Positions 1 to 64,000 of a stretch of DNA of 64,000 nucleotides are shown in pieces. Under the pieces are notes generated by a model. That model saw only the letters and a program-made list of their open reading frames with translations, did no database searches and was not told where the DNA came from. Numbering within the stretch: position 1 is the stretch's first letter; each line of letters begins with the position of its first letter. This DNA is from Paraphysomonas bandaiensis (lineage: Eukaryota; Protista; Chrysophyceae), in NCBI GenBank assembly GCA_965644295.1, contig CBFFRP010000296.1, forward strand, positions 62,001 through 126,000, read 5' to 3'. The position numbers and the translations under genes were made by a program.

Positions 1-405
1 GCAATCAACGCCTTTTGATCATCTACCGTCTTTAGACATACTATCTCTGATAGCTTCCATGAAACTTTTCTGATATTCGCCTATTAGACACCATGGTGAT
101 TATGAAATACCGGGTTCTCTGCTAGGTCAGGAGCTCGTTTCGGCTATTTCCAGATGAAATGGAGTGGGTTTTGCGCAGTTAATATATCCCAGACGGGCCA
201 GCACCCCCCGAAGCCACACCAGTTCTTGCATAATAGAGTACATGGCTGGATACTCACTCTTTATTGATGAAAAAGTCAAGACTGTGACTTGTAAAATAGT
301 TTGCCAGGTAAGCAGTCCTCCCGCTGCAGCACTATAATGCATCTAGTAGTGGATTGGCGAGACACATCTCTAGCCCAATCTGCATCAAAGAAGTTATATA
401 TGCCT
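1..405 (-). mobile_element. Degenerate Ty1/Copia RNase H remnant
   Basis: Minus strand reads FFDADWARDVSRQSTT...GGLLTWQTILQVTV..SSIKSEY..MQELVWLRGVLARLG..AKPTPF and, after a frameshift, LAENPVFH. This is the Copia RNase H signature, broken by frameshifts and stops. Confidence 0.85.
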
Positions 406-1249
406 TGACGAGACAACAAAGAAATGCCTTGGAGTTATACTACTAGTGTTCAATCCTTTTGTTCAACTATCCCATTTCAGTTCTCTGAGTATCTGGAAAT
501 TTGGAGAGCGTATAGAGGCTATGCTGTGAATCTATGGCTTCTACTTACGGCTATTATCACAAGAAGCTGTGATGCAGATGTGTGGTTACGCACATTGTAT
601 GTGCCTTATAAGAATGTATCTCTGCTTTTTCACATATTATATTATAATTACCACTGTCAACCTTCAATTTTTACGTATCCTGTTTAACTCTTGGACGATC
701 TCTGACACCTCGACCCTTCTCGTGGCGTTTTCGCTTGTGCATTTTGAGGACGTTCTTCCTCCATAAATTCTTCTATGTGTGGTCCTTCTTGCCACATTTA
801 GGGTAAGAGCACACCATAAAAGTCGATGTGATGACCAAACCTGGTGAAACGGTGTATAATATATAGTTACGTTGATGTGAGATTTTCATAAGTATTATTA
901 CAGTAGTTTTATACGAAAAGTAACAATATAATACAATATTTTAGTAAAATCGTTATATATATAATAGATAAAATATAAAACAACTAAATTATAATATAAT
1001 TAACATTAAAATAGACTTCAAATAAGTACTTATATGAAGCATTTTTCCATATAAGAACCTGGTGAAATCACTTTACCAGGTTTCACGATCACACCGACTT
1101 CATATTCAAGTCAAGCGAGCTCGCCACTTAAGGGAATATATATTACCACTTTTGAACAAATTAGTATACAACTGCTCCAAATCCCGTCGAGTTATCAGAA
1201 CAGTTTTTAAAAAATTCAATACATGTGGGGTCACCTTATTATATCGTTT

Positions 1250-1650
1250 ACAAACTCCCCAGTTAACTTTAGAAGATGAAGAACTGCTTGTGTATTTCTA
1301 CGAATTTGTACTGAGTTTTCCTCCGAAATCGCTCCATTCACCTCTTGCAATCAAATCACTGGCCAACAACTCCTTTCAAGGTTCGTCGTAAGCGAACATA
1401 TCCTTCTTCTGAAGAGTTGGTCGACGATCTCCATTGCTTCCGCCACAGGTTAAAATCCCTCGAAGATTGAACTAAAGCAAGTATATTTCCTCTCAAGCCA
1501 TTTGTCGCGATCCTCCTTGTACCTGTTTCGTACAGCTGTTGGCATTATCGGTGGGCCTTACCGGTCGTTCCTCAAGTCCTAAATGGTTTCGATTCTTGTA
1601 CTACGTGAACCACACCCTGATTTTCTAATTAGTCCAGTAATGAGATGGAA
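1250..1650 (-). mobile_element. Possible decayed LTR-retrotransposon gag-like remnant
   Basis: Interrupted minus-strand frames (WTN*KIRVW...YKEDRDKWLERKYTCFSSIFEG) lie upstream of the Copia RNase H on the same strand. The resemblance is weak. Confidence 0.25.
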
Positions 1651-1929
1651 TTTAGGAAGGTGCTACCATAAGTAAATATTATTATACAAGCGTTGGATAT
1701 TTTCCTCCACGTTTTATACTAGAGTACTTACTAGTACTATGATCACTACGTGTTATATGTCTGTTTTATTGACATAGTTCTTCACTATTTATTTCATTAA
1801 TATAAGTAATACTGTTTCTCAAGTGCTTCATTCTTCATACAACGGTTATAATTCAATGCAGCTTTTGATTGCTTACAACAAATAAACAACACCCAACATA
1901 GAAAACCATACAGTACATATGGCCTAGGC

Positions 1930-2420
1930 TGATAACATGCATATTTAGCAATCTCAGGCATGAAACAGCTTGGAATATAGTCATTACTTGCAGGAATACT
2001 AGTTGTCGACGCCTCGTGTATGCGTTTCTCAATGCTGTGTGTTGCTTCCCTATATGAGCTCACACAACTCATTCTATTCCTCCCTCATATCTACTCGGTA
2101 TCGCATGAATTTGCTTTAAATTATAATAACGGCTCCAATAAATTTGACTCCCTTGTCATGCAACACCTGCCGCCCAGCATTATTCAAATAGAACGAGTCA
2201 AAAACCACGACTGACAGAGACATATTGATGTATGATATTAACCCAGTGATGGACAACGTTGTAAGCAGATATAGACTGCCCCAGTTGTTTGCTTGTACCA
2301 TGCAACCGCAAACCTATCATGAAACTAACTTATGGTTCAGAGGTGCACATAGCTCATACAGCCACATCCCTTCCTTGCCCAGCTTCATGTAAACCGCACA
2401 TACATCTGGGCTTCTAGTTG
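1930..2420 (-). mobile_element. piggyBac-like transposase remnant (pseudogene)
   Basis: Minus-strand fragments KLGKEGMWLYELCAP and VVVFDSFYLNNAGRQVLHDKGVKFIGAV resemble piggyBac DDD-transposase blocks (KxxKxG.., hhDxYF....L...G..F.G.V). The frames are broken. Confidence 0.5.
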
Positions 2421-2619
2421 CAAATTAGTATTTCATTAGATATAAAAAACATTTTGAAGCTTCATCGACTCAGCCCTAATTTTAACTTGTCGTACAGCTT
2501 TTTTCTGTGCTCTCTTTTGAATCTGTTTGGGGGACATCTCTAAAAATAAGAATGAGTTGCATATAATGAAGTTATTGGCACATTACTATACCCGGTGATT
2601 GGATCACAGCAAATGAACA

Positions 2620-2941
2620 GCCATCCGGGAAAATGGGCCCATCTCAAGGGAACCCGGGAGTGGGCCCACCTCAAGGGCATCCGGGGTATTGGGCTGCCTG
2701 CTGAAGCCAAGCATCCGGGCTATTCACTAAGGACTCAAAAATCCTGAAGTCAGCAGATGTAAAGTATATCAACATTTCGCTTCCTCACTGCGTTTGCTTT
2801 AACTGATAGAGCGAAAGTGGCTGCACCTTGGTGCCTGCGGTGGCGCACAAGCAGCATTCGTAGTGTTAAATTGTAGGATATTAGAGTTAAGAACTTACTC
2901 TTAAACACCTATGCTAAAGTAATATGACATTCACAACTACT
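2620..2941 (+). mobile_element. SINE-like dispersed repeat (family R1), 5'-truncated copy
   Basis: gggcccacctcaagggcatccggggtattgggctgcctgctgaag...gatagagcgaaagtgg...gcacaagcagc...gacattcacaactac recurs at 16.7, 37.1, 45.7, 58.4, 60.3 and 60.8 kb. Confidence 0.8.
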
Positions 2942-3300
2942 TCATTTGAGTGGAGTAAGAATGTCAGAATTTACTGTTACGTGTTTTCCGTTCATATCAA
3001 GAGTATTTTTGTTTTCTATGTGCTGTGATGATGCGTGTGGTTTTTGAGTGTGGGTAAAACCAGTATATCTGAATGTGCGGTACAATAGGTAATACTCTGA
3101 ATACGTTTGAAGCAGTTTGGCAATTAATACAGCAACGTCGCAAGAACTCAGCACGTTAAGGTTTATGTGAACCACAGTAAGCAAGAGTGAAAGGTTCTCC
3201 GTCGTTCCAATTGTAGAAACAATATATGGAATTAACCATTTTAAATTAAAATATATCACTGCAAAAACATCTAACATACAGAAAGACTATTACATCTGTG

Positions 3301-6300
3301 TCATAGGCCTTTGTTATCCTGAAAATTAACATCACTCAAACTGTACGCTTTGTGAGATACGTCAATTGACTGTCGCTTTATTGACGTATACTCGTCTCGT
3401 TGTTTTGACTTAATGGTTTTCACGTATTTGCCGCTGTTATCTTTCAAACATTCAGCAGCTTTGTTTCGTGAGAGTACGACAGGGTTTTCGTTTGTAAGAG
3501 AAACCACTTTCCCTTTAACTCCAAATGTTCTCCTCTGAAATGGAGGTGCATAAGTATGCTTTTTATACTCTGGTACAGATTCCTCTGGATTGCAATCATA
3601 AGTTAAAGTGTTAGATATCTCAGGAGACCATTTAACAAAAGGTGCTCTAGAAGATATCTCAGGAGAGGTTGTGGACGCTGTTAAGGCTTTCCCGTTCGTT
3701 GTGCTCTTCGTATCAAAACTTACACGTGATGCACTTTGCCCTGACGACAACGGTCCTATTTCAAGTGGTGCTGGTGTTGATGACGTCTGCTTTTTATCAA
3801 GCTCGACGTCATCATGCGTATTTTCTCCACTCCACAACGCATTTCCAGTAGCATCCATATGACGAAAAAGGTTTCTGCGATACTCAGATATCACCGGATC
3901 AGAATTGATTGAATCTCGACTACGTAAACCAGGTCGACACGCCTCTAAAAAATATTTGTCATTATCCATTGCGGAAGCAGAAATAAAAGCACGCAAGGCA
4001 TCCCTCTCTGCCCGTATTTTTTTCATAACCTCTCCACCATCTTTCTTGGCTAATTTAACAGAGACAGGAGACGTCTTAGCAAGAAGGCGTTTGTTATCCT
4101 TCAGAGACGCTAGACTAGCTAAAACTATTGGTTTCGACCTCGGATTATCTAAAAGAGAGTTCGGCTGGTCAGAAGAGAAACATACGTCGTCCGGATAAAG
4201 TTCGCATGGCTTTGATGGAGATGTAATTTGCAATGTTTCAGCATTTCCTTTATATACGAGAGGGTCAACAAAACTATTACGATGCTGCCTTTGCTGCAAA
4301 TTCGCATCACCTCCAGCAGAGGAACTTCGCACAGGTGGTAACAAAATTGAGTCACTATAACTGTCATCAAAATCGCTCTTTGCTCGACTGCCCTTACCGA
4401 TGGACTTCAACAGTGATCTCGGTGCTCCAGTCGCCTTCAGTGCATCAACAACCGAGGAATGCACCATAACAACTTCTTTGAATTCAGCTAGCTCAGGTTT
4501 ACGCACATAGTCACGCTCCCCTGGATTTACGGGTGTGTATGCTCGATCACGCTTGCGCAGCTTGCTGTGAGCACGCTCGACATCAGCGCGTGGACCGTCC
4601 CATATCAATGCCGCCATTTCTCCCGTGCTGTTGTCGGATCGAGGCCATACTTTCTTCTCGGTAGAAATATTACTAGCACTCAGTACCCTGGACAATGGCT
4701 TCGACCGAGACTTCTCATTTCGGACTTCCATATGATCCTGTAACTTGCCTTCCGATGTTGGTGGCATCATTAAATCGTCAAACTCAGTATCTTTAGTGAC
4801 ATATTTTTTCCAGTCTACGCGAGTGGGTATCAAACTTTCTGTGTTACATGCACTAAAGTCACCACCACCGTCGTCCGTCACTGTCATATCATCATCAAAT
4901 ACATGCAGATTAGGAAGCCGAACTTTTTTAAACTGAAAAGGCTCGTATATATCATACAACTCCTCTAACTCAGCAATTCGCTGGCGACGAATCTCAACGA
5001 CACGATTATCCTCTTCTCGTCGAAGTTGCCCCATTATATCCTCATGTTCCATATTCGCAAAATCACGCATTTTACTTCTGTAATGCTGATGAGCGATATC
5101 TTCTTTCTGCATTAACATGATTTCTTTTTCGGTTTTTAACTGTTCTTGCCTTTGATTTTCTTTTTCTGCTTCCCTTTCTTCCTTCAAGATACGAGCGAAT
5201 TCTACTTGTCGTTGTTTAGCCTCTTCTTCCAACCGCGCATCCTCCGCTTCCTGTCTACGTTGCGCTTTAAGATTTTCAAGGTGTTCTCGTACACGCTTCA
5301 GTCGATCTTTATTTTCTTCAATTCTTTGATCTCGCTCGGCTTTTTCTTGACGAATTCGCTCCTCTTCTTCTTTCCTCTTGCGCTCCTCCACCTGTAATCT
5401 TTTCAGCTCTCTGGCCTGTTGCAATGCAACCTCAGCCTCCCGCGCCATCTCCTCCACGACATCCATCACTTCATCTTCATTGTCAATGCCACTCCCGTCA
5501 ACATACTGTACGGTTTGTTTAATGTGATCATATTGCCCAGGGAGCTTATTCCCGAAACTGAAGTCTTTGAAGCGCGGTTTTCCGACAGGTAACTCACGAT
5601 CAATTTCAATTGTTTTCGTGTACGTTCGCAACATGGCAGATCGTTTATCTTCTTCTCTCATCAATTTTCTACCAGCTTCCATGCGAACCTCTTCTTCCGC
5701 GAGCCAATTTAAATAAGCCTGATGTTTTTGACCTTCTAATTCACCACGATGCATCATCTCGTCGTCATCTTGCAGTGCCATAGAGCTGTACCATGACATT
5801 ACTTCCTCAACAGAATATGTTTCATTAGATATCGATGGAAATGGTTTAAAGCGTTTTACAGGCTCCACATACTTAGGCGTTATCAATCCTAAACGAGGAA
5901 ATAAATACTGCGACGTAGGCTTACTAGGGCCAGCAGGGGGCCACAACAGACGCAACATACTGAAGTGACGAGCACTTATAATGGCTTTGATGTGTTTTCC
6001 AAGTACTTCACATCGAAGAAGATCACCCTGCGGCTTATTGACTTCGTTTTCATATATCTGCGCGACATCCTCTTCATCAGAAATATTAGATCGTGATCGA
6101 GAAGTTGACAGATTAAACTCAGACGGTCGTTTCAATAATCGCTTGGCTACTTTCTTTGCCGCAGGAGCTGCCGCTTCCTTTGAGCGCAATATCAGTCTCT
6201 CTTTCATCCGGACATCAGCTTTGACGACACGCTTCTCCCAATCAGTGAACATTATTCGTGCTACTGTTGGTATAGCACGCAACGGATTCTCGTGCAATTC

Positions 6301-9300
6301 ATTACCAACATACCACTTTTCAAATTTCTCCCACCGTTGTTGTCGACTAGGCTGTAAAAAAGGCCCATGAAGTACAAGAGCATCTTCAACATCAGGAACG
6401 CACACACCAACTTCAACGGCGAGTTCAACAATCGTAGATATCATACACGCCAACTGAATTTCCATCGCCTGCAGCAATGTACAGTGAATAAAGCGCCACA
6501 TCTATACAGTACTCTTACCTTTTCTTCTTCGGTTGCTTTGTCCCACCCTTTAATTGGCCGCTTATCTTGGCCCATCAACGTCAGTAAAGTCGCCTGTGGA
6601 GGAACTTCAGCCCTCAGAGAATCGTCAGAAATGTCCACAAAAGTTGAAGCACCAGATATAAGCTGATACATATCCTCCGTGACATCTCGTGGGACCAAAT
6701 TCTTCATCTCGCACACTTCGGTCATTTTTTTCATAGCCATGATAACAGTGATAGCCTAAACAATTAACGCAATTATATTGCAACTCATAAGATGTAAGAA
6801 GAAAGGTCGATACATTAACCTACCTCCATCCTAAGTTGTCCTCGCTTTAGTTCTAAGTCCCGCACACTCAGTCCTTCATCTTCTCCGTGCTTGTATGCCA
6901 TGTGCAGGTTAGACACCATCTGTATGGCGTCTTGAACATTAGCAGATCGATCTTGTAGGCGCTCAGAACGCTCCACCAGGCGCATACGGCGGGGATCGTC
7001 ATCTCCATCATCACCATTGTCCGATAGATCATCGTCATCAGAATCCACATCTTCATCGTCTTTTGAGGCAAATATATCTTTGTCTAAATTTTCTTCTTCC
7101 ACCGGAGTGTTTGGCCCCGACTTAATGGCAGGATTTTCCTCGGCAGTATTGTTGTCACTGACGCTGTTATTATCCTTATTGCCAGCACTTTCACTAACAC
7201 TTTCGTTTTCAGCACTCTCAGTATCGTCAGTCAATCTGCGTACACATGATCAGAATAATGCGACCAATTACAACTGTGGCTTCTACTTACTTTAAATTTT
7301 CTTTCCCCTTCTCTACCAACTGCTTCTCAAGCAACTTGACCTCTTTTCTCTCCAATTTTTGGCGAAGTTTATCGAGTTTCTTATCTTCCCTTTCTTCCTT
7401 CGCTTTCTCCAGGCGCTGATTTATTACACGCCCCCCTTTCAACCAAGATCTAAAGATTATATATTCATCACTCTCAACCAATGCATCCAGGTTCTGTGCT
7501 TTAACCAAATTGGTCAACTTTTCAGATTGTGGGAAAGTTAGATATCCATCGTCCTCACATAACTCGATCGTTTCACCATCATTACAAACATACAGTGCTT
7601 CCCTCTGCATAAAATCTGAACGAACCTAAATCGACTACTCAGAATGATAACAAAAGTCACATTTCACAAACCTCACTGAATCCAAAATCCATATCACCAC
7701 CAGTCCACCACTTGATAAAATGATTTACTTGTTTTACAGCATCCTTTGCGGTTCCCTGATAACAAACAATGCAACTGTCACGACCACAACATTCTAAACA
7801 CAGCATCAAACACACATTTTCACACTCGTCGTCTCCTTCGTCAGCGGAGCTCTTATCGGAATCATCTACGAAGGAATTGAGCCAATCCTCAAGCATATCC
7901 GCTGTGGGCAGCTTGATGTTGTCTTTTTTTGCAGCCATTTGAACATCCACATCATATATCGCTGCCACCATTTCATCGTGACGATTCTCATTGTCTAATC
8001 TAGAGACGAATATATATTAGGACTATAAGCCACTATAATCAGTACACTGGATCTATTTTATTCGCAATCCAAATACATTTCGCTGCACCTGTTCCATTCA
8101 ATATCCAGAATTTCTGGCGGATAATCATCAGTCCGAAATCTATTTAGAGTCGCGGCAATCGTTGAATCTATAGCACACAAAATTTTACGTTACATCAGTA
8201 GATAAAAAGTCTTACCTTTCATTCGTACCGCCGTACCACTCTCAGTTTGTGTATGTTGCGCGCAGCAATAAACCTTATATACATGTTTCGCCTTGAGGTT
8301 GTTAATACTAAACTCGATAGCGGATTGTGCCCGCAGCGGCTTTGTGATAATCTATGACAGCAAAAATAGGATGAACATAAGGCGGTCAACATATGTGTAT
8401 CACTACCTGAGAAATTCCTTTGTACCGAATTCTTAGAGACTCCAAGTCGTCAAAGTCCTTGGCTTTAGGGACGGAGTTCCCTTCCTTGAAAACAACAACA
8501 AAAACTGCACCTTGCATTAATGGAGCATAAATACAAGAATTTATACATACCCGTTCCTTCTTTCGTGCTCTCTATCGAAATATCAGCACTGTCATGCCTT
8601 ACGTCAGCAATTTCTACATTAATTTCTGGAGGGCACTGAAGTTCCAGTACAACTTTGTTCAGAAGCTTTGCAAATTTCGTAAACTGTTTTAAATTAAATT
8701 GTAGGTCTCCTTTCCCTTTCCGCCGTTTTTGCGATGTCGCCTGTTGCATGATTTCTGTGATCTGCAGTAGTGTCAAAGAGAGAAAAATAGCGAAAAAAAG
8801 AGAAGTACCTGATTCTGAGATACCCCAGCTGTAGCAGCTGCCTGCAGCTTATCCCATTGCATTACACGGTCTCCTGTAACTGTGTCAACTTGTTTTGGGA
8901 TATCGAGGTCTGCTGAGTCTAGGGATGGTGATTCATCTGCAGTGGAGAGAGATTCGGAAGGTTTCGGCTCAGCGGATTCGGTCATTGATGATCGTTTGCT
9001 ATCAGATTGAATAAAACTATCAAACGCTTCTTTACTCTGTTGAATCTGCAGAAAAAGGAAAATTAAATCTCCGTGTAGAAGCACTGTATCAACTTACAAT
9101 TTTTTTGTTTTCTTCCCGCTTTTTCAACAAAAACTGTTTCTTCTCCTCCGGAGTCATACTTTCATACAACGACTTTTCTGATGAAACCAATGTTTTCTCC
9201 ACAGCCTTGACCTGGCTCTCGCTTGATAGGTCGCCGGTCATTACTGAGAGATCATCGTCACTTTCATCATCATCGTCACTCCATTCTTCAGACTCAACAG

Positions 9301-12300
9301 TACTTTTGAGTCGCATAACTTTATCGCGAGAAGTCTAATACAACAGACATCACCAAATTATATGTGGCGCCTACAGATCACCGTTCCTACCATGCGATAA
9401 AAGAGGGGTCTCTCTGATCTCTCATAAAAGCTGGGCGGGTTACGCATATAGGGCCTATCAGCCAATGACGACAACAAGTCAATTCGAGGAACTTTCTCCA
9501 GCCCTCCGTCACACAGATAGTTCATTGCATCATCATCTTTATGTGGTGCAGGGGTTCGATACACACTTACACCTTCCTATATATATGAGAACACAATTAT
9601 ATAGACTAGAAAACACATCGCCGTGTCTAAACCTGCAGTGGAAATTGCCCACATACGGATACCGGATTGGCAACATATCTTTCAACGCGAGGTTCATACT
9701 TATCCTTCAATGCCCCAGTGAGCGTTGTACTGATTGTTGTACCTCGATAGGGCTGACGCATGGACGGTCTGTCACGATAACATGTAAGCTAGAACACACT
9801 ATCTTTTCATTCCGACTGTTACGACAACAACACACCTTGGTGGAATTACAGCGGTGTATGGATCGCTTCTACCAGTTCCTGGTCGGGAGTCAACTTGTAC
9901 AACTCCTCGAGTTCCAGATCTATTTCCTCCATATAGAACTCCCACGGAGTGTGGAGTTACCTGTGTCGCAGTCTCTGCCTGTGTAAATAGTGCTTCCTTA
10001 CTAACAACTTGCATTGAGGCACCTAAACACCACCCATCCTCAGATGTCATTACATCCACAACGAGTATATCACCTGAGTTCAAACTAGAATGTAAAACTG
10101 GAGAGTCTACAACTGCCACAGAATCCTCAGATATCTCATCGCTAATGTCATATTCTCGAGGAGTGTCCTTTCGCCACGTCTTGACTGGTGCTGCATTTAC
10201 TTCAATCTCGCGCTCACTCTTGCAACCAGTCAGATCATGCCCTTCAACTGTCGATATCTTTTGTGGCAGTTCCAATATGGTGTCTACAATATGCATAAAC
10301 ATAGGTAAATTACGAAGCACTAGCAACTACCTTGGATGCGTTTAAGGTCTTCCATAGCACTGGGCAGAGTAACCGTCGGAGGTGGAGACCTCGGCTCCGC
10401 ACTGACAGTCGGGACCATATTCGAGCTATTATCTTCGGAACTTAGCACATCTTCCACCAGCGGAATGGCTGGTGGATATGGCTGATCTCTCGATATAATA
10501 TACTTCTTGCTATGATCCTGACGACAACGGCGTGATTATCATTGACACACTTCAATCGATAACCGAACAGATCATATGTAAAGCTTACCTTAGGAACGAT
10601 TGATTCTAAATCTCCAACAGTGGTCTCAGGAACTTTCATATGAACACCATTGTGCATGATCGACTTCATTTTCGTAGTGTTTGTACTGGAAGTGTGGGAT
10701 GGGGCCCCAGAATCCTTTGAAGTGTGCTTTCCTTTCGTTGGTGATCCTTTTGAGACACCATACTTTTTAGGTGCCACGGAGCTTAAATTAACTCTCTGGC
10801 GGGCTACGCTTTCTGGAGGCTTGAAAGCTGCTGTGACATCTACAATCCTGCCAGTGACACACTGTGGAAAATTTTCAGTTGTGTCGCATGGCTTCTCCAC
10901 AACATACTTCAAGCTTGTCGATGAATCTCTTCCCGTCGGGGATTCACTACGACCTTCAGCATCCGTTGGTCGATCACAACTTGTTTTTATATCAGGTGTA
11001 ACTATTTCAGGGGTTATGAACTCTGCTTCTGGAATATCAATATTGCCTTTTTGCCATTGAGGATATATATCCCAGCTATAACGCTGCGATTTAACACCTT
11101 TCTTAGAAGCACAATTGGCAGCTACCTGAGGCCTGTGTACGGCGCAAATCACACACATACCATCGGCATTCGATATAATACTTCGATCATCACTCAAATA
11201 GGATGCAACCGAGTTCCCGCCCGACTTGCAAGACCTGGGACTGTCGATATTACTGACAGACTCACCATATCTTTTCTCAGCTTTGTCACTCTTCTCTTTA
11301 GATAAAAAGAGTTGCCCCTTACTTCCTTGTGCCAAGGTGACAACAATGCCTCCAACTAAAGCACTGATTCTCCATTGAGATATTCTAGATGATCCCGGGC
11401 AAGACGTCATTGGATAACAAAAAGCCAGCTCTGGAGTTGACGAAACAGTAAATGTTTGACAGCGCACTGGGGTTAAATATCGACATGATGGGTAACGTCG
11501 TTTAGAAATGCTGTCAAAAAAATCTGGGACAGGCATTGATCGTGAGACCATGTATCGCCACAGAGTAATTGTTTTATCAGCTGACGTTGTGACAAAAGTA
11601 GAATTTTCAGCAATTAGTTTCATATCGTCCAGGCTAAGTGCTATACTGCCCTCTTCGGAGTTCGTGCAAATATGATCCCCAACAACAGTGGAGTACTTAA
11701 CTGCTTTGGCATCACCCTTCATACTGAAATCAATACTTGCAGCCTTTACCGTACAATTTGGTAAATTGACCCATGATTGTATGCCTGTGATAGTACCAGT
11801 GTGACGACGTTCACTCCAAATGCTATCACGCACAACTTGAACTTTCCCTCCACCTCTGTCAAGTAATCCAGGTATCGGCCACTGTGCCAACGATCCGTCA
11901 GAACTTCCAGTGAAAAAAGTTATACATGCAGGGCCTAGTGATGCAAAAGTAACAGTGTTTATACTATCCATTTCTATTAACTCCCCTATACCAGCTATTC
12001 TCCAGCTAATTTGATAGATGCTCAATATTTGTGCATGCGAACTTCGAGCATTACTGGCCTGAAAAAACATGGGCTGCCAAACTTTTAACTGGCCATCTAC
12101 AGAAATCGACACAATGGCAGACCCGGGCGAAGACTTTGGACACAATTGACTAGAAGATCGCCCTGATTTCGCAGTACCTAGTCTCCACAAGCTTCTCAAT
12201 GAATCCCCCGTTGCGATTATAGCAGCAACAGCTGTGTCGTGAGCTCTTATGGAACCCTGATGCAAAACAGATGTTTGGTTACAGAGAGCAAAGTTGATCA

Positions 12301-14650
12301 TTCCTTGCGAATCTCCAACCATCGACAGAGCATGAGTACCAATGATACCTAAGCCCTCTACCGTAGCTTTATGACCGCCGCTTTCAAGTTGTTCAGGTGA
12401 TAGATTTATAAATACATCTGCTACTAGTAGTGTTGTTACTTTCGCTTGGGGACTAATTTCAACCTCAAGTCTGATAGGACGCTGCTGTCCCGAAAAATTA
12501 GCTTTCAAGTTGAACACAAACCCTTCCTTTATATCCGTGATAACAACTAGCATTCCAGCACGACATGCCACTCCAACATTCGTAAACTGTAGTGCCGAAT
12601 TGGGTGGTATGGAATCCGTTGGCTTTGATATTTTTATTACGCCTTGTCGAGTAACACGTCGAATATCACATGTGGAAGCAGACCGCGTAGAGCTCGGCTC
12701 ACTTACGACAACCAAGCCACCAGGCGACACAGCTTGCAACGCTGCATCCTTGGAGGCGTTCATGTGCGGATGAAATGCTGTCAACAGTGACATAGGACGG
12801 TAATAAAACACCGCACCTCCATCTACCTCGCTACACTTGTCGATTTCAAATGAAGCCCTCTTCTGTGGGCTAACAGGAGAAAAAACGTTCGCACCAGGCG
12901 AAGACGGTGACATGACCAGATCTGCTGGTGTCACCGGCATTGCATTTATCAATTCAGAAGAGGTTAACGAATCCGTCATAGCAAGGATGTGGCGTGCATT
13001 TCCTCCTGCTGGGCTTTGCATCGACAACTGAGCGTCTGGAGAGTAGCTACTTAGATCTACAGTAGGCTTCATCTCATCACTACTTTCGTCGAATATGCAC
13101 TGCATTCGAGACGCCTCAAGCCACTGTTGATCGGACACACATGGCGAGTGAAGGGCAATCATACAAACTTCATCACCAGCAAGACCCAAGTATAGTACCT
13201 CGCAACCAGGCAAGCCTCTAGCTTCAGTAAACGCACCTATACCCTCGGCGAGAAAGAGTATACGACGGTCGAAGTTCTTATCATCCGTTGGCCTGGAGTC
13301 AACTGTGCCATCAGTAATGTGAAACTTCGGAGTGCCAAATCCAGTTGTCACACCAGAAAACACCAAATCGCAGTGGTGTTTGAGTTGGTTTTTGTAGATC
13401 CAAAATTGGGCATGCCGATTACTTTGAATTAGCATGATCGCCGTTCCAAAATCCCCACCTACTGTCTCGATGTGCATATGCAACAAGTGTGATTTCAATG
13501 GTATCGAGAAGCGCTCGAAAGTAGAGGCAGTACAGGCTAAAAAAGTACTTGGAGGCGACCAAAACTCGAGGCGACAAATATTTTCATCATCTGATTTGCA
13601 CATGACAGCAAAATCAGCCCCAAATTTGTCTGCAAACAGTCTACGTGGCAAACTTATAAATCTATCTTTGTCGATATGCCAGAGTATTTCCAGAGAACCG
13701 CTATCCCAACAGGAAATATGCCCCAGACTGGTAAGGATAAGCAGACATCCAGGAACATCTTGACATAGTAATTGAATTGGGGTACTGCGAAAGCCTGAGG
13801 GGAGTCGAGTCTGTAGACGGAAAATAATATGATAAGTCCCAGCAGAACACTCTTGCTGCCTGGTAAGAACGTATCGAACTGCGTAGCTCTTAACTTCACA
13901 TTTACGTGTCAAGAGCATTATTTCCTTCCGTTGGTTATCGAAATCTGCACAAAACCCACCCCATGAATTAGCCAGTTTTACTCTACTCGATACATTGGCA
14001 GACATATCCAAAAAATAGGCCACAACTTCATCTTCACGTTCTGATTACAAAGTATATCGTCAAGAGATGTATACACGAGAGAACTTAATGCTCACCTAAT
14101 AATACCATAAACGAATAATACACTTCCAACGCATAAAATCCAATCACTTGTGAAGTACTCGGCATGTTCCAGTGCCCACATTCTCCCCACGTCCCTTTCT
14201 CGGTTTGTCTACTTACAGTTAGTTCGTGCTTGTTGATAGACAATACTGCTGAGCAGCGACGAAGATATGCGACAGGTGAACTTCCTGGGGTTGAGGTAAA
14301 GTTCGATAACTCAATTTGTTGCAAACTTATCATAATATCTAGTTATTCAAACTAACGAATTATCATACAATAGTTCATCAACTACGAGTGCTTCTCATGA
14401 CAGCTGCTTTAAGTCTGATTCAATAAAATTATCGCAATATCCGACACCAGCTTGTTAGGATTAGCTCCACAGTGTAAGATGATCTACCAAAGCAACACCA
14501 TGTACACCCCTCTATAGATGAGATAGTGAACCTGATGCCTACTACAGCAGCAAATATCGTCGAATTTAACGGAGACAGAATCGAAAATACTACAAAAAAA
14601 TACATTCCGTAACACGCACCTACACGCTGTGGGAGGCATACGAGTGGCAT
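3301..14650 (-). CDS. Very large multi-exon protein (about 3000+ aa): N-terminal WD40-like beta-propeller region, acidic low-complexity segments, possible FN3-like strand block, long coiled coil
   Basis: Consecutive minus-strand ORFs (14023-10442, 10326-9799, 9564-9358, 9316-9089, 9084-8773, 8776-8465, 7971-7657, 7610-7287, 7234-6815, 6740-6441, 6501-3301) can be joined by short GT-AG introns, e.g. 6469-6518 (EEEK|AMEIQL). WD-like motifs include AHDTAVAAI..SISVDGQLKVW, TGSSDGSLAQW and TSADKTITLW. The start codon and some junctions are uncertain, and this could be two genes. Confidence 0.7.
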
Positions 14651-15032
14651 ATGCTGGAACAGCAGTATGGTATACTTCTGATATTATATGTGAAACCGAA
14701 ATGTAATATTTACAAATCAGAATAATATAAATCGGAAGTACTTACTTTCATTGGCTAAAAATGTTAGTTGGAGTAAACTGTATTTCGTCAAGGGACGAAT
14801 AACAGAATACATGTATTCCATATGCAGTGATTTGTACAACAGAGAATACAATAATATACCTGCTGTATACCATAGTTGTTGTTTGTAGCTTATGCCAGTG
14901 CTGGAAGTGTACACCGCACATGGATAGGGTGATAAGCTCCTGACTGAGGAGAGTCCGGGGCAGTGCAGCTCATGCATGTGGACACAGTCGAATAAAACTC
15001 TCAAACGCATTTAACTATCTCTTAACCCCCCC

Positions 15033-16472
15033 ATGTTAATGTCTCGACGAAGTATGAGGTCACCCGGACTGGCAGTATTCTTTCTGGCCTCATCTGCCTG
15101 TTACTCTCGTAACGCGAGGAGCTTCTGCTCTGCCCATACCATACCGCACAAGCCGCTAATAGTCTCCTCCGACGCGATTAAGGGAAGGCGACCATACATG
15201 GAAGATGAATTTATCGTTTCTGATGACAATCGCTTCTTTGCAGTATTTGATGGTAAGGGTTGTGGTCTTAGCATATGTTCTCTGAAGGCGTTTGGTGCAC
15301 CGACTAGGTCATGGAGGCGCCGGTGTGTCAAAGTATTTGGAACAAAACACGCTATCTAAATTGGACTCTTGCCTTCCCAAGAATAATCCCACTGAAGATT
15401 CTATTTCCAAGGCCATAGCGGATACACTATTAGCTGTTGACGGAGAGGTGGTATCTCAAAGGCGACTGTATAAACAAGGGTCCACAGCTTGCGCATTATA
15501 CTTACATTCTCCATCTGATTCCTCTCCGGCTTCAATAATAACGGCGAATATCGGTGACAGCCGAGCTGTCCTAGCACGCAAGGGATCAGCGATCGATCTC
15601 AGCGTCGACCACAAACCGAACTCACCCTCAGAGAGGAGTCGAATAGAGTCTGTAGGAGGCTATGTTAAATGGCATGGAAATTATAAACCAGACGGGAAAC
15701 CAGATGAAAATACGGGGGTGTACAGAGTTAATGGTAATCTCGCTCTTTCCCGTGCCATAGGTAAGCTTCGTACAGCTAGCTGTTGGGTGAAGTGAATTAA
15801 GTTCTCAATACGAACTGCCGCACGGGACATCATGTGGATGAATTGTGTGGAATATATTTGGTGTAACAATTTAGTGATATAGTTGGCTGTATATAGGTGA
15901 CGCTTATGAAAGGCCGGCCATGACACCCGAACCAGATATTACTGTCACCAAAGGAGATACGAATGATGACTTTGTTATAGGTATACAGTATATATACATA
16001 ATTGAATTCTTATCAGATATTTAATTCGATCGGTAGTTGCCACAGATGGATTATGGGATGTGCTCACTTCTCAGGAAGCTGTACAGCTGGTGTATGATGT
16101 AAGAGTTAATTCTGTGCCACTTTCCATTGCTAGTGCACTCGTATTATCCCACGTAATGAGTGTATATAGTTAATTGGAGAGTACAAAAAGGAACCAGAGG
16201 GTTACAGCTCATTAAGTCAGACAGACAAAGTACATTTTAAGGCCTTGCAGACGGAACAAGTCAACAAGATCAAGTCTCAGATGGCTAGGTGATTTTATAT
16301 TGTTGCAGAGAATGATTGGTTGTAAATGACATTGCAATGCATATTGTTCTGGGACATTGTTGTGACCCAGCTAACGTGTTCGTGTATATGTAGGATATTC
16401 ACTCAAATTGCACTCAAGCGAGGATCGTGGGATAACATCACTGTTCTTGTTTTATGGTTGCGTGAAGTGTAG
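15033..16472 (+). CDS. Protein phosphatase 2C (PPM family), 6 exons
   Basis: Motifs [14 protein letters not shown]|[32 protein letters not shown]|D, ATDGLWDV and GSWDNITV. Exons are approximately 15033-15252, 15309-15760, 15897-15980, 16037-16098, 16170-16288 and 16394-16472. Confidence 0.95.
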
Positions 16473-16722
16473 ACAAGTGGTGTGTAGACAAGAGACAAAC
16501 ATGTTTATATTTGTGTTTTCGCTATGCATGACGTGATTGTCTGTGCTTAATTTATTATAAAGTATTATCCACTCCCAACTCGTTCTTATTCACCTAATCG
16601 AATATATTAGTGCTAGAATATAAATGTGAACTATGTGACGTTCTTAGCGCATATAAATGAAGTATAATGAATATGGACACGTAAACCTATCACCTATCAG
16701 GTCGCTTGCGCTGCCAGTATAA

Positions 16723-17177
16723 TATAGTTGTGAATGTCTGATTGTTAGCAAGAGTCAGAACTAATGTAGCAAAAAGCAATTTAAATAACTATGCTTAACT
16801 CTGATATCCTACTATTTGGCGCTACATATAAGCTGCTTGTACGCTTGTGCGTCACCGCAAGCACCAAGGTGCAACAACTTTCGCTCTCTGTCCTTAAAGT
16901 GAACAGCCTGGATGCTTGACTGCAGTAGGCCATCCAATACCCCGGATACCCTTGAGGTGGACCCATTCGCCAAGGCCCAAAGACCAAAGACGTCTCCACA
17001 ATTGACACTAATTAGTGTTGTCTCTTGTATCACACACCACACAAGCATATGGCTATGAGTGAACAGAACAATATCTGCTGACTATACATGTGGCTCACGT
17101 TAGTTTCCTGGAGAAATATCTCCGGTACCTATCCCCCAGAACACCACAAAAAGGTGCGAGTACGACTTTGTTGAGGG
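16723..17177 (-). mobile_element. SINE-like family R1, apparently full-length copy with target-site duplication
   Basis: On the minus strand it runs 5' CCCTCAACAAAGTCG...GACATTCACAACTATA 3'. It is flanked by ccagtataa (16714-16722) and ccggtataa (17178-17186). Confidence 0.75.
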
Positions 17178-17551
17178 CCGGTATAAAGAATTCTAGAGCT
17201 AGGACAAAGCCTATTGCTCTTACAACACATGTGTTATGTGTTTCGTGTAATTTTCTCGAACTGCTGTGAAATTAACTTGTGTTAAATGGACAAAGTTCTA
17301 GTTTATATGTGTGATTCATTGTATAACACTACACTTTACAGTAGAAACTCCTAGCTCTCAGAAACGCAAAATGGACTCTACGTAGTCAGCACAATGTGAC
17401 TTAACGTGTCAACAAAATAATGGGTGATCACAAAAGTACGATACCATACTAGCGCCGTGTTCTTATTATTCAAAAACCGAGTGAAAGTACGACAATACTG
17501 CTCCGGATAATTAAACTGCTTAAAGGAAAGAAACTTCCAAGAATGGATGTA

Positions 17552-20500
17552 CTACTTTGAATTCTTACTTGTTTTTTTCGTCCCAGCAGACTTCTTTGCA
17601 CTGTTTGTCTTTGAAGTAACCGACTTTCTTGGACGACGACGTTTCTTTTTCGTAGGTTTTGGGGTACGTCGAGGGCGACGTCTCTTCTTTCTCGAAGGTT
17701 TCGGTGTTGGCTCAGGGGTGATTGCTGTGGGCGCAAATGTAGGAACAGATGAAGGTAAAGACGTAGGTACCCTCGTAGGACCCTCCAAAAATGGGATAGT
17801 TGGCCGTGGAGTAGGAACTGGCGTCGGCAAAGAAGTAGGCACAGAGGTTGGAATCGATGTAGGTGTGGATGTAGGAGTGGAAGTTGGAATGGATGTCGGA
17901 ACTGAAGTTGGAATAGATGTAGGGGTGGATGTCGGAATAGAAGTTGGCAACGAGGTTGGAATAGATGTCGGTAGAGATGTTGGACTGGATGTAGGCGTTG
18001 ACGTGGGAATGGAAGTTGGCATAGAGGTAGGAAACGATGTCGGTAGAGATGTAGGACTGGATGTCGGAATAGAGGTTGGAATAGATGTAGGATTGTTTGT
18101 TGGAACTGAAGTTGGAATAGACGTCGGAACAGACGTAGGATTGGAGGTTGGAATAGATGTAGGAGTGGAGGTTGGAATAGAAGTTGGTATAGAAGTTGGA
18201 ATTGATGTCGGTAGAGATGTTGGATTGGAGGTGGGGAATGAGGTTGGAATAGATGTCGGAATAGAGGTTGGATTAGATGTCGGAATAGATGTCGGAGTGG
18301 AGGTAGGGGTGGATGTAGGAATAGATGTAGGATTGGAGGTTGGAATAGATGTCGGTAGAGATGTAGGATTGGATGTCGGAATTGAAGTTGGAATAGATGT
18401 AGGAGTGGAGGTTGGAATAGAAGTTGGTATAGATGTAGGATTGGATGTCGGAATAGAAGTGGGCATAGAGGTTGGCATAGAGGTTGGAATAGATGTCGGT
18501 AGAGATGTAGGATTGGAGGTGGGAATAGATGTAGGATTGGAGGTGGGAAATGAAGTTGGAATAGATGTGGGGGTGGAAGTTGGATTAGTTGTCGGAATAG
18601 AAGTGGGCATAGAGGTTGGCATAGATGTAGGATTGGAGGTGGGAAATGAAGTTGGAATGGAGGTGGGAATAGAGGTTGGAATAGATGTTGGTAGAGATGT
18701 AGGATTGTTTGTTGGAACTGAAGTTGGAATAGATGTCGGTAGAGATGTAGGATTGGAGGTGGGAAATGATGTTGGAATAGATGTAGGATTGGAGGTGGGA
18801 ATAGATGTAGGAATAGAGGTGGGAATAGAAGTTGGAATAGATGTAGGGTTGGAGGTGGGGAATGATGTTGGAATAGATGTAGGATTGGACGTCGGAATAG
18901 AGGTTGGAATGGAGGTGGGAATAGATGTTGGAATAGATGTAGGATTGGAGGTGGGGAATGATGTTGGAATAGATGTAGGATTGGAGGTGGGAAATGATGT
19001 TGGAATAGATGTAGGAATGGAGGTGGGAATAGAGGTTGGAATAGATGTAGGGTTGGAGGTGGGAAATGATGTTGGAATGGAGGTGGGAATAGAAGTTGGA
19101 ATAGATGTAGGATTGGAGGTGGGAAATGATGTTGGAATAGATGTAGGAATAGAAGTTGGAATAGATGTTGGATTGGAGGTGGGAAATGATGTTGGAATGG
19201 AGGTGGGAATAGAAGTTGGAATAGATGTAGGATTGGAGGTGGGAATAGAAGTTGGAATAGATGTAGGATTGGAGGTGGGGAATGATGTTGGAATAGATGT
19301 TGGAATGGAGGTGGGAATAGAGGTTGGAATAGATGTTGGAATGGAGGTGGGAATAGAAGTTGGAATAGATGTAGGATTGGAGGTGGGAAATGATGTTGGA
19401 ATAGATGTAGGAATAGAAGTTGGAATAGATGTAGGATTGGAGGTGGGAAATGATGTTGGAATGGAGGTGGGAATAGAAGTTGGAATAGATGTAGGATTGG
19501 AGGTGGGAAATGATGTTGGAATGGAGGTAGGAATAGAAGTTGGAATAGATGTAGGATTGGAGGTGGGAAATGATGTTGGAATGGACGTCGGAATAGAGGT
19601 TGGAATAGATGTAGGATTGGAGGTGGGAAATGATGTTGGAATGGAGGTAGGAATAGAAGTTGGAATAGATGTAGGATTGGAGGTGGGAAATGATGTTGGA
19701 ATGGAGGTGGGAATAGAGGTTGGAATAGATGTAGGATTGGAGGTGGGAAATGATGTTGGAATGGAGGTGGGAATAGAGGTTGGAATAGATGTTGGAATGG
19801 AGGTGGGAATAGAAGTTGGAATAGATGTTGGAATGGAGGTGGGAATAGAAGTTGGAATAGATGTAGGAATAGAAGTTGGAATAGATGTAGGATTGGAGGT
19901 GGGAAATGATGTTGGAATGGAGGTAGGAATAGAAGTTGGAATAGATGTTGGATTGGAGGTGGGAGATGAAGTTGGAATGGACGTAGGAACCGATGTCGGA
20001 AGAGATGTGGGAAGTGATGTCGGTACACGAGTCGGGTTGGACGTAGGAACCGATGTCGGTACACGAGTCGGGCTAGAGGTAGGAACGGATGTAGGTACTG
20101 ACGTCGGAAGAGCAGTAGGGTGAGAAGTTGGTACCGCTGTCGGAATTGATGTCGGCACAGAAGTAGGTGTGGAGGTGGGTACTCGTGTTGGTCCCTCAAG
20201 GAATGGAATGGTTGGACGAGGAGTAGGGACTGGAGTAGGTTCTGGGGTTGGTCGCCGCCTCCTCCTCTTCTTTCTTGTAGGCTTGGGTGTTGGCTGTCTC
20301 TTCTTTCGGAACCTTGTTGGCCTAGGGGTACGATTTCTGCGCTTCTTTCTAGTGGGCTTCGGAGTGGGGCGGCGCTTGCGTCTTCTTCTGGTTGGTTTCG
20401 CTGTGGGTTCAGGTGTGCTCGATGATGTTGGAGCCGCAGTAGGTGTGGAGGTTGGTACTGATGTCGGAACTGGTGTGGGCACAGATGTAGGTACTGATGT

Positions 20501-20905
20501 CGGTAGAGATGTGGGAAGTGATGTAGGTACTGACGTCGGAAGAGCAGTAGGGTGAGAAGTTGGTACCGCTGTCGGAATTGATGTCGGCACCGAAGTAGGT
20601 GTGGAGGTGGGTACTCGTGTTGGTCCCTCAAGGAATGGAATGGTTGGACGAGGAGTGGGGACTGGAGTAGGTTCTGGGGTTGGTCGCCGCCTCCTCCTCT
20701 TCTTTCTTGTAGGTTTCAATGTTGGGCGTGTTCGTCTACGGCCTAGACTCCTGTGGCTGTATATGGGAGACTCATAACTTGAGAGGGAAAAGTCGTCTGG
20801 AGATGAGAGACCTCGTGACTGCACATCAACACGTGGGTAATCATCTTTAGCCAGTGTCACGTGAGGGGTTATCCAGAGCAAGATTAGTAGCTGAGATGCG
20901 ATCAT
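17552..20905 (-). CDS. Secreted mucin-like (PTSx)n protein A with poly-Arg/Lys blocks
   Basis: Intronless ORF. The likely start MIASQLLILLWITPHVTLA is a signal peptide similar to gene B's, followed by RGL/RSL motifs, KPTRKKRRRRRP blocks, well over 150 PTS[I/F/N/L/V/T/M] tetrapeptides and a basic C-terminus. Confidence 0.9.
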   Translation of the reverse strand: MIASQLLILLWITPHVTLAKDDYPRVDVQSRGLSSPDDFSLSSYESPIYSHRSLGRRRTRPTLKPTRKKRRRRRPTPEPTPVPTPRPTIPFLEGPTRVPTSTPTSVPTSIPTAVPTSHPTALPTSVPTSLPTSLPTSVPTSVPTPVPTSVPTSTPTAAPTSSSTPEPTAKPTRRRRKRRPTPKPTRKKRRNRTPRPTRFRKKRQPTPKPTRKKRRRRRPTPEPTPVPTPRPTIPFLEGPTRVPTSTPTSVPTSIPTAVPTSHPTALPTSVPTSVPTSSPTRVPTSVPTSNPTRVPTSLPTSLPTSVPTSIPTSSPTSNPTSIPTSIPTSIPTSFPTSNPTSIPTSIPTSIPTSIPTSIPTSIPTSIPTSIPTSIPTSIPTSIPTSFPTSNPTSIPTSIPTSIPTSFPTSNPTSIPTSIPTSIPTSFPTSNPTSIPTSIPTSIPTSFPTSNPTSIPTSIPTSIPTSFPTSNPTSIPTSIPTSIPTSFPTSNPTSIPTSIPTSIPTSFPTSNPTSIPTSIPTSIPTSIPTSIPTSIPTSIPTSFPTSNPTSIPTSIPTSNPTSIPTSIPTSIPTSFPTSNPTSIPTSIPTSIPTSFPTSNPTSIPTSIPTSIPTSFPTSNPTSIPTSIPTSIPTSIPTSFPTSNPTSIPTSFPTSNPTSIPTSIPTSIPTSIPTSNPTSIPTSFPTSNPTSIPTSIPTSIPTSIPTSNPTSIPTSFPTSNPTSLPTSIPTSVPTNNPTSLPTSIPTSIPTSIPTSFPTSNPTSMPTSMPTSIPTTNPTSTPTSIPTSFPTSNPTSIPTSNPTSLPTSIPTSMPTSMPTSIPTSNPTSIPTSIPTSTPTSIPTSIPTSNPTSLPTSIPTSNPTSIPTSTPTSTPTSIPTSNPTSIPTSIPTSFPTSNPTSLPTSIPTSIPTSIPTSTPTSIPTSNPTSVPTSIPTSVPTNNPTSIPTSIPTSSPTSLPTSFPTSMPTSIPTSTPTSSPTSLPTSIPTSLPTSIPTSTPTSIPTSVPTSIPTSTPTSTPTSIPTSVPTSLPTPVPTPRPTIPFLEGPTRVPTSLPSSVPTFAPTAITPEPTPKPSRKKRRRPRRTPKPTKKKRRRPRKSVTSKTNSAKKSAGTKKTSKNSK
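18560..19990. repeat. 12-bp coding microrepeat with a 60-bp higher-order period (PTSF-PTSN-PTSI-PTSI-PTSI)
   Basis: Sequence lines 19381-19740 are nearly identical at a 60-nt offset. Confidence 0.9.
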
Positions 20906-21826
20906 ACAGGAGTGGATCATGCCGCACAAAAGAATTATGACACCAGACTGCACCCTCCATTTCAATGAAATAAGTCAATAAACGAAATATTGGTGTATGT
21001 TGATAACTCAATCTGTTTCTCTGTATTTCGATTACAACTCTAGCCTGACACTCAACTGAGAAGATACGCACTTCGATGATCTTTGTTCTGTATTTACATG
21101 ACTTGGCATTCCAGTGACTAAAATTAGTGGCATTCCGTATTCAGTTTTCTACAGAATTGTGTACCATGCAAAAATATTTTGTGTGGTTTTGGTACATACA
21201 GGTTTAATGGTGCTCACAAATGCAGGGTTTTCAAAAAAGTATGAAAATCTAATTGTATATTGGTGGTATACCATGCTGTATTCCTACAGTATGTGGTGTT
21301 CGCTGTTCACCAGATGGACATACAGCAGTAGGAATTCCTAGGCAGTACAGCGTGTCGGCAGTCTGCATCATATTTTTCGGGATTAAATTGAAGCAAAACT
21401 CCTCTATATAACTTCAATACAACTACGGCTGAAATACACATAATTATTGTCTCAATATTAGAGGCATCTTGGAACAAAAATATACAAAGGATGCCGATAC
21501 GAGCATCTAGATATGATGCTCGCATTGCTAGAGAGCGATATGAGCAGCCTTATATCATAGATGCCATTGTACAGTTAGTTAAGTACAACAGTGTTATGTA
21601 TCTCATCTTCAACGAATGATGCACAGTATCGCGCACCGCGACTCGTTGCACCCTCTCGGTACGAAGCAAGAGTGTACGTGAGTATGTTAATGTATTAGCT
21701 GACATTCGATTACCGCGTAATTCAATATGAGTCCATTGGCTTACGGCACAAAGAGAGCACGTGGAATGATGTTATTCATATTTTCCTTGTGCTCATTGTT
21801 GTTGCATTGTTTACTACAAGAACAAC

Positions 21827-23971
21827 ATGCGCGCAGTCATCATTGCAGTGTTGCTCTGGATATCTCCGCACGCCGTTAAAGGCGAGGCAGATAATCCACA
21901 ATCTGATATGATATCCTCTGATACATCTCACACTGGTGGCTATGTATATCATCTAACACATGACAGTCAGAATGTACCACTGAATAGGGAACCTGAATGG
22001 GGAAGGTCTAATGATGAGCGCATATTGTGGTATCGCCGACGGAGACGACCAACACCCAAGCCTACAAGAAAGAAGAGGAGGAGGCGGCGACCAACCCCAG
22101 AACCTACTCCAGTCCCCACTCCTCGTCCAACCATTCCATTCCTTGAAGGACCAACACGAGTGCCCACCTCCACACCTACTTCGGTGCCGACATCAATTCC
22201 GACAGCGGTACCAACTTCTCACCCTACTGCTCTTCCGACGTCAGTACCTACATCACTTCCCACATCTCTACCGACATCAGTACCTACATCTGTGCCCACA
22301 CCAGTTCCGACATCAGTACCAACCTCCACACCTACTGCGGCTCCAACATCATCGAGCACACCTGAACCCACAGCGAAACCAACCAGAAGAAGACGCAAGC
22401 GCCGCCCCACTCCGAAGCCCACTAGAAAGAAGCGCAGAAATCGTACCCCTAGGCCAACAAGGTTCCGAAAGAAGAGACAGCCAACACCCAAGCCTACAAG
22501 AAAGAAGAGGAGGAGGCGGCGACCAACCCCAGAACCTACTCCAGTCCCTACTCCTCGTCCAACCATTCCATTCCTTGAGGGACCAACACGAGTGCCCACC
22601 TCCACACCTACTTCGGTGCCGACTTCAATTCCGACAGCGGTACCAACTTCTCACCCTACTGCTCTTCCGACGTCAGTACCTACATCTGTTCCTACCTCTA
22701 GCCCGACTCGTGTACCGACATCACTTCCCACATCTCTTCCGACATCGGTTCCTACGTCCAACCCGACTCGTGTACCGACATCACTTCCCACATCTCTTCC
22801 GACATCGGTTCCTACGTCCATTCCAACTTCATCTCCCACCTCCAATCCAACATCTCTGCCGACATCGGTTCCTACGTCTAACCCGACTCGTGTACCGACA
22901 TCACTTCCCACATCGGTTCCTACGTCCAACCCGACATCACTGCCGACATCGGTTCCTACGTCCAACCCGACTCGTGTACCGACATCACTTCCCACATCTT
23001 TTCCGACATCGGTTCCTACGTCTAACCCGACTCGTGTACCGACATCACTTCCCACATCGGTTCCTACGTCCAACCCGACTCGTGTACCGACATCACTTCC
23101 CACATCTCTTCCGACATCGGTTCCTACGTCCAACCCGACATCACTGCCGACATCACTTCCCACATCTCTTCCGACATCGGTTCCGACGTCCAACCCGACT
23201 CGTGTACCGACATCACTTCCCACATCTCTTCCGACATCGGTTCCTACGTCTAACCCGACTCGTGTACCGACGTCACTTCCCACATCTCTTCCGACATCTG
23301 TTCCTACGTCCAACCCGACTCGTGTACCGACATCACTTCCCACATCACTTCCGACATCGGTTCCTACGTCTAACCCGACTCGTGTACCGACATCACTTCC
23401 CACATCTCTTCCGACATCTGTTCCTACGTCTAACCCGACTCGTGTACCGACATCACTTCCCACATCTCTTCCGACATCGGTTCCGACATCTGAATCTTCT
23501 CCGGCACCATCACCTAAGCCAACTCGACGTCGGAAAAAGAGACGGCCAACACCCAAGCCTACAAGAAAGAAGAGGAGGAGGCGGCGACCAACCCCAGAAC
23601 CTACTCCAGTCCCCACTCCTCGTCCAACCATTCCATTCCTTGAAGGACCAACACGAGTGCCCACCTCCACACCTACTTCGGTGCCGACATCAATTCCGAC
23701 AGCGGTACCAACTTCTCACCCTACTGCTCTTCCGACGTCAGTACCTACATCACTTCCCACATCTCTACCGACATCAGTACCTACATCTGTGCCCACACCA
23801 GTTCCGACATCAGTACCAACCTCCACACCTACTGCGGCTCCAACATCATCGAACACACCTGAACCCACAGCGAAACCAACCAGAAGAAGACGCAAGCGCC
23901 GCCCCACTCCGAAGCCCACTAGAAAGAAGCGCCGCCGCCGCCGACGGCCTTCTCCAGTCCCGTCGCCTTGA
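21827..23971 (+). CDS. Secreted mucin-like (PTSx)n protein B with poly-Arg/Lys blocks; paralog of A
   Basis: Signal peptide MRAVIIAVLLWISPHAVKG, then ERIL followed by RRRRRP. It has three copies of the KPTRKKRRRRRPTPEPTPVPTPRPTIPFLEGPT module and a central PTSN-PTRV-PTSL-PTSL-PTSV array. Confidence 0.92.
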   Translation: MRAVIIAVLLWISPHAVKGEADNPQSDMISSDTSHTGGYVYHLTHDSQNVPLNREPEWGRSNDERILWYRRRRRPTPKPTRKKRRRRRPTPEPTPVPTPRPTIPFLEGPTRVPTSTPTSVPTSIPTAVPTSHPTALPTSVPTSLPTSLPTSVPTSVPTPVPTSVPTSTPTAAPTSSSTPEPTAKPTRRRRKRRPTPKPTRKKRRNRTPRPTRFRKKRQPTPKPTRKKRRRRRPTPEPTPVPTPRPTIPFLEGPTRVPTSTPTSVPTSIPTAVPTSHPTALPTSVPTSVPTSSPTRVPTSLPTSLPTSVPTSNPTRVPTSLPTSLPTSVPTSIPTSSPTSNPTSLPTSVPTSNPTRVPTSLPTSVPTSNPTSLPTSVPTSNPTRVPTSLPTSFPTSVPTSNPTRVPTSLPTSVPTSNPTRVPTSLPTSLPTSVPTSNPTSLPTSLPTSLPTSVPTSNPTRVPTSLPTSLPTSVPTSNPTRVPTSLPTSLPTSVPTSNPTRVPTSLPTSLPTSVPTSNPTRVPTSLPTSLPTSVPTSNPTRVPTSLPTSLPTSVPTSESSPAPSPKPTRRRKKRRPTPKPTRKKRRRRRPTPEPTPVPTPRPTIPFLEGPTRVPTSTPTSVPTSIPTAVPTSHPTALPTSVPTSLPTSLPTSVPTSVPTPVPTSVPTSTPTAAPTSSNTPEPTAKPTRRRRKRRPTPKPTRKKRRRRRRPSPVPSP

Positions 23972-25606
23972 GAGACCCATGTTGTAGGTCACAGCCGCTA
24001 GCTGTTTTAGGTAGCACACGATTGCTGTTTGCACTTTCGAATTGTTATCATCACTCTATTCCATTGTCGATTTGTCTTTTTAAACACTGACGTGCAACGT
24101 TTTTCTACTACGCAGTGATATGAGAGTATATTACCAGTGTGATAGTGAATCGAAGTGGCTAATGTTTGAATAATCCTAATAATTGATATGTTGCAATTTG
24201 GTTTAGTGAGTTGCGGTTTGTGTGCGTAAAACTGTTTTCTTATAAGCCACGAGTGTGTTGTATTGAGTACTACTATTTTGAGCAATTCAAAGCTTTACTT
24301 TAAGAGGTTTGAATTACAACCCTTGCTTGAATGATACAGTAGTTAGACACCAGATTTGCGTACCATTAACTGTATCGCAAATTAAATTAATTGTTTAAAA
24401 AATGGTAATAGCAACATATTATATATTATATATATGATCACTAATAAATGTCGCCAACTAATTCGCTGGCTTCATGTATAGCATCTTAAAGCTGTATAGC
24501 CACTGATCATAGGTACAATTCAAGTATTTGTTAGCATATAGATGTATGTACACAGGTACTTTATCATTGTTAGTCATAACTGTGTGAGAGTATAAGAGTC
24601 AGTATACACTTTAATCTCTGCGCTCAAAAGTATTACCATGTCGAAGATCGTTGGCAATATACCAGAAAAAGCACCTTCATAACGATCATATAGTATAGTA
24701 TATATATATATAGTATGTAGCCACTATTTCGGAACGAGTTTTTAACGCCTATAGCTAAAAATAAAAGACTTTCAATATATATATAGTATATAGCATCGGC
24801 TGATTGCAGATATTTGCTTAGTGGGATGTGAGTGTTTTTGAGTTGGTTGAAGCAACGCACAAGCTTGCGGTTCTTAAAAACCAAATATTCAGCAGTAGTT
24901 GCTTTTGATACAATATAGTAGTAAGTGAGAGTGGGATGCCATAAAATTACCACACCGCAGTGGTAAACTGAAATGTTAAGCTTACGGTAGAGTTTGAAAA
25001 TTCAAGTATATTGGCTTAAACGATGTTGTGTATCCGTTGTTATAATATCACGACCTGTACTATGAGTGCAAGAGTAAACTCATACAGAGGAACAGTAGTG
25101 TGTGTGTGTGTAACAATACTAGAATTGTATCATTGATGAATGGCAGTACTTATTATCTTCAGGATGGCATCGTGTATGAACTAATTTTTTCCTATTAGAG
25201 GAACTACGAAACGGGGTTTGAAAATGAAAATACAGAAAATTTCCAGTCGGGAAGGTCCAATTATAGTGAATGAATGGATAAGTGTGAACACAAAATACAA
25301 CGAAAACCACGCCAAGTCACATGCGGGTTGGTGTGACAACGTTCACGATGCTTTAACTAAAAAAATGATCCCTTGGATGGGTATACGTCAAGTGAGAAAG
25401 GTTCCGTCTCGTGCCTGGAAAAATGTGAACAAGCACTATATATATTTAAAATTAATTCTGACTCCTAAATGCCTATTCCCATCTATAGATAGCCTGTTTT
25501 TATAATGCGATTGATATAAAAGACATCTTCCTTTGATAATATTATAGTATATATATGCGATTGTAAAGCTGTAGAGCATTATATACAATCCACACTCATA
25601 CAACAA

Positions 25607-25920
25607 ATGCAAGAACTGGTGTGGCTTCGGTGGGTGTAAAGGAGCTCGGAATCGTGGTAGCGAAGCCGACTCCATTCTTTATGGATAGCTAGAGTGCAAA
25701 GGATCTTTCCGAGAATCCAGTGTATCATAAGAGGTTGAAGCATATTGACATCAAGTGTATAAGAGAGCATGTTAGTGGAAACTTTCTACACCAAAGTTGA
25801 TTCATGTATCTACGGGTGATATGGTGGCCGATATTTTTACAAAGGCATTGTCCACGAAGATTTTCAGCCGTCATGAGAAAACGATTACCGGGGTTAAGAA
25901 GAGCGTGTCAACTAGAGTGG
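25607..25920 (+). mobile_element. Ty1/Copia RNase H C-terminal remnant
   Basis: MQELVWLR / KELGIVVAKPTPFFMDS*SAKDLSENPVYHKRLKHIDIK / DMVADIFTKAL, with stops and frameshifts. Probably the same family as 1-405. Confidence 0.9.
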
Positions 25921-26143
25921 AGGAGCAGCAGAAGAAATGACCCCGAAGAGGTTAAAGGTGTGTTTTAGTGGGTGAAAATCCCACATAACTGTATATTTAG
26001 TTGACACTGCTAGTTACACATGTATGTATCTTTAAAAGATTTCACATCTATTTTACCTATGGGACAAGATAGTCCTAGCATAAAGTTTACTGTAACAGTG
26101 ATCACTGCTGTTTCGTCTCACTGCATTCTACATTGAGCGGGAG

Positions 26144-26440
26144 TATTAGAATATGGATCTTATTCTAGTATATATTCAGTATGTCACTTGTGAAGACAAT
26201 GTACGAGAATACAGTAAAATATAGTGATGTAAAATGCTGTGATGATATTGAGAAACTGAAATAGTTTGATCTTTCAAGATATGCTTAAGTAACGAGAGGC
26301 ATATTATGTAGGATATTAAGCGTGGAACAAAATGAGTTTGTGTTGTTTATCACAACTTTGTGTAAACGATATTAATAAATCTATCTAGTCTTACGACAAA
26401 TTCTCTCTGTGATCTAATTAACTATGAGCAATTTCCAACA
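26144..26440 (+). mobile_element. 3' LTR of the Copia remnant
   Basis: A polypurine-tract-like GAGCGGGAG (26135-26143) is followed directly by TATTAG (a degenerate TGTT start). The segment ends ...TTCCAACA at 26440 and has AATAAA near 26374. Confidence 0.7.
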
Positions 26441-27205
26441 GTTCAGTTATATCAAACTTTGATACAATCCACTAACTTACAAAAGTAATGATGTAACCGC
26501 TACAAAGATTTACAACTGCTCGCACAAATGTAGGTACATTGAAGTTTTTGGACATTGAAGTTTTTGTATTCAAGAGTTGTATATAATACAAGGACAGGTG
26601 GTGAATGGAGATGAATCGGAATGATGGTATAAATAATTACAGGCGTCCATAGCATTATGTTTAATAGCTAGCAGTAATATATAGCTATACATAACCACAG
26701 CCTTATACATCACGCAGTATCACAGCAACGTGCATCATGCGGCAACCACTACTGCTGGACCCTAATAGCAGCAAGTGGCTAATCTGAAAGCAACATAGAA
26801 GTACTATTTCGCAGTACGTACATTCGCTTCGCTGTTGTCAGTTTATGTGCGTTGCGTAGGACATCCACCAATCAAGTACGTACCTAGCAGTTAATAACTC
26901 GACATGCGTCATTTCATGGCTCAATCATAAACAAAACTTCAAAGAATTTAAGACTTTGGCTTCTCAAACAAGATCTATGCGTTTATAAGTGAGATAAGAA
27001 AAAACTTAATCATCGTGAATATATATTGTTTTTACACATTTAGCTTTAGTGCCATTTAAACACTTACGTGTCGCTGCTCTACTATAATAGTGACAGAACT
27101 TTCCTGACCACTTTTAATACGTATAGCGGAATGTTTATTTCATATTATGAACACGCTATTAATATGAATAAACATGCAATATTCATATACACAGTCCACA
27201 GAACC

Positions 27206-29587
27206 CTAATATCGAAACGCTCGCTGTGTACTGGGTGAACCACTGACCACTTCAGCGGTGTCTTGTCCATGTGGATGTCTGGGAGAATATTGATTGACCT
27301 GACTGTAGCTTCGTGGGTTAGGTGGTGGGTTTTCATTTCCATGCTCTGGAGCTGATGACCGCTGAGTATAGGAAACAGGGCCTCTCTGCTGCATATATTT
27401 GGCGGTCTTAGAGGTCTTTGGACGACGATTTGAAGACTGCACAGGCAACTGTTGAGGAATCACCGATGAACCTGATGATTGAATGCTATGGGTACTCTCA
27501 CGACTGGGCCCCGCAGAACTATTCGTTCGACCAGACATATAGGCAGTAGGAACATGCCCATGATTGGACCTGTCCGATGGCCGCAGTGGATGGCGACTAT
27601 TGGCATCCATAGTGTCTACACTGCTAGAACTCACATCTAAACCGTTCGGCTTGTCAACATTGAAGAGAGAAGATAGCTGAATCTTTCCATCCAGTCCACC
27701 GTTATCCACATACCAGCGACCGAGCTTCATTGAAGCGTAACCGGCAGCGATAAGCACAGCAGTAATGATAATAAAAGCCGATATCCACATTCCTGCTATG
27801 GCTCCTGTTTCAGACATGTCCACTTTCGAGGACGACGGTTTCACAATCTGCACAGCGTCGAATATATACGCCGCACCAGTGCCTATGTTCATTCCACCTT
27901 TGAATCCAGTAAGAAACCCCCCAATCAATGCAGTGTCACCATAGAGAGACACACTCGACCCGAAATAATCACCATTTCCACCGAATCGATCATAAATATT
28001 GGTCTCCTTGACCCACTCCTTCATATACAATGGACCCTTGTAGACCGGTGAATCGCTATTAACTTTTCCGGTCGAATTAAATACAAGGAGCTCGGCCCGA
28101 CCTCTAGAGGTAGGAGGAGGAAATGTACCCACCAGCACATGCTTGTCTGAAACCGCCGTAGTGTATCCAAACATTTCATTCGAATTGCTACCATACTTCT
28201 TTGACATAAGCATCCAGTAATTGCCATCTTTGTCTATCGTATATTCATACGACCGAATGCGCCAAACATTGTGCCTATGCTCCTCCGGACCGCCCTGTAG
28301 AGACCTGCGCTCGGAGTTAATTCTACTTCGAGGCATACTTTTCTCTCGAGGAGGGAGATTAATACCCTTGGATTTTGCAATCTGCTCAGTAGACATATCT
28401 TCAAGCTTCACGTCTCCATTATGGTGTTCATGTTCTTCTGGATGGTCGTCGGGGTGACTAGGTGTCCACGTGGACCACACATCTCCGTACGGAAGAAGCG
28501 ACATGATCAAAACTGCCCCAGGCGTTGCGCCATAATCATTGTCAAAAGGCGAACCGGCGACCACAGTGAGGGTGGTTTCGTTGATAACAGAAACACTGGA
28601 GCCGAATTTGTCGCCAGCGTAGTACTGTAGATCATTTTGCACATGTAGAATTTCAACATACTCCCAGGAAGTGTAAGTATGGGGAGGTTCACCCTGAAGA
28701 CTCCTCTGTTGCTCCTCACCATCGGCATCTACTTTCAGTTTTCTATGATGCTCGCAGCCACTGGGCATATCTTCTGGGGGGCCTTCATGCGGACATTCTT
28801 TTTCTACGGGCTCAAGATGGAACAGAAAGACCGACTCCTGACCAGGAGCACCGACAGCCACCGCATTTCCATAACCCGCAACAGACCACCCAAAGTACCC
28901 ATTTTGATAGGGCTCAGAAGGTTGCATTACAACCGTTTCATACCAGGAACTTCCAGAACTCGTAAAAATAAAAACTGACCCGGATCCCTCCATATGGTCA
29001 TCATGGTTATGCCCATATGCCCCAACGACGATGGCATGGGCATACTTTCCGTGTCCATGAACAATAGCGACGCTAAAACCAAAGAAATCTCCAGCTCGAG
29101 GATTACTTGGTACAAGTTCCTCGGAATACTTCAAGAACTCATCACCGACGGAGTAAAATACATAAGCCTTTCCGCTGTTGTAGCCATACGAGTCGTCTTT
29201 TGGAGCCCCGATAACTGCGGCACCCTGAGACAGGCTTAGACTCTCACCAAAACCATCTTCATCCTGGTACGAAGCTAATATTAATCCAGTATCTACCCAC
29301 TTCCTATCATCCGTTTGCTTGAACACAAAGACAAGCCCATCATCATCAGCAGACCCAGAGGTAGTAACTGCTCTCTTCTTCGCACTTACAATACACGTAC
29401 TACCCCATATAGACACTGCACGACCAAACTGATCCCCGCTAACTAAATCAACAGTTTCAACTTCAAGAGGAAGAGGTACAGTAGAGTTGCTTAAACCGAC
29501 ATACACTTCAGTTGATTTCGATCCATAAACATGAGTCACCACACCCAACACAACGGCTCCGTAGAGCAATACAAATAATGCCTGCAT
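27206..29587 (-). CDS. FG-GAP repeat (integrin-alpha-like propeller) type I membrane protein
   Basis: Signal peptide; repeats GDQFGRAVS, DGFGESLS..IGAP, GDFFGFSVA..VGAY, GYFGWSVA..VGAP, GDKFGSSVS..AGSP, EMFGYTTA and GDYFGSSVS; TM helix GMWISAFIIITAVLIAAGY; S/P/Q-rich cytoplasmic tail. Intronless. Confidence 0.92.
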   Translation of the reverse strand: MQALFVLLYGAVVLGVVTHVYGSKSTEVYVGLSNSTVPLPLEVETVDLVSGDQFGRAVSIWGSTCIVSAKKRAVTTSGSADDDGLVFVFKQTDDRKWVDTGLILASYQDEDGFGESLSLSQGAAVIGAPKDDSYGYNSGKAYVFYSVGDEFLKYSEELVPSNPRAGDFFGFSVAIVHGHGKYAHAIVVGAYGHNHDDHMEGSGSVFIFTSSGSSWYETVVMQPSEPYQNGYFGWSVAGYGNAVAVGAPGQESVFLFHLEPVEKECPHEGPPEDMPSGCEHHRKLKVDADGEEQQRSLQGEPPHTYTSWEYVEILHVQNDLQYYAGDKFGSSVSVINETTLTVVAGSPFDNDYGATPGAVLIMSLLPYGDVWSTWTPSHPDDHPEEHEHHNGDVKLEDMSTEQIAKSKGINLPPREKSMPRSRINSERRSLQGGPEEHRHNVWRIRSYEYTIDKDGNYWMLMSKKYGSNSNEMFGYTTAVSDKHVLVGTFPPPTSRGRAELLVFNSTGKVNSDSPVYKGPLYMKEWVKETNIYDRFGGNGDYFGSSVSLYGDTALIGGFLTGFKGGMNIGTGAAYIFDAVQIVKPSSSKVDMSETGAIAGMWISAFIIITAVLIAAGYASMKLGRWYVDNGGLDGKIQLSSLFNVDKPNGLDVSSSSVDTMDANSRHPLRPSDRSNHGHVPTAYMSGRTNSSAGPSRESTHSIQSSGSSVIPQQLPVQSSNRRPKTSKTAKYMQQRGPVSYTQRSSAPEHGNENPPPNPRSYSQVNQYSPRHPHGQDTAEVVSGSPSTQRAFRY

Positions 29588-32416
29588 ACCTTACACCTAC
29601 TAGATCATTAACTGCATTCCCTCTCGAACACTGTGGCTTCTGTACGCTGCTATGTATGCCAGGGGTAGTTCTGGTCCACACACGGCCGTATATCACCCGA
29701 AATTTTCAAAAAATTCAACCATATCTTGAATGGTCACTATACTGTTAGGTCATTTTCTGTTACAAGGGTAAGCATTTTTTTGGTAAGCATCCAATTTCAG
29801 TTCCGTGGTAAGGATTTTTGATGCCCATATATGACCACATGTGACATATGCACATTACATCATCATTACATCATCATCGGTATACAGGATGTTTCATTAT
29901 TCTGATACAGAGAGCTTAGTAGATGCTTGAACACATGATTGTGACTCGGCCAATAGGAGACTTTTTAGTTTGCGCTTTATGGACGTGGCGCGCTTGTAAA
30001 CACGCTGTTCCTGGTGTTGCCGACCACATGTGTATATTTTTTAATTTTGTGTCAAGAAAAAAGAGACAATCCTCGAACTGATGCATACATAGATACATAC
30101 ACGACTTAATTCCAACACCACAACTAGCCACAACATACACCAATACTATCAGAGACACACACACTATCTTTACAATGGAGTATATCAACGTTATATGCAG
30201 CCATTTTTACCATCACACCCTGCCTGCGTCTCGAGTGATAAGACAGAGGTGCACTGTGTCCTCATGAGGACTATCGATCGCTATATGCAGAGCAGTGGGA
30301 TACATTAACCACTACCGAGAGTCTATATTCCAATTACTACTGCAGACAAAGCGTTTGGAGAGGTGAGAGGGTGTGGGAGGGGTCACGTATAATCTCTGTG
30401 GCTTGGATTCTGTGGCGGTCAGTATTGACCAGAGAGAGTAGGGGTTTATATAGTGCTTATATTTACCAGAAAGTTGAAATGCGTCTACATAATATGTCAT
30501 GGCGATGGGTGGAGGGCATTGTAGGCCATATCAATCACTTAAATTAGATTTAAGTGTACCACTACTATCCGTAGAAATTATGTGGACATGCTACCTTGTC
30601 ACCAGCCGAGTTAGTTTATCAGTGCCGGAACCGACTTATCGAGTAAAAGATAAGCGATATTTATTTGGTAGAAAGAGCTTTGGCACTTTCTGGGCTTCCT
30701 TGTGCGTTGTACAATGATTAATGTTGCAATTGCCCTTTATTAGCTTGTGTGTTGCAGACACCCCATGTTAGGGTGCTGTAGGGTCACAGCAAGCAGTGTT
30801 CACTCATGTCATATATATACGAGCGTTCTGAATGTGTGTATATCTGTGTGTTGAAAGCAGATGTTAATAATAATATGATAACATGTATAAGTATTAGTCA
30901 TAGTAAAGTAGTTATATATGTAGATCTTAAATACAACGATTGGCAATATGTGTTTACAAGAAGTAGAGGTATAAGGTATACGTTTGCTTATCACACAAGT
31001 GTCTAAATCTAAACTACGAAGGAGTACAGTAGCTGATTTTATTGACAGAAGTAGTGTATTATTCCAAGTTACATGTGGGCTAGCATCGAACTATTTGCTG
31101 GAATAATTATAGCATAATTGGGCAGTATACTATCAAAACACACACATATCGGCATGAATTATAAGCAAATATTAGTTAAGTGGTTATGTAGTTTCAAAAC
31201 GACAATCAATAGACGATAGCTACCTAGGAATTATAATCGCACTACCAGTACTCTCACCACTAAGCATATTATATGTATCATTGTAGGTAGTACCCATATC
31301 GTAAATATAAGGGAAACGTACACACATGTGCATACAAAAGTATATACAAGGCTTGAGAATAGCCAACAAAGACTAGACATGTACAAACATTCAACAATCA
31401 TTAACAAGCACTTTGTTTTGGCATCGAGCTAAAGGGTTTTGTTATCATGAGGTCAATGATACTATTCAAAAGCACACCTGATGTGAAATATACGTCTAAC
31501 TTCTTCGATATTAGTCCAACCACCAGCCTTCAGACATTTCTCGTTACCCTCCTCTTTCAGCTCCTTCTTATATGTGCGGTTCCTGCGTTCGCCTAGACCT
31601 CTTACCGGAGTGGTAATCTTCCTCCTCGTAATCTGTGCTTTTTCACTTCGACATATATGTTTAATCGTATGCTATATTTATTATGATATGTGATTTGAAT
31701 TTCTAAAATGCATTTACAGTAAGAATTTTGCCCCAAAATATGCAGCCGATAAGCGCGTAAAAACACCCGTAATCTAGGAGCACGACTTCAAGAGCTCAAG
31801 TTGAAAAATTTCAAATACATGGAACTAATTTGTACTTAGCCCGCATGTTATTTGATATGTTGCTACAAGAATTTCCGGAGATGTATCTTTGAATGTAATC
31901 ATTGTTGTCAGTGCAAATTTGAGAAGGTAGTGGCTAAAACATCAGGGGAACGAAGAGAAAGAGCGGTTATACATCTGCACCTGGATTCATCAATTGACGC
32001 TATTAAACCCGACAGCAGTTACGACAACAAAAAAAGTAAACTAACTCACTGCACACAGCGTGTTTTGGACAGCCAGTGCCGAGGTCAGCACCTATGAGTA
32101 CTTGCTTCATATCGAATATCGAAGAAAAATCATGAATTGTTGAAAGGCTCTTTAGTTGTGTGATGTTGAATATGGATCTGTCAAATTTTGACATATCTGG
32201 ATGCTGAAATAGTAACTTAAGTAACTGAACTTAAATTCTACAATTATGATCACTATCACTTATCATTCATTGTGTTCGCCAAATTCATGCTATCGCAACT
32301 CTCAACTATCAATCAATTTTATATTATGATCTTTGAAAGTCACATCTTAAACATTTCATATATTTTCGTTTTGCTGCTATAATTACAATCATAACATTAG
32401 TTTTTATGATGCAGTT

Positions 32417-33496
32417 CAGGACCTGGTAACCGTTAATGACCCATTAACGGTAGTTTAGTTCCCGGCTATTATAATAGCTATTAATAGCTACTAACTTAAA
32501 GTAGATAGCATCACTCATATTATTGAACTACAACCAACTCCTACGTGCTACAACATCATAAATTTACTATATCTCCTATAATATCAATCAGTCAATATTG
32601 CACTAACTAACTAAAAGCTTAAATTAATACATATAATAGATAGTGTTGTGCTCCCTTAATTACTAATTTTTAGTTAAATAGCAGACTACAAATTTTAACT
32701 ACTTCTCGCTCTCTACTGGCACATCAGGATCTTCTTGCAGGGCTTCATGGAGGGTACGTATAAGCATCCCACAACATGTAATTGGCTCGTAGGAATAGCA
32801 ACGATTCTAGACGATATGTATTCATGTTTCTACGCTCAGGTGTCATAATCAACTTTGCACGACTAAAGAGCCTCTCAACAACTCTAGATTGTGCTTCAAT
32901 ATGTATGAAGCAGGCAGCGGTAGTTGGACTCATAGGTACCATTCTCATTGCAGTTAACCACTACTGTACTACTAAAGTCTAGAGTACGGTCACGATTCAA
33001 ATACCTTCGAACTACAGCTTTCAATTGCTTACAAACAGCAAAACTAACCAGAATCCTTTGCTTACGTCTAGAATTGTTGTTATTCATTCGAGTCAATTAC
33101 ATCTTGTGGGATTCTACTTCCCTGCACGAGGCCTTGGCAGAAGATCCCTATATAGAAGAAGACCCTGTTAAGCTTGACTCTAGTCCGACGTTGTGAAATG
33201 ACTTATGAGGTGTAGAATAAGTGGGAGGCTTTGTCGACGATGAAATACCACTACTCGTAATGTTGTTTTACTTATTCCGTGACGTAGAAGCCAGTCTGTA
33301 CCAGTCGAGAGCGAGAAGAATGGTGTGCAGTTACGATTTGTAGTCCAGTAGTCCATTATTTATCCTAAATAGTAATTAAGGTGGCACCGCATTATTTACT
33401 ATGAGCGATACTATCTAGTTAGTTATTGACGTTACAACTAATGGCCATTATAATTGCAGGACTCTGGGCACCCATAATGGGAATTATTAGGCCCTG
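32417..33496. mobile_element. Non-autonomous hAT derivative built from two inverted transposase 3' ends
   Basis: Termini CAGGACCTGGTAACC and ...TTATTAGGCCCTG. The minus strand encodes SRVVERLFSRAKLIMTPERRNMNTYRLESLLFLRANYMLWD (hAT C-terminal region) and the plus strand encodes RLELLLFIRVNYILWD. Confidence 0.8.
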
Positions 33497-33631
33497 CCGG
33501 AAATAAATAAACACATATTTTTTAAAGGTTTTAAATTGACACCCTTCATAAAAACAGGTACATATGCCTTAAATAGAAACCATTGTTTCACCATTCAGTC
33601 TTGCATCGAAAACTGTAACACAGTTTTTGAG

Positions 33632-34918
33632 CTAAACAGCATATACTAAACGACCAAGTAAAGCGCCAGATAGAGAGCAGCCACCCATATCCTGCAAACG
33701 AGGAGCATGACCATGATAGGGGGGAGAATGCCCACGAGGAGGGTGGTGCTTAGGAGATCCAGGACCATGACAATGATGGGGGGGAGAATGCCCACGAGGA
33801 GGGTGGTGCTTAGGAGATCCAGGACCATGACAATGATGGGGGGGAGAATGCCCACGAGGAGGGTGGTGCTTAGGAGATCCAGGGCCATGACAATGATGGG
33901 GGGGAGAATGCCCACGAGGAGGGTGGTGCTTAGGAGATCCAGGACCACGACAATGATGGGGGGGAGAATGCCCACGAGGAGGGTGGTGCTTAGGAGATCC
34001 AGGACCATGACAATGATGAGGTGGGGAATGTCCACGAGGAGGGTGGTGCTTAGGAGATCCAGGACCATGACGAAGATGAGGTGGAGAATGCCCACGAGGA
34101 GGGTGGTGCTTAGGAGATCCAGGACCATGACAATGATGAGGGGGAGAATGCCCACGAGGAGGGTGGTGCTTAGGAGATCCAGGACCATGACGAAGATGAG
34201 GTGGAGAATGTCCACGAGGAGGGTGGTGCTTAGGAGATCCAGGATCATGACAATGATGGGGAGGAGAATGCCCACGAGGAGGGTGGTGCTTAGGAGATCC
34301 AGGACCATGACGAAGATGAGGTGGGGAATGTCCACGAGGAGGGTGGTGCTTAGGAGATCCAAGACCATGACGAAGATGAGGTGGAGAATGCCCACGAGGA
34401 GGGTGGTGCTTAGGAGATCCAGGACCATGACAATGATGGGGGGGAGAATGCCCACGAGGAGGGTGGTGCTTAGGAGATCCAGGACCATGACGAAGATGAG
34501 GTGGAGAATGCCCACGAGGAGGGTGGTGCTTAGGAGATCCAGGACCATGACAATGATGGGGGGGAGAATGCCCACGAGGAGGGTGGTGCTTAGGAGATCC
34601 AGGACCATGACAATGATGAGAAAGTTTGCAGTTGTGTTCTGTCGTCTCTTTATTCTGGTCAATTGGATTCATCTTTCCAGTTACACATATGGATAGAATA
34701 CCCTTCACAGCTCCAGCTAATTTCACCACTTCTCTAAATTCTGCAGCTGAAGAGAACTGGACGATATCATTTTCATCATCTACATAGCTAAACTGAAACG
34801 AAGTGAAGTCTGGGAAGCTACTTTGAACGATTGCAATGAACCCATCAAAACTCATGTCATCAGCAGCCACAGAGCATACGCTGCTAGGGTCTTCCTCTAG
34901 ATAGAATTGCATGAACAT
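33632..34918 (-). CDS. PB1-domain protein with 15 x 20-aa His/Pro/Cys repeats
   Basis: The N-terminal PB1 has the acidic OPCA motif FSYVDDENDIVQFSSAAEF, followed by (HHCH|HLRH)GPGSPKHHPPRGHSPP x15. A TATA-like element lies about 80 nt upstream. Confidence 0.88.
   Translation of the reverse strand: MFMQFYLEEDPSSVCSVAADDMSFDGFIAIVQSSFPDFTSFQFSYVDDENDIVQFSSAAEFREVVKLAGAVKGILSICVTGKMNPIDQNKETTEHNCKLSHHCHGPGSPKHHPPRGHSPPHHCHGPGSPKHHPPRGHSPPHLRHGPGSPKHHPPRGHSPPHHCHGPGSPKHHPPRGHSPPHLRHGLGSPKHHPPRGHSPPHLRHGPGSPKHHPPRGHSPPHHCHDPGSPKHHPPRGHSPPHLRHGPGSPKHHPPRGHSPPHHCHGPGSPKHHPPRGHSPPHLRHGPGSPKHHPPRGHSPPHHCHGPGSPKHHPPRGHSPPHHCRGPGSPKHHPPRGHSPPHHCHGPGSPKHHPPRGHSPPHHCHGPGSPKHHPPRGHSPPHHCHGPGSPKHHPPRGHSPPYHGHAPRLQDMGGCSLSGALLGRLVYAV
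33707..34620. repeat. 60-bp coding tandem repeat, about 15 copies
   Basis: Lines 33721-34620 are almost identical. Confidence 0.98.
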
Positions 34919-35294
34919 GTTCTATTTGACCTCGCTGTCAAAATTAAGAACTGGGCTTTGTTTGCTGCGTTAGCCTATAAATCGACCTCGTCGAATTTAT
35001 ATAAGCAGCACTCGATGTGCCCAGCAGAGTAATACAGCAGACGCAGCCACTTTGAAAATAGCCAGAATACCATTCTAAGAATATTTTTGAGACCTGAAAT
35101 AATCTGTACCTGCTTAAGATATTCATAACACTTCGAAACTGAAAATATCGTGACCATTGAAGATAGAGTTGAAGGAAGGTGTTGTGTGTTGTGTGTTGTG
35201 CATGTTGTTCGGTGGGTATAAAGCGTAGTTTTACTGTTGTTACTCTGCTTCATTGCCAGTTGATATACTCCAACAGTTAACAGTATACAAAACG
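34919..35294. promoter_or_regulatory. Probable bidirectional promoter between the PB1 gene and the cathepsin gene
   Basis: The 376-bp spacer has TATATAAAT on the minus strand (34995-35003) and TATAAA on the plus strand (about 35217), each about 75-80 nt from its ATG. Confidence 0.5.
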
Positions 35295-36308
35295 ATGAAC
35301 CGCATCCTTCTTGCTACCGGACTCGCCCTTGCTGGTGCCAATGTGCACGAACGCCACTTCTACGAGGAGAAGTTCTTCGACTGGCTCCAGGAGCACAAGG
35401 TTGAGGTGAAGAATGGTGAGGATTTCATCCACATGCTTCAGAACTTCGCCAACAATCACGACCTTATTGAGGCCACCAACTCACAGAACTTGACCTACAC
35501 TCTTGGCCACAACAAGTTCTCCCACATGAGCTTCGAGGAGTGGACCTCATACGTGAGACTTGGTCTTGGCAAGCCTAACCACCCTCCTGCTGAGTCCATC
35601 CATGAGGCCCCCGCTGATGTCAGCGCCCTTCCTTCCAGTGTTGACTGGGAATCTGCTGGTGCTGTCACACCTGTTAAGGACCAGGGAAACTGCGGCTCTT
35701 GCTGGTCTTTCTCTGCCACTGGTGCTCTTGAGGGCGCTTACGAGATCAAGTATGGCACCCTCGAGTCGTTCTCTGAGCAGGAGCTTGTGTCTTGCGACTC
35801 CAGCATCCTCGGCGACCATGGATGCAATGGTGGTTTGATGGACAACGCTTTCGACTGGGTTAAGAAGAACGGAGGTCTTTGCTCTGAGAGTGACTACCCC
35901 TATACTTCTGGCACCACTGGACAGAATGGCGACTGCAAGCCCCATGCCTCTTGCGACAACTCTAAGCTCGCTGTCAAGTCCTACACTGATGTTCAGACCA
36001 ACAGTGACTCCGCTCTTATGTCTGCTCTTGTTCAGCAGCCTGTGTCTGTTGCTATTCAGGCCAACCAGCCTGCCTTCCAGCTTTACAAGTCTGGTGTCCT
36101 CACTGGCACCTGTGGAACGAACCTCGACCACGGTGTTCTCGCTGTTGGATATGGTACCTGGACTGATGGTACCGACTACTATAAGGTGAAGAACTCCTGG
36201 AGCTCCAGCTGGGGTATGGACGGCTACGTTCTCATCGAGAGAGGTGTCTCTCAGAAGGGTGGTCAGTGCGGAATCCTCATGGGTCCTCCCAGCTACCCTA
36301 ACTTGTAA
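35295..36308 (+). CDS. Papain-family (C1A) cathepsin L-like cysteine protease precursor
   Basis: Signal peptide, I29-type prodomain, and catalytic motifs KDQGNCGSCWSF, GCNGG, LDHGVLAVGYG and KNSWSSSWG. Intronless, with strong codon bias. Confidence 0.97.
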   Translation: MNRILLATGLALAGANVHERHFYEEKFFDWLQEHKVEVKNGEDFIHMLQNFANNHDLIEATNSQNLTYTLGHNKFSHMSFEEWTSYVRLGLGKPNHPPAESIHEAPADVSALPSSVDWESAGAVTPVKDQGNCGSCWSFSATGALEGAYEIKYGTLESFSEQELVSCDSSILGDHGCNGGLMDNAFDWVKKNGGLCSESDYPYTSGTTGQNGDCKPHASCDNSKLAVKSYTDVQTNSDSALMSALVQQPVSVAIQANQPAFQLYKSGVLTGTCGTNLDHGVLAVGYGTWTDGTDYYKVKNSWSSSWGMDGYVLIERGVSQKGGQCGILMGPPSYPNL

Positions 36309-36629
36309 ACATGTGGTAAAATTTTGATTGAAATTCATTATCTTCAGGTTGTATACTTGTTGGAGTTTCTTGGTTTGCTATTAATGTAAACTTGCTAATA
36401 TGCTGCATTACGTAATTCAGCCATGCCTTGTTGTTTAATACTTTCGCTTGTTGCCGAAACCAGCTTTGTGTTAGTAATAAGGAGTTTCTTGTGTATACTA
36501 TTTTCGTTTGAGTAATGTTATACGGGTAGATGTATGTGTGTACAATAACTAAGCTGAGCAGAACCCAATGTATGATATGCGCGGAGTTACCACGAGGTCG
36601 CAAATATCTTATCCCCGAAGCTTTTTTTA

Positions 36630-37500
36630 CCTGAATTGGGCTCAACAAAAATCACCTCTATCTTAATTATTAATTATGATATCGACAGTTCCTTGTATGT
36701 GATTTCATTATTATATAACACCATTGTAGAAAAACCACAAGGAAAAGTCAACTATCAATAGCAGATCACCAAACACTCCTCCGCATAAAGTAGACGATTA
36801 TAATGATCAGGCTTGCGTAACAATTAATTGGCAATGATGATAGTACAAGCGTACAAGCGCTCTATCTTTGTAATCTGGGCTTCGAAGCTACTTCAAGAAT
36901 AGTGGTGGATAGGAGTTAGGAGTTAGGAGCAGTGGCACCCAGGCGGAGGATGGGCCTATAGTTGAGGGTCGAAGATCATAATGTTGGTGGTGCAAGCGAT
37001 ATATCTTCGTAATCTGGACTTCGAAGCAACATCAAGAATATTACGTGATACATATGATGCTAACAGTGATTTGGAGCAGTGGCACCTATAGTCGTTTCAG
37101 GGTTTGGGTCACGTAGTTTATGTCTTATCGGTTTTAGCAATAGACGTGTAAGAGTCAGAACTAATGTAGTACTGCACTTTAATTGATATCCTACTATTTA
37201 AAGCTACAAAAAGTGTAACTACTTTCGCTCTATCACTAAAAGCAAACGCAGTGAGCAAGCAGACCGTTGATATACTTGGCATCTGAATTGGGCTCAACAA
37301 AACCCACTTCTATCTTAATTATGATATCGACAGTGTTTTGTATGTGATTTCATTATAATATAACACCATTGTAGAAAAACCACAAGGAAAAGTCAACTAT
37401 CAAAAGCAGATCACCAAACACTCCTCTGCATAAAGTAGACGATCATAATGATGATAGTGCAAGCGCTCTATCTTCGTAATCTGGGCTTCGAAGCAACTTT
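36630..37500. repeat. Local direct duplication of about 200 bp around an R1 fragment (minus strand, about 37140-37285)
   Basis: ctgaattgggctcaacaaaa...gcataaagtagacgat occurs at about 36631-36800 and about 37283-37445. The sub-repeat taatctgggcttcgaagc occurs three times. Confidence 0.8.
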
Positions 37501-37609
37501 TCACGTCGTGCTCATCATCAAGATTGTGTGTCTCATAACAGCACTAGTAGATGTTAAGCGTGTAATGATGCTACTTATAATGATAATAAACGCCTCATCC
37601 GACTACAAC

Positions 37610-37925
37610 TTATCACCACAGTTATATACCTCGCAATTGCTATTCCCTCAGTATCCTTCTGTGGAAGGGGTACCGTTGTTGTAGCTATTACATGAATTTG
37701 AGGGTTTATTATTGTGGGTTAGCTTAGTACAGTTGTAATTCGCTAAGCTTATGTATAGATCCCACTCTGACTTTTCATTCGTTTTTTAATTTCAGTCGAG
37801 AGCATCTACTACTATACACTCTAGATAAATTAGACTTTAAGCATCATGAGGGTAAAAGCTACAATTTAATCTGCTGGAGATAAGGAGTAATATATACTTT
37901 GTTCAAATTTTAAAACTCGGACTTT
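37610..37925 (+). repeat. Dispersed repeat (family R2), also at about 44720-45070
   Basis: Shared blocks ttatca.caca, atccttctgtgg.aagg, aaaagctacaatttaa and ttttaaaactcg appear in the same order in both places. Confidence 0.65.
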
Positions 37926-38090
37926 TGACCTCCTAATTTAACCGAACGTTGTATATAGTATATACACCGGTGTCAATTTTAAACCTACTAAATTATCCAT
38001 TAGTTCCTACTATAAAATTATACTTTTAGTAGCACAGCATTGACTGAATTACGTTATAAGAGAGATATAGCAAATTTGATGTTGTAGCAC

Positions 38091-38502
38091 TGTGATTGAG
38101 GAACCACGTCAATCACCAACACCAACATTCTGTTCCACAAATCGCATCTTTAAGAGCTACTATATTTTCAGTTTCTTTGTATACTTGTAATCGCTACTCC
38201 TATAGTGTAGAAAAAACAAGGAGAGGGAGGGAGCGAGCCCCTTTTCTACCCCCCAACCCCCCTCAAGGTTTATAGTTTATAAATACAACTCTTCGGGTTC
38301 TATTTCTCTCTCCTTGATAGTTTCTTTTTATATTATTTACATTAATATAATTTACTTTATATATTATTTATATTCTTATGATATAATTAATTACTCTATA
38401 CATTATTTTTATCTTTATATAATATTTGTAGTCTTCTGTATATTTTATCTACATAGAATACAGAATAGCTACTAGCAATAGGCTTCAACAAGCTTCAAGT
38501 AC
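38091..38502 (+). mobile_element. Probable solo LTR insertion with 4-bp TSD GCAC
   Basis: It starts TGTGA and has an internal TATAAATA. It is flanked by GCAC (38087-90 and 38503-06), and the uninterrupted host sequence is visible as the reverse complement at 32521-32570. The 3' end reads ..AGTAC rather than CA. Confidence 0.6.
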
Positions 38503-39183
38503 GCACGTAGGAGTTGGTTGTAGTTCAATACCTATTCAGCTTGGCAGATGTTCTTAATAAACTAGAAATGGCAGTTGAGCTGTATTTAGTATTTAAATTG
38601 AGTAGAATCGAACAAAATTCTTAACTTTGTAGGAATGTCTGAGAAGTTTAGTAGGCTCAGCTGCCATTTTAAGTTTACTTTAGCAAAATTTCGTTGCAAC
38701 AAATGACACTTTTTAGTTTAGTAGGAACGTGGGTTAAATTTACTAATACCAATTAATTCCAGTCAATATATTTCAGTTTCAGTACTATTATTCCTATCAT
38801 ATCTCTAGTTCATGTACTACTCTTAACCACTTCTGTACTCTTCAAGTAACGATCATAATTCATAATTCAATTACTTTAAAATACAGATTTCCATTGCTTA
38901 CAAACCGCAAAACTGCACTTTCATGACGAGGTTGTATCAACGAAATTAACTCCAACAACACTGCTATTGCCAAAAGTTGTTTACCTATCCCTGGTATACG
39001 TATGGCGATATACTTCTGTACCGTAGAAAGTTGTATACAAAAGTACTAAAGTCCATCATCAGAGAAAAAAATTGCTTAGGAGACGGTAGAGCTCCGATAA
39101 ATTCAATTAAGCGACACACCACAAAAGAAATACTTTGAAAAGTATACAATAAGTCAATAAGTATAAGGTAGGGCATGAGTTCT

Positions 39184-40578
39184 TTAAACCAAAGGTGAGC
39201 ACTGCGGGCACCCACCCTGCAGAACTTCGAAGGCTGCCATGCTCTCTGTTAGAGGAATTCCAGTATTTTCTAAACAATTCGTCACATCACAGCATACAGT
39301 TTGGTTTGCTGGATAGCTAACATTCTTTTCCACATCCCAAAACAAATCCGCTGGAGAAGATGCGAAATATTGAAGAGTGCTGAGAGCTTGGGCTCCGAAG
39401 TAATATGCATCAGAGAGTGAAGTATAAAAGGAATTCATGACAAAACAGTGATTTTCATCCATTGAAATGGAATTATTAACAGCAAAATTTAGCATATCCT
39501 CACACTGGTACTGCCATAGGATAGATTCATTATCGCCCAGTTCTATGGCATTCTCCTCATAGCCATACATTAGGATTTTGGCAACGTCATAAGAATTATG
39601 GTTGTTTAAGTCCCCTTCTGCGGTCAGCCAGCCATACGGGTATCTGTTGTCTCGCATATTCCTTACAGTATATAAAGTGCGATCTAAATATGGGGTGTGG
39701 CCTCTATTGTACGAGACCGTGTGAAATGTCATGCTCAAGTCGGATCCGCAAACTATTTCTTCCGTAAAGCAACTGAGAGGCTGCACCGACGGACTTTCAA
39801 AAACTATAGCAGTACGGTTAACAAATCTTTCTCCCCACATACCTGTTTTCGTGTCCTGAGCTACACTTTCTTCACCAATAAAATAATCAGAATAATAGGA
39901 CGCAAATTCATCGGTAATATTAAAACCGATTTCTTGTGAGTACTTAGAGATATATTCTCGGTAATAGCTCTTGAACACAAGCTGGTGCCATGTACCAGTT
40001 TGTCCACCAAGCTCCTCGCGATTGTTCACAGGAGGTAAGGCTTCGTTCAAAATGTCAGTAGTGAGTATAGAGTTCCAATAATCTCGCATTCGGTACCAAG
40101 ATTGTGATATGTTGTAGACGAATCGGAGTGGATACTTGGGCGGTTTATCAGCTTCCATCAGTTGCCCCAAAGGTCCTATCATATAACCAACTTTATTGAA
40201 CCAGAAATCATAACATGGACCCCAACTGCCATCAGTCTGTTGATCGCGTGCCCATGATTGATTCTTATCACTGAGGGAACTCTCTAAGTCAGCCAATCGG
40301 CGATATGCGTAATCAAAAGAGCATGTGTAGTTGATGAGGTACTTGGCGTCCTCGTAAATCTGTTGGCTGCACTCCATACCATTGTTATCAACCTGCAATG
40401 ATACAAGTTCATCATGCAGCTTGTTACTTCGTTCATAGAGCCGGTCTCGTTGATATATATAGTCACTGCCGCAGCGCACTGTGAACTGTCTGTCCATCAT
40501 CCCGTATATGTCCTCTGCAGCACTGTAACAGCACACGCTAATGAAGAGGACAGCTAATTGCAAATAAGAAAAGCACAT
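39184..40578 (-). CDS. Secreted protein of unknown function, 464 aa, with a QxxDGSWG (alpha/alpha-toroid-type) motif
   Basis: Signal peptide MCFSYLQLAVLFISVCCYSAA; intronless. Motifs include QQTDGSWGPCY, QDTKTGMWG, DLSMTFHTVSY, YPYGW and NNHNSYDV, plus many N-glycosylation sequons. Confidence 0.85.
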   Translation of the reverse strand: MCFSYLQLAVLFISVCCYSAAEDIYGMMDRQFTVRCGSDYIYQRDRLYERSNKLHDELVSLQVDNNGMECSQQIYEDAKYLINYTCSFDYAYRRLADLESSLSDKNQSWARDQQTDGSWGPCYDFWFNKVGYMIGPLGQLMEADKPPKYPLRFVYNISQSWYRMRDYWNSILTTDILNEALPPVNNREELGGQTGTWHQLVFKSYYREYISKYSQEIGFNITDEFASYYSDYFIGEESVAQDTKTGMWGERFVNRTAIVFESPSVQPLSCFTEEIVCGSDLSMTFHTVSYNRGHTPYLDRTLYTVRNMRDNRYPYGWLTAEGDLNNHNSYDVAKILMYGYEENAIELGDNESILWQYQCEDMLNFAVNNSISMDENHCFVMNSFYTSLSDAYYFGAQALSTLQYFASSPADLFWDVEKNVSYPANQTVCCDVTNCLENTGIPLTESMAAFEVLQGGCPQCSPLV

Positions 40579-40980
40579 GGCACTTATGCCTTATAGGAGG
40601 GAATGAACTGAACTGATGAAGAACAACAAGAAGAGATCCGCCCACTGCCTGCCTGCCTCGTCCTGGCTGCACAAGAAGAAACAAGCACAGGCCTCAGTCG
40701 TAGGAGTGGGCGCGATACAGAACACAGAAATGCAGCATTTCTTGGATTCCTGCAATAAAAATACCACATTTCTAGATTTACATGGTACGAAGATATACAG
40801 CAGTATACATTCAAAAAGATACGCATTCTAATTGCTGATTGGTTAATTTCATTTTGGTGCAGTGTCTCTTCAAGATATCTCTCGCCTTTTCAAGATTTCA
40901 TAGTTACGGTGGCAGTTGCAACGCTTTGCAACATCTTTTGTAATCAACTAGACACCAAAATCACAAACATCGAAGTGACC

Positions 40981-43113
40981 ATGATGAAAACTGCGTTAAT
41001 TACAGCATTGGCTGCCAATGCCGCCAGCATTGTTAATGCCGAGTGTGCAAATGCATGCAATGGGCACGGAAGTTGCACCAGTTATGATATGTGCGATTGC
41101 AACAGGAACTGGCAGGCTAATGACTGTTCAGAGCGTGTTTGCCAGTATGGTCTGGCACACGTTGATACCCCAAAGGGAGATTTGAACCACGATAATGTCA
41201 TTGAAGGCCCTGACAATATCATTGTTGAGAATGCCTTTAAGTATCCTTTTGGAACCACTGAGCAGTTTCCCCGCATGCAGGATTCGGATCTTGCTGACCT
41301 CGAGAATTCAGCCCACTACTACATGGAATGCTCTAATAAGGGAACCTGTAACAGAGAAACTGGTACTTGTGAGTGCTTTCCTGGATATGATGGTGCAGCA
41401 TGTCAGCGTGCTTCTTGCCCTGGATACCCAGAGTCCTGCTCTGGGCATGGTGTTTGCAAAACCATTCGCCAGTTGGCCAATGCCGATTACGGCAATATTT
41501 ACGAGCTTTGGGACAGAGATGTAACAATGGGGTGTGAGTGTGACAAGGGATTTTATGGTCCTGACTGCTCTTTGAGAGAGTGCAAGTATGAGATCGACCC
41601 TCTTTACTATGATGATACCGCTACTATTAAATATTCTGTCTTCGACTTCGCCATCCTCACCACTGGAAGTCTGCAGACAGATTTCACCAATGGTATGTCT
41701 GATTCTAGCACAGCTTACTGGGCGATCAAGTTCTATGATATGCACGGTGAGGACTGGACTACTAGACCTATTCCTGAGGGAGCTCAGTGCGCCGAGGTCT
41801 TGGATGCCCTGGCTGACCTTCCCAATGATGTTATCCCTCGAATGGATTCCACGTGGTGCACGAGAACTGCCAGGGACAATGCTGAGAGTCTTGATGGTGG
41901 TTTCGATAGCACTGATGCACTTACCTATGATACTGCTCGTCCTATTGCATACCCTCTTGGATTCTGGCTTGCCGATGGTGTCACACGCAACACAACCTCA
42001 TTTGATAACGTAGAGGCTCCTGAGTTCTCTGGTTACATTTACCGCATTCACTTCAACAACAACCCAGGAAAACTTAGACAACCTGAGATCGATATCTACC
42101 TTGATGGTAAGCGCCCCACTCTCAGCTCAGATCCCGAAAACACTGACGAGATCGTCACACGTGTGTGGACCGACGGGCAGCAGGGTGAGAACATTGATTA
42201 CTTCGGCGACCACTGCGATGGTGTCACTGTTACACTGGACTTTACTGATGGAACTGGAACTGTCCTCGCTGGTCTTGATGCTACTGAGACCGCACTTCTT
42301 AAGGCATGTCTCGGAACCTCTGATTTTGATCCCAATAACAATGTTGAGATCTACGACTGGGACCATGGTAGCGAGATGTATCCCCATCTTATCAAGCTTG
42401 TCCTTTCAGTGACCAGCTCAGCTGATGGAGGGTACTACGCTGCATTATACTACGACGGAACTAACTTTAACCTCCTTAATCCCATCCGCGGTCCTGATCA
42501 GGACGAGAGTGACATGTTCGAGGTGTACACGACTAAGGGTGTGCTCGCTCGTACGTCCAACAAGACCGAGGCACACTTTGGATTCGCTTCTCAGGAAATT
42601 GTCATGACTAACACAACCTGGGAGTACCATGAGGGTAGGGTATCTTTCGATGGTGATGTTTCTTGCGAGGTCAATGATAACAACCGTTACAAGCTTGAGT
42701 ACATTGACCACTGCTTGAACAAGTCTGATATCATTACCTTCCTTACTTTTGACGACCTCTCCCGCAACCCTCCTCACATTAACCTTTACACTGTTGAGAA
42801 GATCTGGACAAAGCAATACCAGGCCAACTCTACAGATACCTTCCCCACTCTTGCCAAGGACGTCCATCAACGATTTGGTACTCACGTCATCGAGACAGAC
42901 CTTTCCACCAACTGGGCTGCTGATAATGCCATCGAACCAAACAACCCTCTTAACTTTAACATCTACAAGTTCTTCCCTGACGAGACAAGCAACTATGAGT
43001 ACGTCGCTCAGTGCTCCAATAGAGGAATCTGCAACACTGACGAGGGGTTGTGTGAGTGCTTCTCTGGCTACACTGGTGATGCATGCCAGACTCAAGCCAG
43101 CCTTGCTGTGTAA
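40981..43113 (+). CDS. Tubular mastigoneme protein, Sig1/Ocm1 family (EGF-like Cys-rich)
   Basis: Signal peptide; ECANACNGHGSC..CQYGLAHVDTPKGDLN..YPFGTTEQFP..AHYYMECSNKGTCNRETGTCECFPGYDGAACQRASCP..CSGHGVC; C-terminal CSNRGICNTDEGLCECFSGYTGDAC. This is the four Cys-rich EGF-like block layout of stramenopile flagellar hair proteins. Confidence 0.93.
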   Translation: MMKTALITALAANAASIVNAECANACNGHGSCTSYDMCDCNRNWQANDCSERVCQYGLAHVDTPKGDLNHDNVIEGPDNIIVENAFKYPFGTTEQFPRMQDSDLADLENSAHYYMECSNKGTCNRETGTCECFPGYDGAACQRASCPGYPESCSGHGVCKTIRQLANADYGNIYELWDRDVTMGCECDKGFYGPDCSLRECKYEIDPLYYDDTATIKYSVFDFAILTTGSLQTDFTNGMSDSSTAYWAIKFYDMHGEDWTTRPIPEGAQCAEVLDALADLPNDVIPRMDSTWCTRTARDNAESLDGGFDSTDALTYDTARPIAYPLGFWLADGVTRNTTSFDNVEAPEFSGYIYRIHFNNNPGKLRQPEIDIYLDGKRPTLSSDPENTDEIVTRVWTDGQQGENIDYFGDHCDGVTVTLDFTDGTGTVLAGLDATETALLKACLGTSDFDPNNNVEIYDWDHGSEMYPHLIKLVLSVTSSADGGYYAALYYDGTNFNLLNPIRGPDQDESDMFEVYTTKGVLARTSNKTEAHFGFASQEIVMTNTTWEYHEGRVSFDGDVSCEVNDNNRYKLEYIDHCLNKSDIITFLTFDDLSRNPPHINLYTVEKIWTKQYQANSTDTFPTLAKDVHQRFGTHVIETDLSTNWAADNAIEPNNPLNFNIYKFFPDETSNYEYVAQCSNRGICNTDEGLCECFSGYTGDACQTQASLAV

Positions 43114-45699
43114 ATCCTTGCTTTTGTAGTATCTCATTCAATTTTCATGGTGTCTGGTGAATAATAGTAACATATAATAACCATCCATATATTATTTACT
43201 AGTTTATATTTTACGTGGACCGTCTTGAATCTTATATTCTGCTTTTCTTTATTTATGTATTGTACTATGCTGTTGTTTCTTATTTTGGTACCTAAAGCGT
43301 AGACAAGCTACTCGAATAGTACAAATATAGAATTTAGTTATTAGTTGCAGTATTACACTGCCTTGTTAAGCTTTTGCCATAATATGTTCTTCGACTTTCA
43401 CGATACGACACAGCAGTTACTAAGTAAATTATACATTATACAATACTTTTATACCTGCAAACTGCACACACGTCGCGACGATTCATAAAAATATATAAAT
43501 TTATTGTGGAAAAAGGATGATATTATTATTACGAGCATAATTAATTATTAATGTGCATCACAGCCAGTATCGGCTTATATCTTATATTGCAACTGTCGAG
43601 TTCTACTATGTAATAGAAGTGATGTTAACGAAGTAAATAATAAAGGTCACTACGTATAAATATTAACTTTTGCACGAATAGAAAGCTCGCTGTGGCTAGG
43701 TATTGTACAGTTGAGGTTAGCTTATGGTTAAGTAATCTAAATATTATAGTATAAACATTGGTAAAGAATACAGTAAATTATGATGGTATTATATATAGAT
43801 TAAAGAAATGCTATTAGATATTATATTAAATACAGTGATGCGATATTGTGACAACTATAATACAACACCGTAAATACTATTGGCTCGAAGAGCATCAAAT
43901 CAAACATTATAACACAATAGTGAATTCATATATATTATATATAAACTTGAAACAGTGTATGTTTTTTATTTACCTCTATCAGGCCTTAACAGTATAGTGG
44001 TATATAGTGAGATAGTATATTGGTATATAGAGTGAGATGGTTATAGTTCATACTTGTGAACTGTATGCAATATATATATGTGTAGTCGGTGACTTTTATA
44101 GCTGTAAAACTGAAGTAATATGGAAGAAATTAGTAAAAAGTATTATAAATTAACAGTTACTTATTGTGCATACTTATACCCTTTTCCAACCATCATCAAA
44201 AATTTTACCAGGTTTTGGTATTACCTCGACTTACAGTAGTTGGATGGTAAAATAAATAACTTCAGTAACTGAATGTAGTATATTGTCTCAATAATCTATT
44301 AGTAGAATTGTAATCAATATCATCTGATATATATATATATTGTTAATTGTGATGCAACTAAATTCATGTTGTCTCTACTACCAATAAATATTCATATCTT
44401 AGACAATACGATTTTACACAGTGAAGGTATTTTAGTTTTTCTCTAACATAAATAATATCATAATATTATTAATTTAATTCATGTTCTGCAGTTTTCAACT
44501 GTTGTATTTTCAGCTAAAAGTCATAAAACAATCTGGCCTTATATTTTTGGATGTTACCTAGTAGGATGTCTCTAATCAGCTTGTGAACATTCATATATCA
44601 TATACACAGCATTCGAGTCAGTTACACTAGCAAGGGCTATAAGCATGATGTATGTGTCTGTACATAAAAAAGATGCTGATGCGAATTATAGTCTCGTGCG
44701 TCTACAATATATGTTATATTTATCATCACACTTATGTACGAATTTGAATATCTCGCAGTAGATATTTCCTCAGAATCCTTCTGTGGTAAGGCTACATTTG
44801 TTGTTGTAGTAGCTATATTATAGAAATTTTAGGATTTACAGTTATGAGTTAATCTTGTATATAATTATCCTTTGATTTTTCATTCGGTTTGTTAATGTTA
44901 ATAATCAAGAGGGAACACCTACTTCCTCTTACAACAAGCAAGCTACAAATAGGTATACACAATCTAGATATATATATATTAGGTTTTCAACATCATGTTG
45001 TGGATAAAAGCTACAATTTAACCTCTAGTTAAGGAGTATTTTTCTTTGCCCAAGTTTTAAAACTCGAGACACAATATATAGTCTCCTTATTACCCGTAGT
45101 TAAATAAAACTAACATTGCTGCTTTGAAGTCGTTCTCTTTGACTAAATTAATATTTATATAGAATATATAGTATAAACAAACACTACTACACTTACTATA
45201 ACATTTACGCTATAATAATGCTGTCCATCATTATATTTGATGTTGTCATTAGTATTGTTGCTATATACCTGAGTATTATACTTGTTAAATTAAAAATATA
45301 TATTACATCATGTCGCTGCTTACTTCAAAACTAATACCTCTACAATTGTCTATATGTTAGAGACTTGTACGTCACACTACCCCCGGATTCACTAAACATC
45401 ATTACTGAACAGCTTGAATTCAACAGGCAGCTCAATGAAGTTATATACTGACTATATACAATATGCGGCTCACGCTAGTTTCGGAGAAACACCAGTTTTT
45501 TTTTCTGCCCAAATGCTAGTGTGGTACAAGGTACAAGGTTCAAGGTTCAATATATATATATTAATAACATAATAACATATATATATCATCAATCATTATG
45601 CTTCATTATTGATAATTATGTCTTTCTTTATCTTTTGAATGGATATATAAGTACTACAAGGGACACTACTAACTGTCGCTTGTGTAGACGTCTTTTGTA

Positions 45700-45922
45700 C
45701 AGGGTTCCCTGATGAAGTCAAGGAATTTCTGCTTGCTCACTGCGTTCACTATGAGTGATAGAGCGAAAGTGGTTGCTCCTTGGTGCTTGCAGTGCAGTGA
45801 CGCACAAGCAGCTTTTGTAGCGTTAAATAGTAGGATATCAGAGTTAAGCACCAGTTAGTTAAATTGCTACATTAGTTCTAACTCTTACACGCTTACTCCT
45901 TAAAATCAAACATTCACTACTA
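45700..45922 (+). mobile_element. SINE-like family R1, 5'-truncated copy
   Basis: gtgatagagcgaaagtggttgctccttggtgcttgc..gacgcacaagcagc..taggatatcagagttaagc..acattcactact. Confidence 0.75.
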
Positions 45923-46048
45923 AACGAATGAACGCGGCACTGGAAATTTATATACCATGTAGGCATGATTAGCAACTACAGTTAATAAAATTAATACTCG
46001 TGAAAGTGTGGCATAATATACAAATTGATAATGCTGCTACTGCTACGT

Positions 46049-48627
46049 CTAAAATGTGTCATCGTCAAAGTCATCGTCGCTTCCACCTTCAGTTTTAAAT
46101 ATGTCATCATCCACAAACCAATTCAGACCACTGTCATCGGATTTGGGGAGCTGATCGTCTATTTCTGTACACGGAATGCTCAATATTCCAGGTGCACATA
46201 AATCTTGGTCAGATGTCAACCATTCACTATTACTTTTCGACTTAAATGATAGTTCCTCACTACGTTCAACAGAGGTATTTCCTGAGACTGGAGTGGTGGA
46301 AGGAAACCTAGATTTTGATGTTCTTATGCTGTTCCAGACTGCTTGAATCGGACCAAACCAACTCGAAATCCCCACTCCAGATGTTGTGATCTCACTCTCT
46401 TTCCCCCGATATTTCGTAGGCCTATGACCCCACTCTACCATATCACCGAGAGTCCGCGTTTGCTTTACTTCATCCTTTGCACTAGAGCTACTCGTTTTCG
46501 TTTGATACAACACAGGGAAAGTAGATTCTGGGAAGTAGGATCTCATCGCATCCTCCGCACCTCCCACCGAGTCCGACCCTAAAACACGCTCACAGGAAAG
46601 GCTAGCAACAGGCTCTGTGTCACCGTTACTGGCTTGTTCAAGCTCATCGGCCACATCAGCAAACCAGTCCAGCGATTGAACTGGCTCACTTAAAGTAACA
46701 TGTATGTCCTCACATACAGTATCTTCTTCAGGTGGTACTGTCTTGGTGTATATACCTTGTTTTCGTCTACGCATATACGTTCGGACCAGCAATACAATGA
46801 ACAGTATTGACACTATCGGGATAAGAATAAGCCCCATCAATACCGCATCATCACCCGCATACGGGTTAATCACGACGCGTTTGGATATACTCGCAGCAGT
46901 CGGTACCTACATTCTCTTAGAAGTAGTAAAATCAACATCTACATTCCATACCGGGGTTGGAGGAAGTGCTTGAACAAAGCCCTCCAGTGTTATTTCACCA
47001 CGGAAAAGAGCCTCCGATGCTGAGGAGTAAGCATTCGTGAAGCATATCTACTATTCATGAGTACAGATAGTGTACATTGGTAATAACCCACCTCTCGTAC
47101 ACTGAAACCAGAAACTCTGGCCTCGTGAAGAGCAACTTGAGCACTGTACACTCCGTCTTCTCCACTGTTCAATTCAGATGGCCAATACGTTAGCCAGTCG
47201 CAAGTAAGGAAACTAAGATCAGAAGCAGTACCACCAACTTGAACACAGTAATCACTACTCGCATCATTTATAGACACGAGCAAATCAGAGGCCCACGACA
47301 CGCCGTTGCCCGCGAATTGTAAATCCAAAGATATATTTTGCAGATACCCTCCTGCGGAAACTTCAATGCATCCCGATTCACCACCACGAAGATTAAGTTC
47401 AAAATAGATGTGGGATATCTCCCCAAGACTAGACAAATCGGACACCTGAATTCTTGCACTAGATGGAGCGAAAGATATGGATGGGACAGACGAAGGCGAT
47501 ATTGAGGGTACAGGAAGAATTATTTCACAATCCCTCACCAGGGAGCCAAGAGTGAGATCTCCGGTATAGTGAACGACGCCTGCCTGTGGAAAACTGTTCA
47601 TTAGACAAGCCCTATAAAGTCCACTACCAGATATATTGAAATCCATGAGGTTCATATCTGCATAGTTTTCACTGTAGCTTCGAATGGACTGCCAAGAATC
47701 AGGCCACGACAAGAACTCATAGCCCGAGGAGCTGTCCTCCTTATACATATCTCCTCCTAACCATATGCCCCTACCAGATGAAACCTGTTGAACACTGACT
47801 GTCATATCGTAAGGGCCAGCCACACCAGGATACGACCTGAGAAATGTCATATCAATAACTGCCCTGTCCATATGTCCACTGGCGGAAACAGTCAGACATA
47901 TCTGTTCGTTAGCACCGAGCAGTGCGTCAAAAGACAGAATAAGCACATCATCACAAGACGACGTGACCGCCAGAGGTACAGAAGAGGGTGGTGCAGATAC
48001 TGTGGGGGAAACAGTAGATAACTTCGTAGGGTGAAGTGTTGGTGATCGAGTAGGTGGTGTAAGCGAGGGTGCGACAGTGGCTGTTGGGCTAGCTGTAGCG
48101 GATGCACCGGTCACTATCAAATCTGACTCAAAGAAGTCTATCTGGGATTGATAGCGCACTTGAGAAACTGATCCAAACCACCCGTTTCCAACACATAGTT
48201 TCCATTCATGTTCACCAGACAGCAAACCAATACTAAATTTATCGAAATGAAACCCCTCAACGCTCTCATTCCAACCCTGCGAGTCCCATGGGCCTGCATA
48301 AAGACACCCTTCCATTACATTGCGAAACCCTCCTCGATGAACACAGCCCAGAGTCTTTCCGTTTTCATCTTCAGTTGAGAGAGTCATAAACATGTCAGAG
48401 GCCTGTGCCAGCACCTCATTCTTCGGCTCAAAATAGAGCTGACAGGTGATGTCAGTCACTGAGCCACTAGCGATGAAACGAATACACTCAGTATCCTCAG
48501 ATGATGCACTCATATCAACGTGAAACAGGGGCTTACGGCCAATACCATTCTCCTCTCGGATTGTCCCCATGACCAGGGATACTAACTGAATAATCCATGC
48601 ACCCCTTACGACGCACTGAGGAAACAT
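46049..48627 (-). CDS. Type I membrane protein with three repeated Cys/Trp-containing ectodomains
   Basis: The two ORFs are joined by introns 47048-47091 and 46907-46951. Signal peptide; three roughly 120-aa domains (C...ASG/AGG...ASD/PYD...GG...WP..W...C..N...Y.G) separated by P/T/S linkers; TM AVLMGLILIPIVSILFIVLLV followed by RRRK; acidic tail. Confidence 0.82.
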
Positions 48628-49085
48628 TGGGGGACCGGACAGTACCCTTGCTCCTACCCGTCACTAGCTATGCAAGGCTATATTTCATGAAGAGATAGAC
48701 GAGACAGGTGTATGTGATATGCGGAGAGTTAATGATTCTCTCATCTGCCTCTTATCGCCTCGTGGTTATGTAAGTGGAGGCCTTGACTGTGCATTCGGGG
48801 CGTCCTGTTTGCCCCAACTTACATGAAATTTTGTCGGAATTTTTTTATAAACTACCGCATGAGGCCCAGAAATACATCAGAATATGCATGCGTATAGGTA
48901 TACACAATTGGAGTCTAGAAACTAGAGATATTCTCTCAAAATCCGGATATTATCAAGTGATCCACCAATACGAAATACACGGCACTACTCCTGGTACTGC
49001 ACAGTGATGTGTGATGTGCGTGATGTTATTGCTTGACTGTGATAACAACACTTGACACATACGTTATATCTTTATATCTGCTACC

Positions 49086-49673
49086 ATGTCTGATATAGAC
49101 TCCCTTGATGGACTTGTGGATGACATCGATATCGATGCCATTGACTCTGGAAAGCCCTCTGATTTAGACGATATATTGGATGATTGTGCAGAACAGTTTC
49201 TTTCGACTGAGTCATCCCTAAAGTTTGAGAAAGGTGATAGTGTAGACGATTCTGCCTGTGTTAGACTGGATGATCACTTAGAAGAGAAAGCTATACAAGA
49301 ACTAAAGTGCGCCATGGAAAATGTTCCCCATGCCTTAAAAAATAAGTGGATGGGCATTCTTTCCAGCAATATCGATACTGAGGAGCAGTTTAAGTTTGTC
49401 CCAAGCTATGCTTACATGGGCTGGGATAAGGAGTATCCACAATTTTCTGTCGAAAAGAATCTAAAAGATATTGTATTACGGGCCAGTGTGAAGTCAGGAC
49501 TCTCTGATTCTCAATCTAGCGCTGTGGAAGCTGCCATTCGTACCGAAAATTCAGTTACGCAGAGATATATATCCAAAATATTAGATGACAAAAAAGATAC
49601 TGTCAGAAATGATTGCAATTTTGATTCGTGTGCATTTTCTTGTTTATCTAATGCTGTCACCAGCACCAGTTAG
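49086..49673 (+). CDS. Hypothetical acidic protein, 195 aa
   Basis: Clean ATG-TAG ORF with a good start context (accATG) and a DLDDILDD acidic N-terminus. No domain recognised. Confidence 0.7.
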   Translation: MSDIDSLDGLVDDIDIDAIDSGKPSDLDDILDDCAEQFLSTESSLKFEKGDSVDDSACVRLDDHLEEKAIQELKCAMENVPHALKNKWMGILSSNIDTEEQFKFVPSYAYMGWDKEYPQFSVEKNLKDIVLRASVKSGLSDSQSSAVEAAIRTENSVTQRYISKILDDKKDTVRNDCNFDSCAFSCLSNAVTSTS

Positions 49674-50203
49674 TGTATTGTTCTGTATTTTTTTGATACA
49701 CATCGAATCCGCAGTGTTATTTAATAATTAAAATGCAAACTTTGCTAAGGTTATTGTTCACGTGATCGAATGTGAGAATAAATTATATGGATGCCTCGAA
49801 TGTGCACAAGGTACTTACTTACACCGAAACTAATGCACTGTCATTTATCGTGGTAACATTGTGGTTCTTATTTTATAATTTATATAGAAATTCTAGTTAT
49901 AGGTAGAAGTCTATCTAACTCGTCTAGTACTCTTATGACTACTTATCTGGTGATGGTTGGTGACGCCTATTGCTAATAACAAGACTTTCATATATATAGA
50001 AAATTCCATTGTAATAGCCGAACTGCTAATTCTAAAACAGTGATTCCAAGCAAGCATTTTTTTATATATATTGCATAACTTTAATAGAAATACTTGTTTA
50101 TTCTTTATATATTACCCTTGCGTATGTACTGCTGTAATGATTGCGAGTATTTATGAATAGATAGCGTTCCATCAATAGTACTGATGGAGTTTCTAAACCG
50201 GCC

Positions 50204-50560
50204 CTACAATACTATTAACTGATTAAACGTTTCCTCATACTCATCCTCTGAGCCATCATCATCACCATATTCATCCCATATTAATTGAAATATGCTTGCA
50301 TCCGGCCACAACTGTCGGTTAGCTTTCAGAAACAACACCATATTAAGTGTAGTAGGATGCATACGTTTGCGCAACACTGATATAATCAGTTTTGCTGCGC
50401 TGAACAGGCGTTCACATGTATTGGAAGTACATACAATATGACTCGTGCACCTGTACTTAGATATTTCAACTTTCCGTTTCGTAAATTTTTGAGCTGATTG
50501 AAGAACTTTCTCCACATATCCAACTTCAGCTTCATCATCCTCTGTATTGCTGCAATAATC
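50204..50560 (-). mobile_element. hAT transposase C-terminal remnant (second hAT family)
   Basis: KYRCTSHIVCTSNTCERLFSAAKLIISVLRKRMHPTTLNMVLFLKANRQLWP. Confidence 0.85.
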
Positions 50561-51888
50561 ACTGTCTGAAGGGAGATTTATATACATGGACTTATATTGT
50601 TTACCCTACAATGAAGAATCCTTCTGTATATTGTGAGCTACTTTAACAGAAACAATATTGATGGAATATTTCACCAGTCCACCAATCAATATATTTTACA
50701 ATATATTGCAATACAATATATTGTTCCCTATCCCTGCTCTATAATAAAACCATTCAAGTTAAATAACCTACACCATCTTGTAAGTTGCAATCAGGTGCCA
50801 GAAATCTACGAATAGAAATGTATAGCGTCTACTCAAAGGTTGGTCTAGAAACAAATAATAATAATAATAATACCAGGCCGTCGGAGTCCCAGGACATATT
50901 GATACACTCATACACTCTAATGCATCATGCTCACCACATAGTTAAGTCATTATGCTATATCTGTATTAGATGAAACGTGTAGGCTTTTAAAAAGTAATGC
51001 ACACATCAGGCCCCATCAAAGTATATTGCCAGCGTAGTGCCAATTATCTGTGTATTAGAGATCCCATTAATACAAGAAAGTACTAAGGACATATACTGGA
51101 TACTGATAAGTACCATGTGTACTACATGAACGGGATATACAAATGCATTCAGAAAACAATCTACAACATTATTGAGCACTACACGATTCAAACCACGTAT
51201 CTTGGATGGGGAGGATGCAATGGCTGATTCAGCCACTTTTATATTTGCAAACAAGCAAGCCAAGTTGCTCTTTGTGTCTTCCATGATGATCAACAATGTA
51301 CTGGTGTACGGTGTACTGGTATACAGTCCATTGGCATACTAGAATACGGGATTTTTAAATGTGAAGAACATTATTTTCGTTCTTTTTAGTTCCACAGGCT
51401 GAAATTTTTACATATTTTTCACCAACTTTCCCCACAGTAGCACTTTGGGTAGTACAGTGGTACGATAGTATCTATAGGTAACATGGCAGCGTTTACTGTA
51501 TACAGGTGTACCGTTGGGTGGTGTGGACAGCATACTAGTACATAGTACAGTAGTGTGGTTATGGCTTCGTACGTCCTCTTCTCCCATCACTCTGCATCAA
51601 GATCAGATGTGATGTATACCATATACCTGTACGAGTACTCTGTGCCGATATATGAGAATACAGTGAACGGCATAACTACTCAGCGTATCACTAACTAACA
51701 ATAGCAATATTCGACTCAGAACATCGTATAGTAAGCATCTGACAACCAGACTACAAGTAGCGTCGAGTACAATGGCTTCTCGCTAATTCCTTATTCGTAT
51801 TCTGTGGACAGAAGTGTCTGTATCGTAGATTTAAAGGAGGTTGAGGGATTATTCCGGTGAGCGACTAATAATCGACTCAACGCATACG

Positions 51889-54800
51889 ATGCAAAGTCCA
51901 AACGGAAATTCAGGCAATCGCAGCGGCTTGTTGTCTGCCAGTAATCTACCTGTGGTGGGTAGCAATCGGCATTTGCACTCTAGAATGCGGAATAGCAGGA
52001 GCTCCATATCGAGCGATGCATCCGAGCTGTCCACTTCCTCCATATCAAGACTTGGTGCATTGGCAAGCAACTTTACATCTTCATTGGGTAATATTGGTCG
52101 AGGGCCATTTGATGTGAGTGCAGTAATCGTCTGTATAAGTTGACTAGATTGGTTATATTCATTTACAGGACTGGAATAGGTTCGAGATTGTAGAAGCACT
52201 CATACAAGATGGCCAGACACTACGAGATGAAAACTATCTAACAGTCAGCGTTCTGCGTTCCTTCGCCGAGAGGGTATTAAGGCAATTTGATTGTAGGAAT
52301 TCGTGAAACCTAATGCATATGTCAGGTATTCGGAGATCGGGACGATTTCCCGGAAAGACCTCAGGCGTACCCTCCCGACGTGGTTAACAAGCGCAATGCT
52401 GCGGCTATGATCATTCAAAATTCCTGGTTCTGCTTTGTTATTAAAAAAGCAGAAAGGTATTGCAAATCATTTGTATTATGAGTATTATATTTGAGATTGC
52501 TTGCTTTTTGCACTGCATTGTGAATAGGGAACGGCAGGCACTAATCGCTGAGGAGGAGCTTGCGAATCAGGAACATTCTCCCGGTAGACCTCGCCCTAAT
52601 CGTCCACGATCCGTACGGTTCACTCCGCCGGATACGGTGGACCCTTGTCAATATGTGGATGGCGTGAACCTACGTGAGCTGGGCGTCAATCAGGTGGATG
52701 ATGAGGACGACGACTACGATGATGACACTAGTGATGACGGTATGTTGCGTAATTACATTTTTTGGTGGTACGAATGTTGGGTAAATGGTGCATAGAATTT
52801 GAGTTTTAGTACCTACAGTAATACCTTTCCATATTGATTATAATGGTATGTAGAGGAGAAAACTGCGGCGACCAGGTCTGTACTGGAACAAGAGTGGGTG
52901 CCTCCTTCCTGGGACTATGCGAGGTGAGTCGGCTCCAAGCAATTGTCCTGAAGGTTATTTTTTACATTGGTGTGCTATACCTAGGATGTACGCAGACTAC
53001 AACCATCCGCGCAAGGGAGGCGTAGGTGGCAGTTTGATGCCCTGGCTGAGAACCACCACTGGGCGGCACTGTATGACGGGAAGTTGGGGTGAACAGGTGA
53101 GTGTATTTTATCCATGGTGTATGTGTATACAAGTCCTCCAGTAATTTATTTGCAATAATTTCTGATTTTGTGATTTATTTGTTCTCCTTTTAGTACCATG
53201 ATATATATATCCTTACAAGTTTGACATGATATCGCAGTGCGACATGTTCGAGGAGAAGCAAGTCTCGGAGCTTGGCAGATATGGACCAGGTATATTGATG
53301 TTTAGTCAATTGTACTGGTTCAAATTTAACTGGATCTAGGCATCACGAACTACTTCAAGTTTCTGAAATGGTGCTTTTGGATTTTTCTTGTGCTTGCATG
53401 CCTCTACATGCCAGTCTTGATACTTAACACATTCGGGCGATCTGTGGAGGAGGGTGCGCGACTGCACGATTTATCTCAAACCATGGTAAAGAAGTGCACT
53501 ACTATATGGAGGTACATTGATAATATGATGTGGGCAGGCTGGAAATCTTGGAGACACTAATTCAACAGAGAGCGTGCACTTCCCTGGGTGTAATGATAAT
53601 ATCAGGGGCCAAGAGTAAGTCTTCTTGAGAATTGTTTGTATCATAACCTCTTTTTGCAGCTGCGATTTTGATAAAAGCAGAGTTGCTCTTCTTTATGCCT
53701 ATATCGACTTTCTGGGAACAGTTGTGGGTAAGCTATGATATAGTTTTGTTACCGCTATCGCCATGTTGAACACTTATGTGTCGCAGTTATAATTGGGTTT
53801 CTTTGGCTGCGCGTATTTGAAGCCAAAGAGGAGATCGTGTTAGATAAGAATACAGTTAGTGCGGCCAGCTACACTGTAGCTGTGAAGGGGTTTTCGCAGG
53901 GTCTGAAATTTTCTGAAGCAGAACTGAAAAAACACTTCGCGGAGGTGTGTTCGTGTTGCTGCTATTTATGTGTGCTGTGATCGGTGTGGTATCGACTGGA
54001 CCAGGTTACTGGGCAAGCAGTCAGTGGTGTGTCAATTGCATATGACAATGAGAGAGAGATATATCTGTATCGCAAACGCGGAGAACTCATGAAGGAGCGA
54101 GTGAGATGCACACAGGAGTACAGATATCACCGTTCACTCCAGAAGAAGGGTAATCACATATCCCAGGAGTTTCTTTTGCATATTCTCTCCAAGAGAGTGA
54201 AGGCCACAGGTGGGCAGATTCTTTTTCAAAGCTGACTAATCGTATTTGCTGACTGGCAATGATTTAGCCGCTATGAGGGAGATTGACAACGAAACAGAAC
54301 GCCTTGCGCGTCGACAAGATGTACGTTTCATTTCTGTACTCAATAGACACATTTTTTTAAATCTCACGGGTGCTGTAATCAGAGGCCGATATATGCATTC
54401 GTGACATTTGAGCACGCAATCGGTATGCATTATGCATGTTTTGTCAATATGGCGTATTTATAGTTTGTGGTCCATAGGCTCCCGAGTAGCGATACGGGCT
54501 TATAATAATTCTATCTGGGGGTACTTGCGCATGAAGCCATCCCTCAAATTTAAAGGCTCTAGAATACGCGTACAATCAGCTGCCGAGCCCTCCACTATTA
54601 TTTGGGAGAACCTGAAGGTATCATTATATGTTATAATTCACGTTGAATTTATAACTGACTCGCTTCAGTATCGACGAATGGATAGAATGCAAAGGCGTTT
54701 ACTGACCACATCTATTACCGTCATCCTCTTGATCATATCAGCTTTTACCAACATCATTGCACGAGTTTTGGAACAGAGGTGAGGAAGTAAAACTTCTACT

Positions 54801-57800
54801 CGAATTTGAGTGAACTTTAATGATGGTAGTGCGACGGATACGGGGGGTAATCATGACTGTCCGGACTCGTTTTTTGACATGAGTGAAGAGGAGCAGCGAC
54901 AAGATGTGAAAGAAAATGATGACCTTTTACATTGCTATTGTGACCAGTTCACTCTATTAGAACAGAGAGAGGCGAGTGATCATGATATTCTCATCATCAT
55001 GAAGTGTTTTAATGTAGCAGTATTCAGGATTCAGAGTGTCGTGAGTATTTCACGGAAAACCTTATTGCGGATTTGTTTGTGTGAGTAAAGAATGATCTGA
55101 TTCTATTAATTTAATATTTACTCTCGTGTTATGTCTCTGTAAATAGGTATTTTGCCGCGCTGGTCGTGCTGATAACTAACAGTGGCATCGACATGTTCCT
55201 AAAAGCGAGTGCGAAGTATGAAAAGCACCATTCCGCAGATGCTATGGAAAAGAGCATATTTCTTCGTATGTTCCTCTTGAAACTAATTAACACCGGTGAG
55301 GATAAAGTAAAGGATGCATCCAGCACCTTTAACCTTGTCATACAGGTATTCTTTTTCTTTTTATGAGTAGTTTCTCCCGTGTGAATCTTCTCTTTGGACT
55401 CACATACGAGGATACGGGAGATTTCACTGCTACGTGGTATCAGACCGTCGGTGTGAGTATCTGTCTCGTGCAGATCGGTAATATTGTGTCGCCTCATCTT
55501 TGGAAGGTGGGTTGGCGTATGTTTTCCACACTCGTCGTTTGATATATCCTTTTTAGCTGTACAAGTATCGCGAAGGGATACTGAAAAGAAGGGCTGCCGC
55601 GAAGGACCCACTCAAGGGTGCTCTCACTCAGGTATGAATAAGGAGTACATGTGGTGTTCTTATATATATTTCAGGACGAGCTTAATCAATTGCACCTTGG
55701 ACCTGATTTCTTTGTTAGCCATCGATACGCACAAGTTGTGGCAGACCTTTTTGTGTGCTACATGTTCTGCGCCGGCATGCCGATTCTCACAATCATTGCC
55801 ATGGTAAGTTATTTTGCTTCCCAGTCCTGTGTAGTGGTAGCCTCACTTTAAGTTTGTGTAGTTGAATTTCTACGTGTCTTACTGGGTTGATAAATATCTC
55901 TTTCTGCGATATTACAGAAGGTAATTCACCGACTACGGTAATATCGTACTCAGCATGTGTAATGCGATTGTCAGCCCTCCTCGATACAAGGCGAATATTG
56001 GTAAAAATGCGACGGCAATTCTTCCATACGCAATAGCTGTTCACCTCTGTGTGTCCATATGGACACTGGGAAATCGGTATTAAATTCTGTTTTTCGTCAA
56101 CAGCTTAAACCTGTACGTTGCTAACAGGCGATTATTTGCAACATCAGACCAAGACACTGGTGGAGTTGATGTGTACGGGAGGTATATAAATTCATTTTCA
56201 GCGTCAGCTTCTTGATTTTTTGGTTCTCTTGTAGTGAGTATAACTCATATGATATCAGCGATAAAGTTGGCCAAAGACATACTTTCCCACTCTTCGTACT
56301 TCTTATTTTAGTCCTTTTTGGCATCATATTGGGCCAGCTCGCTGAGCAGATAATAAGCTATATGCATATAGTAATTTTCACATGTATGCTTGTTCACAGT
56401 GCTGTTTAACCCCGTATGTAGATTGCGAAATCTTGCTGTGGTTCCGTTCTGTTGAGATCAGAATTCTACAAGGAAATGGTTGGTCATTAGTTGTTTCCCG
56501 TCGTCGTAAACCCAACTTATTGTTGTCCATAGGAGCGCTTCTTATTCAATACAATTCATATATCATACTCAAGGGCTGTTCGACGAGGTATTATTAAAGG
56601 TAAGTAATGTTTTTTATTCTTGGCTCTACGGAGGAATGACCATATCCTATTTAGGTCTAGCGACCTACAATATTCTCCAGAATCCTAGGTACAAAGAAGC
56701 ATTTGCGATCACCGATGGGTTTGCCCTTGCCCATGGTAGAGTGAAAAGTCTCAGGAACTTTGGCGTATGTCTTATATTATCTTGCTCTTTATGATCTCAG
56801 TTTCTTTGGACAGCGCATTTCGTTTGAGGGTTTACAGGAGTTGGAGCAGCATGAGCGTGAAAGTGTCACATCATCCCTAGCCACGCCTGATACACTGAGC
56901 GTATGTATTTACATTATCTGTACTGCATTTGATCAGTCTATGTAGTTGGCAGGCCGCAGAAGTGGTAGCACTTCCAATGGCGCCGTGCAAATACCGAGGA
57001 GACCCAGGGCTACTTCCGCGGACACAGATACTGCCTCTGTTGCCTCAGACAATAGCGCTACAAGCAAAAAGAAAAAGAAGAAGACTAGTGCTGAACAGAG
57101 AACAGAAATCGTATTGTACGTACCAGGTTTTTTATGAGTAATGTAAAAGTATTATAGGAGAACTCTGGCCGAGGAGGAGGAGATGGGCTTAGTGCTTGGT
57201 GACGAAGATGCTCCTCTTTGTGGTGTAGATTACCCCGACGACATGTCTTTGTCGTCCGCCGTCTCCGAATCTTCTCGGCTAAGTAGAGGGTCCACACAAA
57301 GTGACAGGCATTCAAGTCAAGGAGGTAACGTCTGCATATGCAGTGAATATTTTACTGTACTAAATGCTCGGGTCGAAAATTAGCTTCTACCCGTGGTGGA
57401 AGACAATCAAATGCGCCAGCTTTAGAACCTCTTGGTACGTATTCTTTATATACGAATGTAATTAACTGGTTTATTTTCTGTGTTTCGTAGATGAAGCTAA
57501 GGAGTATGTCCCCAGGGAGGTTGTGGGTGTTCTAGTTTCAAGGTGAGGTCTTTACTTGTATCCTACGAGCAACGACTCATTGTGATGTGAATCAGGGGCG
57601 GAGATGGACTAGAAATGCGCACAACATTGCCGGAGCCCACGGATGCTGTGGTTGAAGAACGGTCACCGCTGATATCATCTCGGAAGCAGAACACCCAGGC
57701 ACAGGATGACTTTGACATAGATATCAGGGAGCGCCCAGTTAGTGCGTATGTAGATATGCGAGCATCCTACGGGGGCGTAATTGACCGAGAAATGAGGGGC

Positions 57801-57998
57801 CTTCCCGACGAAACAAATCCCATGAAAGAAGGGCGAACAAGAAGAGCCAAAGCGGCAACAATAACGAATCCGTACCAAGCTTTCGATCAACAGAAACATG
57901 TGGTTCACAGAAGACCCTCGCCTGAAGATAAACGCAACATTGAGCAATTTCAAATGGGACGCAGCTCTAAACGAGCTGCGGGGAAAACACAGTTATAA
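51889..57998 (+). CDS. OSCA/TMEM63-TMC-like multi-pass ion channel, many short introns
   Basis: Spliced motifs ELGRYGPGITNYFKFLKW, ASYTVAVKG, AFVTF, RVQSAAEPSTIIWENL, YEKHHS, GDFTATWYQTVG, TQDELNQLHLGPDF..RYAQ, GMPIL, WVDKYLFLRYY..PPRY and GLATYNILQNPRYKEAF. There is an IQ-like motif (AAAMIIQNSW) near the N-terminus. Confidence 0.88.
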
Positions 57999-58445
57999 GC
58001 TTGTGTTGATAAAAAACTGTAGTATATTAATCAAGCACATCATTTGTATTCCACTGATTGTCCGAGTTGTGTCATTAACAACAGTAGAATACGTGCTGCA
58101 ATTTCAGTGGTTTCACTATTGGAAAGGAATTTTTAGAAAGGACATTTTGCTGTTTTGTTTAAAATTAACAGGAGAAATTTTGAGCACAGTGTATTACTTT
58201 ACAAAATAGGTTAAATCAAATAACACAAAGAAAGCCAAGTACACACTTAACACTTAGTAGTTTCTTAATTGCGCGACAAGTTCAAATAAATACGCAAACT
58301 TCCAAAAAACCATGTAAATTTGCAGTAACCTAAAGAGAGAAGTTTATATCTCATATCCCTTAACTCTATCGATATGTGAATTTGCGCCAATGACCTCGGA
58401 AAATATTCAAGATCAACTAAATTGAAATAATGAAGTACGCAATAC

Positions 58446-60295
58446 TGTTGAATGTCTGATTATTAGCAATAAGCATCATGTAAACAATTTAACTATCTAG
58501 TGCTTAACTCTAATATATCCTACTATTTAACGCTACGAAAGCGGCTTGTGCGGTGCGCAAGCACCAAGATACAACCAGTTTCGCTCTATCACTCAAAGCA
58601 AAAGCATTGAGCAAACAGAATGTTGGTACACCTGACATCTGCTAACTTTAGGATTATTCAGTCCTCAGGTAAACAGCCCGGATGCTTGACTTCAGCAGGC
58701 AGCCTAATACCCCGGATCAGGGCCTGGTAACCATTAATGGCCCATTAATGGCCCATTAATGGTGGTCCAGTTCCCGGCTATTATAATAGATAGTTTATAC
58801 TTAAAGTAGATAGCACCACTCATATAATAGATAGTGTTGTACTCCCTTAATTACTAATTTTTAGTTAAATAGCAGACTACAAATTTTAACTACTTCTCGC
58901 TCTCTACTGGCACATCAGGATCTTCTTGCAGAGGGCTTCATGGAGGGTACGTATAAGCATCCCACAACATGTAATTGGCTCGTAGGAATAGCAACGATTC
59001 TAGACGATATGTATTCATGTTTCTACGCTCAGGTGTCATAATCAACTTTGCACGACTAAAGAGCCTCTCAACAACTCTAGATTGTGCTTCAATATGTATG
59101 AAGCAGGCAGCGGTAGTTGGACTCATAGGTACCATTCTCGTTGCAGTTAACCACTACTGTACTACTAGAGTCTAGAGTACGGTCACGATTCAAATACCTT
59201 CGAACTACAGCTTTACATATAATAGATAGTGTTGTACTCCCTTAATTACTAATTTTTAGTTAAATAGCAGACTACAAATTTTAACTACTTCTCGCTCTCT
59301 ACTGGCACATCAGGATCTTCTTGCAGAGGGCTTCATGGAGGGTATAATAAACATCCCACAACATGTAATTGGCTTGTAGGAATAGCAACGATTCTAGACG
59401 ATATGGATTCATGCTTCTGCGCTCAGATGTCATAATCAACTTTACACGACTAAAGAGAGCCTCTCAACAACATTAGATTGTGCTTCAATACATATGAAGC
59501 AAGCAGCGGTAGAGGTACCAATCGAGTTTTCTTGGTGACCTCGGCGCTGTCCAGAACACGCTGTGCAAAATCAGTTCCTTCACTTTCGTCCTCTTTATTT
59601 CTGTCGGGTACACCAACCTCCATGGATGAATCCAGTTGCAAATGTCTAACTGCTCTTCTCTCATTGCCTGTCAACTCTCTTTCATCGTTCCCTTGAATTT
59701 TATGCATATTTTCAATGATTATTTTAGAGTTTTTGGGCATATGAGTATTATACGCTATTGATATGGCTCGCTCAGGAAACTATTCTCTAAATCTACAGAG
59801 CATTGAGAGAAGATAGTGAACAAAGTTGGCACAAAGTATCTGTAGAGTTGTATGAACATTGTTGTCTAATATTGTTTAATTCGAAGTGTAGAGGAGATAC
59901 TATATTCTATATTATCTTAAAAACACTCAGTTCTATATATATTAGTACAGGTCATTAATGGGATACCATTAATGGCCCATTAATGGTAGTCCGGTTAACG
60001 ATTATAATGGCATTACCATTAATGGTTACCAGGACCTCCCCGGATGCCCTTGAGGTGGGCCCATTCCCGGATGTTAGTTTATTTTTCAATGCCCAAAGAC
60101 ATTATTATTACACAACACACAAGTGGCACTCTTTAGTGTCCCTTTTGTACCACACAAACATTTGACTATGAGTGGACAGAACAATATCTGATGACTATAT
60201 AATATGCAGCTCACTTAAAGTTCCCCGGAGAATTATACCCGGTAGTTATCCCCCAGAACACCACGAAAAAGTGCGAGTCCGACTTTGTTGAGGGG
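58446..60295 (-). mobile_element. SINE-like family R1, full-length copy interrupted by a hAT element
   Basis: R1 sequence is present at 58446-58717 and resumes at 60046-60295, ending in ..ACTTTGTTGAGGG. Confidence 0.8.
58718..60037 (-). mobile_element. Non-autonomous hAT element with TIRs and 8-bp TSD
   Basis: TIRs CAGGGCCTGGTAACCATTAATGG and CCATTAATGGTTACCAGGACCT. TSD CCCCGGAT at 58710-17 and 60038-45. Subterminal CCCATTAATGG repeats, and two tandem copies of the transposase C-terminus (VERLFSRAKL..ESLLFL). Confidence 0.92.
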
Positions 60296-60300
60296 TAATT

Positions 60301-60580
60301 CCCTCAATAAAGTCGGACTCACACCGTTTCGTGGTGTTCTGGGGGATAAGTACCGGAGAGATTCTCTCTCGGAAACTAACGAATAAACAGGCACCCGGTA
60401 ATGGGCCCACCTCAAGGGCATCCGGGACAGGGCCCATCTGAAGGGTAACCGGGGTATTGGGCTGCCTGCTGAAGTCAAGCATCCGGGATGTTCACATTAA
60501 GAACTCAGAGCGGAAGTGGTCGCACCTTGGTGCTTGCGGCGACGCACAAGCAGCTTCCGTAGCGTTAAATAGTAGGATAA
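60301..60580 (+). mobile_element. SINE-like family R1 copy, head-to-head with the preceding copy
   Basis: It starts CCCTCAATAAAGTCGGACTC and continues into the gggcccacctcaagggcatccggg core. Confidence 0.8.
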
Positions 60581-60749
60581 AAAAGTGTGTACTGATTAGT
60601 TACAGGTAGAGGTCTAACTACTTTGTCTAGAGCATTCACCTAGCTACTAAGTTGGTGCAGGTTTTTAACGCCTATTGCTAATAATAAGACTTTCAATATA
60701 TGAGGGAAGTACGCAATAATAAATATATTATATAGACATCTTTGGGTAT

Positions 60750-61037
60750 TGACGAATAAATTGGCATCCGGGAATTGGCCCACCTCAAGGGCATCCGGGG
60801 TATTAGGCTGCCTGCTGGAGTCAAGCATCCGGACTGTTCACCTAAGGGCTCAAAAATCCTAAAGTTAGCAGATGTCAGGTATGCCAACATTCTGTTTGCT
60901 CACAGTGATAGAGCGAAAGTGGTTGCGCCTTGGTGCTTGCGGTGCACAGCTGTCATAGCGTCAAATAGTAGGATATTATAGTTAAGCATTATTGACTCTT
61001 AAACGCCCATTGCTAATAGTAAGACATTCACTACTAA
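60750..61037 (+). mobile_element. SINE-like family R1, 5'-truncated copy
   Basis: Core ggcccacctcaagggcatccggggtattaggctgcctgc through the 3' end gacattcactact. Confidence 0.8.
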
Positions 61038-61126
61038 TAAATATATATCATTCATGTAATGGAACTGGCTCAACAACAGCCACATTTTGAATTAATTAGA
61101 AAGAAAAGTTGCCCTCAGAAGAGGAA

Positions 61127-64000
61127 CTATGCACTTTTCTTCTCATGCATGCTCGTTGGAGACAATGCAGGGTAATATTCTTCCCACATTTGTCTTTTCC
61201 ACATCGCAGATTCTCGTTGTTGTTGTGTACTTCCAAAAACACGGAAATAAACCTATATGCTATGTGATCAGTACATCATGACAAGCCTATTCATGGAAAT
61301 AGATCATGGAAATAGATGCCCACAAAATTTCTTAATGTACACCAAACAAATTCAAGCGAATACTGACCATATATCGGATATTAGGAGAGTAGTTCGGGGC
61401 ATCTCGCCGTGGTGTATGCATCCCCGCCACCATCGTAACATCACCAGGTTTCATAAATAACTAACACATACTCGTTATAATGAATGTCATTAATTCGCTG
61501 TGAACACCTGTTTCGGTTCGCCAATATCTGGCTTGGCCATGTCCAATTCATCGTGTATGTTAAAATTTTCAATACCAGTGAACTTCTCATCCCCGTGCTA
61601 GAACATGGAACATAAAAATTGACAGATACATATATGGCAATCATACTACATTTCGGTGTAATTCCCGCAGCATTTCAAAAGTTTTGGCATGCCCCTCAGG
61701 AAAAACACACAGGTTTCCTTCAAAAGAATCCTCAGTTGCGCTAAGAGGTACGGCAAACAAGATCGAATATGCATTAATTTCGCTACAATTTACTGGACCA
61801 TCAATGAACCATCTGAAAACATTGATCATTTTGGAAGTATCCGATATATATGACATACCTCTTTCCTCCTAGCTCAGAGTTTTTGATTGGTCCAGACGAA
61901 GGTAATGAATCACCTAGTTGCGGATATCTGAGACTTATACTTGCCTCTAGACAGGGTGAGATGTTGCCTTCCCCTGTGCATGACAACCATAAGGGATAAA
62001 ACAGCAATAGCAGCTTATATCACCCAGCAACTTCTGCGCGATATGAACCAGTGGGGAATCGTAAAACAAAGACAATACCGATTGATCCGTCGTTATCTCT
62101 GGTGCAAATATTAGCAAAATACAGTCAATATGTAGATATTTTACCTCCTCTCAACTCAACATTACCAACCAAATCAACCTGTAATGTACAGGTGAGATAA
62201 CAGCAATCGACATGTCTACTTGACCTGGGGTAATGGGTATTGTCCCAACCAAAAGTTAATAATTTTGAGTGCAGCAGACACCAGTGGGCGAGGAATAATT
62301 TGTTCACACTAAAAATATATTCCACAGGTATAAGCTCACACTTGATCTGGCTGTATCTAGTTACAACACACCACTACGTACCGTGACATAACCTTGGTCA
62401 AAGTACCACTGGAGGTTAGCGGCCGTCAGAGCTAGTCAGTCAAAAGTAAAGATACAATCCGGTCTGTCAACATGCAAAAACTACCTACCGTTGGCATCAG
62501 GTACACTGTATGGTATAGGTTCAACAGAATAGTCTTTCCAATTCAATGCAACCTAGATCAACATAAGAACTTATTGAGTATAACTGGAGGTACGCACGGT
62601 ATGCCAATCTGGCCGGTGTAATACTTTGCGTATTGTTCCCGCTGTATCCATAGAATTAGATATACAATACGATATAAAAACTAACTACCTTCATACATGC
62701 GCATCAATACAGGCTCCCGCTTTAGAAACATTTGTCCTAAAGAAAGATTTACAGGATAGTTTGGCAGCTAAGCGACAAAATTCGATGTGAAAAAGCTACA
62801 CATACCGACACGAGTATTCAGCCATTTGAGCTGTTGATCAATGGAATCTTGTAGGGTAGGGTTATCTGAGCTGTGCTGTGTCATCTGCTGGTTTCTTTCC
62901 TGTACACCTACCACCGTACGGCTGGAGCCACCACTACACGTGAAAAATCAATATGGGTTAGTTGTGACGACAGCCAGATATTAGTCGTAACGTCTTCACC
63001 TGAGGTGAGTAGATGACGCCGAATTACCCCGTTGTGTCCGCGTTATATCTCCACCGTTCACTTGTTGCACTTGTGTGGGAGTATACGCAGGAACATCACC
63101 TGCACAACACTTCTGAGAAACTAGGGCAAGTATAATACACAAAAGCAAATACCCACAGCACTAGTATCAGTCGACAAGGCATGTATAACACTGCTGAGAA
63201 ACAAGGGCAAGTATAATATGCAGAAGCAAATACTTACAGCACAAGTATCAGTCGACAATGCATGCATGTCCTTTACCTGCAGCAACAAGACGCCATTGCG
63301 CTAACTGCGTCTTCGCACCATTCCCCTGTACTCGTCCATCTATATAAAATTTTCACCCAACAAGAAGTAAGTGATATCACAGAATAGAGAAAATTGCATT
63401 ACTCGAGCCGAGTACGAGATACCAGCCTGGATGTCCTGCGACGTTCGTCTTTGTCCGGTGACCTCTAAGAGAAATGAATATAGTAAATAGAATAGTGACA
63501 TTATTACTCATGAGATTAACACAAACAAAACAAACGTAACACAAAGCTCAATATATACAGTACTTGTAGTACGGGACAGACACTAGAACTTACATTGGCA
63601 TCAGATATATAGTTCCTGCTGATGTACTCTCAACACTGTACCGAGCATTGTCGTCTGCCGTCTGAGAAAATTCTATACATATACTCATCATGACCGTCTC
63701 ATTGACCGGTAGCAGTTACGCATATGTCAGTCAGGCTCACTCACCGACTTCACCAGTGTTCCTAATGCGCATATAGGAGCCTCTCATACGAACCATCTCA
63801 AACATCATAACACTGCGATCGATATAGTGCGCATACACCGCATCGTCTATTTGGTTCCCTGAGGAGGGGTGCTGCAGACGCACTGCTACTGTCTGTCCTG
63901 ATGTCACTCGGGTCACTCCTGAACCAGAATCAGACCCACACAAACGACGAGCGAACTCCTCATCAGCCGCACGCCGGGCCTCCTCCTCACGACGCTGAGC
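61127..64000 (-). CDS. 5'-partial multi-exon gene: MIU-like helix + beta-trefoil-like region + PhyH-like (2OG-Fe(II) fold) domain with substituted metal ligands
   Basis: Manually spliced fragments read ADEEFARRL, GWYLVLGS/GRVQGNGAKTQLAQWRL, LTAANLQWYFDQGYV, SISLRYPQ, KRWFIDGP, FAVPLS..EGNLCVFPEGH, KPDIGEPKQ|LFMKPGDV..APNYSPNIRYM|VYFRV, with a stop at 61127-61129. Last exons: 61368-61460 and 61127-61252. Confidence 0.8.
63108..63268. repeat. Intronic tandem duplication, 2 x about 81 bp
   Basis: acac.gctgagaaac.agggcaagtataata...agtatcagtcgacaa.gcatg occurs twice. Confidence 0.85.

What the first reader, a model, noticed from the sequence alone, without database searches (positions are those of the whole stretch)
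17552..23971. Divergent pair of secreted polycationic PTSx proteins with RxL sites: candidate silica/matrix-templating system
Seen: both genes encode a signal peptide, a short acidic/Ser-rich pro-region ending in RxL (RGL and RSL in A; ERIL in B), then alternating poly-Arg/Lys blocks (KPTRKKRRRRRP), an invariant PTIPFLEGPT motif and long PTSx rods. Neither has a globular domain, Cys in the mature part, or a TM anchor. Knowledge: diatom silaffin and cingulin precursors are low-complexity, cationic, heavily modified and processed at RxL (RRIL in Sil1p), and R-x-K/R-R clusters are kexin/furin-type sites. Inference: these are block-copolymer (glycosylated rod + polycation) proteins for biomineral scales or cysts, lorica or adhesive matrix. 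This is the best candidate for an undescribed system here, but the function is unproven.
Basis: partly seen in the sequence, partly recalled or inferred. Interest (0 to 1): 0.8.

Follow-up and report, generated by a model that had tools for sequence, protein, structure and literature searches.

The report
Secreted sugar-thread proteins with polycationic joints
Two back-to-back genes of a silica-scaled marine flagellate (Paraphysomonas) encode secreted, anchor-less threads of proline-threonine-serine four-residue repeats, broken by strongly positive blocks and a strictly conserved 14-residue motif; they are good but untested candidates for the matrix that holds or shapes the silica scales.

Summary
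Gene A (17552-20920, -) and gene B (21827-23971, +) each encode:
- a signal peptide;
- an acidic pro-region ending in RxL;
- Arg/Lys blocks;
- three copies of PTPRPTIPFLEGPT;
- rods of 200 (A) and 76 (B) in-register P-T/S-x-x units.
Neither has a Cys, a TM segment or a folded domain.

Selection acts on the protein. Third codon positions in the rods are scrambled while first and second positions are fixed. The 14-residue motif is identical in 9 copies despite 9-10 synonymous changes.

The host is Paraphysomonas, a silica-scaled chrysophyte with at least 8 silicon-transporter loci. Four further paralogues carry the same module.

No relative was found outside this genome, and no transcript either. 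No kexin-type P-domain was detected.

The rods fit the published TLP-4 "glycofibril" core. This scan reached that reading earlier on other DNA of this genome (s1-443538).

Best reading: secreted glycofibril matrix proteins whose polycationic joints bind polyanions such as scale silica or acidic glycans. Silaffin-like silica templating is possible but unproven.

Verdict: a new variant of a known kind, of moderate interest.

The parts
17552..20920 (-). Gene A coding sequence (1122 aa from the ATG at 20920; stop at 17552-17554)
20849..20920 (-). A: signal peptide MIHSCMIASQLLILLWITPHVTLA
   Evidence: the only hydrophobic window
20741..20848 (-). A: acidic 36-aa pro-region ending RSL-G (RGL further upstream)
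20684..20752 (-). A: first polybasic block (RSLGRRRTRPTLKPTRKKRRRRR)
20618..20647 (-). A: motif copy 1, PTIPFLEGPT (core of PTPRPTIPFLEGPT)
20252..20398 (-). A: second and third polybasic blocks (30 K/R in 49 aa)
20186..20215 (-). A: motif copy 2
17804..20185 (-). A: long rod, about 200 in-register P-T-S-x tetrapeptides (about 250 nm at 1.24 nm per unit)
   Evidence: unit rise taken from PMC11725842
17774..17803 (-). A: motif copy 3. It differs from copy 1 at 8 nucleotides, all synonymous
17624..17701 (-). A: C-terminal polybasic block (KPSRKKRRRPRRTPKPTKKKRRRPRK)
17555..17623 (-). A: Lys/Ser/Thr-rich tail (two 14-aa windows with at least 5 Lys)
20921..21826 (.). Intergenic region of 906 bp shared by the divergent pair; putative bidirectional promoter, not analysed
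21827..23971 (+). Gene B coding sequence (714 aa)
21827..21883 (+). B: signal peptide MRAVIIAVLLWISPHAVKG
21884..22033 (+). B: acidic 50-aa pro-region ending RIL-WY
22034..22090 (+). B: first polybasic block
22127..22156 (+). B: motif copy 1
22376..22522 (+). B: second and third polybasic blocks
22559..22588 (+). B: motif copy 2
22583..23494 (+). B: long rod, 76 in-register P[TS]xx units (about 94 nm)
23516..23587 (+). B: fourth polybasic block
23624..23653 (+). B: motif copy 3
23873..23947 (+). B: C-terminal polybasic block

Best explanation
A and B belong to a six-gene, apparently Paraphysomonas-specific family of secreted, unanchored matrix proteins.

Shown by the sequence. Each protein has a signal peptide, an acidic pro-region ending in RxL, and a mature chain that keeps a four-residue register almost throughout. 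Long (Pro-Thr-Ser-x)n rods alternate with short joints. Each joint is an Arg/Lys block (14-30 positive charges) followed by PTPE-PTPV-PTPR-PTIP-FLEG, in which FLEG replaces one PTSx unit.

Inferred. The rods are cores of TLP-4-type glycofibrils. In that model Pro is hydroxylated to (di)hydroxyproline, and it and the neighbouring Thr carry large O-glycans. This would give stiff sugar-coated threads of about 20, 95 and 250 nm. The sugar-free polycationic joints would act as electrostatic attachment or cross-linking points for polyanions. The most plausible partners are the negatively charged silica of the scales and acidic glycans of neighbouring fibrils. The proteins would then build or hold the organic layer in which the scale case sits. 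The pro-region would be removed at RxL, unmasking the first cationic block after exit from the ER. The conserved PTPRPTIPFLEGPT would be a specific recognition site, for a modifying enzyme or a partner, that marks where each rod starts.
For: Anatomy and secretion features.

Protein-level selection: rod codon positions 1 and 2 have entropy about 0.06 bit against 1.7 bit at position 3. The 14-residue motif is identical in 9 copies across three genes, with 9-10 of 42 nucleotides changed, all synonymous.

Family: four further paralogues carry a polybasic block plus RP[TP]xP[FILVA]L[DE] (C263, C363, C433, C219). Three of the four have a signal peptide, an RxL pro-region and K/S/T-rich regions.

Rod precedent: the TLP-4 glycofibril is a linear chain of PT/Sxx tetrapeptides with diHyp carrying two glycans and Ser/Thr carrying one. 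Its rise is 12.4 A per unit. Such repeats are enriched in Ochrophyta, and adhesion or tethering has been proposed (PMC11725842). PTS-rich proteins are components of diatom adhesive and surface material containing 17% dihydroxyproline (bioRxiv 10.1101/2023.03.06.531300).

Host machinery: at least 20 P4H-type 2OG-oxygenase loci.

Host biology: Paraphysomonas, a silica-scaled chrysophyte, with at least 8 SIT loci.

Polycations and silica: poly-L-arginine and poly-L-lysine precipitate silica (PMC4557024).
Against: No transcript or transcript-derived ORF fragment of A, B, C263 or C363 was found in public assemblies. A neighbouring gene and a silicon transporter of the same organism were found. Repeat-induced assembly failure, or records being withheld, could explain this.

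Glycosylation, hydroxylation, cleavage and localisation are all untested.

The partner of the cationic joints is a guess.

With no relatives in other silica-scaled chrysophytes, there is no phylogenetic link to silicification.

The signal peptides were judged by eye and by hydropathy only.
Confidence: 0.5

Rival explanations
1. Silaffin- or cingulin-like silica templating inside the silica deposition vesicle. After RxL removal of the pro-region, the polycationic blocks and K/S tails would nucleate and pattern silica, and the proteins would end up embedded in the scales.
For: - SP plus an RXL domain is typical of diatom biosilica proteins (PMC5525289; PMC4557024).
- The RxL boundary is conserved in the family.
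- Polyarginine precipitates silica.
- Lys-dominated clusters with pentalysine-like density occur in A, C263, C363 and C433 (definitions from PMC9650480).
- The host silicifies.
Against: - The blocks are Arg-rich, whereas silaffin chemistry depends on modified Lys. B has no Lys cluster.
- A 250-nm sugar-coated rod is an odd occupant of a thin SDV lumen.
- There is no sequence relation to any diatom silica protein, because all searches hit only PT repeats.
- No expression data link the genes to the Si supply.
Confidence: 0.2
2. Polyprotein precursors. The polybasic runs are processing sites where a secretory protease cuts A and B into separate glycosylated PTSx rods. Each rod would begin with ...PTPRPTIPFLEGPT. 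Short cationic peptides might also be released.
For: - Many R-x-K/R-R motifs lie between rod units, in a regular 'basic block, motif, rod' order.
- Diatom silaffins are produced in this way from Sil1p repeats.
- Many S8 subtilases are present in the genome.
Against: - No kexin/furin P-domain was detected in the genome.
- The basic blocks are far longer (up to 30 K/R) than a cleavage site needs, and their Pro/Thr spacing is conserved.
- A's third motif has no basic block before it.
Confidence: 0.1
3. General mucilage unrelated to silica, such as adhesive or stalk material, prey-capture coat, or terminal filaments of flagellar hairs. The cationic joints would bind bacterial surfaces or substrata.
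For: - PTS-rich giant proteins are diatom adhesives.
- Adhesion or tethering has been proposed for TLP-4.
- The host is a phagotroph with about 90 giant mucin-stalk receptors according to earlier notes of this scan (unchecked).
- The C219 paralogue has an EGF-like Cys-rich head.
Against: - Nothing excludes this reading, and it overlaps with the best explanation except in the partner.
- RxL pro-domains and K/S clusters are so far described mainly for silica-associated proteins.
Confidence: 0.13
4. Not a functional gene pair: untranscribed, recently duplicated repeat ORFs or an assembly artefact.
For: - No transcript evidence was found in any public collection searched.
- The 5' parts form an inverted repeat.
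Against: - There is strong purifying selection at the amino-acid level in the rods and the motif.
- The frames are intact over 1122 and 714 codons.
- The signal peptide and RxL layout are conserved across six loci on five contigs.
- The arms are 88-98% identical rather than 100%, and the pro-regions are unique.
Confidence: 0.05

Closest known systems
TLP-4 glycofibril core and TLP-4-like tetrapeptide-repeat proteins of Ochrophyta (Wang et al., PNAS 2025, PMC11725842)
   Same: - A linear, domain-free chain of P-T/S-x-x tetrapeptides in strict register (200 and 76 units here).
- Pro followed by Thr, which is the diHyp plus Ser/Thr glycosylation pair of the model.
- A stramenopile host.
- Predicted lengths of hundreds of nm.
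   Different: - The gene behind TLP-4 itself is unknown.
- No polybasic joints, RxL pro-region or PTPRPTIPFLEGPT-type punctuation are described for it.
- Glycosylation is untested here.
Diatom PTS-rich adhesive and surface glycoproteins (CaTrailin4, Ca5609, CaFAP1; bioRxiv 10.1101/2023.03.06.531300)
   Same: - Secreted and very PTS-rich.
- Modular, with non-PTS repeats interspacing the rods.
- Expected heavy O-glycosylation.
   Different: - Their interspersed modules are Cys-rich folded domains (DUF1/2, CAA, vWA).
- Here the spacers are Cys-free polycations plus a 14-residue linear motif.
- No sequence relation exists beyond composition.
Diatom silaffins and cingulins (Sil1p, tpSil3, CinY/CinW)
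   Same: - Signal peptide, then a pro-region ending in RXL.
- Low complexity, cationic clusters and Ser/Thr richness.
- The host deposits silica in SDVs.
   Different: - The blocks here are Arg-dominated rather than Lys-dominated.
- There is no KXXK-rich body in A or B.
- Rods of PTSx are not a silaffin or cingulin feature.
- No homology exists, and the host is a chrysophyte, in which no silica matrix protein is known.
Pfam PF04886 PT repeat, and mucin or HRGP-type linkers
   Same: Strong match to the PT repeat model (A 190 bits, B 91 bits).
   Different: PF04886 only describes composition. Extensin-type SPPP(P) motifs are absent.

Membership tests
TLP-4-like glycofibril core proteins | Long tandem array of P-[ST]-x-x tetrapeptides in register (the paper searched with 50 repeats) | tested here: met
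   A has 200 consecutive units and B has 76. Register and codon pattern are shown.
TLP-4-like glycofibril core proteins | Entry into the secretory pathway | tested here: met
   N-terminal hydrophobic h-region with small residues at -3/-1, and no other hydrophobic segment. No SignalP run was possible.
TLP-4-like glycofibril core proteins | 3,4-dihydroxyproline carrying two glycans, plus a glycan on the next Ser/Thr; an 8-nm fibril with 12.4 A rise | not testable with these tools
   Needs chemistry or cryo-EM. The genome does encode at least 20 P4H-type 2OG oxygenase domains.
Pfam PF04886 (PT repeat) | Score above the gathering threshold (26.2 bits) | tested here: met
   A 190.4 bits, B 91 bits.
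Silaffin/cingulin-type biosilica proteins | ER signal peptide followed by a short domain ending in RXL | tested here: met
   RSL (A) and RIL (B) lie 1-2 residues before the first basic run. The same layout occurs in C263 and C433, and in C363 at the acidic/basic boundary. Definition from PMC5525289.
Silaffin/cingulin-type biosilica proteins | Lys-rich clusters (pentalysine cluster: 5 K in 12-14 aa; or clustered K(X)2K) | tested here: inconclusive
   A has two Lys-only windows in the last 20 residues and 3 KxxK motifs. B has none, because its basic residues are 76 R against 25 K. Paralogues C263, C363 and C433 have many.
Silaffin/cingulin-type biosilica proteins | Physical association with biosilica, or silica precipitation activity | not testable with these tools
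   Only the host's capacity is shown: Paraphysomonas with at least 8 SIT loci.
Kexin/furin proprotein-convertase substrates | R-x-K/R-R sites in the substrate | tested here: met
   7 runs (A) and 10 runs (B) of at least 4 K/R.
Kexin/furin proprotein-convertase substrates | A convertase with the P domain (PF01483) in the host | tested here: not met
   No match in the 62.5-Mb assembly. S8 catalytic domains are abundant. Absence from a draft assembly is not proof.
Extensin-type HRGPs | Ser-Pro(3-5) motifs | tested here: not met
   No SPPP is visible in either translation, where the repeats are P-T-S-x.

The most novel reading that the evidence does not exclude
These would be the first candidate silica-scale matrix or tether proteins of a chrysophyte. 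The design would be convergent with diatom silaffins and cingulins (signal peptide, RxL-removed pro-domain, polycation) but fused to TLP-4-type glycofibril rods. One molecule would both bind or nucleate silica at its cationic joints and space or tether scales with sugar-coated threads of defined length. PTPRPTIPFLEGPT would be a new linear recognition motif that starts each rod.
Probability: 0.22. Interest if true: 0.8.

Novelty: new variant of a known kind. Interest (0 to 1): 0.55.

Why it matters
No protein of the silica-scale machinery of chrysophytes is known. Diatom Sin1, for instance, is absent from Paraphysomonas (PMC5525289). The genes behind the glycofibrils seen by cryo-EM in natural waters are also unidentified.

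This family offers small, intron-free, well-delimited candidates for both questions, including the 363-aa C263 member. It also offers a strictly conserved 14-residue motif that can be used as an antibody or pull-down handle.

If the cationic joints bind silica, the proteins would show how a non-diatom silicifier couples mineral to an organic coat. If not, they remain a clean model of a 'punctuated' glycofibril.

Tried and rejected
1. Relatives outside the genome. All of the following found nothing real:
- Word-indexed searches with C263 and with the B N-terminus gave only PT-repeat linkers and no PFLEG motif. The search with C363 gave no hits at all.
- A profile of 12 modules against 1.84 billion representatives gave one spurious repeat protein, P0043.
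- A back-translated PTIPFLEG scan of JGI metagenome contigs gave 72 chance matches, none confirmed.

2. Transcript evidence. Exact-product look-ups for B, C263 and C363 found nothing. A 22-nt pattern shared by both signal-peptide regions found nothing in metagenome contigs; the pattern was verified on the window. The neighbouring FG-GAP gene is present in transcript contigs.

3. Kexin-type convertase: not found.

4. 'Neutral minisatellite with accidental ORFs': rejected on the codon-position pattern and on synonymous-only divergence of the motif.

5. 'Fold-back assembly artefact': rejected, because the arms are 88-98% identical and the pro-regions are unique.

6. Membership of the silaffin or cingulin families: not claimed, because the resemblance is compositional only.

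7. Not attempted. Structure prediction was skipped, since a single-sequence model of a disordered repeat would be uninformative. No SignalP tool was available. The species within Paraphysomonas was not determined.


Full report
**1. What is there**

The window is contig C296:62001-126000 of a 62.5-Mb, 669-contig eukaryotic assembly. Two long ORFs diverge from a 906-bp spacer.
- Gene A is listed as 17552-20965 (-) from a TTG. Its first ATG is at 20920.
- Gene B is 21827-23971 (+).

Both begin with a typical secretory leader. A has MIHSCMIASQLLILLWITPHVTLA and B has MRAVIIAVLLWISPHAVKG. These share the LLWI(T/S)PH core, and 22 nt of that coding DNA match one degenerate pattern. It is the only hydrophobic segment in either protein, so there is no TM span or GPI-like tail.

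Next comes an acidic pro-region of 36 aa (A) or 50 aa (B). It ends in RSL-G (A) and RIL-WY (B), directly before the first poly-Arg run.

The mature parts lack Cys and contain about 24% Pro, 21-23% Thr and 14-20% Ser. Pfam sees only the PT repeat PF04886.

**2. Architecture**

The chains keep a four-residue register almost throughout.
- A: basic block, PTPE-PTPV-PTPR-PTIP-FLEG, 17 P[TS]xx units, a double basic block (30 K/R in 49 aa), the motif again, 200 units, the motif again, 5 units, a basic block, then a 23-aa Lys/Ser/Thr tail.
- B: the same first half, then 76 units, basic block, motif, 17 units, basic block.

Net charge is +67 (A) and +83 (B). A's rod prefers PTSI/PTSF/PTSN. B's rod prefers PTSL/PTSV/PTSN/PTRV.

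The 5' 1 kb of the two genes is an inverted repeat of 88% identity, with sub-blocks at 98%. This points to a duplication with ongoing conversion.

**3. It is a protein, not a satellite**

Across 187 consecutive 12-nt units of A, the first and second positions of the Pro, Thr and Ser codons are almost invariant (about 0.06 bit). Third positions are close to random (1.6-1.9 bit). B behaves in the same way.

The core PTPRPTIPFLEGPT is identical in all nine copies in A, B and the paralogue on C263. Yet copies differ at 9-10 of 42 nucleotides, and every difference is synonymous. A's own third copy differs from its first at 8 synonymous sites. The motif is therefore under strict amino-acid constraint, as expected of a specific recognition site.

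The other long ORFs on the same DNA are frame shadows of the repeat.

**4. The family**

A profile of the module finds it on five contigs of this genome.
- C263 (363 aa): signal peptide, pro-region ending RNL-G, three modules, and five KPSNGKTKTSKKD repeats.
- C363 (452 aa): signal peptide, RDL, and repeated 'K/R block + TPRPT(T/I)PVLD' units with K/S/T-rich spacers.
- C433 (3043-aa open frame): signal peptide, RTL-HVLE, a (PPRKKR)n block, variants PSVPALEVPT and RPPVPLLEVPT, a giant PTSx rod and a K/S-rich tail.
- C219 (2062-aa open frame): EGF-like Cys-rich head, then RPTVPILDNPS modules and a rod.

The consensus is a polybasic block followed by R-P-[TP]-x-P-[FILVA]-L-[DE]-x-[PST]-[ST].

In A, B, C263 and C433 an RxL ends 1-4 residues before the first polybasic run. 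Shuffling each pro-region gives this by chance with p = 0.02-0.07 each, a product of about 2e-6. The paralogues are not independent, but the pro-regions do not align with one another.

PTSx rods without the module are common in the genome. Examples are two neighbouring giant genes on C577, plus C145 and C91. Earlier notes of this scan describe many mucin-stalk receptors and one 'glycofibril stalk' protein, s1-443538. I reached the glycofibril reading independently from the literature before seeing that note.

**5. Host**

A 525-aa silicon transporter of this genome is identical to an MMETSP1103 transcript labelled taxid 36769, which is Paraphysomonas. This is a colourless chrysophyte that bears silica scales. 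It is cited as a biosilica producer lacking Sin1 in PMC5525289.

The genome has at least 8 SIT loci with intact 500-560-aa frames and EGxQ/GRQ motifs. It has at least 20 P4H-type 2OG-oxygenase domains and many S8 subtilases. It has no detectable kexin/furin P domain.

**6. Relatives and expression**

Nothing outside this genome carries the module.
- Two word searches returned only PT-repeat linkers and the third (C363) returned nothing.
- A profile search of 1.84 billion representatives gave one spurious hit.
- A degenerate PTIPFLEG scan of JGI metagenome and metatranscriptome contigs confirmed nothing.

No transcript-derived ORF or contig for A, B, C263 or C363 turned up. By contrast, the neighbouring FG-GAP gene (27206-29587) and a silicon transporter are present in transcript assemblies of the same organism.

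Expression is therefore unproven. Repeats that break short-read assemblies, or records withheld by the tools, are alternative reasons for the blank.

**7. Interpretation**

The rods match the published core of the TLP-4 glycofibril. That fibril is a linear chain of PT/Sxx tetrapeptides. The Pro is 3,4-dihydroxyproline bearing two glycans, and the next Ser/Thr bears a third. The rise is 12.4 A per unit. Such repeats are enriched in Ochrophyta, and the proposed role is adhesion or tethering (PMC11725842; follow-ups). Diatom adhesive and surface proteins are likewise PTS-rich rods interrupted by other modules. On that scale the rods here would measure about 21, 94 and 248 nm.

What is new is the punctuation: sugar-free polycationic joints, a constrained 14-residue motif and an RxL pro-domain.
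- RXL pro-domains are typical of diatom biosilica proteins and are removed by an unknown protease.
- Polyarginine precipitates silica.
- Four of the five family members examined (A, C263, C363 and C433, but not B) have Lys clusters of pentalysine-like density.

I therefore favour secreted glycofibril matrix proteins whose cationic joints bind polyanions (confidence 0.5). Scale silica or acidic glycans are the likeliest partners.

The rivals are:
- silaffin-like templating inside the SDV (0.2);
- polyprotein processing at the basic runs (0.1);
- silica-unrelated mucilage (0.13);
- a silent locus (0.05).

The steps shown are the anatomy, the selection, the family and the host. All modifications, cleavage, localisation and partners are inferred.

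**8. Verdict**

The 'silica/matrix' interpretation is partly supported by the host's biology and the conserved RxL, but it remains untested. The kexin inference is weakened.

The locus is a new variant of a known kind (PTS-repeat glycofibril or mucin-like proteins). It is worth experimental follow-up because it gives tractable candidates in a silicifier with no known matrix proteins.

Noticed in passing
G000:C263:139429-140520 (L016:2430-3521:+): The most compact family member (363 aa). It has a signal peptide, a pro-region ending RNL, three PTPRPTIPFLEGPT modules and five KPSNGKTKTSKKD Lys-rich repeats. It is the best construct for experiments.
   Followed up: partly
G000:C363:210926-212284 (L024:1427-2785:+): A 452-aa secreted protein made of 3.5 repeats of 'K/R block + TPRPT(T/I)PVLD + short PT stretch + K/S/T-rich spacer'. 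It is a divergent module family member with almost no rod. It lies next to a long (TACA/TGTA)-type simple repeat at L024:557-1350.
   Followed up: partly
G000:C433 about 113000-124624 (L018, L023): A 3043-aa open frame. It has a signal peptide, RTL, a (PPRKKR)n block, two divergent modules (…VPALEVPT, …VPLLEVPT), a rod of more than 2300 aa of PTSx, and a K/S-rich basic tail.
   Followed up: partly
G000:C577 about 84000-97000 and about 140000-152000 (L019, L020); also C91 and C145: Two giant (4285- and 3836-aa frames) secreted PTSx-rod genes on one contig share a head, ASISVLSNSYAASGTYDEIKAQLDENQNTD…CSCSQ. The head resembles the C263 pro-region (SVSSNSYADQS). This suggests that the polycationic family and the plain giant rods share ancestry.
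   Followed up: no
G000:C219:1-6186 (L017, - strand): A 2062-aa frame combining EGF-like Cys-rich repeats, two RPTVPILDNPS modules and a PTSx/PSSx rod. The contig start cuts the gene.
   Followed up: no
G000:C137:28115-33220: Three identical-scoring S8 subtilase domains lie in one 2746-aa open frame, which looks like a tandem triple protease.
   Followed up: no
G000 contigs C348, C406, C398, C150, C405, C298 (two), C149: At least eight silicon-transporter (PF03842) loci, most with intact intron-free 500-560-aa frames made of two repeated halves.
   Followed up: partly
G000 contigs C188, C196, C551, C437, C68, C669: Besides two full-length eukaryotic SSU rRNA copies (C525, C653), there are several partial or lower-scoring SSU matches. 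They may be organellar, fragmented or contaminant rDNA.
   Followed up: no
window 27206-29587 (-), 39184-40578 (-), 40909-43113 (+): The neighbours are also secreted or surface proteins: an FG-GAP repeat protein that is transcribed (exact product in three transcript contigs), a 464-aa protein with a signal peptide, and a teneurin-like EGF protein. No link to A or B was established.
   Followed up: partly
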